Position numbers and translations under genes: made by a program. The notes below the pieces were generated by a model. That model saw only the letters and a program-made list of their open reading frames with translations, was not told the origin of the DNA and did no database searches. From assembly GCA_950097015.1 (NCBI GenBank), contig CATNEN010000037.1, positions 4,216,001 to 4,280,000 on the forward strand: a DNA stretch of 64,000 nt. Reading direction: 5' to 3'. The DNA is from Macrostomum hystrix. Lineage: Eukaryota; Animalia; Platyhelminthes. Every line of letters starts with the position of its first letter. Positions within the stretch are counted from its first letter, which is position 1. Positions 1-64,000 of this stretch are shown here, piece after piece.

Positions 1-72
1 ACAAATTCAAAAACGCGAAGTAATCATAGTTAAAGTGCAAGGATATAAAAAAGTAGATTTCTTGTCATTTAC

Positions 73-156
73 CTTCACTTCTAGCTTTAGGACCATCGTC
101 CAGCGGTTGATGGCCGTCAAACTGGTTGCGGTCGTCAAGAAGGAAGTCTTTCGAGT
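73..156 (-). CDS. Probable internal coding exon, copy A of a tandem exon duplication (gene continues off the left edge)
   Basis: Minus strand ttacag|ACTCG...GTGAAG|gtaaat; 84 nt (multiple of 3); phase-1 reading xSKDFLLDDRNQFDGHQPLDDGPKARSE; paralogous to 716-811 including intron flanks. Confidence 0.5.
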
Positions 157-354
157 CTGTAAGGTATTAATAAAATGAAATATTTATGCAGTATTTAGCA
201 TGTAGGTCGTATTTAAAAAGTCAATGTAGCAAAGTGGGAAAAAGCCTGTTTCAGGCAGAAATATCTTTACAGGAACGGATCTACCAGGAGAGAAAATCTG
301 TATCCTCTAATTTGTAATTTAATAATAATAACTTATTAAACTTGTTTCATTTGG

Positions 355-600
355 GCAAGATGTGCAGCCGACAGTTCAATGTGCAAGGCGCGGCGCCTCT
401 GAAGGCTGCGTACGGCCGTTCAGTCCATGGACAGGGGACGCGCCACACCCACCCTAAATTACCCCAGCTAATGCTGGTACTGGTACCCATTCAACAGCTA
501 AGTGAACTAAAGCAACGCAGAGTTAATTGTCTTTCGAAAGGACACAAACAGTTGCGGTAAATTCGAGAATCGAACTCCCAACCTTGTAGTCGTAAGTCTG
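355..600 (-). mobile_element. tRNA-derived SINE, family A (CORE/Meta/V-SINE-like central domain)
   Basis: Reverse strand shows tRNA B-box-like GAGTTCGATTCTC followed by TGTGTCCTTTCGAAAGACAATTAAC...GTTCACTTAGCTGTTGAATGGGTACC; homologous by eye to ~9100-9250, ~36090-36245 and ~49610-49830. Confidence 0.75.
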
Positions 601-715
601 ATATCTAACCACAAGGGTACAGCCCCCTAGACGTGTTTTTAAAAATAATCAAAACGCGAAGTACTGTTAGATAAAAGTGCATGGATATAAAAAGATTCGA
701 TTTGATGTCATTTAC

Positions 716-811
716 CTTCACTTCTAGCTTCGCTAGCATCGTCCAGCAGTTGATGGCCGTCAAACTGATCACTGTGCTGGTTGTGGTCGTCAAGAAGGAA
801 GTCTTTGGAGT
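716..811 (-). CDS. Probable internal coding exon, copy B of a tandem exon duplication
   Basis: ttacag|ACTCC...GTGAAG|gtaaat; 96 nt (multiple of 3), differs from copy A by an in-frame 12-nt indel; phase-1 reading xSKDFLLDDHNQHSDQFDGHQLLDDASEARSE. Confidence 0.5.
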
Positions 812-924
812 CTGTAAGGTATTAATAAGATGAAATAGTAAACCTGGAAAACTAAAAAATAAGAGACTGGACCGTTATATTTCAGGAAAAGTTTCCTGAC
901 GAACTTTTCGATGGGTCAAAGCCC

Positions 925-3641
925 TTAGATCTTGTCAACTGCAGCCCTCATAACCCCCGAGGTCATAACACTTGCCAGCCTTATAGCTTTCAGGTGACCT
1001 AAGTGTTAATATTTGACTATTTCAAAATATTATTTGACTGGACAGAATTTTCTCACCATTTTTCTCAGATTGGCAATTGCTCTGGATCCTTTTATAGTGT
1101 TCCTTTGCGATGCTCTGAAATAATAAAGACTACAAAGTTGTGCGCCTGGTTTGACAGTTCGCACAATTACAAAGGAAGGGCAAAAAAAACACCTACAGAA
1201 ATCTGAATCGGCATTTTTCCGAGTGACTTCTCGCAGAATAACGACAGAAACGAGCCGCTATCACCAGTTAGATACACGGAATACGGTGCCTCCGACTAAA
1301 ATATAAAAATATTTGTAGACTAGTGAAATCAGCATCAGCAGCTAAAGAAATATTGACAAGGTGAGAAAATACTAGGAAACTGGAAGAGGGAAGACAATTT
1401 TACAAACTAATAGAACCGATCTGAAGATCAGGGAGAGTGGCTAAGGATCAGGGAGAGTAGCTGAAGATCAAGGAGAGTAGCTAAGGATCAGGGAGAGTGG
1501 CTAAGGATCAGGGAGAGTGGCTGAAGATCAGGGAGAGTGGCTGAAGATCAGGGAGAGTGGCTGAAGATCAGGGAGAGTGGCTGAAGATCAGGGAGAGTAG
1601 CTGAAGATCAGGGAGAGTGGCTGAAGATCAGGGAGAGTAGCTGAAGATCAGGGAGAGTGGCTGAAGATCAGGGAGAGTAGCTGAAGATCGGGGGGAGTGG
1701 CTGAAGAACAGGGAGAGTGGCTGAAGATCAGGGAGAGTGGCTGATGATTAGGTAGAGTGGCTAAGGATCAGGGAGAGTAGCTGAAGATCAGGGAGAGTGG
1801 CTGAAGATCAGGGAGAGTGGCTGATGATTAGGTAGAGTGGCTAAGGATCAGGGAGAGTAGCTGAAGATCAGGGAGAGTGGCTGATGATTAGGTAGAGTGG
1901 CTAAGGATCAGGTAGAGTGGCTAAGGATCAGGGAGAGAGGGAAACGTATGGGCAATAAATCAATGAAGTCATTACTAACCAGGTTTACCTGGGGCTCCAT
2001 ATCAACAATGAGCTTCAGCCGCACATCCTGAGTCAGCAGCCGGAACATGCGGACGGTGAGCTGGTCGAAGTGGGCAGCGCCATCTCTGGGCGCAAGGAAG
2101 GCCAGGCGGCACAGGACGGCGTGGGCGGGAATGCCCTCGGCGAAGCGTCGACGCAGGTAGCACAGGCTGGTCAGGGCGACCGTCAGAGTCTCGCCGTAGT
2201 CGACATCTTCAACCAGCAGCTGCAGCGTGTCAGCGCTGGCCGCAGCTACCCGGCGGACGATTCTCACCCGACGTGAGCCCAGCTCGGTGGCGGCCTCGCA
2301 CAACTGGCCGGGCCTGGCGTGCACCTCCGCCATTGGCTGGCCGGGCTCGCTCGAGTCCATCTCCTCCATGAGCTTGTCCAGCCGGTTCGACACCTCGCCG
2401 TAGGGGATCACGAAGAAGCGGCCGGGCCCGGAGTTCGAGGCGGGCGGCACCAGGACTTCGTACTGGTTTAGAGCCACGAGTCGGTCGCTGGATTGGCTGC
2501 CTCCCTCTGGCAGTCGAGGCCGACGCAGGCGCTCAACGGAAAGTCGGTAGCCGGGCGGCACGCAGTCCTCTGGGTAAGGCGGCGCGTTAGGGGCAAACGG
2601 CAGGCGCGTGCCGTACACGGATATGCGAAGATCCTCATCTACGGGATTTCTTATAAGTGCAATGCCAGGTAGACGACGCAGTAGGTCTAGCAGGTCGGTG
2701 CAGCCCAAGTCTGAGTACCTGGGCAGCTGGCAACCGAAACTGTGAAGGGGATATAGATAAAATAGCTTCTATAGTCGCAGCATAAATGGTTATAGCTAGT
2801 TCTAACTAAAATCGATGGGCCCATAAAAGGCAAAGACCCGTATGATATAAATAAGCTAAAAGGATCAAATACCTTATTTACCTTTCTAGTCATAGTTCTG
2901 ACTAGAAAATAGAAAAATTTAATACAAGAATATTATGTGTAATCGACGCAGAGAAATACCCAGACCGGGTTTGCTAAAGGTTATACAATCACGGTAACTG
3001 GCTCTCATGCTGTTTCAAATAATTACTCTGAGTACGCACCTCTCCCTGTACTTCTCTGGCAGCAGCAGGACTGGAAGGCCGGCGAAGTTGTGGGCCAGGC
3101 AGAGCAGCCGCCGCTTCACTTCAGCCGGCACGCTGAGCGGTCGCTTCTGCGCCGCCGCGCCAGATTTGACGGAGCTGCTGCACTCGGCCTTGACCTGGGC
3201 CGCAACCCGCAGGCAGCGATTGGAGTCAAAGGCCAGGCGGCCTGACTGCACCAGCCTGACTGCGAGCTCCTCAGCCGACGGGCAATTGAAGAGCTCCAGC
3301 GGCAGCGGTCGGTTAAAAAAGCAGGCGAAGGAGTCGACTAGGTCAGCGGGAGTCAGCGGCTGCATTAAGTTCTCAGCGGCCACCCGCACAAGCTCCACTA
3401 CGGCATCGGTGGCCGCCGCCCGGTCCGCTGCCCTCCTGCGCTCCTGCTCCAGTTGAAGCTCCCGATTGCGCTGAAGCTGCAGTTCCAGTTCGCGCTCCCG
3501 TTTGAGTTGTCGATCTCGCTCCAGCTTTTGCTCTCGCTGCCTATCAGTGTCCAGCTTCTCCAACTCCTTTCTAACAGCTCCCCATTGAAACTGGCTCTGT
3601 CGTTCTGCTTCAGGTTTAGCCAGTACTTGACTTCTTTTCAT
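925..3641 (-). CDS. LOTUS (OST-HTH) + extended Tudor domain protein, TDRD5/Tejas-like (piRNA/germ-granule family)
   Basis: Exons 3641-3040, 2739-1989, 1295-1197, 1114-1057 and 998-925 join in frame at GT-AG sites. The join restores the LOTUS motif LPEKYRE-SFGCQLPRYSDLGCTDLLDLLRRLP; a second LOTUS-like block DLVDSFACFFNRPLPLELFNCPSAEEL lies upstream. Tudor-like PGQLCEAA...VEDVDYGETLTV...FAEGIPAHAVLCRL. Orthology is architecture-level only. Confidence 0.8.
1421..1935. repeat. 20-bp minisatellite (GATCAGGGAGAGTGGCTGAA)n inside Tudor-gene intron 2
   Basis: Visible 20-nt periodicity with variant units; lies between donor 1988 and acceptor 1296. Confidence 0.97.
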
Positions 3642-6600
3642 TCTTCAGAGCTGAATAAAAAGAAAGTTTTTTTATAGTTTTTTGATTAATATTCCAACTA
3701 ATTAATTTAACAGGTTGTTCAACCAAACGCATAAATACATGAAAATAGTGTCTTAATTTTACCTCTAACTTAACAAATAATGCTTGTTTTGCTTTCCTTA
3801 CTTTCTAAACTAGATTAAATATATTTTTTGGGATTTAATATGCACTGAAGTTTATAAAAATTGCTTTATAATAGACTAAATTAAATACATTTAGCCACTA
3901 GTTAACTACTTTAACTAAATATATAATATTTTACTTCTTTCTTACTTCTCTATTGTTGCTTTTTGTGCTTACCATTTGAGTCTTAGTGATTACAGTTAAT
4001 ATAAATGTCAACATAAAAAGTTGCACAATTATTAAATGCTCTTTGAAAAAATATAATTCCTAAATAACTTTTTATGAGCTGGGTCAGAAATGGCAGTTAT
4101 TATGGAAACTTGTACAATTGAGCCATTTCAACTAACAAGTTTTTATACAGACAACAGTTGTTTTATTTCCTTTTTATTATAGAAAAAATTGTGGAATGAT
4201 ATATATTGATGCCAGTTCTGGTTAAATCTTAATGATCTATAAAATTAAGTACCTAAAAATGGATCTAGGAAATATTTTGTAGAATTAGCATATTTGATAA
4301 ATGCAAGTCATGTCCAATATATCTTTATCATATCACTTACAAGACAAACTTATTTAACATATTTTACATTATCACTTTTTGGGCTAATTCACTTTGATTT
4401 GATTATTGTAACATTGCATATTGACCTTTTTAGAATAGTTTTCTATATTGAAAAGTACAATATTCACAAGTTGAACCAGCAAAACTTTTTACAAAAAACA
4501 TTTGAAATAACTTTTAGTATACAAACAGGGACTTCTTAAATTACCAGGATGAAATTCTAATCAAAGCATGAAAAATTTCTTATGTGGCTTGCTTTTTTAG
4601 CTGACTATGGTTCATGTTTTCTTTTCAACTTTGCTAGAGCTACCAAGCAAGTTGGCTGACATAGCTAATCAGTCTTCAAATTAATATGTCTCTGATATAT
4701 ATTTTTCTCAACTAGCTTCATAATTAATGACACGAAAATTCAGCATTGCTGGCTACAGTGCACACTATGCTAAGGAGGATAGCGTGGCATAACTTGTTCT
4801 GTTTTCTCAAATCTTTCAGCACCTCAGCAAAATTGTGTCCTGATATTCAATGAAACATATGTGCAGCCTTCCATTTGGTATTGATGCAAGCATCTGATGG
4901 GGCATGCTGTTAATGATGCTAGCCAGATAGAAAAAACAGTGCTACCTATCATGGTGAAGCCTCTTCTTGGTGGAAAGCCCTTTGTCATCCAATTGTTCCC
5001 TGTTTTTCTTCTGACTGCTTGATTTCTTTGACTGTAGCTAAGCCACTGCCATCAACAAGCAAAGCAGCTGTGTCATTGCACTGGTTTGGGACAACCAACC
5101 AGTGAATTGCAAGTGCTTATCAATATTTCATGACAGCCTAAAAAACAAAACTTGGGTCAGCAGAGATGCCTCATATGAGTCTATACTCTACATGATTATA
5201 ATGATTCTGTGCATCTTTTGAAGTGTCTCAGAAACAATTGGCAGACAGAAAAAGATGGAACTCTCATATTCTATCTGCCAAACTATGACTAAATTGAATC
5301 AGCAAAGTAGAATGACTTGATTAGAATTTACAAACTTAGAGAAAACCATACTAAAAAGATCCAGCTAGACATTCAAAGCTTGCTACCCATCAAAAAATCA
5401 GAAGTCAAAAGTAAGTCTTGCTCTGTAGGTATTAATTGAAAAAGTTGCAGCTGCTGTGCTGAAGTATGACAGTCATTTTGAAACCACAACTTTGTTGAGT
5501 GTCATAAAGCTAGGGCCAATAGAACATTGTAAATTACCAAAATCCTGGTCTACACATCCAGTTCAATGATCCTAGTAGGCGACCAATTTTAATTATATAT
5601 TGACACATTTAATTATATACTGCATTATGTATAATTGCTAATAGCTGCTTATTGTTTATGAAAAAACTGAAAACTGTGAGAACAAAACAAAGGATATATA
5701 ATGAATTCATTATGAGCAGTCATAATGAATAGGCCTAGACAGTCTAGACTCAATGAATAGACGCTCAATTATAAATAGACTCTATTATGTCATAAAGTTT
5801 ATGACATCAACTTAGCCAAGCTGAGTAAATGGATTTGGGATTTATTATGAAAGGAATTCCCTGACATCACATCATTAGCTAGCTTGTCAATGCTAGGCCT
5901 ATTGCTAGCCAGTATATCAAAAACAGCCAAAAAAGTGTTTATAATTAAGTCGAGGTAGGAGTATTAGGCCCCTACTATTAGGAGGTGGTGCGTCGTTAAT
6001 TAAATTAGAGATAAGGATGCACGTAAAAAATACCACTACAAATAAAAATAATAATTTAATAAACTACAACATATTCGATAATATAGTTTTTGACTATTTA
6101 TATTATGCTCTCATCGCTTCGGATCACGATGTTAAACATATCGTCGAAAATAAAAAATCATTGACATTGAAACAACCGCGTATTGGTCAAACTATTTTTT
6201 AGCAAGCGCTTACAAAAAAATTGTACTTTTATTTCTTAGGTTTATTTATTTGATACGAATGGAACATTACTTTTTTATTTAACAGTTCAATACAACTGAC
6301 GAACATGATTTTTCAAAGACTCTAATGTACATACTGTGATGCACCAAAAATATGTTAATCATGGACCACTGTACACCTAGTATTAACTATATAACTAATA
6401 ACTAAGTTCTGCTACAGTGTTCTAAACGCCTGCTACTAGGCGTTTCTGGATTTCTAGGTAAGATTGTTTCTAGATATAGAAATAGCATAATCATATTATC
6501 CTATGTTAAATTTCTGCAGAATATTGAAATTAATAAAAATCGCGCTAGAAAAAACCAGAATTCGATTGTCTGGTATTTATCTACTTTAGATAAAAAGTAT

Positions 6601-7916
6601 ATTTTTATCTACTACTTTTTATCTACTGTTTGATTCTCTAGAGTAATAAGGCAAATGTTCCGGTGTGAATTTTGTTAAAACAAAACTAACGATTTTGTTT
6701 TTATGCTGTTAGGGTAAAATTTATAAATATAGGTTTTATATTATTTAAAATATGTACGACATTATTTAGGTTAATCTTCATGTAATGTTTATTGTATCTA
6801 AGCAATTTTAGGAGTAAAAATTTTAACGAGGAGTATTCAATCCAAAATTTACCCTTTTTTATTCGTGATGTGCAAGCATTGTTTACTATTTTTGCATCCC
6901 ACTAACGGCTGCGGAAACTCTTTATCATTATTTTTCATAGCTTGAAAATTGATATTCTAACAGATTTTAACGTTTTCTAAAGAGAAACATGTCAGTTCAA
7001 TGGTATTCGTATAACTTTTCTTAGAGCTCGCTTTGTCATATGGCACGTAAAATCGTTCGTTAATTGTATAATTTTTTAATCCGACTCATTTATATTTTTC
7101 AAATAGTACAAAACCATTGAATAATATTCCATATTTGTGAAAGATTTTTTTCGTACGAATCAGATTCGTAGATTCATTATGATTGTTTTAAAGTTATCCA
7201 GTTTTGTTTTCTTTGCGTCCTCTTTTGTTTAACGAAGGTTTTGTTCACCAACTAAATTTAAAGCTCAAAATTACACATGGAGTGTAGAAGTTTACGCTAA
7301 TAGTCTGTGTAATGTATAAATAGCAGACGATTAAAATGATCATGTGAATATATTTGACAATTATATGTATGTGTGTACAAGACTGTTTTGAGCTGAACTT
7401 ATGACTCGTTTGATATTTTCTGTGAATACAGACTGAAAATCTGGTTTTGCAATATTTACTGTATAGCTAAAGTCTCACTTGGCTTGTTACTATGCTATCT
7501 GCCACTGTATATGAACAAACGGGATTGATTGCCTACAGAAAATTTTCTTTGCTTGTATAATTGAATTTCACAAATTTGTCGCACTTTTGTGATGTGAAAT
7601 TAGGTGATGGCACATGTCTCCTAATTATTGTGATTTAGAATAGTCCGACGCCCCACGCATTAAATTATGAGAATCAGACAGTAAATAAGAAGTACGTACT
7701 AACACTAACAGCTTATATATTCGGTCTAACTATATTTTTACTTCGAGTATCATGTTTCCACAGCTTGCCTCATTTCTTCACTCAGTAAAAATTCGAATTA
7801 GATGTATAAAAAATTTACGGACTAACAATTCCCATCATTTTATCCCTCAGCTGAAAGTACACCCAAGCACTGAAAACACTGATCTACTGTTGCACGTGTC
7901 TTTCTAAGAGTAAAAA

Positions 7917-8870
7917 ATGGCTAAGCCACAATCTGGCGAGTCGTTAGAATCGCAGGGCACCGCCGTTGCCGGTGGCGGCCTGACGGACTCCTGGAAGCAG
8001 CACATGAAAAGCCGCAGCTTCGCACCTGAGCCGTATCACCTGCACCGGCTGGCTGTTCTTGCCTACTTCTACTGCCTCCTAGCCGTTCCCGCTGTATTTG
8101 TGGTCCGCGTTTTACCCGGACTTTTTCTGTCCGAGGAAGCCTGGTGGCTCGCCATCCTGACTGCCGGATTCTTTGTCGTCGAAAATTTTCTTAACTACCG
8201 GGCATGCCTACTGGGTCACCACGATTGCAACATTGTGCACTGCTTCCATTGCCAGCGCACCAACCCGGATGTGCTGGCCTGGCAGCGGAGGGGGCCATCC
8301 GAGCGAGAGGCCGGCCACCGCTGCCTCGCCTGCCAGACCGAGTCGCCGCCCCGATCGCGACACTGCCGCCTGTGCAACCTGTGCGTAATGCGGCGGCACT
8401 TTCACTGCTACCTACTCTGCTGCTGCATCGGCCACCGGACCCACGGTCACTTCCTTGTCCTCTGCCTGTACAGCGTGCTCGGCCTCAGCGCTGGCTCATT
8501 TGCCTTCGCCATCTACACGGTGAAGTTTGGCGATTGGTCCTGCCTGCTGCTGCCTGTGGCCCTGGCCAGCTGGGCTGTCGGCTCCGTCGACGTCGCCCTG
8601 CCGGTTGTCGTGTTCAGCCTGTACGCCCAGCTGGCCTGCCTGTGCGCAGCGGCAATCTACGGCTGCCTGCAGCTGCTGCTGCTGTTGCGCAATCAGACGC
8701 CAAGTGAGATGGCCGCGCTGGATCGGCACTACAGGTTGGATAGTTGCTATGACAACCTGCGCGTCTCGCTCGGCTCTGCCAGGGCTTGGCCGCTGCTGCT
8801 GCTGTATCCGGTGCGACTGCGGCCAGACTCAGATGGCTGCAGCTGGCAGCTCAGATCCAAGCGAAGCTGA
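7917..8870 (+). CDS. DHHC-type palmitoyltransferase family protein (ZDHHC22/24-like) with non-canonical HFHC motif; intronless CDS
   Basis: Two TM segments, Cys-rich domain CLACQTESPPRSRHCRLCNLCVMRRHFHCYLLCCCIG, then two more TM segments; upstream branch point/acceptor ACTAAC...ccctcag at 7821-7850. Confidence 0.88.
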   Translation: MAKPQSGESLESQGTAVAGGGLTDSWKQHMKSRSFAPEPYHLHRLAVLAYFYCLLAVPAVFVVRVLPGLFLSEEAWWLAILTAGFFVVENFLNYRACLLGHHDCNIVHCFHCQRTNPDVLAWQRRGPSEREAGHRCLACQTESPPRSRHCRLCNLCVMRRHFHCYLLCCCIGHRTHGHFLVLCLYSVLGLSAGSFAFAIYTVKFGDWSCLLLPVALASWAVGSVDVALPVVVFSLYAQLACLCAAAIYGCLQLLLLLRNQTPSEMAALDRHYRLDSCYDNLRVSLGSARAWPLLLLYPVRLRPDSDGCSWQLRSKRS

Positions 8871-9044
8871 TGCAACGGCTTCGGTGCGCCACGTAAACGC
8901 AGCTGGAACTGCAGGACTGCCAGGCTGGTCTTCACAGCTGCTCGCTTCGCATACTTTAATTAGATTTGCAATTTGAATTCCTCTCATGTTGTTTCGGTGG
9001 AGAAGAACATTTTTCAGCCCGTTGTTAAACTACGAGGAACATCG

Positions 9045-9255
9045 GGGGCTTGTGGACCAGTTTTATTAGTGTTTCGGACTGCTGACCAATAGAAGTAGTT
9101 TTTGTCCTAGAGCAAAGTACGCAATACTCTAGTGCATTAGTTCACCCAGCTTAAAAATCAGCAATCAGTTGGGGTAGAAATTAAAGCGGGTGTGGCGGCC
9201 TCCTCAGTCCACGGACTGAACAGCTGTACACAGGTTTTGGAGCACCGCCCAATTT
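9045..9255 (+). mobile_element. Diverged SINE family A copy
   Basis: TTTTGTCCTAGAGCAAAG...AGTTCACCCAGCTTAAAAAT...CAGTCCACGGACTGAACAGCTGTACACAG matches the reverse complement of 49610-49830. Confidence 0.6.
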
Positions 9256-11051
9256 CTGTGGCTGTGCGACGAGCTATACACCTGCTAGGTATCATTTCTA
9301 TCTATTGTATAGCAAAAGGTTTTTTAGTGATTTCGACTTGATTTTCTGATATTAAGCTTTCCTCATTTCTAATTGTAACTTATTTGTTTGTCTAGTCGCT
9401 TTTTTAATACCGATTTTAGAACACATTTTGTGCTTTTTTTCTAGTCAAAATTAGATTTTTCACTTTTGATGCTTTTTCCGTCACTTTTTCCAATAAACTT
9501 CTTGCCTGTCATGTTCAGTAAAATTGTATGCTTTACTATCATCGATAAGAAACTCATTTAGCACCGATTTGGGATTTTAACTTCACGTTCCAAAAGTGAA
9601 ATTACCCTTTTATGCAACCATCTTGAATGTCAGAAAAATACAAGAAATGTAAGACTTTAAACATTTCCTACAGCTTTTTCAACTGCAGCTATTTGTAAAA
9701 GCTTAGAAATTTCTGAGACATCACAAAAGTGCAATGCTTGGCTTGTCTTTAAATTTTTGAAACACCGAGCGTACTTTTAAAAGCACAGCTCTGAGGATAT
9801 TTGTTGAAACTTTATGTACTTTAGTTGGCATTCCTTGTTGGATAGGAACATGCATAGGAACAAAACTATCATTAGCTCACAAATCTGATGATTGCTAGTT
9901 TTATTTACTTTTAATTACTAATTGTATATGTCCGTAGAATAATTCTCTTATTATAAATAGAATCGTTGCAGGAATCGAAGCTACGAGGGGCAGAATCGAA
10001 TTTAGAAACGTAGATCGTTCCTAAACGATAGTTAGAGTATGAGGCAGTGTAAAATTAGGTTTTCTTTATAATTTTGAATTCCCGCAATTTTTCCTCATGC
10101 GCTAGCTAAATATCACGCCGAGCTCTTTGTGCGTTATATTACTCTTAAAGTAGAAACATGCACCCACCCCAATTTCTTTGTGTATATATAGAGAGAAAAT
10201 AAATGCGATCTTTACCTTGCCTCACCCTGGCCTCACCCTTGCCTCACCCTTGCGCACCTTGCTTAACAGTCCGCTACCTGTTTGACCTCCTTTACGTTCT
10301 ATACGTTCTCAACGTTTAGCTCTACATTCGATACAACGAAATATAAGCGATTCCACTTCCAACCTCTATTCCAGTTTCGCTATTAAATAGACCGAGTTTC
10401 TGAGTTATTTTCCTAATAAAAGGAAAACAGTTAAAGATACCTTTGCCTTCCCAACCCTCTCCCAAAGATCTCTCGTCGGCCTTCTTTACCAAAACCCACC
10501 CTATTATATGATCCCTTTGAAATCCCAATATACCGTCCTAAAATCCCGTCCAAAAGTCCACCTGAAGTCTATCCACCTAAAAGTTCCCTAAATACCCCCT
10601 GAAGTCCCTAAAACTCCGCCTTTATCCCTCATGAGACTGTACTAATCCCGGACCCCATAGAGGAAAGTAAGTGAAAGCGCGAAGGTCGTTCACCAGGCAA
10701 CTTTAATCCATCCTGATACGCCCCACGGACTGTGTGCCCCAGATCAGTGACCTTAGCCCTCGTGCCAGCAGCAGTAAATTCCGCTCCCATTGTTAGTAGC
10801 TAGTGTCTTGCCGCTCGGGCATTAGCGCTACCTTAGGTATAACCCGAACAGCGTGGAAAATACCTACTCTCACCCTCATAAATTACGCTACCATCCCCCC
10901 AAATACTCAGCTCACCAATCCCAAATCCAACAAATAGAGAGAGAGCTGAGGGGTCTGCTACTAGTAGTTAGTTAGCAATCATAGTTAGAATCGAAGCAAG
11001 AATCGTTGCTGGAACCGTAGTCAAGAATGATTTCCAAGAATGATTTATTCG

Positions 11052-11636
11052 CTATTTTTTTGTGTTTGCCAGACTATTGGCAACCGGTTCACATGTGAGT
11101 ATCGGCTTGCCATCCAGTGTGTCAAGAATGGCGTTGATGATGCTGCGAAGGCTCGGATTGGCCCTGGTGTTCAGGCGAGAGAACACTAGCTTGTGCTGCA
11201 GTCGGATTTCAAAGGATCTGTACCGGCCAGCCAGGCCCGTCACCAGCACCGACTTGTACTTTTCACTGTGGGCCAGTCGCTCGTAGATTTCTCTGCGCAG
11301 CTGCAGAAACTGGGGCCGGCCAATGTAGCGATCGTATTCCACTGTCACAATCAGCTGGATTGGGCCATTGTCCAGGTAATTCCTGACCAATGCTGTTCTC
11401 CTCCCGGTCACTGGTGGAACTGTCCGAGTTGAATGGGCCTGCTGTTGCTGTTTGGCTAAGCCTTTTATTGTCCATGGCTGACTCTTCTACAGGATTCATC
11501 TGCAGATTTCGTTTCTATAAACTGCGACAGACTTAACTTTAGAAGCTCTGACTGATCTGACTAAGTCTGACAAAGTTATTTTTTGTTTTTGCTTTTTGTA
11601 TATTTCTGGCTTCCCCCCAGGCCGCCGCAGATTCAT
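11052..11636 (-). CDS. Rdx-family (SelW/SelT/MIEN1-like) thioredoxin-fold protein lacking CxxC/CxxU
   Basis: IVTVEYDRYIGRPQFLQL...GRYRSFEIRLQHKLVFSRLNT...PSLRSIINAI parallels MIEN1/SelW VEYCxxCGF...GAFEIEINGQLVFSKL...FP. The 5' end is uncertain: ATG 11636 with a 51-nt phase-0 intron 11537-11487 is one in-frame model. Confidence 0.62.
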
Positions 11637-11674
11637 CCCATTGGCTGTTGAATGCCATAGACAGTGCAGCGAAG

Positions 11675-12034
11675 ATAATAATAATAATATATAATTGCAG
11701 GAGGGCTGCGGGCAATGGAACATTATTTGGTGACACCAGACCCGCAGCCAGCGAGGAAGCAATTCTGCCCATTCCGCTGACTCCAGAGCACACACTCACA
11801 CAGATACCGTACGCAGGCACACGCTCACACATCTGCCCTGACTTTCTCATCGTCAGGCAGTGTACACTCTCACTGTGCCTTGGAGGTTGGCCCTCAAGGG
11901 CGTAAATTGCACGACAAGCCTTCTCTCCGCGGCTGCGCCCCAAATAAATGTGGCCTCGCCGCGGAATCGTGCTCAGGGACCTTGGTGCGAGTGGCAATTA
12001 CGCGTTAATCGCTCTGCCACCAACTCCCCACCCG
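11675..12034 (-). mobile_element. tRNA-derived SINE, family B
   Basis: Minus strand starts GGGGAGTTGGTGGCAGAGCG (A-box) ... GAGCACGATTCC (B-box-like), followed by a ~250-bp body and a (TTA)n tail; colinear with 36258-36625. Confidence 0.8.
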
Positions 12035-12468
12035 GTGCAGCGATATTATTTGATATTTGTCTATGTCGAAAGAGTGTCATGGGCTTCCAAAAAACTCAGA
12101 AAATAAGTTCAGATGATGTCCTTGTTGCTTTATAGCGTACAAATGCAAACCGGACTAAAAACTGACCACTCAGTTTTTGCTTTGCTCAAAGACTTCTATT
12201 TTTGGTTTCTTAGAAAAGCTCTTTCGATGGTTTTTAAAGAAGTGCAGTATTTGTCTTTTTTAGTCTTTTAATAAATAATAAATGCTGTTCTGACATTGCA
12301 AAATTAAATAAAATAGGATCACTTCTACTGGTTGTGGTGGTTTGAGAGGGCATGGCTATGTGATGTGGCTTCAGTGATAGAGAGAGAGGAAGAAATGAAG
12401 CTAAAAATGGAAAAATCTGGGACCAGTCGCGAGTTTGAGTACCATTGCCAGAGTCTAAAACTGTGGCC

Positions 12469-14767
12469 TCAGTTGGCACTCAGCCGATTTGGCAGTACCA
12501 GTTTCGTTTGAAAACTGGAGAAGTCTGCCATCAGCATTCGAGAAATCTCCTCCAGGATGCCATGAAAGTGCACCAGAGATGGAGCAGTCAGTTGGGGCAC
12601 ATTGTACCGCATGAAGCACAGTCGGCGACACAATTCGCGCAGTTGGCAGTTCAGCATCTGCGACGTGCGAAGCAGCTTCGGTGACACTTCCTGCAGTAGC
12701 TTCTCGTGGCTGCGACCTGTGCCTCTATTCCAGGAAATTCAGAATAAATATGGCCTAAATTCTGAATAAATTCAGAATAAACAGCGCTCGTTATGAACCT
12801 GTTAGACAGTGAGCCCACCTGTTAGACAGTGAGCCCACCTGTTAGACAGTGAGCCTACCTGTTAGACAGTGAGCCTACCTGTTAGACAGTGAGCCTACCT
12901 GTTAGACAGTGAGCCTACCTGTTAGACAGTGAGCCCACCTGTTAGACAGTGAGCCCACCTGTAAGACAGTGAGCCTACCTGTTAGACAGTGAGCCTACCT
13001 GTTAGACAGTGAGCCCACCTGTTAGACAGTGAGCCCACCTGTTAGACAGTGAGCCCACCTGTTAGACAGTGAGCCCACCTGTTAGACAGTGAGCCCACCT
13101 GTTAGACAGTGAGCCCACCTGTTAGACAGTGAGCCCACCTGTTAGACAGTGAGCCCACCTGTTAGACAGTGAGCCCACCTGTTAGACAGTGGGCCCACCT
13201 GTTAGACAGTGAGCCCACCTGTTAGACAGTGAACCTACCTGTTAAACCGTGAGCGCAATTTTTCGGACCGTGAGTGCATATGTAAGAAAGGGACCAATGT
13301 GTTAGGCACTATATTATGTGTAGTGCAGCATACTCAAGCAGTGCTCACAGATTGGGGCACAGCATCATCTCCTTTGATTTTCTTTGTTCTCCTTCTGCTT
13401 TTGCCGCCTGTTTCTGGCCGGCCTCTTTCCTGACCTGGCGTTTCGGAACGTGTCTGCTTTCAGTGCGGCGTACGGACTCTCCCTTTGACAGTCGCCGCTG
13501 CCCTTCTTGGCGGCTTGACGGCCTTGAAGCTGCGTCGCCTGCTCTGCTGTGGCGGTGGAGGACTGTTTCGTTAGGTTCGCAGCGTCCGCGCCCTGTAAAT
13601 TCGTCTTCGATGTCTGCGGTTGAGCCAGACAATGGCTCGACGAGATGCCTTCTTGGCGACGAGCGACCGTCTTGTAGTTGTTCTCGCACAATTTCAGTTG
13701 CCGACTAAATGAGAGTTTCGAATAGAAGTAAACAATTCTTGCTTCTATTTACTACCTATAGAACGATTTTATCTACGGTTCCTGCAACGATTCTAGCTAC
13801 GATTCCTGCAACGATTCTAGCTACGATTCCTGCAATGATTCTAGCTACGACTCCTGCAACGATTCTAGCTACGATTCCTGCAACGATTCTAGCTACGATT
13901 CCTGCAACGATTCTAGCTACGATTCCTGCAACGATTCTAGCTGCGAATCCTGCAACGATTCTAGCTACGATTCCTGAAACGATTCTAGCTACGATTCCTG
14001 AAACGATTCTAGCTACGATACCTGCAATGATTCTAGCTACGATTCCTGCAACGATTCTAGCTACGATTCCTGCAATGATTCTAGCTGCGATTCCTGCAAC
14101 GATTCTAGCTGCGATTCCTGTAACGATTCTAGCTGCGATTCCTGCAACGATTCTAGCTACGATTCCTGCAACGATTCTAGCTACGATTCCTGCAACGATT
14201 CTAGCTACGATTCCTGCAACGATTCTAGCTACGATTCCTGCAACGATTCTAGCTACGATTCCTGCAACGATTCTAGCTACGATTCCTGCAACGGTTCTAG
14301 CTACGATTCCTGCAACGATTCTAGCTACGATTCCTGCAACGATTCTAGCTACGATTCCTGCAACGATTCTAGCTACGATTCCTGCAACGATTCTAGCTAC
14401 GATTCCTGCAACGATTCTAGCTACGATTCCTGCAACGATTCTAGCTACGATTCCTGCAACGATTCTAGCTACGATTCCTGCAAAAGAGCCAACGATTCTA
14501 GTTACGAGTTTTCGTAAATTCATGTGACACAATTTTTTGCTGGCGCATAATTTAAAGTTATTAAGTTAAACGAACCAAACTACTAGCGTACGTATATATA
14601 GCGCATGCACTGGCCACAGAGAAAGGTGGTGTATAAAATTACCTGCAGCTTTCCGACACGTTATTCACAGTTAATGCACCAAAAACAATGCTGCTTCGGG
14701 TGCTGCTGCGGCTGCTGATGGTCCCGTCAACCTCCTTGATCTTCTTCTTTAATCGCCTTCTGTGCAT
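12469..14767 (-). CDS. Uncharacterised multi-exon gene (5' exon frame unresolved)
   Basis: Exon 13704-13349 (SATEIVREQ...MLCPN) joins in phase to terminal exon 12724-12469 (GTGRSHEKLLQEVSPKLL...RLSAN*). A candidate first exon 14767-14643 ends at a gtaatt donor but in a different phase. No recognisable domain. Confidence 0.5.
12797..13250. repeat. 20-bp minisatellite (GTTAGACAGTGAGCCCACCT)n, ~23 units, intronic
   Basis: Exact 20-nt period; CACCTG and TACCTG variant units. Confidence 0.98.
13775..14482. repeat. 24-bp minisatellite (ACGATTCTAGCTACGATTCCTGCA)n, intronic
   Basis: 24-nt period built from two related 12-mers; it generates the spurious TILATIPA / RIVAGIVA ORFs. Confidence 0.98.
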
Positions 14768-14800
14768 TTGCGAGACAGCAAATAAATTTTTAACCTAAAT

Positions 14801-15650
14801 AAGTGTTTCAACCTATGACCCAAATAAGTGTTTCAACCTATGACCCAAATGTTTCAACCTATGACCCAAATAAGTGTTTCAAACTATGACCCAAATGAAT
14901 GCTTCAAACTATGACCCAAATGAATGCTTCAACCTATGACCCAAATGAATGTTTCAACCTATGACCCAAATGAATGCTTCAAACTATGACCCAAATGAAT
15001 GTTTCAACCTATGACCCAAATGAATGTTTCAACCTATGACCCAAATAAATGTTTCAACCTATGACCCAAATGAATGTTTCAACCTATGACCCAAATAAAT
15101 GTTTCAACCTATGACCCAAATGTTTCAACCTATGACACAAATGAATGCTTCAAACTATGACCCAAATAAATGTTTCAACCTATGACCCAAATGTTTCAAC
15201 CTATGACACAAATGAATGCTTCAAACTATGACCCAAATAAATGTTTCAACCTATGACCCAAATAAGTGTTTCAACCTATGACCCAAATTAATGTTTTAAT
15301 CTATGACCCAAATTAATGCTTCAAACTATGACCCAAATAAATGTTTCAACCTGTGACCCAAATTAATGCTTCAAACTATGACCCAAATGAATGTTTCAAC
15401 CTATGACCCAAATGAATGTTTCAACCTATGACCCAAATTAATGCTTCAAACTATGACCCAAATGAATGTTTCAACCTATGACCCAAATGAATGCTTCAAA
15501 CTATGACCCAAATTAATGCTTCAAACTATGACCCAAATGAAATGTTTCAACCTATGACCCAAATGAATGCTTCAAACTATGACCCAAATGAATGCTTCAA
15601 ACTATGACCCAAATGAATGTTTCAAACTATGACCCAAATAAATGTTTCAA
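14801..15650. repeat. 25-bp minisatellite (TGTTTCAACCTATGACCCAAATGAA)n
   Basis: 25-nt period with occasional 21-nt deletion units. Confidence 0.97.
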
Positions 15651-16202
15651 GTATTGTAGAGAATAACGGCAAAATGCACTCACATGCTTATCGGCGGGCT
15701 AGATGTACTTTTAGTAGTAGTTGTGATATTGGAAGTATTTAATTTGCTGCTGCCGCTGCTGATACTGCTTTTGCTCCAATCAGAGCTATTTGAACTAAGC
15801 AAAGCCATTTGTCTCACATGGTCGCGTCCGCAAACTTTCGATTGCATCATATTGTACTAGTGTTGAGCTCACCGCTCAGCGCAATCAAACATTCATACCT
15901 AAAAGTTAAAAAACTATATATTTTACTCACTTAACTTAACACGTTTATTAAAGCTATTCGAAACTATTGAAGCCGATTTGAAATAACACAAGTATACTTA
16001 TTAATTCAATGAATTGTCTATGGCATCAAATTATAACGTATCCAAAATAAAAATGGAAGAATGTACAAACACATATAGTAGGTCTCTTTTAAGATATGTA
16101 AAAATGATCTAAGGCTAACTTTAATGCTAAGCAAAAAGTTAAAAGGACTTAATTAAGTTGATGAAAAGATAGCAGAACACAAATATCAATGTACCTGCAT
16201 TG

Positions 16203-17325
16203 TCATTCACCCACACTGTCTTAAGTCATTCACCCATACTAACTTCAGTCATTCACCCAACCTGTCTTAAGTCATTCACCCATACTATCTTCAGTCATTC
16301 ACGCACACTGTCTTAAGTCATTCACCCATACTAACTTCAGTCATTCACCCAACCTGTCTTAAGTCATTCACCCATACTATCTTCAGTCATTCACGCACAC
16401 TGTCTGCAGTCATTCACCCACTCTTTCTCCAGTCATTCACCCACACTGTCTGCAGTCATTCACCCACACTGTCTTCATTCATTCACCCATACTGTCTTCA
16501 GTCATTCACCCATTCTGTCTGCAGTGATTCACCCACACTGTCTGCAGTCATTCACCCACTCTTTCTCCAGTCATTCACCCACACTGTCTCCAGTCATTCA
16601 CCCACACCATCTGCAGTCATTCACCTACTCTTTCTCCAGTCATTCACCCACACTGTCTGCAGTCATTCACCCACACTGTCTGTAGTCATTCACGTACACT
16701 GTTTTCAGTCATTCACCCACTCTGTCTGCAGTCATTCACCCACTCTGTCTGCAGTCATTCACCCACACTGTCTTCAGTCATTCACCCACACTGTCTTCAG
16801 TCATTCACCCACTCTTTCTCCAGTCATTCACCCACACTGTCTGCAGTCATTCACCCACACTGTCTGTAGTCATTCACGTACACTGTTTTCAGTCATTCAC
16901 CCACTCTGTCTGCAGTCATTCACCCACTCTGTCTGCAGTCATTCACCCACACTGTCTTCAGTCATTCACCCACACTGTCTTCAGTCATTCACCCACTCTT
17001 TCTCCAGTCATTCACCCACACTGTCTGCAGTCATTCACCCACACTGTCTTCATTCATTCACCCATACTGTCTTCAGTCATTCACCCACTCTGTCTGCAGT
17101 GATTCACCCACACTGTCTGCAGTCATTCACCCACACTGTCTGCAGTCATTCACGTACACTGTTTTCAGTCATTCACCCACTCTGTCCGCAGTCATTCACC
17201 CACACTGTCTGCAGTCATTCACCCACACTGTCTTCAGTCATTCACCCACACTGTCTTCAGTCATTCACCCACACTGTCCGCAGTCATTCACCCACACTGT
17301 CTTCAGTCATTCACCCACACTGTCT
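16203..17325. repeat. 23-bp minisatellite (CAGTCATTCACCCACACTGTCTG)n with higher-order blocks
   Basis: 23-nt period; variant units (CTTTCTC, CACGTAC) recur in blocks. Confidence 0.97.
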
Positions 17326-18213
17326 TAATATTTAATTTACAAATATTTAATCACTCGCGGTCCTCTGAAGTCTGAAAATGTTTGCAAAATGATAAAGAAC
17401 GAAATTCACTTGATAGAACGATAGCAGAACACGAATTTGAATGTACCTACTTCCAATCAGCTAGTAGTATATTACGACAAAAACGAAGCACAAAATATAT
17501 TTACAAATAACAAATATATATGATGTTGCATTGAGACAGCTGCTATACATTGTGAGAGAGGAGCTGAACGAGCCAAAACAAATTCAATATTGCAAACGGT
17601 AGGGACATGATATTAATTTAACACTCGCATTCGATAAACATGACGGAATAGCGCACATAGAATCAGAAACGAATTAAGCTGAATGCTAACAAATCGAATG
17701 CTTTGAAAATGACATTACAGCTTTGCAACTAATTTGTTTAAACGCATAAATCTATAAGAGCCTAAAAAGAAGAGCTGGAGTGCCACCGAACTGAGGCCAC
17801 TTTGTCCCAGATGTGCACCAATTTATTTCAAATTTGTAAATCATTGCTCTATGAGTGAGCGGAATGACAGGATGTATTGCCAGCTAATTAAGTTGAATTG
17901 TTTATCAAAATAACGATTTGGACTTAGCGGACAGGTAAGTTTAGGATTAAGCGCCACGATCGTTTAATATAATCCCATTAGAATCGTTTTAATTGCTAAA
18001 ATTTGCCGCAATAAAATTGAAAGTTGTAAACTTGCTGCCAGCGCATTGCGGTGGGGCTCTGTTCCCGAGTGAAGCCTTTTACCTAACTTTAATAGCCTCG
18101 CTCGTGACTGACAATCAGACACTTGAAAGGGCAATGAAATCAGATATTTGAGTACAATGAACTCATCAACTATATATAAGATTGCAATCTATATGTAAAG
18201 CATGCTGGGAGGT

Positions 18214-21076
18214 TCAGGGCGACGAAGCAGTGCAGCAGCCGGCGGCTCGGTGCTTTGCCAGCAGTCCCATGCGGCTGAAGGTCTTGCCGCAGGCCTGGCA
18301 GCGGTACTTCTTCACCTCCGAGTGCGTCTGCATGTGGGCGCGCAGGTTAGACCGGTCGGCGAAGGCCCGCTGGCACACCTGGCACTGGAATGGCTTCTCG
18401 CCAGTGTGCGTCCTCAGGTGGCCGTTCAGCAGCCACATCCGGCTGAAGGCCTTGCCGCAGACGCGGCACTGGCAGGGCAGGGTGTGGGTGCGGATGTGCA
18501 TCTTCAGCGCGCTGAGGCTGCAGTACTCCTTGTGACAGCGGGTGCAGTTGAATCTGCGGGCTTCTCCACCGCAGCCACCGGACTCCAGGTGCTTCAACAG
18601 GCCGGAGGGTGTGGTGTAGACTCGGCCGCAGCGGTCGCACGACAGGCCGCCGGACGATGCCGACGCCTGGCCCGACCTCTTCGCTGTGGCCGACTGATCA
18701 GCTGGCTGAGCCTGCGACAATGGCGGTGTCGCTGGCGGGGACGTCGAGGAGGGCAGTCGATCGGCGGCGGACGCATCGTTGGAGGCGACAGAGGAGCCGA
18801 GCGGCGTCGAACGGCAGGATGACGGCGGCTGCGCCGGGATCGGCGGCAGCGGCAGACGCAGCGGCGGCAGCGTTGGAGTCGTTGAAGCGCTGATGATGCC
18901 GGTGGGAAGGCAAGTCGCGCTGGGCCAGCACATTGGATGCGACAGCGAAGGCAGCGACGGGCAAGTAGACACTGTGGCGCCGTTGACGCGATGCGACCTG
19001 GCCAGCTCCTGGGCCTTCGCCATGGCGCGCATCTGGAAGTCAGCGAACAGGCCCGGATAAGCACAGATGTTCTCCAGCGTCGGCTTCATCTCCTCTCTGC
19101 GCAAGAGCAGCGGCGGAGGCAGCGAGAACGGCAGCTGCCGATGCTGATGAAGCAGCTGGGGATGAAACGGAAGGAAACCTGCGGCTGCCGCTGCGGCAAA
19201 GACGGCAGTGATTGGCTGCTGCTGCTGCTGCTGCATTGCTGTACTCGGCGATCTGTGTTTTATAAATTGAATTGAGTTTATTTTATTAAATTATTCAGCA
19301 AAGTTTGGGCACAGGAGCTTATATTCCAGCTCAAGCTGAGCTGCATGTGGATGCCAGGCTACCATAAGCTCAATTCGTATTAGTCGTGGACCCTGAGACT
19401 AAAAGAAGGCTTTAAACTGTTGCGAATCGCGTCAATTTGGCTGCAGGTAGTTGGATTCGGGAAGGCAACGTGTTGAATTTTATTTCTACCTGCCTGATCT
19501 ATAAAATCCAATGCTAATAATGAGCATATGACTCGTGCAGTCGTGCAGAGACTTAAGAGCCAATGAACTTAGTCTTTAAACTGAATCACCTGATGGAATT
19601 TAGCACCCTAAAATCCCCCTAAAGCCTGTTTACAGGATAAGCATAGTCCCTAAATCCAAAGGTGCTAAAACCAGCTCCCACAGGTATTGGAGCTTTGGCT
19701 CCTTTGGTTCCTGAATTATCCCACTGAGAGAGACTTGAACAGGCGGGGATCAGCAATTAATTTGCGTGGGCGCATGCAACTTGGCTTGATTGGCAAAATT
19801 GGCTTTTTATGTTTGAAGATGAAAATGAATGAAAATATTCAGTTTCAATGCTAACCAGCTGTAGATCCTAGCGTACACAAATCCACACTTATTGGTTGCC
19901 AAGTGTCCCAACTATGACTTAGAAAAATTCAATTTCTCTACAAAATGCTAGCGCGTTTAGCAAGAAAAAAATTCGGGATTCAATATCGAAAATTATTTGA
20001 AAAAATCGCGCTAAATTTTTTCTCGCTCGGAGCTGCAGTGCGAGAAAAAAAACTGCTAAAACAATAGAATCTCACACGAGCTATAGCGCCTATTGTTTTA
20101 TAAAAGTGAAAGTTTTTTGTGCTATGGACTGGTGGCTTCGTGATCCAATAACTGATCCAGGAGCTTCTGAGTTCTTGTTTTTTTGTAATTCGATAAAAAA
20201 ATTCTTCAATGCCACATGCCAAATATTCGGGTGGCAACACCGCCTATTGTTTTGAGCTTCGTTCACTCTGGGAGAATTTCAAATTTCATTAGATATCCTC
20301 TTATTCTAGTGAAAAAATGAAATGCAATAAATGAAAATGTTGATAATTAAATAAAACTTACAAGACTTTAGTTTCGTTGGCTGAACTTACAGAACTGGTC
20401 TTCCTTTGTTTCTTTAGTTAATGCAACAATTGCAATCAGAAACTTTTGTCTGGCTGAAAGATACTCAAAATTTGAATTGAGCCTCTGTGAAGAACTTCGC
20501 ATTATAAACTCGGTCTGGGCCAGAAATCCTGAGCGGTCGCCCATTCCCCCAAGTCAGGCCGCTGCCAACCAATGGCGTCTAAGGAGAGCGTCTAAGCTAT
20601 CTCGCCATTGGTCCGGCTGTTTGCTGAATGCCCGGGGCCGGGGCTGGAGGGACAAACAGTCCCCTCACACTATCGGCGCCTCCCTGTCTCCCCGGCCTGG
20701 GAGATGGGGGAGAATATTCCCACGGGCAATGGTCCATCTGATTAACAGTGTCAGGTGGCAACTTCCTTAAGCTGTTGTTCCTATTTCTAAATACTATTAT
20801 CAGGCCTCTGCTATCAGCCCTCTAAACAGCAGCTGCCAGCCCAGTGTCCCGCGGCGCGCGCCGGCGATGTTTTTAAAACACTGCGAGGCAAAACAAGGGC
20901 TCCATGATGCGTAGGCAGACTGTGCCATAGATATCCGCCTTGACAATACCGCATTGGGCAACGCTCTGCTTAACTTACCTTGCTGATGCTGCTGCTGATG
21001 AGCTGTCAGGCCTGTTGGTTGCCATGCGGCTGTGCTGCGACGGTGGGCGGACGGCTAATTTTTGTTCTGCTTTCAT
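18214..21076 (-). CDS. snail: Snail-family C2H2 zinc-finger transcription factor
   Basis: Diagnostic fingers [14 protein letters not shown]..CGKAFSRxWLLxGH.RTHTGEKPF...[22 protein letters not shown]...[12 protein letters not shown]. Exon 21076-20979 (gtaagt donor, phase 2) joins in frame to exon 19252-18214. Confidence 0.95.
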
Positions 21077-21344
21077 TTTTTTTACTTCAAGGGCGACTGG
21101 ACGAGTTTGACAGGAGCCCGGCAGCTGGCACGGGCTGTTAGCCCCGCTGCGACCATTGGGTCATTACATAGTTGTGCTTTACCGACTTTCTGGCCATCTC
21201 GCCAGCAACACTTGGCACAACTGCCTTCCCGTTTCTCGCCGTTTCTTTGGTCTTAGCCGATCTTCTGCACAATCACCTGTTTTTACTCGTTTTCCTGCAT
21301 TGCTTCGTTTTCTACGCCGTTAACTTTCATTCCCCTTTTTCACT

Positions 21345-22812
21345 CACTGTCACACACTCAATCGCTCTCACTCACTCTCACTCACTCTCACATGCACACT
21401 CTCACTCACTCTCACATGCACACTCTCACTCACTCTCACTCACTCTCACATGCACACTCTCACTCACTCTCACATGCACACTCTCACTCACTCTCACATG
21501 CACACTCTCACGCACTCTCACCCACTCTCACTCACTATCACTCACTCTCACATGCACACTCTCACTCACTCTCACCCACTCTCACTCGCTCTCACATGCA
21601 CACTCTCACTCACTCTCACCCACTCTCACTCACTCTCACTCACTCTCACTCACTCTCACTCACTCTCACTTACTCTCACTCACTCTCACTCACTCTCACT
21701 CACTCTCACTTACTCTCACTCACTCTCACATGCACACTCTCACTCACTCTCACTCACTCTCACTCACTCTCACTCACTCTCAATCACTCTCACTTACTCT
21801 CACTCACTCTCACATGCACACTCTCACTCACTCTCACTCACTCTCACTCACTCTCACTCACTCTCAATCACTCTCAATCACTCTCACTCACTCTCACTCA
21901 CTCTCAATCACTCTCACTCACTCTCACATGCACACTCTCACTCACTCTCACTCACTCTCACTCACTCTCACTTACTCTCACTCACTCTCAATCACCCTCA
22001 CTCACCCTCACTCACTCTCACATGCACACTCTCACTCACTCTCACTCACTCTCACTCACTCTCACTTACTCTCACTCACTCTCAATCACTCTCACTCACT
22101 CTCACTCACTCTCACTCACTCTCACATGCACACTCTCACTCACTCTCACTTACTCTCACTCACTCTCACTCACTCTCACTCACTCTCAATCACCCTCACT
22201 CACTCTCACATGCACACTCTCACTCACTCTCAATCACCCTCACTCACTCTCACATGCACACTCTCACTCACTCTCACTCACTCTCACTCACTCTCACTTA
22301 CTCTCACTCACTCTCAATCACTCTCACTCACTCTCACTCACTCTCACTCACTCTCACATGCACACTCTCACTCACTCTCACTTACTCTCACTCACTCTCA
22401 CTCACTCTCACTCACTCTCAATCACCCTCACTCACTCTCACTCACTCTCACTCACTCTCACTCACTCTCACTCACTCTCACTCACTCTCACTTACTCTCA
22501 CTCACTCTCAATCACTCTCACCCACTCTCACTCACTCTCAATCACCCTCACTCACTCTCACTCACTCTCACTCACTCTCACTCACTCTCACTCACTCTCA
22601 CTCACTCTCACTCACTCTCACTCACTCTCAATCACCCTCACTCACCCTCACTCACTCTCACTCACTCTCACTCACTCTCACTCACTCTCACTCACTCTCA
22701 CTCACTCTCACTTACTCTCACTCACTCTCAATCACTCTCACTCACTCTCACTCACTCTCACTTACTCTCACTCACTCTCAATCACTCTCACTCACTCTCA
22801 CATGCACACTTT
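21345..22812. repeat. ~1.45-kb compound microsatellite of CTCA / CACTCT / CATGCA units upstream of snail
   Basis: Low-complexity (CACT)(CT) mosaic; the three long H/S/L/T ORFs are repeat artefacts. Confidence 0.98.
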
Positions 22813-24289
22813 CACTCTCTATATCATTCACTCACACGCAATGGTTATTCAAAGGTAAAGGTAGGCAGACATAGTAGATGGTGCACAATAAAACTTACAG
22901 CAGTTCGAAGCGGTCGCATTGTGGCCTCAGTGTGACTAGCCGGCCGCTTACCAGGTGGCCTTTGGCTTGTGCCAGTGGCCCGCATCTCATTGCTTTAGCT
23001 GGAATTCAATCGCTTATCGTAAGTGAATAAAATTATCTTGCGTCACTCTATAAGACCCGTCTGTTGAACATCACCAAAGCCGGCTATTGGAAAAAATGAT
23101 GACGCCTAATTAATTGGTCAGTGATTTTTCATTCAAATTTTTGTGCTCAAACGGATAGATTGGCCTTCCGGTTTCTACAATAAGATGTATTAAATTTCAG
23201 GTATACTCGTAGATAGATACTGGTAGATATTTAGGTTAGCTATTATTTATTACACAAGCCCCAGGTGGTTAGCGATGTTCAGCAGACTGTAGGGGGATCA
23301 ATGGGATGGGGAGGACATCACGTGATCAGCAAGGTGGGCAAAGTCGTGCACCTGGACAATACGAGCAAGTGCAGATGCGCACGAAGCTAGGCCGATGCTC
23401 TCCGCAGTCGCTCAAGATAAACTGTTAGAAAGGAATCATAGACAGCGCCAAGGTGGACCTCGATGATGAAGCAGGTTTCTGACCCAGCGCTATCAACTGC
23501 TGGTGCACGCAGCAGTCTTCATAAACTCTGTCTGAGCAATCCATCAAATTGAATCCCCTCAACGGTGGCTGATTGTTGTAAACACTGCCACTTCTGCGAT
23601 TCCCCTTATAGGCAGTGCGACAAGTGCTTCACATGGCTTCATCATATTCCCGAGCCGGCAATAGCCCCCATGCAGACCTGCATCACATCCGCATTATTGG
23701 TTGCTATGCAGATTTGTAAATTGCGATCTTACCTGAAGGACTACACCTTGGCGGGAGCTGGGCAAATATGGATCTTATGCGAGTTTAGATTGGGGCTGTG
23801 ACATAGGGGGGAATGTGAAGTGACTGATGAGCCACCTGAGGGCCGGTGCAGCGGCTAAGCAAGCATTTCAAAGGGCTATTCTTTGAAAGTTAGTTTTGTC
23901 AACTGGGGTTGGGGTTCTGCCTACCGTGGCTTGGAGCCATTGGTGACCGAGAATTTGGTGACAGCTGCATCATACGAATGGTTTGTCAATTTTTGCCATG
24001 CGATGGTGGACAATAGTGGGGCCGACTATCGCAATGTCTGCGTGGAGGAATAAAAACAGCAGTGTTGGATGACACCTTTGCTGCCAATGGGTAACCATGC
24101 AAGGCTGTTCGACTTGGGGTTCAAGATCATTTTGAACTTGAGCTATAATCTGATGCTGTGATGTATAGAAGAACACTTTACTGATGACCTAATCAATGAA
24201 TGCCACTAAAATCACTGAATAAAATTATCCTAGGCTATAAAGAGTTGCATTGGTAGAACTTTGATGCAAGACTTCTATTAGGATTTAAC

Positions 24290-25275
24290 TCCCCAATCTA
24301 CCCAGTCAACTCCCCAATCTACCCAGTCAACTCCCCAATCCACCCAGTCAACTCCCCAATCCACCCAGTCAACTCCCCAATCCACCCAGTAAACTCCCCA
24401 ATCCACCCAGTCAACTCCCCTATATACCCAGTCAACTCCCCAATCTACCCAGTCAACTCCCCAATCTACCCAGTCAACTTCCCAATCTACAAATGTCAAC
24501 TCCCCAATCTACCCAGTCAACTGTCCAATCTACCCAGTCAACTCCCCAATCTACCCAGTCAACTCCCCATTCAACCCAGTCAACTCCCCAATCTACCCAG
24601 TCAACTCCCCAATCTACCCAGTCAACTCCCCAATCTACCCAGTCAACTCCCCAATCTACCCAGTCAACTCCCCAATCTACCCAGTCAACTGTCCAATCTA
24701 CCCAGTCAACTGTCCAATCTACCCAGTCAACTCCCCAATCTACCCAGTCAACTCCCCAATCTACCCAGTCAACTCCCCAATCTACCCAGTCAACTCCCCA
24801 ATCTACCCAGTCAACTCCCTAACCTACCCAGTCAACTCCCCAATCTAACCAGTCAACTCTCCAATCTACCCAGTCAACTGTCCAATCTACCCAGTCAACT
24901 GTCCAATCTACCCAGTCAACTCCCCAATCTACCCAGTCAACTCCCTAACCTACCCAGTCAACTCCCCAATCTACCCAGTCAACTCCCCAATCTACCCAGT
25001 CAACTCCCCAATCTAACCAGTCAACTCCCCAATCTACCCAGTCAACTCCCCAATCTACCCAGTCAATTCCCTAACCTACCCAGTCAACTCCCCAATCTAC
25101 GCAGTCAACTCCCCAATCTACCCAGTCAACTCCCCAATCTACCCAGTCAACTCCCCAATCTACCCAGTCAACTCCCCAATCTAACCAGTCAACTCCCCAA
25201 TCTACCCAGTCAACTCCCCAATCTACCCAGTCAACTCCCAGTGAATCTACCCAGTCAACTCCCCAATCTACCCAG
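24290..25275. repeat. 21-bp minisatellite (CTACCCAGTCAACTCCCCAAT)n
   Basis: 21-nt period. Confidence 0.98.
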
Positions 25276-26121
25276 TGCGACTAGTGCGACTGGAAGCACC
25301 TGCACGCGCGTCTGCTTTTGGCGCTGTTGTCAGTATTTTTATTCTAAAAAAATTAAGCACTGGAGTTGTTGGTTCGACTCAATGGGGCATAAAAATTCGA
25401 TAAGTGGGTCCTTTGCAGACTCACTCCCCCCAACCAGGTGGGTCTCACACCTTTTTAGGGGTGGCATGCAAACACACTTGTCCTCTCTCCGCTCTCGTCA
25501 ACCGGCACTAGGAAATAGCTTTCTTCTAGCAGCGCAGCAGCAGCAGCAGCAGCAGCACACAAATACGAGATTGTGAAAGTCGCACGCAAGCACAATACAA
25601 TTCTGTCTAAACCCAAATGTTTACTAGCGCGCACCATAGTAATACTCAGTGTTTGATGAGACAGCTCGCACTGTTGTGAATGGGGACCTGGGACCACCCA
25701 TCGGTTATATTTCTTCTCCTTATCTTTCAATGTGGAATGCTTTCTATATACCTGGCTATGCTCAACCTGATGGAGAGTTTGGGGGAGGTGAGGCGGGGCG
25801 GATTGCACAGCTCCAAGGTGCAGTGAAAGCAGTCAAATACAAAAAAACCACTTTCATTGTTGCAGCAAGTGCACTGCCCCGACAGGTAATTCTGCAAGAA
25901 TAGAATTTTGAGAGACAATCTGCAGACTGGCCTCTATCAGCTGCTTTTGACTGTCAGTCAGGTGAGGTTAGCAATGCTTCCCACAGTTCGGCGGTTAGCG
26001 TGAGAAATTCTGCACTGTAAATTAAAGACAGAAATATCACTAACTGCATCATTGTGCGAGCTGAGCTGCATAACTGTTAGGGGCGCTTAGGCCCTAGCAT
26101 GGGCTCGACAACTGCGTGAGT

Positions 26122-27058
26122 CTACCACCTTCCATCTGAGTCTACCCCTTCCATCTGAGTCTACCCCTTCCATCTGAGTCTGTTCCCTTCCATCTGAGTC
26201 TAGCCCCTTCCATCTGAGTCTACCCCTTCCATCTGAGTCTACCCCTTCCATCTGAGTCTACCCCTTCCATCTGAGTCTACCCCTTCCATCTGAGTCTACC
26301 CCTTCCATCTGAGTCTACCCCTTCCATCTGAGTCTACCCCTTCCATCTGAGTCTACCCCTTCCATCTGAGTCTACCCCTTCCATCTGAGTCTACCCCTTC
26401 CATCTGAGTCTACCCCTTCCATCTGAGTCTGTTCCCTTCCATCTGAGTCTGTCCCCTTCCATCTGAGTCTGTCCCCTTCCATCTGAGTCTGTCCCCTTCC
26501 ATCTGAGTCTGTCCCCTTCCATCTGAGTCTAGCCCCTTCCATCTGAGTCTACCCCTTCCATCTGAGTCTAGCCCCTTCCATCTGAGTCTACCCCTTCCAT
26601 CTGAGTCTACCCCTTCCATCTGAGTCTACCCCTTCCATCTGAGTCTACCCCTTCCATCTGAGTCTACCCCTTCCATCTGAGTCTACCCCTTCCATCTGAG
26701 TCTACCCCTTCCATCTGAGTCTACCCCTTCCATCTGAGTCTACCCCTTCCATCTGAGTCTGTTCCCTTCCATCTGAGTCTGTCCCCTTCCATCTGAGTCT
26801 GTCCCCTTCCATCTGAGTCTAGCCCCTTCCATCTGAGTCTGTCCCCTTCCATCTGAGTCTGTCCCCTTCCATCTGAGTCTAGCCCCTTCCATCTGAGTCT
26901 ACCCCTTCCATCTGAGTCTGTCCCCTTCCATCTGAGTCTGTCCCCTTCCATCTGAGTCTAGCCCCTTCCATCTGAGTCTAGCCCCTTCCATCTGAGTCTA
27001 CCCCTTCCATCTGAGTCTAGCCCCTTCCATCTGAGTCTAGCCCCTTCCATCTGAGTCT
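26122..27058. repeat. 19/20-bp minisatellite (CCCCTTCCATCTGAGTCTA)n
   Basis: Mixed 19- and 20-nt units. Confidence 0.98.
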
Positions 27059-27604
27059 TCCAAACATATAAAGGCATTGTTCTTGATAAATAAAACTGGA
27101 AGGAATGTCTTTATGCAGAATCAGCTAGGCCCACAGACACTTGAGGACAAACCTTTCGTGAGCTGTGATGCAGTAGTGCTGATTCTCACGTGAGCAATGT
27201 GAGCGCAGGGCCCGATTTACACCTCCATAGTGACCGGACAAAGTTACGCAACCTTAATTGACCAGCTCCGCACAGTTTACTGAGTCTATGTGCAATACAA
27301 TTTGTTTTGCTAAGCCAAAATATTAGGTTTGAAAGTTGTTTGTTTCGAAAGCGCGGCCACTTGTCCCAGCTCAGAGGCGTGTTCTGTGTGTTTGCTCGCG
27401 AAATTTTATAAAAAATGTGAAACTTCGCAAACAGAAGGGCCTGCAGAAACTAATTGAGCTGCTGCGCAGATCACAGAGCTTTGTTGCTATGCAGCAGCTT
27501 TTACATAGTCTTTGTGAAGATGAGGGACGGAATGACAAAACTATGTTGAGTGGAGAAATCCTGAGCAGTTCTGCTAGGGACTTCACAGATGAGTGAAGTC
27601 AGAA

Positions 27605-28880
27605 TTTAGGAAGTCGTAGGGGTAGATCAGGAAGTCGTAGGGGTAGATTAGGAAGTCGTAGGGGTAGATCAGGAAGTCGTAGGGGTAGATTAGGAAGTCG
27701 TAGGGGTAGATCAGGAAGTCGTAGGGGTAGATCAGGAAGTCGTAGGGGTAGATTAGGAAGTCGTAGGGGTAGATCAGGAAGTCGTAGGGGTAGATCAGGA
27801 AGTCGTAGGGGTAGATTAGGAAGTCGTAGGGGTAGATTAGGAAGTCGTAGGGGTAGATCACCAAGTCGAAGGGGTAGATTAAGAAGTGGTAAGTATTGAT
27901 AAGGAAGTCGTTGGGGTAGATCACCAAGTCGAAGGGGTAGATTAGTAAGTCGTATAGGGGTAGATTAAGAAGTGGTAAGTATAGATAAGGAAGTCGTTGG
28001 GTAGATTAGGAAGTCGTAGGGGTAGATCAGGAAGTCGAAGGGGTAGATTAGTATGTCGTATAGGGGTAGATTAAGAAGTGATAAGTATAGATAAGGAAGT
28101 CGTTGGGGTAGATTAGAAAGTCGATGGATAGATTAGGAAGTCAATAGGTAGATTAGGTAGTCAGAGGTAGATTAGGTAGTCAATAGGTAGATTAGGTAGT
28201 CAATAGGTAGATTAGGTAGTCAATAGGTAGATTAGGTAGTCAATAGGTAGATTAGGTGGTCAATAGGTAGATTAGGTAGTCAATAGGTAGATTTGGTAGT
28301 CAAGGAAGGTAAGGATAGATTAGGTAGTCAATAGGTAGATTAGATAGTCATTAGGTAGATTAGGTAGTCAATAGGTAGATTTGGTAGTCAATAGGTAGAT
28401 TAGGTAGTCAATAGGTAGATTAGGTAGTCAATAGGTAGATTTGGTAGTCAAGGAAGGTAAGGATAGATTAGGTAGTCAATAGGTAGATTAGGTAGTCAAT
28501 AGGTAGATTTGGTAGTCAATAGGTAAAATGGTAGTCAAGGAATGTAAGGATAGATTAGGTAGTCAATAGGTAGATTAGATAGTCATTAGGTAGATTAGGT
28601 AGTCAATAGGTAGATTTGGTAGTCAATAGGTAGATTTGGTAGTCAAGGAAGGTAAGGATAGATTAGGTAGTCAATAGGTAGATTAGGTAGTCTGAGGTAG
28701 ATTAGGTAGTCAGAGGTAGATTAGGTAGTCAGAGGTAGATTAGGTAGTCAATAGGTAGATTAGGTAGTCAGAGGTAGATTAGGTAGTCAGAGGTAGATTA
28801 GGTAGTCAATAGTTAGATTAGGTAGTCAATAGGTAGATTAGGTAGTCAATAGTTAGATTAGGTAGTCAGAGGTAGATGAG
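27605..28880. repeat. Compound minisatellite (GTAGATTAGGAAGTCGTAGGG)n grading into (GTAGATTAGGTAGTCAATAG)n
   Basis: 21-nt units on the left, 20-nt units on the right, mixed zone ~27860-28150. Confidence 0.97.
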
Positions 28881-31234
28881 GAAGCCTTTTGTTTGATTGA
28901 AGTATGTTAAAAAATCAACAGTTAGTACTCTTATTCATAAGTGTTTTTGGAAAAAATCGCCTTAAAGCACTTCAGGGTTCACAACCTGATCTGAGCCATT
29001 CGATTAAGCAATTCAATATTCACAACATGTATTTTCCCTCTAGAGTCTAGACTGCCAGAATGCTTAAAACTGTTATTTTGCTTGAATCGGCATCAAACAG
29101 TCTAACAAAAAATGACATCAAAATTTGCATATTACTCGGCCAGGATCAGAAAAGGCAATTTATTTGAAAACAATTCAACTATTGATTCAATTGTGAAGTC
29201 GAGCATGCGTGCCTTTGAGAATGGGTGGCTAAAAGGTCTAGAATGGTATGTCTGTACTCACACTAATGGTGCTTCAGTTTGAAGGTGTTAAAAAGATGCT
29301 TCAGTGGGGGAAGTGTTGCGTGTGCAAGGTTAGAGAGAAAAGGGCCTATATGTGACAGCGGATGTGATGAATGCGGTGGGGATGTATTTTCGTTCAAATT
29401 GATTCTGCTCAAACAGGGCCTCCCAGACTCCGGTGTGGATTGATTTGGCTTTTTCGGCAGATCGCGTCAGTCCCGTTGAGGCCTGAGCAAACAACTGGGA
29501 TAAATGAGGACTCAAATCAAGGCGGCACTGCTCAATTTCAATTTCGAACTAAATCTCTTTCAATCCGACTAGAAGCAGCCAGTTTCAAGTCCCCATTGAA
29601 TCTAGAAGATCTGCAGCGGATATCGAAGGGCTTCGGGGTCCAGACGAGCTTCAAGATTATCCACGGGATCAATGATTGGCAGTCTACTCCAGATCTCTTG
29701 ATGCACTCAATCACCAAAGTCAGGCATGTCCAGTGTCAGTGCTGATGTCGTAAAGCAAATCCCTGCCCAGGACCTTGGATTGATTCTGAGCTGGGTTAGC
29801 AACTGGCAAAGGATGCAACCCTGTCATCCAGGTGACAGCGGCGGCGCTGACATTAAAGAGAATGTGCGAAAAATCTCACTTCCCACTGATGGGAAGCGGG
29901 GGTTTTGAGGACGCGGGGCTGTCTGCACAGCGGGAAACTTAAAATCAGAAGTCCCAATTGTGTGAGATAAGAGCCGCGGACAGTGATATCAAAGCTCATT
30001 CTGAACCGTGACGCAACAGAAAATGAAGGCATTTTTTTATTTCAAACTGACAAAAGATAATCAGATTGAGTCATAGATACAGGGCGGCTGAAGCGGCCAT
30101 TAACTGACTTCAAATCTTACAAGCCGCAGGCGAAACACCAACAAATTGAGCAGTAAAACGTGCAGTAAAGTCAGGGTGAAAGTGATCTCATTGCAGTCGA
30201 GATTAATCGAGCCTGGCGAAAGAAAATGAATAATAAAAGTGATGCGTGAGCGGCTGTGGGGTAGGTTGATTCACAGACAAAGTGTGGCGCTATGGATACA
30301 GATAAATGAGTAAAACATTAATAGCGGTTTTTAGAAATGCGTGAGACAGACCTGACAACAAGTTATGGAGAGTGCCGAAAAAAATAGGTGTGAAAGATGA
30401 ATAATTAGAGACTAGAAATGAGACACAAGAGTTGAAATGATCCGATCGCAGCTATAGGAATCGTTATTGTAGTTGCGGGCGAGCTTTATGGCCCAGGTTA
30501 ACTATAGACTCAACCCTTTAGCAGGGCCGCAGTGTGTGTTGAGCAGGCAGTGCTGCTATCATCACCCTATCCGTCGCTAAGTCACGCCCCGTGTTGAGTC
30601 ACAAAGTTTTCAATTTTTTCTCTACAGGATTTGTTAAAAGATTTATTCGATTTAGTAAAAACATTTGTGTTATAAAGAATGACCAATATGTTATCGAGAG
30701 ACCAAGTCCGCGGACTGGGCGTCCGTGCTTACTTTGATCTCAAGGAACTGTTATGTTTCTCTTTTATGCTTTGTCGTGTCACACTTGAAAATTTTTCAAC
30801 CACTTTTACTGATCATTGTAATGTGGACTTAAAAGGCACAGAGCTAACCGATGGCATTCAATGAACAAACAATCACTATTTGCTAATGTGTTCTTGTATA
30901 AAAATAGCTCTTAAGCTCGTGACTATGGTCAGGTTTAATTGCCTGCTCGTCTTTTGATTCCTTCATCACTTAAAGTAAGTCGAAAGTCAAACAAAGATGT
31001 TCTTTTCATCGTTTCAATTACAAATTTATAGAATATAACTTTATGAATCTGTTATCAACGTCATTATTTTTTACTATAGTTTTTAACAGTTAAAGCTTTT
31101 AGGTAAAATACAGGTAAAACAAGTTAAATCTCGTTATAACAATGTGTAAAAAGGCGTAACATTACTCGTTAACAGGTAGGTCCCGTCAGTGGCTGGTAAA
31201 TTCTTCCCGTTTACATGTAAATCATTGCTGATAA

Positions 31235-31878
31235 TAGGTAATTCCTTCCTATAAACAGGTAAACAATTCCCGTTAAGAGGTAAATCCTCTCATTTACAGG
31301 TAAATCCTCTCATTTACAGGTAAATCCTCTCATTTACAGGTAAATCCTCTCATTTACAGGCAAATCCTATCATTTACTTGTAAAGCCTCTCATTCACAGG
31401 TAAATTCTCTCATTTACAGGTAAATCCTCTCATTTACAGGCAAATCCTATCATTTACAGGTAAAGCCTCTCATTCACAGGTAAATTCTCTCATTTACAGG
31501 CAAACCAATCATTATCAGGTAAATCCCCTCATCGACAGGTAAATCCTCTCATTGACAGGTAAATCCCCTCATTAACAGGTAAATCCTTCCCGTTAGCAGG
31601 TGATTCCGTACTGTAAATACGGAATTCCTTCCCGTTTACAGTTAATTATTTCCGGTTTACAGGTAATTCCTTCCCATTTACAGGTAATTCCTTCCCGTTT
31701 ACAGGTAATTCCTTCCCCTTTACAGGTAATTCCTTCCCGTTTACAGGTAATTCCATCCCGTTTACAGGTAATTCCATCCCGTAAACACAAAATTCCTTCA
31801 CGTAAACACGTAATTCCTTCCCTTTAACATGAAATTCCTTTCCGCTAACAGGTAATTCCTTCCCGTTAACAGGTAAAT
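31235..31878. repeat. 20/21-bp minisatellite (TTTACAGGTAAATCCTCTCA)n grading into (TTTACAGGTAATTCCTTCCCG)n
   Basis: Periodic ACAGGTAA core. Confidence 0.95.
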
Positions 31879-32623
31879 GCTTTTCTTTCGGACTCACGAC
31901 TTTAAAGTCGGGGGTTCGAGTCTTGACTTTTTTGGAACAATTTGTATCCTTTGGCCAGACGTTGCTCTATATTGTTTCAGTTTACCAACCAGTTAAATGG
32001 GGCCATGGACTGATGGGTTCATGGGTTCATCACCCAGTAAAAATTATCCTTAGCAGGTTCAAAGCAGTTGTCCGTTACATTATCCACTGAGCGGTCTTTT
32101 GGAATATCCACTTTAGAATTCACTTAGTCAATTCAGTGTGACTACTTTTAGTAGCCAGTGAGGAAAATAAGAGGCAAAATAAAAATTACCCAAAATCTTA
32201 CAGAAAATAATGAAGATTTCACCATAGACAATTATTCAGTTAGAATGCAATAATGCTTGCAAAGTCATCAGCGTGCAACAATCCTCCTGTCTATGGCAGA
32301 GCCCCTCCCACTGTTGGCTAGTCAAAATATCAAAATATTAATGACCACTATAACTGTAAAAATACTGTTTATTCCCCCTATTTTCCGATTATAAATGGAA
32401 CTGACCTTGAAAAATTGCATGGTTGGCAAATGACACGAGGTACCGGCAATACGCATTCTTCGTAAATAATTTAGTCAAAAATTGCAAACGACTATTTAGC
32501 TTTTTGAGTTGCGGTGTGCCCACAGACACTGTGCTATATTTGGCTGTTGTAGCGAGTCACATGTGAGAGTTGGGCAAACGACAGCTCATTAGAGAAATAA
32601 GACAGTCAGGAGCGGTGAGCAGT

Positions 32624-33292
32624 TCAACTGTCGGGGGTCGGCACACCGTGGGTGTTGTGGGACTGGGGCTTCTTGCCCTCTCCGCGCTTCGGCTTGTAGA
32701 ACTTGGCGCTGGCGCACAGCTCGGGCAGCTCGAAGTACTTGTCCTTGGGGTCGTGGAAGCCGAAGAAGAACAGGATGCCTCCGGAGCACTTTCCGTTCTT
32801 GGTGTACTTCTTCTTGATGAGGATCGGCACGCACCTGTCATCGATGACGCCGCCCAGCTTGATAGACAGGTCGCCCTTGGTCTTGCGTCCGCAGTGCACG
32901 CTGATGGGCACCTTGCGGTGAGTGACGGTGGAGCGAGCCACCACGCGGTGGTTCGGCCACAGCTTCGGGCACAGGGTGAGGAAGTGCTTGGCGTGGCTCA
33001 CGGGGATCTTCACGCACTGGGCGTTGGCGGCGCTGGTGCCCCAGGCGTAGTAGCCGACTCCCTGCTCAAAGTCGAACAGGGTGTAGTGGTGTCCGGAGTA
33101 GTTCTTGGACTGGACCTTGAAGTAGGCGGCCACCTTCTTCTTCTCCTTGGATCCGGCAATGCCTCCCAGCAGCTTGAGGTAGGTGCCGTTGTGGTAGCCC
33201 AGACCGGCCACTCCGATGGCGCCCTCACGGGGCGGGTTCTCGCAGGCCAGCGCAGTGGCCAACAGGGCGGAGATCAGCAGCAGCAGCTTCAT
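32624..33292 (-). CDS. Ependymin-related secreted protein (EPDR-like), basic, intronless
   Basis: Signal peptide MKLLLLISALLATALA, then C-x-x-P, LFDFEQGVGYY...QCVK, RCVP and FHDPKDKYFELPELC match the ependymin Cys/Pro spacing; strong C/G third-position bias. Confidence 0.72.
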   Translation of the reverse strand: MKLLLLISALLATALACENPPREGAIGVAGLGYHNGTYLKLLGGIAGSKEKKKVAAYFKVQSKNYSGHHYTLFDFEQGVGYYAWGTSAANAQCVKIPVSHAKHFLTLCPKLWPNHRVVARSTVTHRKVPISVHCGRKTKGDLSIKLGGVIDDRCVPILIKKKYTKNGKCSGGILFFFGFHDPKDKYFELPELCASAKFYKPKRGEGKKPQSHNTHGVPTPDS

Positions 33293-34519
33293 CTTCTGGC
33301 AGGTTCGCTTTCTCGCTGTTATTTCTGTAGCAGACTGAGAGCTGTGAGTTCACTTGGTGGTTGGCTCCTCCGAGTGTCCGCTTTTATGCACCTGGCCTGT
33401 TTGACCAACTGCTCCGAGGCACACCAACTGCCAAACATTCGCTGTCCAGTTTTGTTTCCATGTGGCACCTGAGCTCACTGCCAGCTCAGCAGATCTCAGT
33501 CGCAACATGGCGACAGTTAACAGATTTTTTAGTGAATGAAGAAACTGCCTTGCATAGTTTGTCAGCTTAACATTGAGCATGGCAATGTTAACTTTCATGT
33601 GAGCTTTCGTTTGTTAAATATTGAGAACCAACCTGGCAACGCAGAATATTGATTAAATCAACATTTACAAAGTAGCTCTAATCGATTAAAAAAGTCGCAT
33701 GGCTGGTCACTGTTCTTATTCTATTAAACCTAAAGTTGATGTTAGCGGAATCGATGAAAAATATTCCTTTTGTTCAACCTTCTTTTAATCCGAAAATGAT
33801 TTGAGTTGTCTAAAAACGACATGTTTATGTTGAACAAAACCTTAGTAGCAGCTTTTTTATAAATAATATTGACTCCTCCAATTGGGAGTTGGTGGCTGTC
33901 GAAAAGAAAGCTGCACTTGAAATGCCAATTGTCAGTTGTTGGTTTATTGCATTCAGATCAGCAAACAGAAGCTGGTACTAGTAATCCTTATAGCGTTCTA
34001 TTTATAATCGCATAGGAATGAACAATGGACTCTTATCTCTAAGAGATATAGAATTAGTTCATATATGGGCGGTGGTTACAATTAAAAGTGCGAGAGCAAC
34101 GGATCTGGGCTTTCAGAGAATCATCAGGTAAGCATTGTTTAGTTTCCAAGCTTCTCCAGACACAAGAGAAGCCTCAATCAGTGCATTTGAGAGCAGATTA
34201 AACACTTAAATGTGCTGCCTGATGCTGCACTGAATCAGATCAAAACTGCTTGACTGCTTGATAAAGCGACGAAAAATGCTGCCAAATTTTTTATTCTGAG
34301 TTGAGAATCGGCGAAGTGAACGCGTTGTTTAATATGGAAACACAATGAAACAGAACGCCAAGCACTTTGTACATAGAATGCCAACAGTAAGACAGCTGCA
34401 GTGGTGGGGAGAACTTACCGATCTGGTCAAGGAGGTGCGGAAGGCTTAATAGCAACTCAGTGATGGTCAGTTGAACCAGCAGTGGTCCTCAGTCAGAAGC
34501 GGCCTCTCAAGGATTAAGG

Positions 34520-35205
34520 GGTTCTTGAATCAGAAGAGGTCCGTTGAAGGACCAGAGGTTCTTGAATCAGAAGAGGTCCGTTGAAGGACCAGAGGTTCTT
34601 GAATCAGAAGAGGTCCGTTGAAGGACCAGAGGTTCTTGAATCAGAAGAGGTCCGTTGAAGGACCAGAGGTTCTTGAATCAGAAGAGGTCCGTTGAAGGAC
34701 CAGAGGTTCTTGAATCAGAAGAGGTCCGTTGAAGGACCAGAGGTTCTTGAATCAGAAGAGGTCCGTTGAAGGACCAGAGGTTCTTGAATCAGAAGAGGTC
34801 CGTTGAAGGACCAGAGGTTCTTGAATCAGAAGAGGTCCGTTGAAGGACCAGAGGTTCTTGAAGCAGAAGAGGTCCGTTGAAGGACCAGAGGTTCTTGAAT
34901 CAGAAGAGGTCCGTTGAAGGACCAGAGGTTCTTGAATCAGAAGAGGTCCGTTGAAGGACCAGAGGTTCTTGAATCAGAAGAGGTCCGTTGAAGGACCAGA
35001 GGTTCTTGAATCAGAAGAGGTCCGTTGAAGGACCAGAGGTTCTTGAATCAGAAGAGGTCAGTAGAAGGACCAGAGGTTCTTGAATTAGAAGAGGTCCGTT
35101 GAAGGACCAGAGGTTCCTGAATCAGAAGAGGTCCGTTGAAGGACCAGAGGTTCTTGAATCAGTAGAGGTCCGTTGAAGGACCAGAGGTTCTTGAATCAGA
35201 AGAGG
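34520..35205. repeat. 37-bp tandem repeat (GAGGTTCTTGAATCAGAAGAGGTCCGTTGAAGGACCA)n, ~18 units
   Basis: Head-to-tail 37-nt units with no spacers. Confidence 0.98.
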
Positions 35206-36084
35206 TTTTTTGTTGGGCCAGGTTGTTTTGAATCCGAATGACCAGAATCTGCTGAACGACAACACTAAAGAACAGTATTTGCAAAAACTTCCATACCTCC
35301 TAGCCACCAGTTCGCTAGTTCAGTATGTTACAAGTGTTAATGTCGCATGCACGAATAATGATCTATAAAAATAATCTTTTACAAATATAATCAGCAAAGC
35401 AAAAGCAATCTAAAACAGCAGTTGCGCGTTAAACTTTATGCCGGTAATAGTCTAATTCAACACGCGGCGGGCTCATAGGGACTGAACACTGTCGCATTGG
35501 GCCTGATGGTCGCATGTGTCAGCCGGCTAGTCGATACCGACGATTGTGAATGATTACTACTCAAGGTGTGCGCCTTGGACCAGTATGGTGAGGTATTCGA
35601 CAAAACATGTTAAACGGACTCCAGACTGTCCGAAAGGCTGGCTGACAGGTTTGGCTGCTGGCGCTGCAGCTCGCGAATCATCTGAATTAGAGGGATGGTG
35701 CAGAAATATTTGTGCTTATTCTAGTTTGAAAAGTACCTTTTGTGACCAAAAAGTGTGACCCTTGAAAGGGCCGTTTTTTCAGTTATGTGTCGGTTGAAAA
35801 ATCGAAGTAAACTTATCGATTTTTGCTAGGTTCGAGCTGTAAAATATATTAAAAACCGAATTTCTTTAATAAAGTTTGAAAAGTGATAAAACGGCCTTTA
35901 AACGGTAGACCACGGGGTACTTAAAATGCCGACATTTTTTCTCCTGTATCTCCAAACATATTCAAACCAATCGCAATGAAAATTAACCAAGATATTCAAC
36001 TATTCTCGTCGGGGTGTCTGGTGGCAAATATACCACCAATATAGCTTCTCAAAACTGCACGCGTCGACAAACAGCGTAGCCAGA

Positions 36085-36247
36085 GTAGATCCAGATACAG
36101 AGTAGCCAGTATCGGCTGGAGCTTTGGATTTCTGACCGACAGGTCGGGAGTTTGAATCCCAGCAAGAGGGAAACGATTTGTGTCCGATCCGTTGAGCAAG
36201 ACAATTAAATATTGGTTCGGTTCACGCAGCTGTAAAATGGGTAATTG
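36085..36247 (+). mobile_element. 3'-truncated SINE family A copy
   Basis: tRNA-like head (GGGAGTTTGAATCCC B-box) then GTTGAGCAAGACAATTAA...GGTTCACGCAGCTGTAAAATGGGTA; ends where the family B copy begins. Confidence 0.65.
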
Positions 36248-36257
36248 ACAGAGCAGA

Positions 36258-36625
36258 GGGGTGAGTGGCAGAGCGGTCTAACGCGTTTGCCTCCGGCACC
36301 AATGTCCGTCAGCTCTATTCGGCAGCGAGGCCACATTCATTTGAGACGCAGCCGCGAAGAGAAGGCTTGGGGGCTTGTCATGCAATTTATGCCCTTGGGG
36401 GCCAACCTCCAAGGCACAGGGAGAGTGTACACTGCCTGACGATGAGAAAGTCAGGGCAGAGGTACAGACCTGTGTGAGCGTGTGCCTGCGTACAGTATCT
36501 GTGTGCGTGTGTGCTCAGGAGTCAGCGAAATGGGCAGAATTGCCCCTCGCTGGCTGCGGGTCTAGTGTCACTTACAGAAGTATCAGCTGTGTCCACAGCC
36601 CTCCTTCGATAATTATTCTTTTTCT
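36258..36625 (+). mobile_element. tRNA-derived SINE family B copy
   Basis: GGGTGAGTGGCAGAGCGGTCTAACGCG head; body colinear with the reverse complement of 11675-12034. Confidence 0.8.
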
Positions 36626-37685
36626 ATTATTTAGCTGGGGTAAAACTTAAACGGCTGTGGCTGCTCCCCAGTCCATTGACTAAGCAGCTTCTGTTATCAA
36701 GTTATCAAGTTGTCCTTGGTGGCTGCTTCTAGTTGAAAATGTCTATAGTTGTGAAATTATCAAAAGTTGGTCTTTGCCATAAACTAATTTCATGCCCCCG
36801 CATCTCGTAAATTATGTTAAAATAGAACATGAAGTGGGATGGCATAGTTTTGTGCAATTTCTGTTCAATTCAAATCTAGCAGTAGATGCAGTTTAACGAA
36901 AAACTGGCGCACGTTTGTTCAGAAAATAACGAATTAAGTACAACGGTTACTTACGCAACAGATTAAGAAAATAGAAAGTAGCAAAACACCACTTTTACGT
37001 TTCATATAAATATATAAACCGAACTCAGCGAAATTCATGTTCTCAACTATTAATTACACTCCTATAAAAGTCAAATCTATTACCAGTATTTAATCGTTCG
37101 TTTTTCGTGAGAGACTATGAATTCGCTTTCATGGAATCAACAAAATCATCTGGCAGAGAAATATTTTTTCCATATTGTATTACATAAAACCTTCATATAA
37201 CTATGTCTCATCAACCACTTAAAGCGCATTTTTGTATGACAGAAAAAAATTGGCGAGATATCAGACAAAAAAACAATGCAAGCACAAAAATTAGCATGAG
37301 AAAATATTTCTTTGTTCCTGTACATGCAGCTTTGTGCACCAAGGCTTGTGTAAACATAGTTTTCTACCAACGCATCTGGCTGATTGGGTCTCAGTTTAAA
37401 ATCTTGTTAATCTTGATGTCTAGGAATCTCATTGTACTTTCTATCCATGGCTTTTACTAAGGTTACAAAATTAATTGAGGCTAAATTCTAGATTGTTAAC
37501 TCAACAGAAGAGTTACAAAGAGTGGCAAAAAGAGTCACATGCAGCGATAGGAAAGTTTAGAGAAAAAACACACGCAGCATAATGATCGGCCCACGCATTC
37601 TCACGGCTGTGTCGCGATGGCGGGACACGAATAAACCAGTTAGAAAAGTGTCAGACATCAACCAGCAGACCAGTTAAGGCTCAGA

Positions 37686-38615
37686 TCAGTAGGACATGAC
37701 ACTATGCACAGTCTTGTAGTTGCTCGAATTGACAGACCTTGTCACATTCTGATGCAGTACAGAAGTCTGTAACGTGGTCTTCGGGCCTGAGTTGGGCACG
37801 AATGTCTTGCCGGAGCTATTCACAACCTGCACTGGCCGGCTCTGCGACTTCTTCTCGTACTTCTCGCTGGAGTAAGTCGGGAAGCTTTCGAAAGTTCCGG
37901 CTTTCATTCCGCCGTCCTTTTTGCCCGGATTCGAAGGCTTGAATGGCTTTGCGATCGGCTCGGTTTTGCCATCGGACTTTGTTAGTGCCGAGCCGCCCTT
38001 GTAGGGATTGGTGTCGAAGAAATCCACTGGGTGCATGTTCAGCTTAAAGGCGCCCTTACCGGCCACCTTCTGCTTGTGCTGCTCGTTTTCACGCTTCTGA
38101 ATTTCCTTGTACTTCTCATAACTGTCGCCCTTATAATCCGGATACTTGTTCAATGTCACAAAGGCGTATCCATAGCCAGTACCTTTCTTTGGCGGGTTCG
38201 TCATGATGTTTTTTCCTTCCGGTCCAGCTTTTCCCTTTGATGATGAGAAAGCATTAAAATATGGAACTGGTCCAGAAAAGGTTCCATAGTGGCTTCCAAC
38301 ACCGCTGCCCAGCTTAGGGAAGCTGGTTGGATTCCAGCTCCTAGAAAGATTCCTGCTGCTTGCTTTCTGTCTCTCCTGTCGTCTAGTTTTGATAGGATCA
38401 GAGTATCCCTCGCCTTCAAAGACACGAGAAAAATCGGTCATGTAGCCATGCGACAACGCGGATTTATGCTTAGTTCCTCCTGGGAGCATCTGTCGACCTT
38501 TGTAAGCAGATGTATTGAACTGAAAGCTGCCCGGATTCTTGTACGGATCGCCAACTGTATGGTAGGACATCTCTTTAAAGATGCCGATGCGATCCATATC
38601 CGACTTTGTACCCAT
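37686..38615 (-). CDS. CFAP96: Cilia/flagella-associated protein 96 (C4orf47, UPF0602)
   Basis: N-terminus SDMDRIGIFKEMSYHTVGDPY and internal NIMTNPPKKGTGYGY and PFKPSNP motifs are typical of the family; acceptor cttcag lies 2 nt before the ATG. Confidence 0.9.
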   Translation of the reverse strand: MGTKSDMDRIGIFKEMSYHTVGDPYKNPGSFQFNTSAYKGRQMLPGGTKHKSALSHGYMTDFSRVFEGEGYSDPIKTRRQERQKASSRNLSRSWNPTSFPKLGSGVGSHYGTFSGPVPYFNAFSSSKGKAGPEGKNIMTNPPKKGTGYGYAFVTLNKYPDYKGDSYEKYKEIQKRENEQHKQKVAGKGAFKLNMHPVDFFDTNPYKGGSALTKSDGKTEPIAKPFKPSNPGKKDGGMKAGTFESFPTYSSEKYEKKSQSRPVQVVNSSGKTFVPNSGPKTTLQTSVLHQNVTRSVNSSNYKTVHSVMSY

Positions 38616-40566
38616 CTCTGAAGTTTAGGAAAAATCTAACAAGGAAAACTCGCTATAGCTCTTTCAATATGAAGACGTCCAAAAACAAATAATGAATAAA
38701 TGGCTCAAAACGCCTTCTTTAAACACATGGTGTTTCAATGGTGCTCTGCTCAATAAACATAAGAGATGTAGTTATCGCAATTAAAATAAACAACAATAAC
38801 AAACACAAGTATTTAAGAATCAGAAATGCTGTTTGTAGTTTTTAATTAACGTTTGCGTTCACAATTTGTTTTGACTTCGTTTTCTAAAAGCTATTTTTTA
38901 AACCGGTACTTGACGGCCGACGCGACCGTCGAGTGATGTGAAGAACATTTCCATTAATAAAAATATAGCCTACCCTAGCTATTCTATAGGCTAGTAGCAA
39001 TTGTTATAAATTTTCAAAGCTATTAGGCTCACTTTGGAACTCCAGATCCCTTTAATTCACTTTCGCTCAAGTATTGCTTATATTCAATGGAAAATATTCA
39101 GGTCATGATTCCCTTACCATAGAAGCCTAACCATTTAATTTATTTCTTATGATCTCCAATCCTTATATTCTAGGCCCAGGCAATAGAAGAAAGTGTTGTA
39201 AATATAGTTTTGACAAAATGCTGCAAGTTCACTGTGTGTGTCAATAATGTTATCAGCTTTTTCTTACAATTGGTAAATATGATGACATAACCAATAGGCC
39301 CTAATATATTTTGAGGCTCTAGCTGAAAAAAAAATATGTATAGGCCTATCCATTTTTAGCCATGTTTATCTAGAATCGTATTTCAAATGAAAAAAATATG
39401 CTGTTACAGTTATAGGCCTATATCAATGTGTCTGTCTAGGTAATGTAGGGTCGCTCTTCAAACCCTTAAAAAGGTATACATTTGGAGGGCAATTAGTGAT
39501 TATAGTAAAAACTGCCAGAAATAATCAAACAACTACAGTAAACTATAGGATTTAAATTTAACTGTTAGGATGGTTAAGCATTAAAGTTCTAATTCTCTGG
39601 CCTAGCTTATTAACATCTAGAAATTTCTTGACATATCAAAAATATTTAGTGTTTATTTATATTGCACCTTTACACTGCACATTTGCATAAAGGCTTTTTA
39701 ATTCAGTATGTAAGTTCAATATTTAGTTTGCCAAGTTTAGCCCACAAATTATACCTATTCTTCATAATGCTTATTCACACATGTAAGCTTTTATACACAT
39801 TTTCAACTTGGGGAACCAGGCAATTTAGTAATTAATTTATTTGCTACAAAAATATGAGCAACATGAAAAAATGTATTATAGCTATTTTTAAGGACAATTT
39901 TTTCTTTAGTGTAAAGAAAAATATTAAACTTGATGGGTTTTTTTATTTTGAGCAATTGTTTATAGACCTAGTATGGTTAATTAGAATATTCTTGTGTGGC
40001 TGATATGTTGTCTGGCCATTTTGTTGTGTGGCCATTTTGACGTGTTTTGCATTTTGAGCTCTTTGTTATAGGCTGCAGCTGTAAATATAATTTGAGCTTA
40101 TAACTTTAGACTGTATTTTATGCATTAATTAAAAAAACAACTATATTGAGGTAACAATGTTGCTTAAGAAATCAAATTCACTGATAGCTAGGGCCTAATG
40201 ATAACATAGATAGCAAAAAAAATTAATTTTAACTTAGTAAAAAAATATTGCTTTTCATTACATACCTCCTAATATTCTTAGTCAAGGCAACTATATACAT
40301 GTTTTTCTTTATAGGTTAGCAAATTGTTGTCACATTTGTTATTAACTGGCTATCCTACAGTGATCTTTTTGATCTCTCCCTGATCTTAGCTCTGCTCTTG
40401 TTATTTCACCCTGTCATCTTTTAGATAGCATTTAGGCCTACAAGTTATCTAGTTTCCAACTTCTTGTCTTTGCACCTACAAATATGCATATTTATACATG
40501 CATAGATCCTTTGTTAATTTCAGCTAACTTGGACAGTGAGCGTCCAGAGCAGAGTTCAGCATCAAC

Positions 40567-43500
40567 ATGCAGAGTGGGCCAGATGCTGCTGAAATTTCGA
40601 ATTTTTCGCATAAGAGTACTCCCCCAGCAGAGCAGTGCAGATCTGCTGAAGTAGCTCGCCCTTTGCAGCTAGTGGCCAAGAAGGTCACTTCACCTATTTT
40701 GCAGACATCTAGTCTTTCCAGTATCCCATCCTCGCCAGAGTCGCATCAACAAGCTAGAAAGATTTCTATTAAGATTCTTCCAAGGTCGAACAGCAGTTCG
40801 AATGGCGAAAAGGAAAAGAATGGATTAGACGAGAAGCAGCAGCGGGCAGTGCCAGTGCCGGCTCAGCCGAGGCCAGTTTTGAAAGTCCCCGCTTGCCAGG
40901 CTGTGCAGCCGCGAAATGAGCAGTCGCAGCAATCGTTGCCGCAGCAGTCATCAGCTAGGCCTGTGTTAAAGGTTAATTATTCACCCCAATCTGAGATTGT
41001 TAATGTTTATGGGCAGCAGCAGCAACAACAACAACAGCAACCCTCTCTGCCAGTTTTCAAAGTTGCTTCTCAACCAATGTCTGTAGCAGCTACTCAGCAG
41101 CAGCAGCAGCAACCAAAGCAGCCACCAAGACCCATAGTGAAAGTGGCGCGTCAGTCTTTGTCTAAGGTCACTACTACACAGGGACAGCCTCAGACTACGA
41201 CGCCAATATTTAAGCTTAGTTGCCAGCCTGTCGCACAGCCTATCGCGCAGCCTGTCGCGCAGTCTGTTGCGCAGTCTGTTGCGCAGTCTGTTGCGCAGCC
41301 TGTCACTCTGTCTGACACGCCACCGCAGTCGCAGGTGCAGTCACAGACAGAGCCGAATCCGCAGCCAAGAAATGATAAGCGGCGGTCAGAAAGTCAGTCA
41401 GGCAGCAGCAAGCCGACCCAACAAAAGCGCCAAGCTAAGAGGCAGCTATCTCAGACTGGTCATCGCTCGAGCAAATTCGAATCTACTATTATGTGGAAGA
41501 GAATGTCGGCCGCTGAACTGAAAAAGCAGAGCCAGCTATTGAAGCAGCCAAATGTTGAACAGTTTCCACCAGGTCCTTGCTCACACATCTGTTCTGCTAG
41601 GCCGCCACTAAAGTCATCTTCCTCCACAGTCAGTGCAGTCAAGGTGTGCGGGCCCTACTGTTTCCCCAGCGGAATCTATCCCAGCACTGAGTGCAAGCGC
41701 TGTCATTTATTATTCCACCGGCAATGCGCCAAAGCCAGCGTTGCACATCGACGTTGTCTCTGTGCTTCCTGCTTCGAAGTCGTAGCAAAGGATTCGCCGC
41801 GAAAGCAGCAACTTGATTTTCCATCTGAAACTACAGTCGGAAATGATAATGTCGAGTGCGATAGTGACACTGTCTCGGCTTCCACTTCGGAATCGTCCGA
41901 TTCCGAATCCGTTAGCCATTCGGCCCCCTTGGCAAGCACTAAAGTTAACGATCAGTTAGGTTTGAAGTTGTCACAACCTGTGCAAACAGCCAGCTATGCG
42001 CCATCTAAATCGCCTGCAAGATCACCTCAACAAACTAGAGGTACTCCCACACCTGCTTCCCTACAACCAAAGTCCGTATCAAGCATGAATGTTTCGCCAG
42101 CTAAAGTGACAGACCAATCACCACCAGCTGCTCAATCGAATGCGCTCCCTAGAATTGCTATTAAAAGAATAACTGCAAATCAGCTTACGCCTCATAATTC
42201 ATCGCAACATGACGAAGGTCTGAAGATTGGCTACTTAAACTCTGTCGGTTTATCTGGGGTTGGTGGCGGCGGCCGCGGTGGCGAGACTGCACAGCCAGCT
42301 GATGGCAATAGGAAAAATCACCAACAACTTGAATTAAGTCAACCGGCCTCTCAACAAGCAAGATTGGCGCCTCAAATTTATAAATTGCAGTTAAGGGCCT
42401 CTACCACAGTCGCCACAGGCGCATCACCGCAATCGGAATCAAATACGGCCTCCGTGCCTCAGAGTACCAATATGTTGAAGCGTAAAACTGCAACGGCGTT
42501 CGATTCAAATAATAAAACTGACAATGCAGCGATCGATACAGTCCAAGACGCCAAAAGACTACGAATTGAACAGCAAACAATTCAGGAAACGAAGGATGTC
42601 CCACTGCCGTCTGAGCCAACCCGTCAACAGCCCGCTAGGCGAACTGTAAAAGTGCAAGCCAGATGCCGTTTTAGACTAAAAGTTTCTAAAAAATTTTCCA
42701 GATACTACTCGCCTCTGGGCTGCATTTCAGCACTTAGTCGTCGCATCCTAGATCGAATATTCGATCGTTTGGACGTTTTTGACCTGCTCACCTGTCGCCT
42801 CGTCTGCAAAGACTGGCGACAGTTAGTTGACAATCATCGCGCATTTGCCAGCCTCCACCTTGACGAACAAACCGACAACGGGCTGTTCCGGCGCGCTAGC
42901 GTGGTCAACTGGCGCCTGCTGGGCGACCAGCTAGCTCGCTGCCAGAGCTACTCGCTGGATCTGCGACGACTTGTCGCCGGCGCCAGCTCCGCCTCACGAT
43001 CGGTGCACGAGGCGCTGTATTCGCGCAGTCTCAGCAGCGTCAGGCTGGACACACTGGAATCCGCCACCCTGGCCCGCCTGCTTAGCCTGGGCCGGCAGCT
43101 CCAGCTCAACTGGTTGGAGTTCACCATTGCCAACTTGGTCGACTTTGGCGAACCGGCCGCCCCAGCCGGATTCGATTTAGTGCAATGCCTGCAATCGTTT
43201 AGCCGTCTGCAACGCCTTGGCGTGGGCGCCGTCTCGGGACTTCGCCTTGACTGCCTGGCGGCTAGCGGCGTCGACTTTCCATTGGCCCGACTTGCTTTGC
43301 GCAATCTGGCTGCCAATTCGCGACCGCCGGCTGTGTCGCTGCCGGCGCTTCAGCGAGTGACCGTCAGTGGCCAGTCGGGCTGCTTGGCCGCCTGGCTGGT
43401 GGCTGCTGCGGGCGGCGCCTGTCGAGAGCTGAAGCTGCTCGGACCGCGCACCACTGCGGAGCTGCCCGACCTGGGCATGGCCTGGCGAGACGCTCTGGCC

Positions 43501-44196
43501 AATATGTCACTGTAAGCCATTCGCAGTGCTTTGTTGCGAAAAGCCTTTCTGTAACTAAAAGTGCATATCGAAACGACAAATGCAGTCCTCATAATGAATG
43601 TCTGATGACAAAACAATTTTCGTAGTAAATATCTCATGACAATACAATCCTCATTGTGAATGTCTCATGACAATACAATCTTCGTAGTGAATATCTTATG
43701 ACAATACAATCCTCATTGTGAATGTCTCATGACAATACAATCCTCATAATGAATGTCTCATGACAATACAATCCTCATAATGAATTTCTCATGACAATAC
43801 AATCCTCATAATGAATATTTAATGAGAAAGCTTGTGTAAATCCGAATGATTAAACGGCCACATTTAGTATGTGAGCGACATTAACTGAAAGCACATAAAA
43901 TTTCAAAGTGAGAAAACAGGCTACAAATATCGGACACTAAAATCCAAGGCCTCATGTTCTGGTGTGTATTTCCAACCCACAGTCTGCAATCGCTCACAGT
44001 TGGCGTTGACCGGCTGCCTTTGCCATCGCAGCTATCCGATTGGCTGCCAAGCGGCCTGTCCAGCCTGACCCTTGCTATAGCCGCGGCGGCAGGCACCGAT
44101 CAGCGCGATCAGCGACAGCATCAGCAGATGACAGCTCGCCTACTAGCCAATCAGCTGCAGGCTAGGGGAGTCCGGTTAATTGTGGTTGGCCGGTGA
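40567..44196 (+). CDS. F-box protein with PHD-like finger, long Gln/Ser-rich N-terminus and LRR-like C-terminus
   Basis: Exon 40567-43511 (gtaagc donor, phase 2) joins in frame to 43983-44196. F-box ISALSRRILDRIFDRLDVFDLLTCRLVCKDWRQL; C4HC3-like CGPYC...CKRCHLLFHRQC...CASC. Confidence 0.82.
43630..43815. repeat. 31-bp minisatellite (ATGACAATACAATCCTCATAATGAATGTCTC)n, ~6 units, intronic
   Basis: 31-nt period inside intron 43512-43982. Confidence 0.93.
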
Positions 44197-44864
44197 CACG
44201 ATTCAGCTTTTCGTCTGTTGAAAATTAGCACTTGCTGTATCGTGTACTCTAAATCCGAATTCTTAGTACAGTTAGAAAGAAGCCCTGTACTTCAAGTGAG
44301 ACTGCAATTGAGAGTTCAGTGTATGTGTATAATCCTTCATTTTTTAGCTAACTCGATCGTTTCTCATTTAACTTGAGATTTATGAAGCCTCAAACGTTAA
44401 TAAAAAAGGACTATATTACCAGTTAAGCACTATTGCATTGCCTAGCACACTAGAAATTAATTATTGCATTTTGTTACCCCTTAAGTTGCTAAATAAATCA
44501 TACTACTAAGCAAAAGTAGTAAGACTTGTATTTTTGCATGCGTCTGACTGCATTTTATAAAATGCCGTAACTGGCTATAGCCGAGTTACGGCTAACGCAC
44601 CGCTTGTGTTATTGTTTACGAGTAATAAGGTCAAACTATGTTAAAGCGAGTTTTGTTGCGAGACTGATTACAATGTCTCTTCCAGTACAAAGCGGTGCAT
44701 TAATAAAAATTTGTAGAAAGAAGCGGTTCAGTACATTTTATATAGCATCTATGCAACATAGTTGCACTTTAATCATAACCATTGAAGTTTCTTTTAACTC
44801 CGCTTCAGTTTTTTTCGTCACACCTGTATGAAGAAACACCTGAGGTTGACCTTTCTTTGGTCAG

Positions 44865-45658
44865 TACTCAGATTGAGCATCTATCCTTCTAGCTCTGATC
44901 CTCAGATTGAGTATCTATCCTTCTCTGATCCTCAGATTGAGTATCTATCCTTCTCTGATCCTCAGATTGAGTATCTATCCTTCTCTGATCCTCAGATTGA
45001 GTATCTATCCTTCTCTGATCCTCAGATTGAGCATCTATCCTTCTCTGATCCTCAGATTGAGCATCTATCCTTCTCTAATACTCAGATTGAGTATCTATCA
45101 TTCTCTGATCCTCAGATTGAGTATCTATCATTCTCTGATCCTCAGATTGAGTATCTATCCTTCTCTGATCCTCAGATTGAGTATCTATCCTTCTCTGATC
45201 CTCAGATTGAGTATCTATCATTCTCTGATCCTCAGATTGAGTATCTATCCTTCTCTGATCCTCAGATTGAGTATCTATCCTTCTCTGATCCTCAGATTGA
45301 GTATCTATCATTCTCTGATCCTCAGATTGAGTATCTATCATTCTCTGATCCTCAGATTGAGTATCTATCCTTCTCTGATCCTCAGATTGAGTATCTATCC
45401 TTCTCTGATCCTCAGATTGAGTATCTATCCTTCTCTGATCCTCAGATTGAGTATCTATCCTTCTCTGATCCTCAGATTGAGTATCTATCCTTCTCTGATC
45501 CTCAGATTGAGTATCTATCCTTCTCTGATCCTCAGATTGAGTATCTATCCTTCTCTGATCCTCAGATTGAGTATCTATCCTTCTCTGATCCTCAGATTGA
45601 GTATCTATCCTTCTCTGATCCTCAGATTGAGTATCTGTCATTCTCTGATCCTCAGACT
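44865..45658. repeat. 30-bp minisatellite (GAGTATCTATCCTTCTCTGATCCTCAGATT)n
   Basis: Exact 30-nt period; the three ORFs over it are repeat artefacts. Confidence 0.98.
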
Positions 45659-47267
45659 TGGGTGATGATGCGCTGATTCTACGACTGACGAAGGCCTACT
45701 TCTCAGTTCAGTCTGTTCTACTAATTCAGCAGCTTTAACAAGGGTCTCTTTCCATCCCCACAGTTGACTGGCTCCAGTCAAATAGGAAAGCCATGCCGGC
45801 CCTGCATTGGGCCTAATGAGGACTGGAGACAGCACTCTTGAGCTAGAATTCTGTATCATAAAGTGATACATATCAGCTCATATATACGTGAGGTTAAATT
45901 CATCACCGAAAGACTTTGAGTTCACTGAACTGTAACGCGCTGTACTAATATCATATAGCCTTACTAGCCTTATATTCAATCTTCATTTCAGTTGCACTGT
46001 GAATATTTATATTGATGATACCCGTATATACGAGCTTTAAATGAAATTAACTGAATGCCTGGCCCATATTAGTCAGCTTGCTTATGAATATTTACAATGT
46101 AGAGACTATTTTGGAGGGAATCGAACCCGGGACCAAATTTAAAAGAGGTATGAAACTCAAAGCCTAATTAATTTCTTAGGAAGCAGTCGGACCTGTAAGT
46201 CCTGCATGATCTGTTCATAATACTCGTAGAATGGTGCCTTCAACGCGCGCATGCCTAAGCCGTCAGCAGGGGGATTAGTGCTGGCTGATGGAACACAGCT
46301 TCGATGAGGATTTGGGAATCGCAGATTACGAATCCCAAAAACTCCACTGGCTTGGCACTTTGAGCAGCACACAAACTCTCGTTAGGGCTTGTCAAGACGG
46401 ATGCAAGACGCAAATGATTTATTATTAATTCACTTGACATCTTGAGTGTGAGCTCCGCTTCTCAAAACAACAATATTTGAGAACTGATTTTCATCTCGAG
46501 CCAGATGAGCTCGTGAATTAGAAAATTACATGAAAACTAAATTGGGATATTTTTTTCACTGTTTCATTAAATTTTCACAATCCCAGTAATCTTGCGGTAG
46601 CATGTTGCCATCTGCTCCTACACCACTGCAGGTGGACTTCTGCTTGGCACTAAATAATCCAACCCCCTTGCTCCTCCGCCGGCGATCTCTTAATCCCAAA
46701 AATCCCATGGGATTCCATACGTGCGGGAAAAGTGTCGGCGCAGCTGCGCATGAGTGGAATTTTATATGGCGAATCGAATTTTGAAAAAAAATTGCCTAGC
46801 AAGGCGGGCCGTTGCTATTTCCTTCCTCCCTGAAAGAAAATCGGAGATGGAGAATAAGAAATCGATTTAATTCATTGCCTGTGGTGGACAAGTGCTGCGA
46901 TATTAATTAATTATGCCCAGGCGCGAGAGCGAGTCCGCGCAGCTCTCATATTCGTATTATTTTATTAATTTGACCTTTGCTGACACTAGTTTCGGTCTGA
47001 AGAAAGTGCATCAGCGAGCAAACTAAAAATCATATTGTCTTATTGAGACAGATCTAGAATTGAAACACAGTAAAACCAGTAGTAAAAAATAATACAGTAC
47101 ACCTATTATAAGCTAGTCGATGCCCTGGAAGCTGAGCGAATGCGGTGGTTAAATGATAATTTCGGTAACGCGTACATGTAGTTGACTATAGTAAAACAGT
47201 TAATTTAAAATCTTCGCGTGTACTATTTCACTTTTTTGTTCTTAGTCACTCATTTGGTATATAAGAT

Positions 47268-47740
47268 TGGTCCTCACTCACTGATTTGTCCTCACTCACT
47301 GATTGGTCCTCAGCCACTGATTGGTTCTCAGTCTCTGACGGGGTCCTCTGTCACTGATAGGTCCTCAGTCATTGATAGGTCGTCATTCACAGATTGGTCC
47401 TCAGTCACTGGTTGGTCCTCAGTCACTGATAGGTCCTTAGTCACTGATTAATCAACAGTCACTGATTGGTCCTAAGTCGCTGATAGGTCCTCAGCCACTG
47501 ATTGGTCCTCACTCACTGATTTGTCCTCAGCCACTGATTGGTCCTCAGTCTCTGACGGGGTCCTCAGTCTCTGATGGGGTCCTCAGTCTCTGCCGAGGGT
47601 CCTCAGTCACTAATAGGTCCTCAGTCACTGATTAATCAACAGTCACTGATTGGTCCTAAGTCGCTGATTAATCCTCAGTCGCTGATTAATCATCAGTCGC
47701 TGATTGGTCCTCAGTCGCTGATTGGTCCTCAGTCACTGCT
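47268..47740. repeat. 18-bp minisatellite (CCTCAGTCACTGATTGGT)n, degenerate
   Basis: 18-nt period with variants; abuts the 3' end of the TMEM179-like ORF. Confidence 0.92.
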
Positions 47741-50700
47741 GACCATGCTCGGAGCTGCAGCCGCGGCCCTGGCAGCCTGGCGAGCAAAAGCGGCACTGCG
47801 GTCTCGCTGGCTTAGACGCCGTTGCGGACCTTACCGTAGCCGGTGTCCTCGGCTCCCACAACGGCGACGCCGAATCTTTCACCTCCGTCACCTGCGCTTC
47901 CGGTGTGCCGTCGCCTCCCATCGAGCTGAGATCGAATGGAATCAGGCGCGCCTGCGTCTGCGCCACCCTCCCGACCCGCTGAGCCGCAGCCAGCGCCGCC
48001 GCGTTGGCCAAAGTTGCCGCATCCGCCGGCCGCTGCGCATCGCCATCCTCGCCGATTTCGTTCGCGGCATCATTTCTGCGCCATCGCGGAGTAGCCGACG
48101 ATGACTTTCGAATCATCGATGAGGATGCTGACGAGGATACAGCGCCCATGTTCTCTTGAACGACGCCGTTCGACTGGGGCACTTCAATGACAAGAGCAGC
48201 TCCGGCCGGAGCTGTGGCTGCGGTGGAGCCGGCGGCGTGCGAAGAAGATCGGCGCTCGCGACTGCCGGCCGTAATAAACTCAGCCCGTTCGCTGTGGCTG
48301 CTGCCACCGCCGCTGCCGATTTCGCTATCGTCGCCTTCGACTTCGCCAAACCAGACGGCCCGGAAGAAGCGCTCGCCGCACAGAGCGGACAGCGCCAGCA
48401 GCACTAGAGACACCGTCCAGGAGGCCAGCTGCGCCGTGGTGATGAGGCTGTAGTAGCGGGGCCCCCGAAAGTACAGGTAGCGGGACGCCTCTCGGCCGCA
48501 ATTGCCGTATCCGTCAGCGCCACCGCTTCTGCCACCGCATTCGCTCAGCTTCCAGGGCATCGACTGGATGACAGAGCAGGCCAGGCCGCCACTGCGGAAA
48601 TGACGGCTTTTTTATGCACTATGATCTCATAGATTGTAGTCACTACACTAAGATCAGTAGGACAACTCCCCCGTGGCGCTGAATTTCCCTGAATCTAACA
48701 CCCAACACCCCTGAATCTCCAACGCAACACCCCTGAATCTCATAACCACCACCCCTGAATCTCATAACCACCACCCCTGAATCTCATAACCACCACCCCT
48801 GAATCTCATAACCACAACCCCTGGATCTCATAACCACCACCCCTGAATCTCACACCCAACACAACTGAATCTCATAACCACAACCCCTGAATCTCACACC
48901 AACCACCCCTGAATCTCACACCCACAACAGAATCTCCAACCCAACACCCCTGAATCTCACACCCAGCACCCCTGAATCTCACACCCAGCACCCCTGAATC
49001 TCACACCCAGCACCCCTGAATCTCACACCCAGCACCCCTGAATCTCACTGCGTTTCAGCGGCCAGCTTCTGCGCAATCTCGCTATCGTCCAGGTCGCGCA
49101 GGATGGCCTTGCACCAGAAGGTCTGGCCCAGGGTGAGCACGCAGCTCGAGATGAGCTGACTGGTGCACAGAACGGAGTTGAACAGCAGCGACGGAAATAT
49201 GAGGCGTCTCAGATGCCTGGCGTTTCGAGATGCAAGTTTAAACTGGTAAGAAATTTCCCAATCTTCTCAGTCACAAGCTGAACACACTTCAGTGCAATTC
49301 CAAATGAAGGAGTAACAAGAAATGAAGAGAAATATTTTCGGCCAATTACTGCTCAATTTCCACTGCCGCTTGGTGAGCTCAAGCAAAAATTTAGTTCTTT
49401 CGCCTTTTTAGGCCGTAGGGCTGAATTTCTCATCTGCTCTGCAAATTTACTGTTACTCATAATTTCACATTTCAGCTGCCAAAATGATCCCCTTTGGTAT
49501 TATATACGAGTACAGTGCTAGCTACATTTGTTGTAGCTCAAAGACAGCTTAAATATTAAATTATTCATAATAATAATAAATAATAATTGATTACACCTGC
49601 CCCAATCGGGCCAGGTGTGCAGCCGACAGCACAGCCGCAGCTATTGCGCAGCGCATCTGAAGACTGCGTACGGCTGTTCAGTCCATGGACTGGGGGACCC
49701 CACAACCACCTTCAATTATCCCAGCTAATGCTGGTACCCATTTAACAGCTGGGTGAACTGAAGCAATGCAGAGTTAAGTGTCTTGCTAAAGGACACAAAT
49801 TGTTTCAGTGGAGTCGGGAATCGAACCCCTTGGAGGCAATTCTTCTGCAATTTGCAGCCCGATGGGCCTTGATTATTTAACATTACAAACTAATTACAGA
49901 CTCAACTTTTGTGCATCGCTCATAAATTAGAAAGACGCTTTCTAAGCAACAAAAGTACAAGACTAAGGCAAGCCAGAAAAGTACAAGCCTACAATAATTG
50001 GGCAAGCAGCAGCGGAACTGTCAGCATCCACTCCTTAGCCATGGAGTATGCACCGGGGCTATGTGAGTGAAACTTTCCGTGAAAGCATTTTCACATTTTC
50101 CATGCCTCAAATGATCGAATGCCAAACCAGCAACAGGTGATTGCCTTGGGCCTCATTTTACGTAAAGATTCCAACGGCTGTTATATTCATCAAGACATCA
50201 AGACAAGACGTCGTACCAGTGAAAGCGTGTGTGTTCAGAGGTTCATGCAACAACCTTTCATGATTGCCTCCTCGCTGCAGCTGCGTGTCGACTGTTGCTA
50301 AAGCATGCGCCAGTGGCCTACAACCCCTTGTGATTTAGTTTTATATAATTGGCCCGTAATATGACGAAAGCGGCGAAAATGCAACAAATCGTCTGATTTT
50401 ACCCGTGCTGATGTCGGCCATGGCCTGGGCCGTTAGTGGAATGCGCGCCGCCACCGTTGCTAACCAGAGCGTAGAGCAGGCCCCACAGCAGGCTGAAACC
50501 GGCTGTAATTCCAGCCAAGTACATGGCGTAGCGGCAGGTCTTCATTTCGCCAGTCTTAACACCGCCGGATAGACGCAGCGAGTGCTTGCCGCGGTTCAAC
50601 CGTTTGTACGAGAATGTGCCATTGCCAGCAGGCAATGCTGAGGTCCTAACTGTAGGTTGCGGCGGAGGCGGTGGCGGTGGGAGGAGCTCTGCCTTGGCCG

Positions 50701-50893
50701 GCCATGCGTACAGCGGACAGTCGCCGTCCAGATCGGACATTGCCAGCTGGAGGGCGACGCAGACAACAACGGAGAAGGCGCAGGCCGCTGAGTAGAGGGC
50801 CAGCTGGGCCCAGCGGATCCACCGGTGCTGGCAGCGCTGCCGCCGGCGCTGCCGCTGCTGCCGCTGCTCTTGGCGGCGATGGCTGCTCAGCAT
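47733..50893 (-). CDS. TMEM179: TMEM179-like four-TM protein
   Basis: Exons 50893-50465, 49242-49049 and 48591-47733 join in frame. AQLALY...CPLYA, ISSCVLTLGQTFWCKAI, CSVIQ and YYSLITTAQLASW match TMEM179 blocks. The C-terminus may continue via a donor at ~47748. Confidence 0.8.
48695..49048. repeat. ~21-23-bp minisatellite (CACCCCTGAATCTCACACCCAG)n filling TMEM179-like intron 2
   Basis: Periodic CCCCTGAATCTC core; on the sense strand the first unit begins exactly at the donor GT (49048). Confidence 0.93.
49610..49830 (-). mobile_element. SINE family A copy in TMEM179-like intron 1
   Basis: GGGAATCGAACCCC (reverse B-box) and GAGTTAAGTGTCTTGCTAAAGGACACA; colinear with 355-600. Confidence 0.78.
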
Positions 50894-52826
50894 TTTATTA
50901 TTCCAACAAAATCAAACCCAGTCTCTGAACTGGACTGCATCGCTTTCGGATGACATTGAGAGGCACATGCATATCACACTTGTATCTCAACGATTTTGGC
51001 CAAGGAATAAACGATTATAGTCTGCTGCATTGGGATTTGCACAGGTGCAGCTGACCAATAAAGGACAAGCGAGTCTTCCCAGTCCAGATCCGGTCTTGAC
51101 CAACACATCCCAATATTTTCTCTTCCTCTCGCTCTAGTACTCGTAAAATATTCCTATCCTGACTGGATCCCGGCCCTTTTAAGTCTCTCGCGTCATTTTC
51201 GCGAAACTACACTTTACCGAGTTATTTTCTGGAGCCTGTTTCAGCTAATTGGCTTATACTCTTTCGGTTTATTGTAAGCCACTTTAACTTGAAATCCTAA
51301 GTAATTGTGGCCATTTAGCTTTCAGTGAAATGGAAGTGCAGTATAGGGAGAACATTTCGGTTTTGGCAGAGCGAAATATGTCTAGAAAGTAAAGCAGGTC
51401 CCATAATTAGAATATAAGAGAGTAATTTTTTCATTAAACAACAAAGATCTAAAGGAAAGAAAAATAATTTTTAGATCATGAAATCTATTTTTAATATGCA
51501 TTATCAATAGACACAGCAGTGTGTTAACTTGAGAGTAGCTTCTTTATCAAAAAATCCATGAAAACTAAAATAAACACGCAAGCACCAAACAGTACAAGGC
51601 GGAACTTGCGTCATTGATACTTGCGAGAGCATGTGAGCATACGTTAAACACACTGGAAGGCGGAAAAGTTGGACGAGACGAAAGCGAGCGACACTTCTTA
51701 AGAGATAGTGATGAAATTTATTTAAATTATAACATTTTTCATATTTTCTTTAAAAATAGTTGTGATCGGCGGCACATGTACGCGCCCGAGGCCGGGGCTT
51801 GAAACCCCCGCGAGACGCTGGGCTATGTTTGCGAAAATCATGCAAAATAGGACAATAGAGTAAAAAGTTTTTTTAACTGATTTGTTTCCGGAACGTATCG
51901 AGTAAAAGTTCAAACAAAAAAAGTAAACAATTTAGGTCATTTAAGAACTATATCAATAGTGTATTGGCAGTGTTGTCACTTGCGCAAGAGAGCACAATAA
52001 GAGTATATACAAAAGTTAGGGTAAGTTTGATAGAATGATATTTGCGAGACGAAATAAAGGAGAAAAAAACTAATAAAGTCTAGAACAGTAGCTCAGTATT
52101 TTAGGGCCTACTCGACAAATATCGGTCAAACGGGCATCTTGCCCTTCTTGCAAATACTAACTAAACTACCTCTGATTTGCCCTAACTTTATTAATGATAA
52201 TTTTAGTCCTACCTATATTCCGTTTTGTGAACATGTAAGGTGTATAATGTGCATAGTGACTTAGCTTAGCCTTGTCAAGCCATGGCATAAAATTGTGTTC
52301 AGCTAAGAAAGAATTCAATATATTATTGGAACACATTTTTTAAGTGGACAATTATGTTTAGCCTAACACCTAGTAGCTGGACTAATGACTAATGTAAACT
52401 GATGAATTAAAAAAAGTGTTGTAGGGCCCTTTCTTCAAATAGCTATTCTGCTGTTTGTCTCCAATGATTAAGTTTTATTCACTATTTGAATTTCACTAGT
52501 GTACTCCCAGTAGAGTTATATTTAACTATGAATTTACTATTTATATATAAATGACTTCCATTTATCTAATGTTATGACAATAATTCCAGTCCTTGTAAGG
52601 AAAGACTCCTTTGTTATATGTATTTCTATCTAGGTAGCAATTTGCATGTGTCTGAGCAGCAAGACACTTCAATAATAAATTGTCAAAATGCACTGGTTTA
52701 TTTGTAATTTTCTACAATACTGATTTGAGTTTCCAGTCCAGTCTTTTGCCCCATGTTAAAACTGTATGTTATTCTATAATATACATGTTAAACTGCATTG
52801 AAATGTTTATTAAATCTCAATACATA

Positions 52827-53723
52827 CAAGGTGCATTCAAAAAGTTCTTTTTGGTCTTTTGGCATTGTTTTGTAAATGACAAACAGAACAGATTTTTTTT
52901 GAATGCTGCAAGTTAAGTTTATGGCCTAAACCTTCCTGAGTTTTTAAGCCTTAGCTGGTTACTGTATCTAAGCTACAATAAATTTTTTAAGCTACCCTTC
53001 TTTTTCTTGGCCATGGCAGAATCTTTTTCAAAGCAAGATATTTGGAGCTTGATGAAGTTCCAATTCCTGCAAGGAAAGAAACCTCCAGAGATGTTTAGAG
53101 AGCTTCAGCAAGTGTTTGGTGACAGTGGACCAACTGAACAGACTGTTCAAAAGTGGTTCCGGATGTTTGCTGAAGGCAGAGAGAGCGTCGAGGACAACAA
53201 CCGCTCTGGAAGACTGATGACTGCCACAAACAAGACCATGGTGAAGAAAGTGCAGGAGCTCGTGGATGATGATTGGCGAAGAAATTCAGCAAGTGTGTGC
53301 CACACCTGCTGACAGGTGAGCAGAAGATACAAGAGCTCCAGAAGTTGGTGCTCTGGCTGCCACCAACCACCTGCGCCATTTCCAGCGAGAAGGAGATAAT
53401 TTTCTTTCATTGACCCTACTTGCCCGATTTGTCACCCTGTGACTTCTTCCTATTCCCATCTATGAAGAAGCACCTTCGGGGTATTTGATTCGACAGCATC
53501 GAGCACATCAAAGCTGCTTGCCAAGGTGTGGTGTGTGAAATGGATGCAAGAGGCGTGGGTACTGGAATCAGAGGTCTGGTGATGCACCAGAAGTGCAAGG
53601 ACATTGGCAGTGATTTTTTTGAGTGACCAAATGACATTGAATGACCTAACCATGTTTTAATTATTCCATACATTTTTATTAATTTTTGCTAAGCACCAAA
53701 AAGAACTTTTTGAATGCACCTCG
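52827..53723 (+). mobile_element. Internally deleted mariner transposon (~0.9 kb, non-autonomous)
   Basis: 29-bp TIRs CAAGGTGCATTCAAAAAGTTCTTTTTGGT (1 mismatch) with TA on both sides; N-terminal HTH ORF (53007-53312), then CVPHLLT and PYLPDLSPCDFFLFP remnants; catalytic core missing, with stops and frameshifts. Confidence 0.92.
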
Positions 53724-54547
53724 TAAATGCACTAACAAAATTACTGATTGGCTAGAACAGTAACAATACACAAATTTAACTAGTCTGAAGATAGAGAGCA
53801 CAAGACATAGTCTGGATCTGGATGCAAGTGAATTGGCACTATTTATTGCCAAATATAAAGGCAGACATATTTTGTGCAAGCAAGCAAAACTACTAGCCAC
53901 TCGGATAGTGACAGTTTTCCTTGCAAGAAAAGTGAGGTGAATTCACAAATAACAGGTTTGGTTAATTAGCTAGCTGGCTGTTGAGTTTCTCCTTCAATGT
54001 AGTATTGCAGTAGATAGGAGTATAAGAGTGCAGCTTTCTACACTTTACCATTCTGCCAGACAGCTGATAGTGATTGTCTGAAATCACTGCAGTGCAACAA
54101 AATGATGGTTCAAAATATACCTGAATGCTTACTATCATTTTTAATGCTAACATCGAGTGTCACCAGTTTTAACATGAGCAGAATTACTTTTTGAATGGCA
54201 CAATAAAGTTTACAAAGCAGATAACACCTTGCATTGTATAGTTTGTTTTGCAACAATACCGTCTCATGCTTTGTTACTAAAGTGGTAGCATTGCTTAGGT
54301 CCTCCCACCTATATCTGAATACTATTATTTAAACGATACCAAAAGTATATTAATATCTGTGGATTCTTTAGATTAATTGACTGATGGTCATATTATCTTG
54401 GCTTACGAAGGCAGGCCAGAAGTTGGCTATAAAGGAAATATTTTTTTGCAACTACCTAGGGGCATTTGATTGTAAATATATATATATATATTGGGGCAAA
54501 GTATATAAAGACTCCACAATCCACATGGCTAATTACATAGCAGCAGA

Positions 54548-54928
54548 ATGAGTAACGCCAATCGACCAGGTCAGTACACCTATGGCTCGGGTGCCACGCC
54601 GCCTGGCAGTGCGGCCGGCAACACTGGAGGTTCTAATGTCCCCAATGACCAGATGAATAAACTGCAGCGCGAAGTTAATGATGTCACAGGCATCATGCGG
54701 GACAACATGAACCGCGTCATCGAGCGAGACGCTAACCTCAACGACCTGATGGCCAGATCCGACAATCTGCACGAGTCGGCCATTGTGTTTCAGCGCACCA
54801 CCCAGCGAGTGTCGCGTAAATACTGGTGGCAGAATACCAAGATGAAGATCATCATTGGTGTTGTTGTGGTTGTGCTCATTGTTATCATCGTCATTTCCAT
54901 TCTGGCATCTACTGGTGCTTTTAAGTGA
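54548..54928 (+). CDS. VAMP: Synaptobrevin/VAMP R-SNARE, intronless CDS
   Basis: R-SNARE motif LQREVNDVTGIMRDNMNRVIERDANLNDL, RKYWWQN and a C-terminal TM helix. Confidence 0.95.
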   Translation: MSNANRPGQYTYGSGATPPGSAAGNTGGSNVPNDQMNKLQREVNDVTGIMRDNMNRVIERDANLNDLMARSDNLHESAIVFQRTTQRVSRKYWWQNTKMKIIIGVVVVVLIVIIVISILASTGAFK

Positions 54929-55974
54929 TGCGCTTTGGTCCATTGTTTTTTGTTTGAAAAAAACAAGCAGACTTAACTTAGCACCACTGACGCTGCACTG
55001 GTTGTGAATATTGGGTCCAGCGATCGATTTTGCCTTAATAATTAATAGGATTTGCTCGTATTTCGTTTGTTATCACAAAATCATGAAATCATTCTATTTG
55101 TGTAGCTATTTTTTATATAAAATAATTTTTTTAATATAACGACATTCTAATTTTGCAAGCATATTTTTGTTTTATTGTTATCCCTGTTAAGTTTATCTTC
55201 CCGTTACAAATAATATGTTATTTCAAGCATTACTTGCTGATAAAAACTTAAACCAGTCTCCAATTCATTGAAATTGCACTGGGTCGCCTATCTTACACAG
55301 TTTGATTTAAAGTGTTAGCTGTTCGCATATTCAGTTATAGACTGCTTCCGTACTGTTTTATCGAAGCTGAAAATCGTGTAACCCGGATTCCCAGAAACTA
55401 AAATTAGCTTCAAACTAATATTCATTAGTAGTCTTTCAATTGATTTATTAAATGTTTCTACCTGCTCTGACTGATGCAGTGCTACTAATCATTAAGCAAT
55501 TAAATCAGTCTTCCCACAAAATACAGTTTATTATAGCTGTGTTTTAAATTGCTCCACCCTCACTACTGATGACTATTTAGGAAGTCGATATAGTACTGCA
55601 CTAAAGTTTATATTCAGCGATTTTAGAGTTATTAATGTTTTATTATTTTACCTGTCAGTAGCCGAACAAAGCCTGCTGGTTGTTTTGGTGCCTCCGTCAG
55701 CCCAGTGCTCAGTTTCTTCGTTTTTTTGTCAGCCTTCATATTGTGCTAATATACCGGGATATGATTTTATATATTTCTACCAAAAATATCAATTTCGTGC
55801 AATCTGCGGCTTTACGTCTTCACTTAAATACTAATTGTTCTTTAAAGTAAGAAATTAAACCATAACTCGGTAATTCCTTATCATTTTAATACAAAAAGCT
55901 AATTTGTTATTGTTGACCAGTTGCAAATTTTGATTTTTTCTGCTTTTTACTCGTCATGACAACATTTAAAATCT

Positions 55975-56932
55975 TGACTGACGCTTACGATTACACAGCA
56001 TGACTGACGCTTACAGACACAATCACACAGCTTGACTGATGCTCACAGACAAAATCACACAGCTTGATTGACGCTTACAGACACAATCACACAGCTTGAC
56101 TGATGCTCACAGACACAATCACACAGCTTGACTGATGCTCACAGACACAATCACACAGCTTGACTGATGCTCACAGACACAATCACACAGCTTGATTGTC
56201 GCTCACAGACACAATCACACAGCTTGATTGTCGCTCACAGACACAGTCACACAGCTTGATTGTCGCTCAGACACAGTCACACAGCTTGACTGTCGCTCAC
56301 AGACACAATCACACAGCTTGACTGATGCTCACAGACACAATCGCACAGCTTGACTGTCGCTCACAGACAATCACACAGCTTGATTGTCGCTCACAGACAC
56401 AATCACACAGCTTGACTGATGCTCACAGACACAATCACACAGCTTGATTGTCGCTCACAGACACAGTCACACAGCTTGATTGTCGCTCAGACACAGTCAC
56501 ACAGCTTGACTGTCGCTCACAGACACAATCGCACAGCTTGATTGTCGCTCACAGACACAATCACACAGCTTGACTGTCGCTCACAGACACAATCGCACAG
56601 CTTGACTGTCGCTCACAGACACAATCACACAGCTTGACTGATGCTCACAGACACAATCACACAGCTTGATTGTCGCTCACAGACACAATCACACAGCTTG
56701 ACTGATGCTCACAGACACAATCACACAGCTTGATTGTCGCTCACAGACACAATCGCACAGCTTGATTGTCGCTCACAGACACAATCACACAGCTTGACTG
56801 TCGCTCAGACACAGTCACACAGCTTGACTGATGCTCACAGACACAATCACACAGCTTGATTGTCGCTCACAGACACAATCACACAGCTTGATTGTCGCTC
56901 ACAGACACAGTCACACAGCTTGACTGTCGCTA
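55975..56932. repeat. 32-bp minisatellite (GCTTGACTGATGCTCACAGACACAATCACACA)n
   Basis: 32-nt period with interleaved variants (CTGATG/TTGTCG/CTGTCG) and 30-nt deletion units. Confidence 0.97.
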
Positions 56933-57212
56933 ACGGTCATTAAGCGTATGATTTATAAAAACTTGAAAACTCTAATTTCAAAAGGCTGTAGGGAATTGTT
57001 ATTCGTATTATAATCGTATAATACTAATTCAGACATAAGTAAGACAAGTGCTAGCAAGTGCTTTTTACTTAAGTAAAAAGTGCAGCGGCAGCTTTTCTTT
57101 ACAGGAAGAATTTTCGGTGGCTAAGGCAATACTGACGCCACGAGTCCAGCAGAAGTTCGACGCAGAAAACTGTCAATCAAGGTTTGAAAGTCCATCTATA
57201 TCGGGCTGTCAA

Positions 57213-58613
57213 TCAGATATAATTTAAAAGGCTCAAGTTAAGCTTAAAAGAGAATATCTGAGACTTGTCTTTTGCTCTGCGTTCCAGCATGTAGATTAGC
57301 TGCATCTCCGGGCTATAGACTGTGCAATAGGGGCTGAAGTTGAGGCTCAGGCGTAGCGCTAGGCTGAACCGCGGCACTGGGAAGCCATGCTGCTTCGTTT
57401 TTCTGAAGCCCGTGTAGCAGTACACATCCAGGCTCTTCTCCATCTCTTTGCTCAGCATGACAGTGCGGTGCGTGTCTTCCGCCTGGATGGTCACCTCGCC
57501 AATCATCGGAATGTCGTCAGCAAACGAAGTGAGCTTGAAGCCGGTGTCCAAATGAAACACAATCACGCGACCGTCATTCTGCACCGCCAGCAGATAGGTG
57601 AACAGCAGTATGCTGACGCAGAGGGGTCTGGTAAGGAAGCCCCGGCCAATCAACAGGCTGGTCTCCTCGGACATTGGCTTTCGCAAGTCGAACTGCATGA
57701 TGACGTCGTTGCTAAACGATTAAGGCACATCCAATCGAAAGGACAGGTTTTGGGTTATTCCTTGATTTTTTGTTAGCTTTATGATAAACCCATGTGGTAG
57801 TGCCACCCCGTGTGGTAGTGCCGCCCCCGTGTGGTAGTGCCACCCCGTGTGGTAGTGCCGCCCCCGTGTGGTAGTGCCACCCCGTGTGGTAGTGCCGCCC
57901 CCGTGTGGTAGTGCCACCCCGTGTGGTAGTGGTGCCTCCTGTAGTAGTGGCCCACCCATGTGGTATTGCCACCCCCATGTGGTAGTGCCGCCCCGTCGTA
58001 TCGTTGCACCCCGTGTGGTAGTGCCGCTTCCATCGTAGCGTTGCACCCCATGTGGTTGTGGCGCCCCCATGTGGTAGTGGTGCCCCCATCGTAGCGTTGC
58101 ACCCCAGTTATGGCGCCCCGAAACCGTGCCCCCAGGAAAAAAATCCAGGCTGCCCGTGTGGTAGGGTGGCCGCCTTAAAGCTGCCCGCCTTAAATAGACA
58201 ATCTGTGCTCACCGTCTGTCAGTGGCGAAAACGAAGTTTTCAACGAGTATTAGGCTGGTTAGATACCTGTGCCAGATCTCGTATTGATCAAGCACCTCAC
58301 CCTGCCGGTTGGCCTTGACCAGCCTGCCGTACGGATGCGTGAGGAACACGACAGTATCATTGTTAACAGCCACGGATGTCGCATCGATAATCCAAGTCTG
58401 CACACTGTGTTCTATCTTAAAGTTGTCGTTTCTGATGGCAAAGTTACTGACGATGCCGTGGTCGGAGTGCAGTGCCAGCAGTCGATTCTTGCACTTGTCC
58501 AGCCACAGCATCTCCACTGGCTCTGTAACGAAGTGTTCGTGAAGCTGAAAATATGGCGTGTCAGCGAGCCTGTCTGCTGTTGCAGCATTCGAAGAGCCGG
58601 CATTATGCGCCAT
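57213..58613 (-). CDS. Uncharacterised beta-propeller-like (NHL-type) protein, 2 exons
   Basis: Exon 58613-58213 (gtgagc donor, phase 2) joins in frame to 57711-57213; repeated beta-strand blocks (ATSVAVNNDTVVFLT, NFVFATDRRNDVIMQFD, LLAVQNDGRVIVFH). The fold call is inference. Confidence 0.7.
57790..58110. repeat. 18/19-bp minisatellite (GTGTGGTAGTGCCRCCCC)n, intronic
   Basis: Alternating 18/19-nt units that decay rightwards; inside intron 58212-57712. Confidence 0.95.
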
Positions 58614-58858
58614 TTTATCCGGACAGAACTATCTCAGCTTGTTGCTTCGTTTTACTACCAAATATACGACTAAGCTTCAACTGCTTGCCAAAAACGAGAA
58701 TGTCCGTCCGACCGTCCTACCGAATCCGCAAAACATTTTTAGTTTATGGCTGATCGGCATTTAATAAATCGATAAATAGAATATCAATATAGGATTCAAT
58801 ACTTGGTTTTGAGTGCTTAAATGTCTTGGCACGAGTGCGCGAAGCGCATTCCAAAATA

Positions 58859-60267
58859 TAGCTTTTTTCAGCCTATTTGGGCTTACGCGCATTTAATTTA
58901 ATCCGGGATATGTTTGTCAATGTAACTGAGCTTTAGTCTGTGGTCACAAGGGTGGCGCAGCAGCATTTAATTTAGTCCAAGAAGCATCAATTTGGTCCAT
59001 AGCGGCTCTCTAACTTCAGTCCTAGATTTTTAATCTATTTAGAATTAACATGACGGACACAAGCAGTGAGGACGAAAGCAATGCTTCATTTGCAACTGCT
59101 GCGGAGGAACAAGATCAGCCCCAGAATTGTGGACCATATGCTATCGAATGAGCGCCACGGACTTGTGATCGAAGCACTCGACAGAGGTGAACACCCAAAT
59201 GACATTGCAAGGTTGCTGAATGTCAAAGAAAAGACTATTTATAGCATCCGTCAGCGGGTTGAAACTACTGGCAGAAGAGATCGTCTGCGAAGGGGCGGCA
59301 ACCGCCAAAGCAAGTTGTTGGAGCCTCAGGTCCAACTGCTACTAGATGCAATTGAAGCAAACCCTCTGTTGACGTTGCAGCAAATGCAGCAGAAGTTGAA
59401 CCAACAGTTTCAGTTGGTTGTCAGCATTTCGACTATCAGCAGAGCTCTGGAAAAGCGACTGATAACACTGAAAATTCTTGGAAGAGACACTGACATTCGA
59501 ATTCGAGTCCAAATGTTGAATCCAGTCTCGTCTAGATAAACCAGATGAACCGCAGGGTCAAGAGCCGTTAGCCATTCAGCAAATTCCTGCCTTCTCGCAA
59601 CCGTCTGAGGGCTGTTGCGTACCATTGGAATGTCAGTGTCTCTTCCAAGAATTTTCAGTGTTATCAGTCGCTTTTCCAGAGCTCTGCTGATAGTCGAAAT
59701 GCTGACAACCAACTGAAACTGTTGGTTCAACTTCTGCTGCATTTGCTGCAACGTCAACAGAGGGTTTGCTTCAATTGCATCTAGTAGCAGTTGGACCTGA
59801 GGCTCCAACAACTTGCTTTGGCGGTTGCCGCCCCTTCGCAGACGATCTCTTCTGCCAGTAGTTTCAACCCGCTGACGGATGCTATAAATAGTCTTTTCTT
59901 TGACATTCAGCAACCTTGCAATGTCATTTGGGTGTTCACCTCTGTCGAGTGCTTCGATCACAAGTCCGTGGCGCTCATTCGATAGCATATGGTCCACAAT
60001 TCTGGGGCTGATCTTGTTCCTCCGCAGCAGTTGCAAATGAAGCATTGCTTTCGTCCTCACTGCTTGTGTCCGTCATGTTAATTCTAAATAGATTAAAAAT
60101 CTAGGACTGAAGTTAGAGAGCCGCTATGGACCAAATTGATGCTTCTTGGACTAAATTAAATGCTGCTGCGCCACCCTTGTGACCACAGACTAAAGCTCAG
60201 TTACATTGACAAACATATCCCGGATTAAATTAAATGCGCGTAAGCCCAAATAGGCTGAAAAAAGCTA
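58859..60267. mobile_element. Palindromic (fold-back) Tc1/IS630-like element: two inverted 5' halves
   Basis: Arms 58857-59498 and 59628-60269 (642 bp each, including TA) are reverse complements with identical ORF translations. The 129-bp spacer continues the minus-strand transposase to HLVYLDETGFNIWTR. TA at both outer ends; flanks unrelated. Confidence 0.9.
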
Positions 60268-60419
60268 TACTAGTCGAAAAAGTGCTGAACGCGCTGGGTG
60301 GAGTATGAGGGTCCTGGTTTGAGGTGTCCGTTGGAGTATAAGGGATTGATGTGTTGGGGGGTGTCATATGCGGTAGCGGTACAGCAAGCTGCCCGCCTTC
60401 TTCGGCCCCAAAGGACGGA

Positions 60420-60960
60420 CCACCAGGCTGTTTTTCAGCTCTGCCGCCAACGCATCTCCTCAGGAGGGTTTTCAGCTCTGCCGCCAACGCATCTCCTCAG
60501 GAGGGTTTTCAGCTCTGCTGCCAACGCATCTCCTCAGGAGGGTTTTCAGCTCTGCTGCCAACGCATCTCCTCAGGAGGGTTTTCAGCTCTGCTGCCAACG
60601 ACGACCAGCTGCCAATCCTCCTGTACGGACTGGAGGCAGTGCCGATGACTGACTCGAGGTCTCGAGCCCTTGACGCTGCCTACCGATCGCTGCTGCGGTT
60701 CGTCCTCAGCATCCACTTTCCAGAGCGGCTGCCGACGGACCTGCTGATGGCGCGAGCACGCGAGCCTCAGCTCAGCGCCACCCTCCAGCGGCACCGGCTG
60801 ATGCTTGTCGGCCACTTCCTCCGCAGCGGCGGCAGAGGGGAGCAAACCCTGCACGAGGACCATCATGCTGACCGCCACGCTGGAGTCTGACCTGCAACAC
60901 ATTAATCTGACCCCTCAATCTGCCACAAACTGTCCATCTCGTATTTTCTGCGAGCGCGTG
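60420..60960 (+). mobile_element. Non-LTR retrotransposon (RTE-like) RT C-terminal fragment
   Basis: LPILLYGLEAV...LDAAYRSLLRFVLSIHFPERL...RHRLMLVGHFLR matches the RTE/L2-type 'LlYG.E.W...lLR.il.i.w...rRL...GH..R' region; 5'-truncated. Confidence 0.8.
60425..60600. repeat. 37-bp tandem repeat (GGAGGGTTTTCAGCTCTGCYGCCAACGCATCTCCTCA)n, ~5 units, inside the LINE fragment
   Basis: Visible 37-nt period. Confidence 0.93.
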
Positions 60961-61808
60961 CGCAAAGTGCCAATCTTAATCTTTGCGTCCATATATACGT
61001 GTTGGGGTGGTATGAGCGATTTTGGTATGAGCATTTGGGTGGGGTATGAGAGTTGGTGTGTAGGGGTAGAATGTGGTAGACGGGTTCGGCACAGGGGTCG
61101 GGTGGGGTCTTAGGGTTCGGTGTAGGGGCTTGGTGAGTATGAGGAGTTGGTCCATGAAAATGGCGTTATATTTACCGGAATCTTACGTGCGCTTTTGACA
61201 GCTCTCAAACCGCATAGCTCGTTGATCTCACTGGCTCACACTAACGACATCCGATTGTCATACCTCTCTATGACTGTCAGCTCACCGTGCTTCGATGGTC
61301 ACTTTACTATGAAGAAGCACTTCGAGTTAAAACAGTTTTGTAGTCAAATGAGACGAAAGAGCACTATATTTTTAGGCATGCAAATTTTCGCTCTTTGAAA
61401 TCGAGCACATTCAGAGAGGAGAGCACGTGAGAAAATAAAATAATAGATTTTAATTTTACAAACTCGCGAAAACCCTTCGATGGTGGAAGAAGAAGAGCTT
61501 ACTAAATTAAAAAACTTTAGTCATTTTTAAGGCATGAAACAGCGTATCAATTGTAAAAGGCGAAATTAAAAAGTTTGACGTCCCAACAGGCTGAACTGAT
61601 TTCCAATGAACCAACAATTTGTCTAAACCAAACGATTTAATAAAGGATTTCAAAACACTTCAAATTTTTATCCTTTTGTGTAGTCCTCTGCTTGGAAAGC
61701 CACGACTAACTTAACTCATGACTAATAGACCCGAAAATTAGGACAATAATTGTTAGCAAACATCGGCACGCAGTTCGTGCCCTCCAGTCAGCCAAATTGT
61801 CCACTGGC

Positions 61809-64000
61809 TTATATTTCAATTGGCTTGGGCCGCGGCTTCCTGATGTGCCGCATGTTGGAGCCTGGCTCAGTTGGCTTGAACGGCGCGTGACCGCCATACG
61901 GCCTGGGAATGGGCAACTCCACCTCGTCGTTCGGGATGTAGGCGTTCGGCCGCGGCTCGGCTGTGGTGACACCGCCGTGGCCCAACACGAACTGCTCCTG
62001 CTGCGCCGCCTGCGCCTGCGCCTCCTGGCGCTCGGTCTGGCGACGGTCTTCAACCATGCGAGACTTCAGCCATTCGGCTTCGATGTCTTCAGACGGTGGC
62101 TCGCCGCGCTCCATGCGCTGATAGCAGGACTGTAGGTACTGCTGCTTGTCCCGCACCTGCTGCTGCAGTTGCATGGCAGTGCTCATCAGCATGGTGAGTT
62201 CAGCCGTGCCGGCCTTCATTCGCTTGGTAACGGAGCCCATGCGGAACTTGTAGCCGTTTACTTCTTTGGCCAGGGCCAGAGTGTCGTGCTGGCCGGCCTT
62301 GCTCCGCCGCTCCAGCTGTTCCACCAGCCGGCCAACCGCCTCCAGCAGTAGTTGCCGCTCCAGCAGTTGTTCCTCCTTGGCTGCCAGGCGGATTTCCATG
62401 TCCTCGCACTTATTGTGCAGCTCAATGGGACCCGGGTCGGTGCCCTCTAGGTAGCGCAGCCGACCGTCCTGGCCGGGGTCCTCGGTGCGCGACTCCATCA
62501 GCAGCAGCCTGTCCTGACAGATGCTCAGCTGGATCTGCAGCACAGTCAGCTCGTCTTCAATCTGGCGCTTCTTCGGCAGCTTCTTCTTGGCCAGCTGCAC
62601 CTGACGCTCGTCCTCCTTCAGCTGGAGGCGCAAAAAGTCTAATTCTTCTTCGCGCTGACGCAGCTCCAGTTCGCCGCGCTGAATAACGGCCTCCTGCACG
62701 CGCACCTTCTCCTGAAGAACGTACACCTCTTCGTTGCGCTCGATGAGCTGCACGGCACGGTCGTTTAACAGCTGGACGGCTCGGTCGGACTGCTTGCGCA
62801 GCTGAACCATGGCCTCCTCGGAGGCATTCACCAGTCCGTTGAGTTGGTTGATGTCCAATTTTAGCTGCTCACGTACCTCGTTCTGCTCGTCGTCGTTATG
62901 TCGCTGCTTGCTCACCTGTTAATAGTTCAAGTGCACAGGCAGTTGAGCCATTTGTGCAAATTAAATTGATACATTCCTCGAGTTTTCATGTCAAAGAATT
63001 TTTTGACGAAGAGAATGGTCAACGGCTTTTATTGTTTTTTAAAGAATATTGTTAATTCCAACTCACCTCGTTGCGCAGCTGATCCCGCATCACAATCGAG
63101 TTGGCGTGACGTAGGCGCAGCTTTTGCAGGTGCTTCTCTCGTGTGCCTATGTTGGTGCGAAGAATCTCAACCTCGTTCTCCAGAATGCGAATCTTCTCTC
63201 GCATTTCTGAGGCCTTCTGGGCGGCCACCTGTACCAGGCTAACGCACTTGTTGCGCTCGTTTTTGATGACATCGTACAATTTGGCAAAGTCCTTCAGCTT
63301 CACTTCAAGCTCGCGGTGCTTCTTCTGGTGGTCCTGAATCTGCAACTGTCGACTCTTGAGGTCCTCAATGACACGTTTGTGCCGCATCTCTGCCTTCATG
63401 AAGTCTCGCGCCTTCTGTTCTCGCTCGTCGGCTTTGATAGCGGCCAGGCGAGTCAACTCGATGACTTCAATGCGCAGGTCCTGCAGCTTATACTGCAGCC
63501 GCTCCTCATCCTCAATGCTCTGGGTCACCTTGACCTGCTCTGCAGATGTCAGCGACGTCTCCTGGGCTACGTTGCGCCGGAAATCTTCGACCTCCTTGTC
63601 GAGGACAGCTTTTCGCTTCTCCATGGAGCCATCGTCGCGGGGCACGCTATCGAAATTCTGTTTTGTCTTCTCGTGTACCTGCGTCACCAAAGTGAGCGCA
63701 TCTTCGCTGGCCTTCTGCTGCAGCTGCGCCTTCTTAAGCGCCTTCAGCTCTCGCTCCTTCTCTCGCGCCTTTCGACTGTGTGTCTCCATCAGATTGCGTC
63801 GCTCTAGGTTCAAGTGACGCAGGTTCATGTCGATGGTGGCCCGGTCTGTAACCACCGTCATTTCCTTCTGGCGCAGCTCCTCCAAATCACCATTGATCTT
63901 ATCAACCGTCTCCTGGCTCTTTGAATTGCTGGTGACCTGTTGAGTGGCATCACGCTTCACGGTCTCCAGCTCTTTCGCCAGGCGACGAGATGCCTCCTCC
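61809..64000 (-). CDS. CCDC146: Coiled-coil domain-containing protein 146 (3' part; gene runs off the right edge)
   Basis: Exons >64000-63067 and 62915-61809 join in phase 0 (gtgagt/aacag); conserved C-terminus TTAEPRPNAYIP...LPIPRPYG..APFKPTEPGSNMRHIRKP..KPIEI. Confidence 0.93.

Follow-up and report, generated by a model that had tools for sequence, protein, structure and literature searches.

The Drosophila elements Foldback (FB) and Galileo have arms built of tandem subrepeats and belong to other transposon superfamilies. The element that we describe here is a 1,413-bp fold-back unit with a TA at either outer end (positions 58857-60269 of the window, by which we mean the whole 64,000-nt stretch of DNA that was analysed, C37:4216001-4280000). 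It resembles FB and Galileo in its very long inverted arms and short centre, but its parent is a Tc1-like transposon with a DDE_3 transposase and no tandem subrepeats were found in its arms. Tc7 of Caenorhabditis elegans (Rezsohazy et al. 1997, cited in PMC6829131) is reportedly long-armed and non-coding and mobilised in trans by the Tc1 transposase. Only the outermost bases of Tc7 are said to match Tc1, the remaining arm being unrelated, whereas the arms of the window unit are ~99% copies of its parent.

Goblin is a MITE of Aedes aegypti that descends from a single end of Ozma, a Tc1/mariner element (PMC3814204). Like the window unit it is a non-autonomous Tc1/mariner derivative in which both subterminal regions stem from the same parental end in inverted orientation, and it also has a microhomology-type junction and several copies. 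Goblin is right-end derived, 213 bp long with 54-bp TIRs, and has kept its own 28-bp left terminus, whereas the window unit has 642-bp arms that take in the 5' UTR together with one third of the transposase gene, is left-type to the tip and belongs to a family of 2-3 copies. Mu killer (Muk) of maize shares with the window unit the inverted arrangement of a TIR and the 5' part of a transposase gene, in the case of Muk from an active autonomous DNA transposon, and a position in which a flanking gene can read through it (PMC3440606). In contrast to the window unit, Muk is a plant locus of the Mutator superfamily; its position is fixed and it is not known to move. Its hairpin RNA, its siRNAs and the heritable silencing of MuDR have been demonstrated (PMC3440606), whereas the window unit is known from its sequence and a predicted fold. 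The composite insertions of Ac are, like the window unit, inverted duplications of fractured transposon ends; they are made by aberrant activity of the element during replication and are transcribed from their own or a neighbouring promoter (bioRxiv 10.1101/2020.01.07.897926). They differ in that Ac is a maize hAT element, in that they lie within larger chromosomal rearrangements and in that dsRNA and siRNAs have been shown for them (bioRxiv 10.1101/2020.01.07.897926).

Taken as a whole, the locus is best explained, with a probability that we put at about 0.8, as a left-left, non-autonomous fold-back of a young Tc1/IS630 parent, which would have originated through a palindrome and been mobilised in trans. 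The type of structure is already known from Goblin, Mu killer, the Ac composite insertions and Tc7; the window unit is a new member and not a new kind.

Structure of the fold-back unit and its parent

We compared the two arms base by base and found them perfect over 642 bp (58857-59498 and 59628-60269) with a spacer of 129 bp (59499-59627) between them, which reproduced the arm and spacer lengths given in the initial annotation. Because the inverted repeat is perfect over 642 bp, it is no chance match. A repeat scan of the region returned a single inverted repeat with slightly longer arms (58857-59502 and 59624-60269), the four additional bases of which contain one mismatch, and found no direct-repeat family inside 58857-60269. 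Each TIR contains one pair of 16-bp direct repeats. Also as first described, there is a TA at both ends, the flanks are dissimilar, and a 10-bp mini-palindrome (TCGAATTCGA) is present at the junction. The coordinates of the features are collected in Table 1.

A search of the genome (220 Mb in 42 contigs) with the longer of the two copies found two full-length elements, at C24:2396621-2398279 and C30:1949100-1950758. Thus the two inverted 5' halves of a Tc1/IS630-like element that had been recognised in the window have intact parents in the same genome. Each intact copy is 1,659 bp long, counted from flanking TA to flanking TA, and has TIRs of 146 bp with six mismatches; the two copies are 99.8% identical and both have an open transposase frame of 383 codons. 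In Pfam the 383-aa transposase matches HTH_32, HTH_29 and HTH_28, followed by DDE_3 (PF13358, E 1.4e-23), and we located its catalytic triad at D184, D272 and E306. Its nearest database relatives are unnamed proteins (57% identity), and the nearest named transposases are a sea urchin 'Tc1-like transposase' (36%) and IS630 transposases. The features of the IS630/Tc1/mariner superfamily are present, namely a DDE_3-type DDE/D transposase with an N-terminal bipartite HTH, a TA target-site duplication and TIRs, and the parent is a young, probably active member of this superfamily.

Aligned with an intact copy, the minus-strand copy on the right of the unit corresponds to parent 1-773 and the plus-strand copy on the left to parent 1-647; with BLAST, the window element matches parent 1-651 and 1-773 at ~99% identity. 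The spacer is made up of parent 648-773 of the longer copy and three bases, GAA (59499-59501). As had been noted, it ends just after the first catalytic Asp (on the minus strand the longer copy reads through ...VYLDETGFNIWTR), and the catalytic domain beyond this residue is missing from the window copy. Compared with the intact copies, both window arms have the same four substitutions and lack 5 bp (parent 285-289), the deletion site lying between 59140 and 59141 and, mirrored, between 59985 and 59986. The identity of the two window arms would be due either to a recent origin of the copy or to conversion between the arms.

In the intact copies, five TIR positions (18, 32, 60, 65 and 125) distinguish the left end from the right, and at all five the bases of the window arms are left-type. 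Each window arm is a left end as far as its tip. The fragment on C7 is a further right end; it has right-type bases at 18, 60 and 65, and at these positions, where the three known right ends differ, all arms of all three fold-backs in the genome are left-type. Both subterminal regions therefore come from the same parental end, in inverted orientation.

Table 1. Features of the fold-back unit, its surroundings and its relatives. Positions without a contig name are those of the window; parent numbering starts at the first T of the flanking TA.
Feature	Position	Strand	Composition or basis
Left flanking TA, target-site duplication common to all family copies	58857-58858	.	Copies and flanks compared
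Short arm, parent left end; with TA, parent 1-647; carries the 5-bp deletion	58859-59498	+	BLAST against intact copy; complementarity; left-type TIR bases
Native transposase start and frame, left arm, stopped after 33 codons	59050-59151	+	Direct reading
10-bp perfect palindrome TCGAATTCGA; its centre, 59501/59502, is the putative centre of an original 773/773 palindrome	59497-59506	.	
GAA, a 3-nt filler or (preferred) a putative remnant of parent 771-773 after a 123-bp short-arm deletion	59499-59501	.	Junction dissection; inference
Unique part of long copy, parent 648-773, most of spacer	59502-59627	-	Encodes ...PMVRNSPQ...VYLDETGFNIWTR
Paired part of long copy, parent 1-647, right arm	59628-60267	-	
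Mirror of native start and of the cut-off 33-codon frame, right arm	59975-60076	-	Mirror coordinates in perfect palindrome
Right flanking TA	60268-60269	.	
Neighbouring ORF, ATG at 58613, 244 bp from element	58209-58613	-	ORF list
CFAP58-like gene, last two exon-like ORFs (63960-63052, 62915-61809)	61809-63960	-	Pfam PF21771 CFAP58_CC, E 2e-8 and 2e-4
37-bp tandem repeat	60424-60608		Within 3.2-kb interval
Fragment of highly repeated ORF, right flank	60603-60887	+	At least 150 protein-level genome matches, many in open frames of 500-1,080 aa
Sister fold-back on C39, 1,040 bp	C39:2942804-2943843		Parent 1-773, TTCGAA, inverted parent 1-261
Sister fold-back on C3, 619 bp	C3:7435059-7435677		Parent 1-502, 4-nt AATT overlap, inverted parent 1-116
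Right-end fragment on C7, 441 bp	C7:9033765-9034205		

Sister copies and movement

The young subfamily (at least 97% identity) consists of six pieces: the two intact copies, the right-end fragment on C7 and three left-left fold-backs, namely the window unit and its sisters on C39 and C3. The match on C7 was considered as a right-right fold-back and proved to be a plain 441-bp right-end fragment; likewise, the older relatives (74-86% identity) are ordinary internal-deletion derivatives and no fold-backs. The two intact copies and the three fold-backs all read TA/TAGC...GCTA/TA with unrelated DNA outside, and the 1.5-kb flanks of these five loci have no mutual similarity.

A genome-wide search for the junction, which the initial annotation had proposed, found a second copy at an unrelated TA site: the 28-nt junction string (TTCGAA followed by TTCGAGTCC...) occurs at exactly two sites in the genome, in the window and on C39. 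The centre of the C39 sister also breaks at parent 773, and the eight bases that follow do not differ from those in the window. In the window, the eight consist of TTC and of five short-arm bases (inverted parent 647-643); on C39 they run directly into parent 261 and inward, and the short arm is just 261 bp long. The C39 centre thus equals the window centre plus a further deletion, with zero unexplained bases, and this sister is most simply read as a window-type fold-back that would have lost another 382 bp of its short arm (parent 262-643) at a CA microhomology. The two fold-backs also share 638A and 666C, by which they differ from the intact copies. As independent events that share both the breakpoint and the eight bases are very unlikely, the two appear to come from one fold-back, and at least one of them has probably reached its present TA site by transposition, with the transposase of the intact copies. 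We infer this mobility from a single shared junction, in a family of two or three fold-backs. The same centre junction at two unrelated TA sites supports the earlier proposal that the unit could move as a non-autonomous element with giant TIRs.

The junction of the C3 sister is unique in the genome, and this copy may be a third descendant that lost its centre, or an independent event. Like hairpin MITEs that are moved in trans, the fold-back has no transposase of its own and is found at two unrelated TA sites, which points to such mobilisation; its copies are 1,413, 1,040 and 619 bp long and three in number, and fall outside the MITEs in the sense of elements of a few hundred bp with a high copy number. 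The intact parent, the long-armed fold-back and the shorter-armed fold-backs form a nearly undecayed series. This series shows how a Tc1-like element can give rise to hairpin-type non-autonomous elements and, in the end, to MITEs whose arms exceed the parental TIRs in length.

A possible role in silencing

The predicted RNA fold of the unit is one uninterrupted stem of 642 bp with a loop of 129 nt (-1328 kcal/mol). A transcript that crosses the element would fold into a dsRNA of ~640 bp that matches the 5' third of the transposase mRNA. Such transcripts could be convergent ones from the element's own 5' region in each arm, or could come from the CFAP58-like gene; as this gene lies upstream of the fold-back on the same strand, where it ends at 61809, read-through from it would cross the element.

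A function that would be compatible with the structural explanation, and would add to it, is that of a silencer of the Mu killer type, in which the transcribed hairpin is diced or fed into the PIWI pathway and quiets the two intact parents. The perfect predicted stem and the CFAP58-like gene upstream on the same strand are consistent with this function. So is the layout, which is that of Mu killer, with the TIR and the 5' transposase part of an element that has intact parents present as an inverted duplicate (PMC3440606), and also that of the Ac composite insertions, which yield dsRNA and siRNAs and silence Ac (bioRxiv 10.1101/2020.01.07.897926). The flatworm group Macrostomum has PIWI pathways in the germline and in stem cells, M. 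lignano is an emerging laboratory model, and the piRNA pathway is active in a Macrostomum species (PMC4604429). The genome analysed here is itself Macrostomum-like. The very small size of the family, with its 2 intact copies, would fit silencing, but low copy number equally fits a recent arrival; moreover, the intact copies have open frames and share 99.8% identity, and nothing shows them silenced. We consider this function plausible but, on balance, rather unlikely. If the hairpin is transcribed, it would provide a test case for the first recognition of a new DNA transposon by an animal genome.

The fold-back family could, as a whole, be a mobile and self-spreading silencer of a newly arrived Tc1-like transposon, moved by the very transposase that it targets. 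This combined reading seems improbable to us. If it were true, each jump would seed a new source of small RNA, and Mu killer would have its first counterpart in an animal, one that is moreover transposable.

Origin of the fold-back and its genomic setting

How could two left ends have been joined? The GAA between the short arm and the centre is identical to parent 771-773, and CGAA/TTCG (59501/59502) can therefore be read as the axis of a 773/773 palindrome. In our model, a break or strand switch at parent 773 would have produced a perfect 773/773 palindrome through fusion of sister-chromatid ends, replication of a hairpin-capped end, or a template switch of the replication fork at the TCGA palindrome (parent 769-772). 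Under each of these three routes the left flank would also have been duplicated, and the transposase of the intact copies would then have excised both inverted left ends together as one unit. Loss of parent 648-770 (123 bp) from one arm at a TC microhomology would have given the window form, and a later deletion of 382 bp at the CA microhomology the C39 form. Such a precursor would explain every base without filler; the model rests on three bases and on microhomologies of 2 nt. In broad terms the earlier proposal of an aberrant event is supported, and the event was probably one of aberrant repair or replication. The inverted duplications of Ac in maize, made by replication-coupled alternative transposition, represent another documented route (bioRxiv 10.1101/2020.01.07.897926). 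Two simpler schemes were rejected: fold-back priming via the GAA/TTC microhomology as the sole step predicts a centre 6 nt shorter than the observed one, and nested insertion of one copy into another, in the style of double Ds, finds no TA at parent 773/774.

A different explanation could be that each fold-back originated independently in situ, by abortive gap repair after excision with a switch between the 96%-identical TIRs, and has never transposed. Such a model has been published for Goblin, which is a one-ended derivative of Tc1/mariner type (PMC3814204). It would account without gene conversion for the private variants that are found on both arms of a copy: the 5-bp deletion is present in both window arms and absent from the long arms of the C39 and C3 sisters, and a C-to-A change at position 16 (C16A) is present in both C39 arms and in no other copy. 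The C3 sister, joined at a separate junction through 4 nt of microhomology (AATT), would also be in keeping with separate events. Since these variants are on both arms, common descent of the window and C39 fold-backs requires either that one arm has converted the other or that another copy has converted the long arm of C39. In large palindromes, conversion between the arms is usual. The arms of the C39 and C3 fold-backs differ at 1-2 bases (those of C39 at position 227). However, two separate events are very unlikely to yield the shared break at 773 and the shared eight bases, and after a strand switch within the TIR, one arm would be expected to show right-type bases in its outer portion, whereas all arms are left-type at 18, 60 and 65. 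Left-type bases at the very tips favour formation of a palindrome over a strand switch inside the TIR, and we regard independent origin in situ as unlikely. The palindrome followed by mobilisation in trans remains our preferred explanation.

The initial annotation had also suggested that the unit could encode a repressor consisting of the DNA-binding part only. A KP-like protein that represses transposition would be in agreement with the HTH_32/HTH_29 coding sequence on both arms. The HTH-coding sequence per arm was thus correctly recognised, but not its reading frame: the native frame in the window copy starts with ATG at 59050 and is closed after 33 codons by a stop at 59149-59151, which is mirrored on the other arm, because the 5-bp deletion shifts the frame on both arms. 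The apparent HTH ORFs, 157 and 216 codons long, start with GTG in the shifted frame and are no more than mechanical ORFs, and the HTH frame could be reached solely from an internal out-of-frame ATG. With the native ATG frame broken on both arms, it is very unlikely that the window copy encodes such a repressor. In the C39 sister, an ORF of 205 codons from the native ATG is intact and spans the entire N-terminal DNA-binding region, which makes this sister a better candidate than the window copy for a truncated repressor protein. Six ORFs, among them those that span the junction, the one on C39 and that of the transposase, had no match in an exact-sequence look-up.

That the palindrome is an assembly artefact, either a chimeric fold-back read or a repeat that was collapsed or joined wrongly, would be in line with its 100% identical arms and with palindromic chimeras being a known artefact of long reads, but is highly improbable, as the palindrome stops exactly at the transposon tips with a TA there, the flanks are different and unique and continue into genes on both sides (an argument that had already been raised against a fold-back read), the site lies 4.27 Mb inside the contig, the centre is asymmetric, and there are two more left-left fold-backs with 1-2 arm differences, one of which shares the junction.

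Searches of the genome with the left flank and with the right flank found no contiguous flank-to-flank copy that would represent the empty site; the right flank is unique in the genome. The last ~70 bp of the left flank (about 58786-58845) are half of a small dispersed hairpin repeat. The element is situated in a 3.2-kb interval with many mobile elements. This interval is bounded on one side by the 3' end of the CFAP58-like gene and on the other by an unannotated ORF, both of which are on the minus strand. The repeated ORF fragment in the right flank, which has no Pfam match, is presumably retroelement-like. The distance to the ATG of the unannotated ORF, first given as ~245 bp, was measured as 244 bp, and from its position the element is possibly in a gene promoter. 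The label 'NHL-like' for this neighbour did not hold up in Pfam, where neither its ORF nor the next exon-like ORF (57698-57213) had a match at E<=0.1 when the exons were searched separately; a protein atlas gave a weak beta-propeller lead (score 0.92, low recognition). Elsewhere in the window, Pfam identified a synaptobrevin gene (54548-54928), whose best database match is from Macrostomum lignano (78% identity).

Possible transposase-binding sites and coding capacity

In the parent of the window fold-back, an intact 1,659-bp Tc1-like element, each 146-bp TIR carries two 16-bp direct repeats that lie ∼74 bp apart and differ by one mismatch. This arrangement is IR/DR-like and may provide two putative transposase-binding sites per end. 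In the sister fold-back on contig C39, a 205-codon ORF spans the entire HTH region together with the first catalytic Asp, making it a candidate source of a truncated DNA-binding protein.

Coordinates of the features (L003, stretch holding the intact C24 parent copy; L002, stretch around the C39 fold-back; parent positions counted from the first T of the flanking TA)
Feature	Location	Remarks
TIR 16-bp direct repeats, parent	L003:1533-1548 and 1607-1622	parent positions 33-48 and 107-122
TIR 16-bp direct repeats, window fold-back	window 58889-58904 and 58963-58978	same pair as parent
205-codon ORF, C39 fold-back	L002:1694-2311 (C39:2942997-2943614)	intact; native ATG start
Copies ∼74-76% identical to parent	G000 C10:333843-334788; C41:340895-341823	two copies
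213-codon ORF	L003:899-1540	FLLDTGAGHNF motif
37-bp tandem repeat	window 60424-60608	four to five copies
Fragment of highly repeated ORF	window 60603-60887	
Hairpin-repeat arm	window 58786-58845	
Tandem repeat array	window 57789-58175	18/19-bp unit, 37-bp super-unit
Synaptobrevin gene	window 54548-54928	intact, single-exon; PF00957, E 1e-28

Older relatives of the parent

The C10 and C41 copies, about 940 bp long, combine parent-like positions 1-866 with the right TIR. They appear to be an older form, derived by internal deletion from a related element, and represent an ordinary MITE-like, non-fold-back type within the same superfamily as the parent.

Insertion sites and neighbouring sequences

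The intact C24 parent copy is inserted at the end of the 213-codon ORF, which resembles a retroviral-type aspartic protease region. The C24 parent thus lies within another mobile element. To the right of the window fold-back, the 37-bp tandem repeat is joined in frame to the fragment of the repeated ORF; the genome holds at least 150 matches to this ORF, some of them within ∼1,000-aa frames, and the ORF is probably a non-LTR retroelement tail.

On the left, the final ∼70 bp of the flank belong to a small hairpin repeat that is dispersed in the genome, and form one of its arms; CCATAGAC is found near the centre of fuller copies of this repeat elsewhere (L039 and L040). The tandem repeat array separates the two exon-like ORFs of the minus-strand left neighbour and is probably intronic. 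The synaptobrevin gene in the window shares 78% identity with a protein of Macrostomum lignano.
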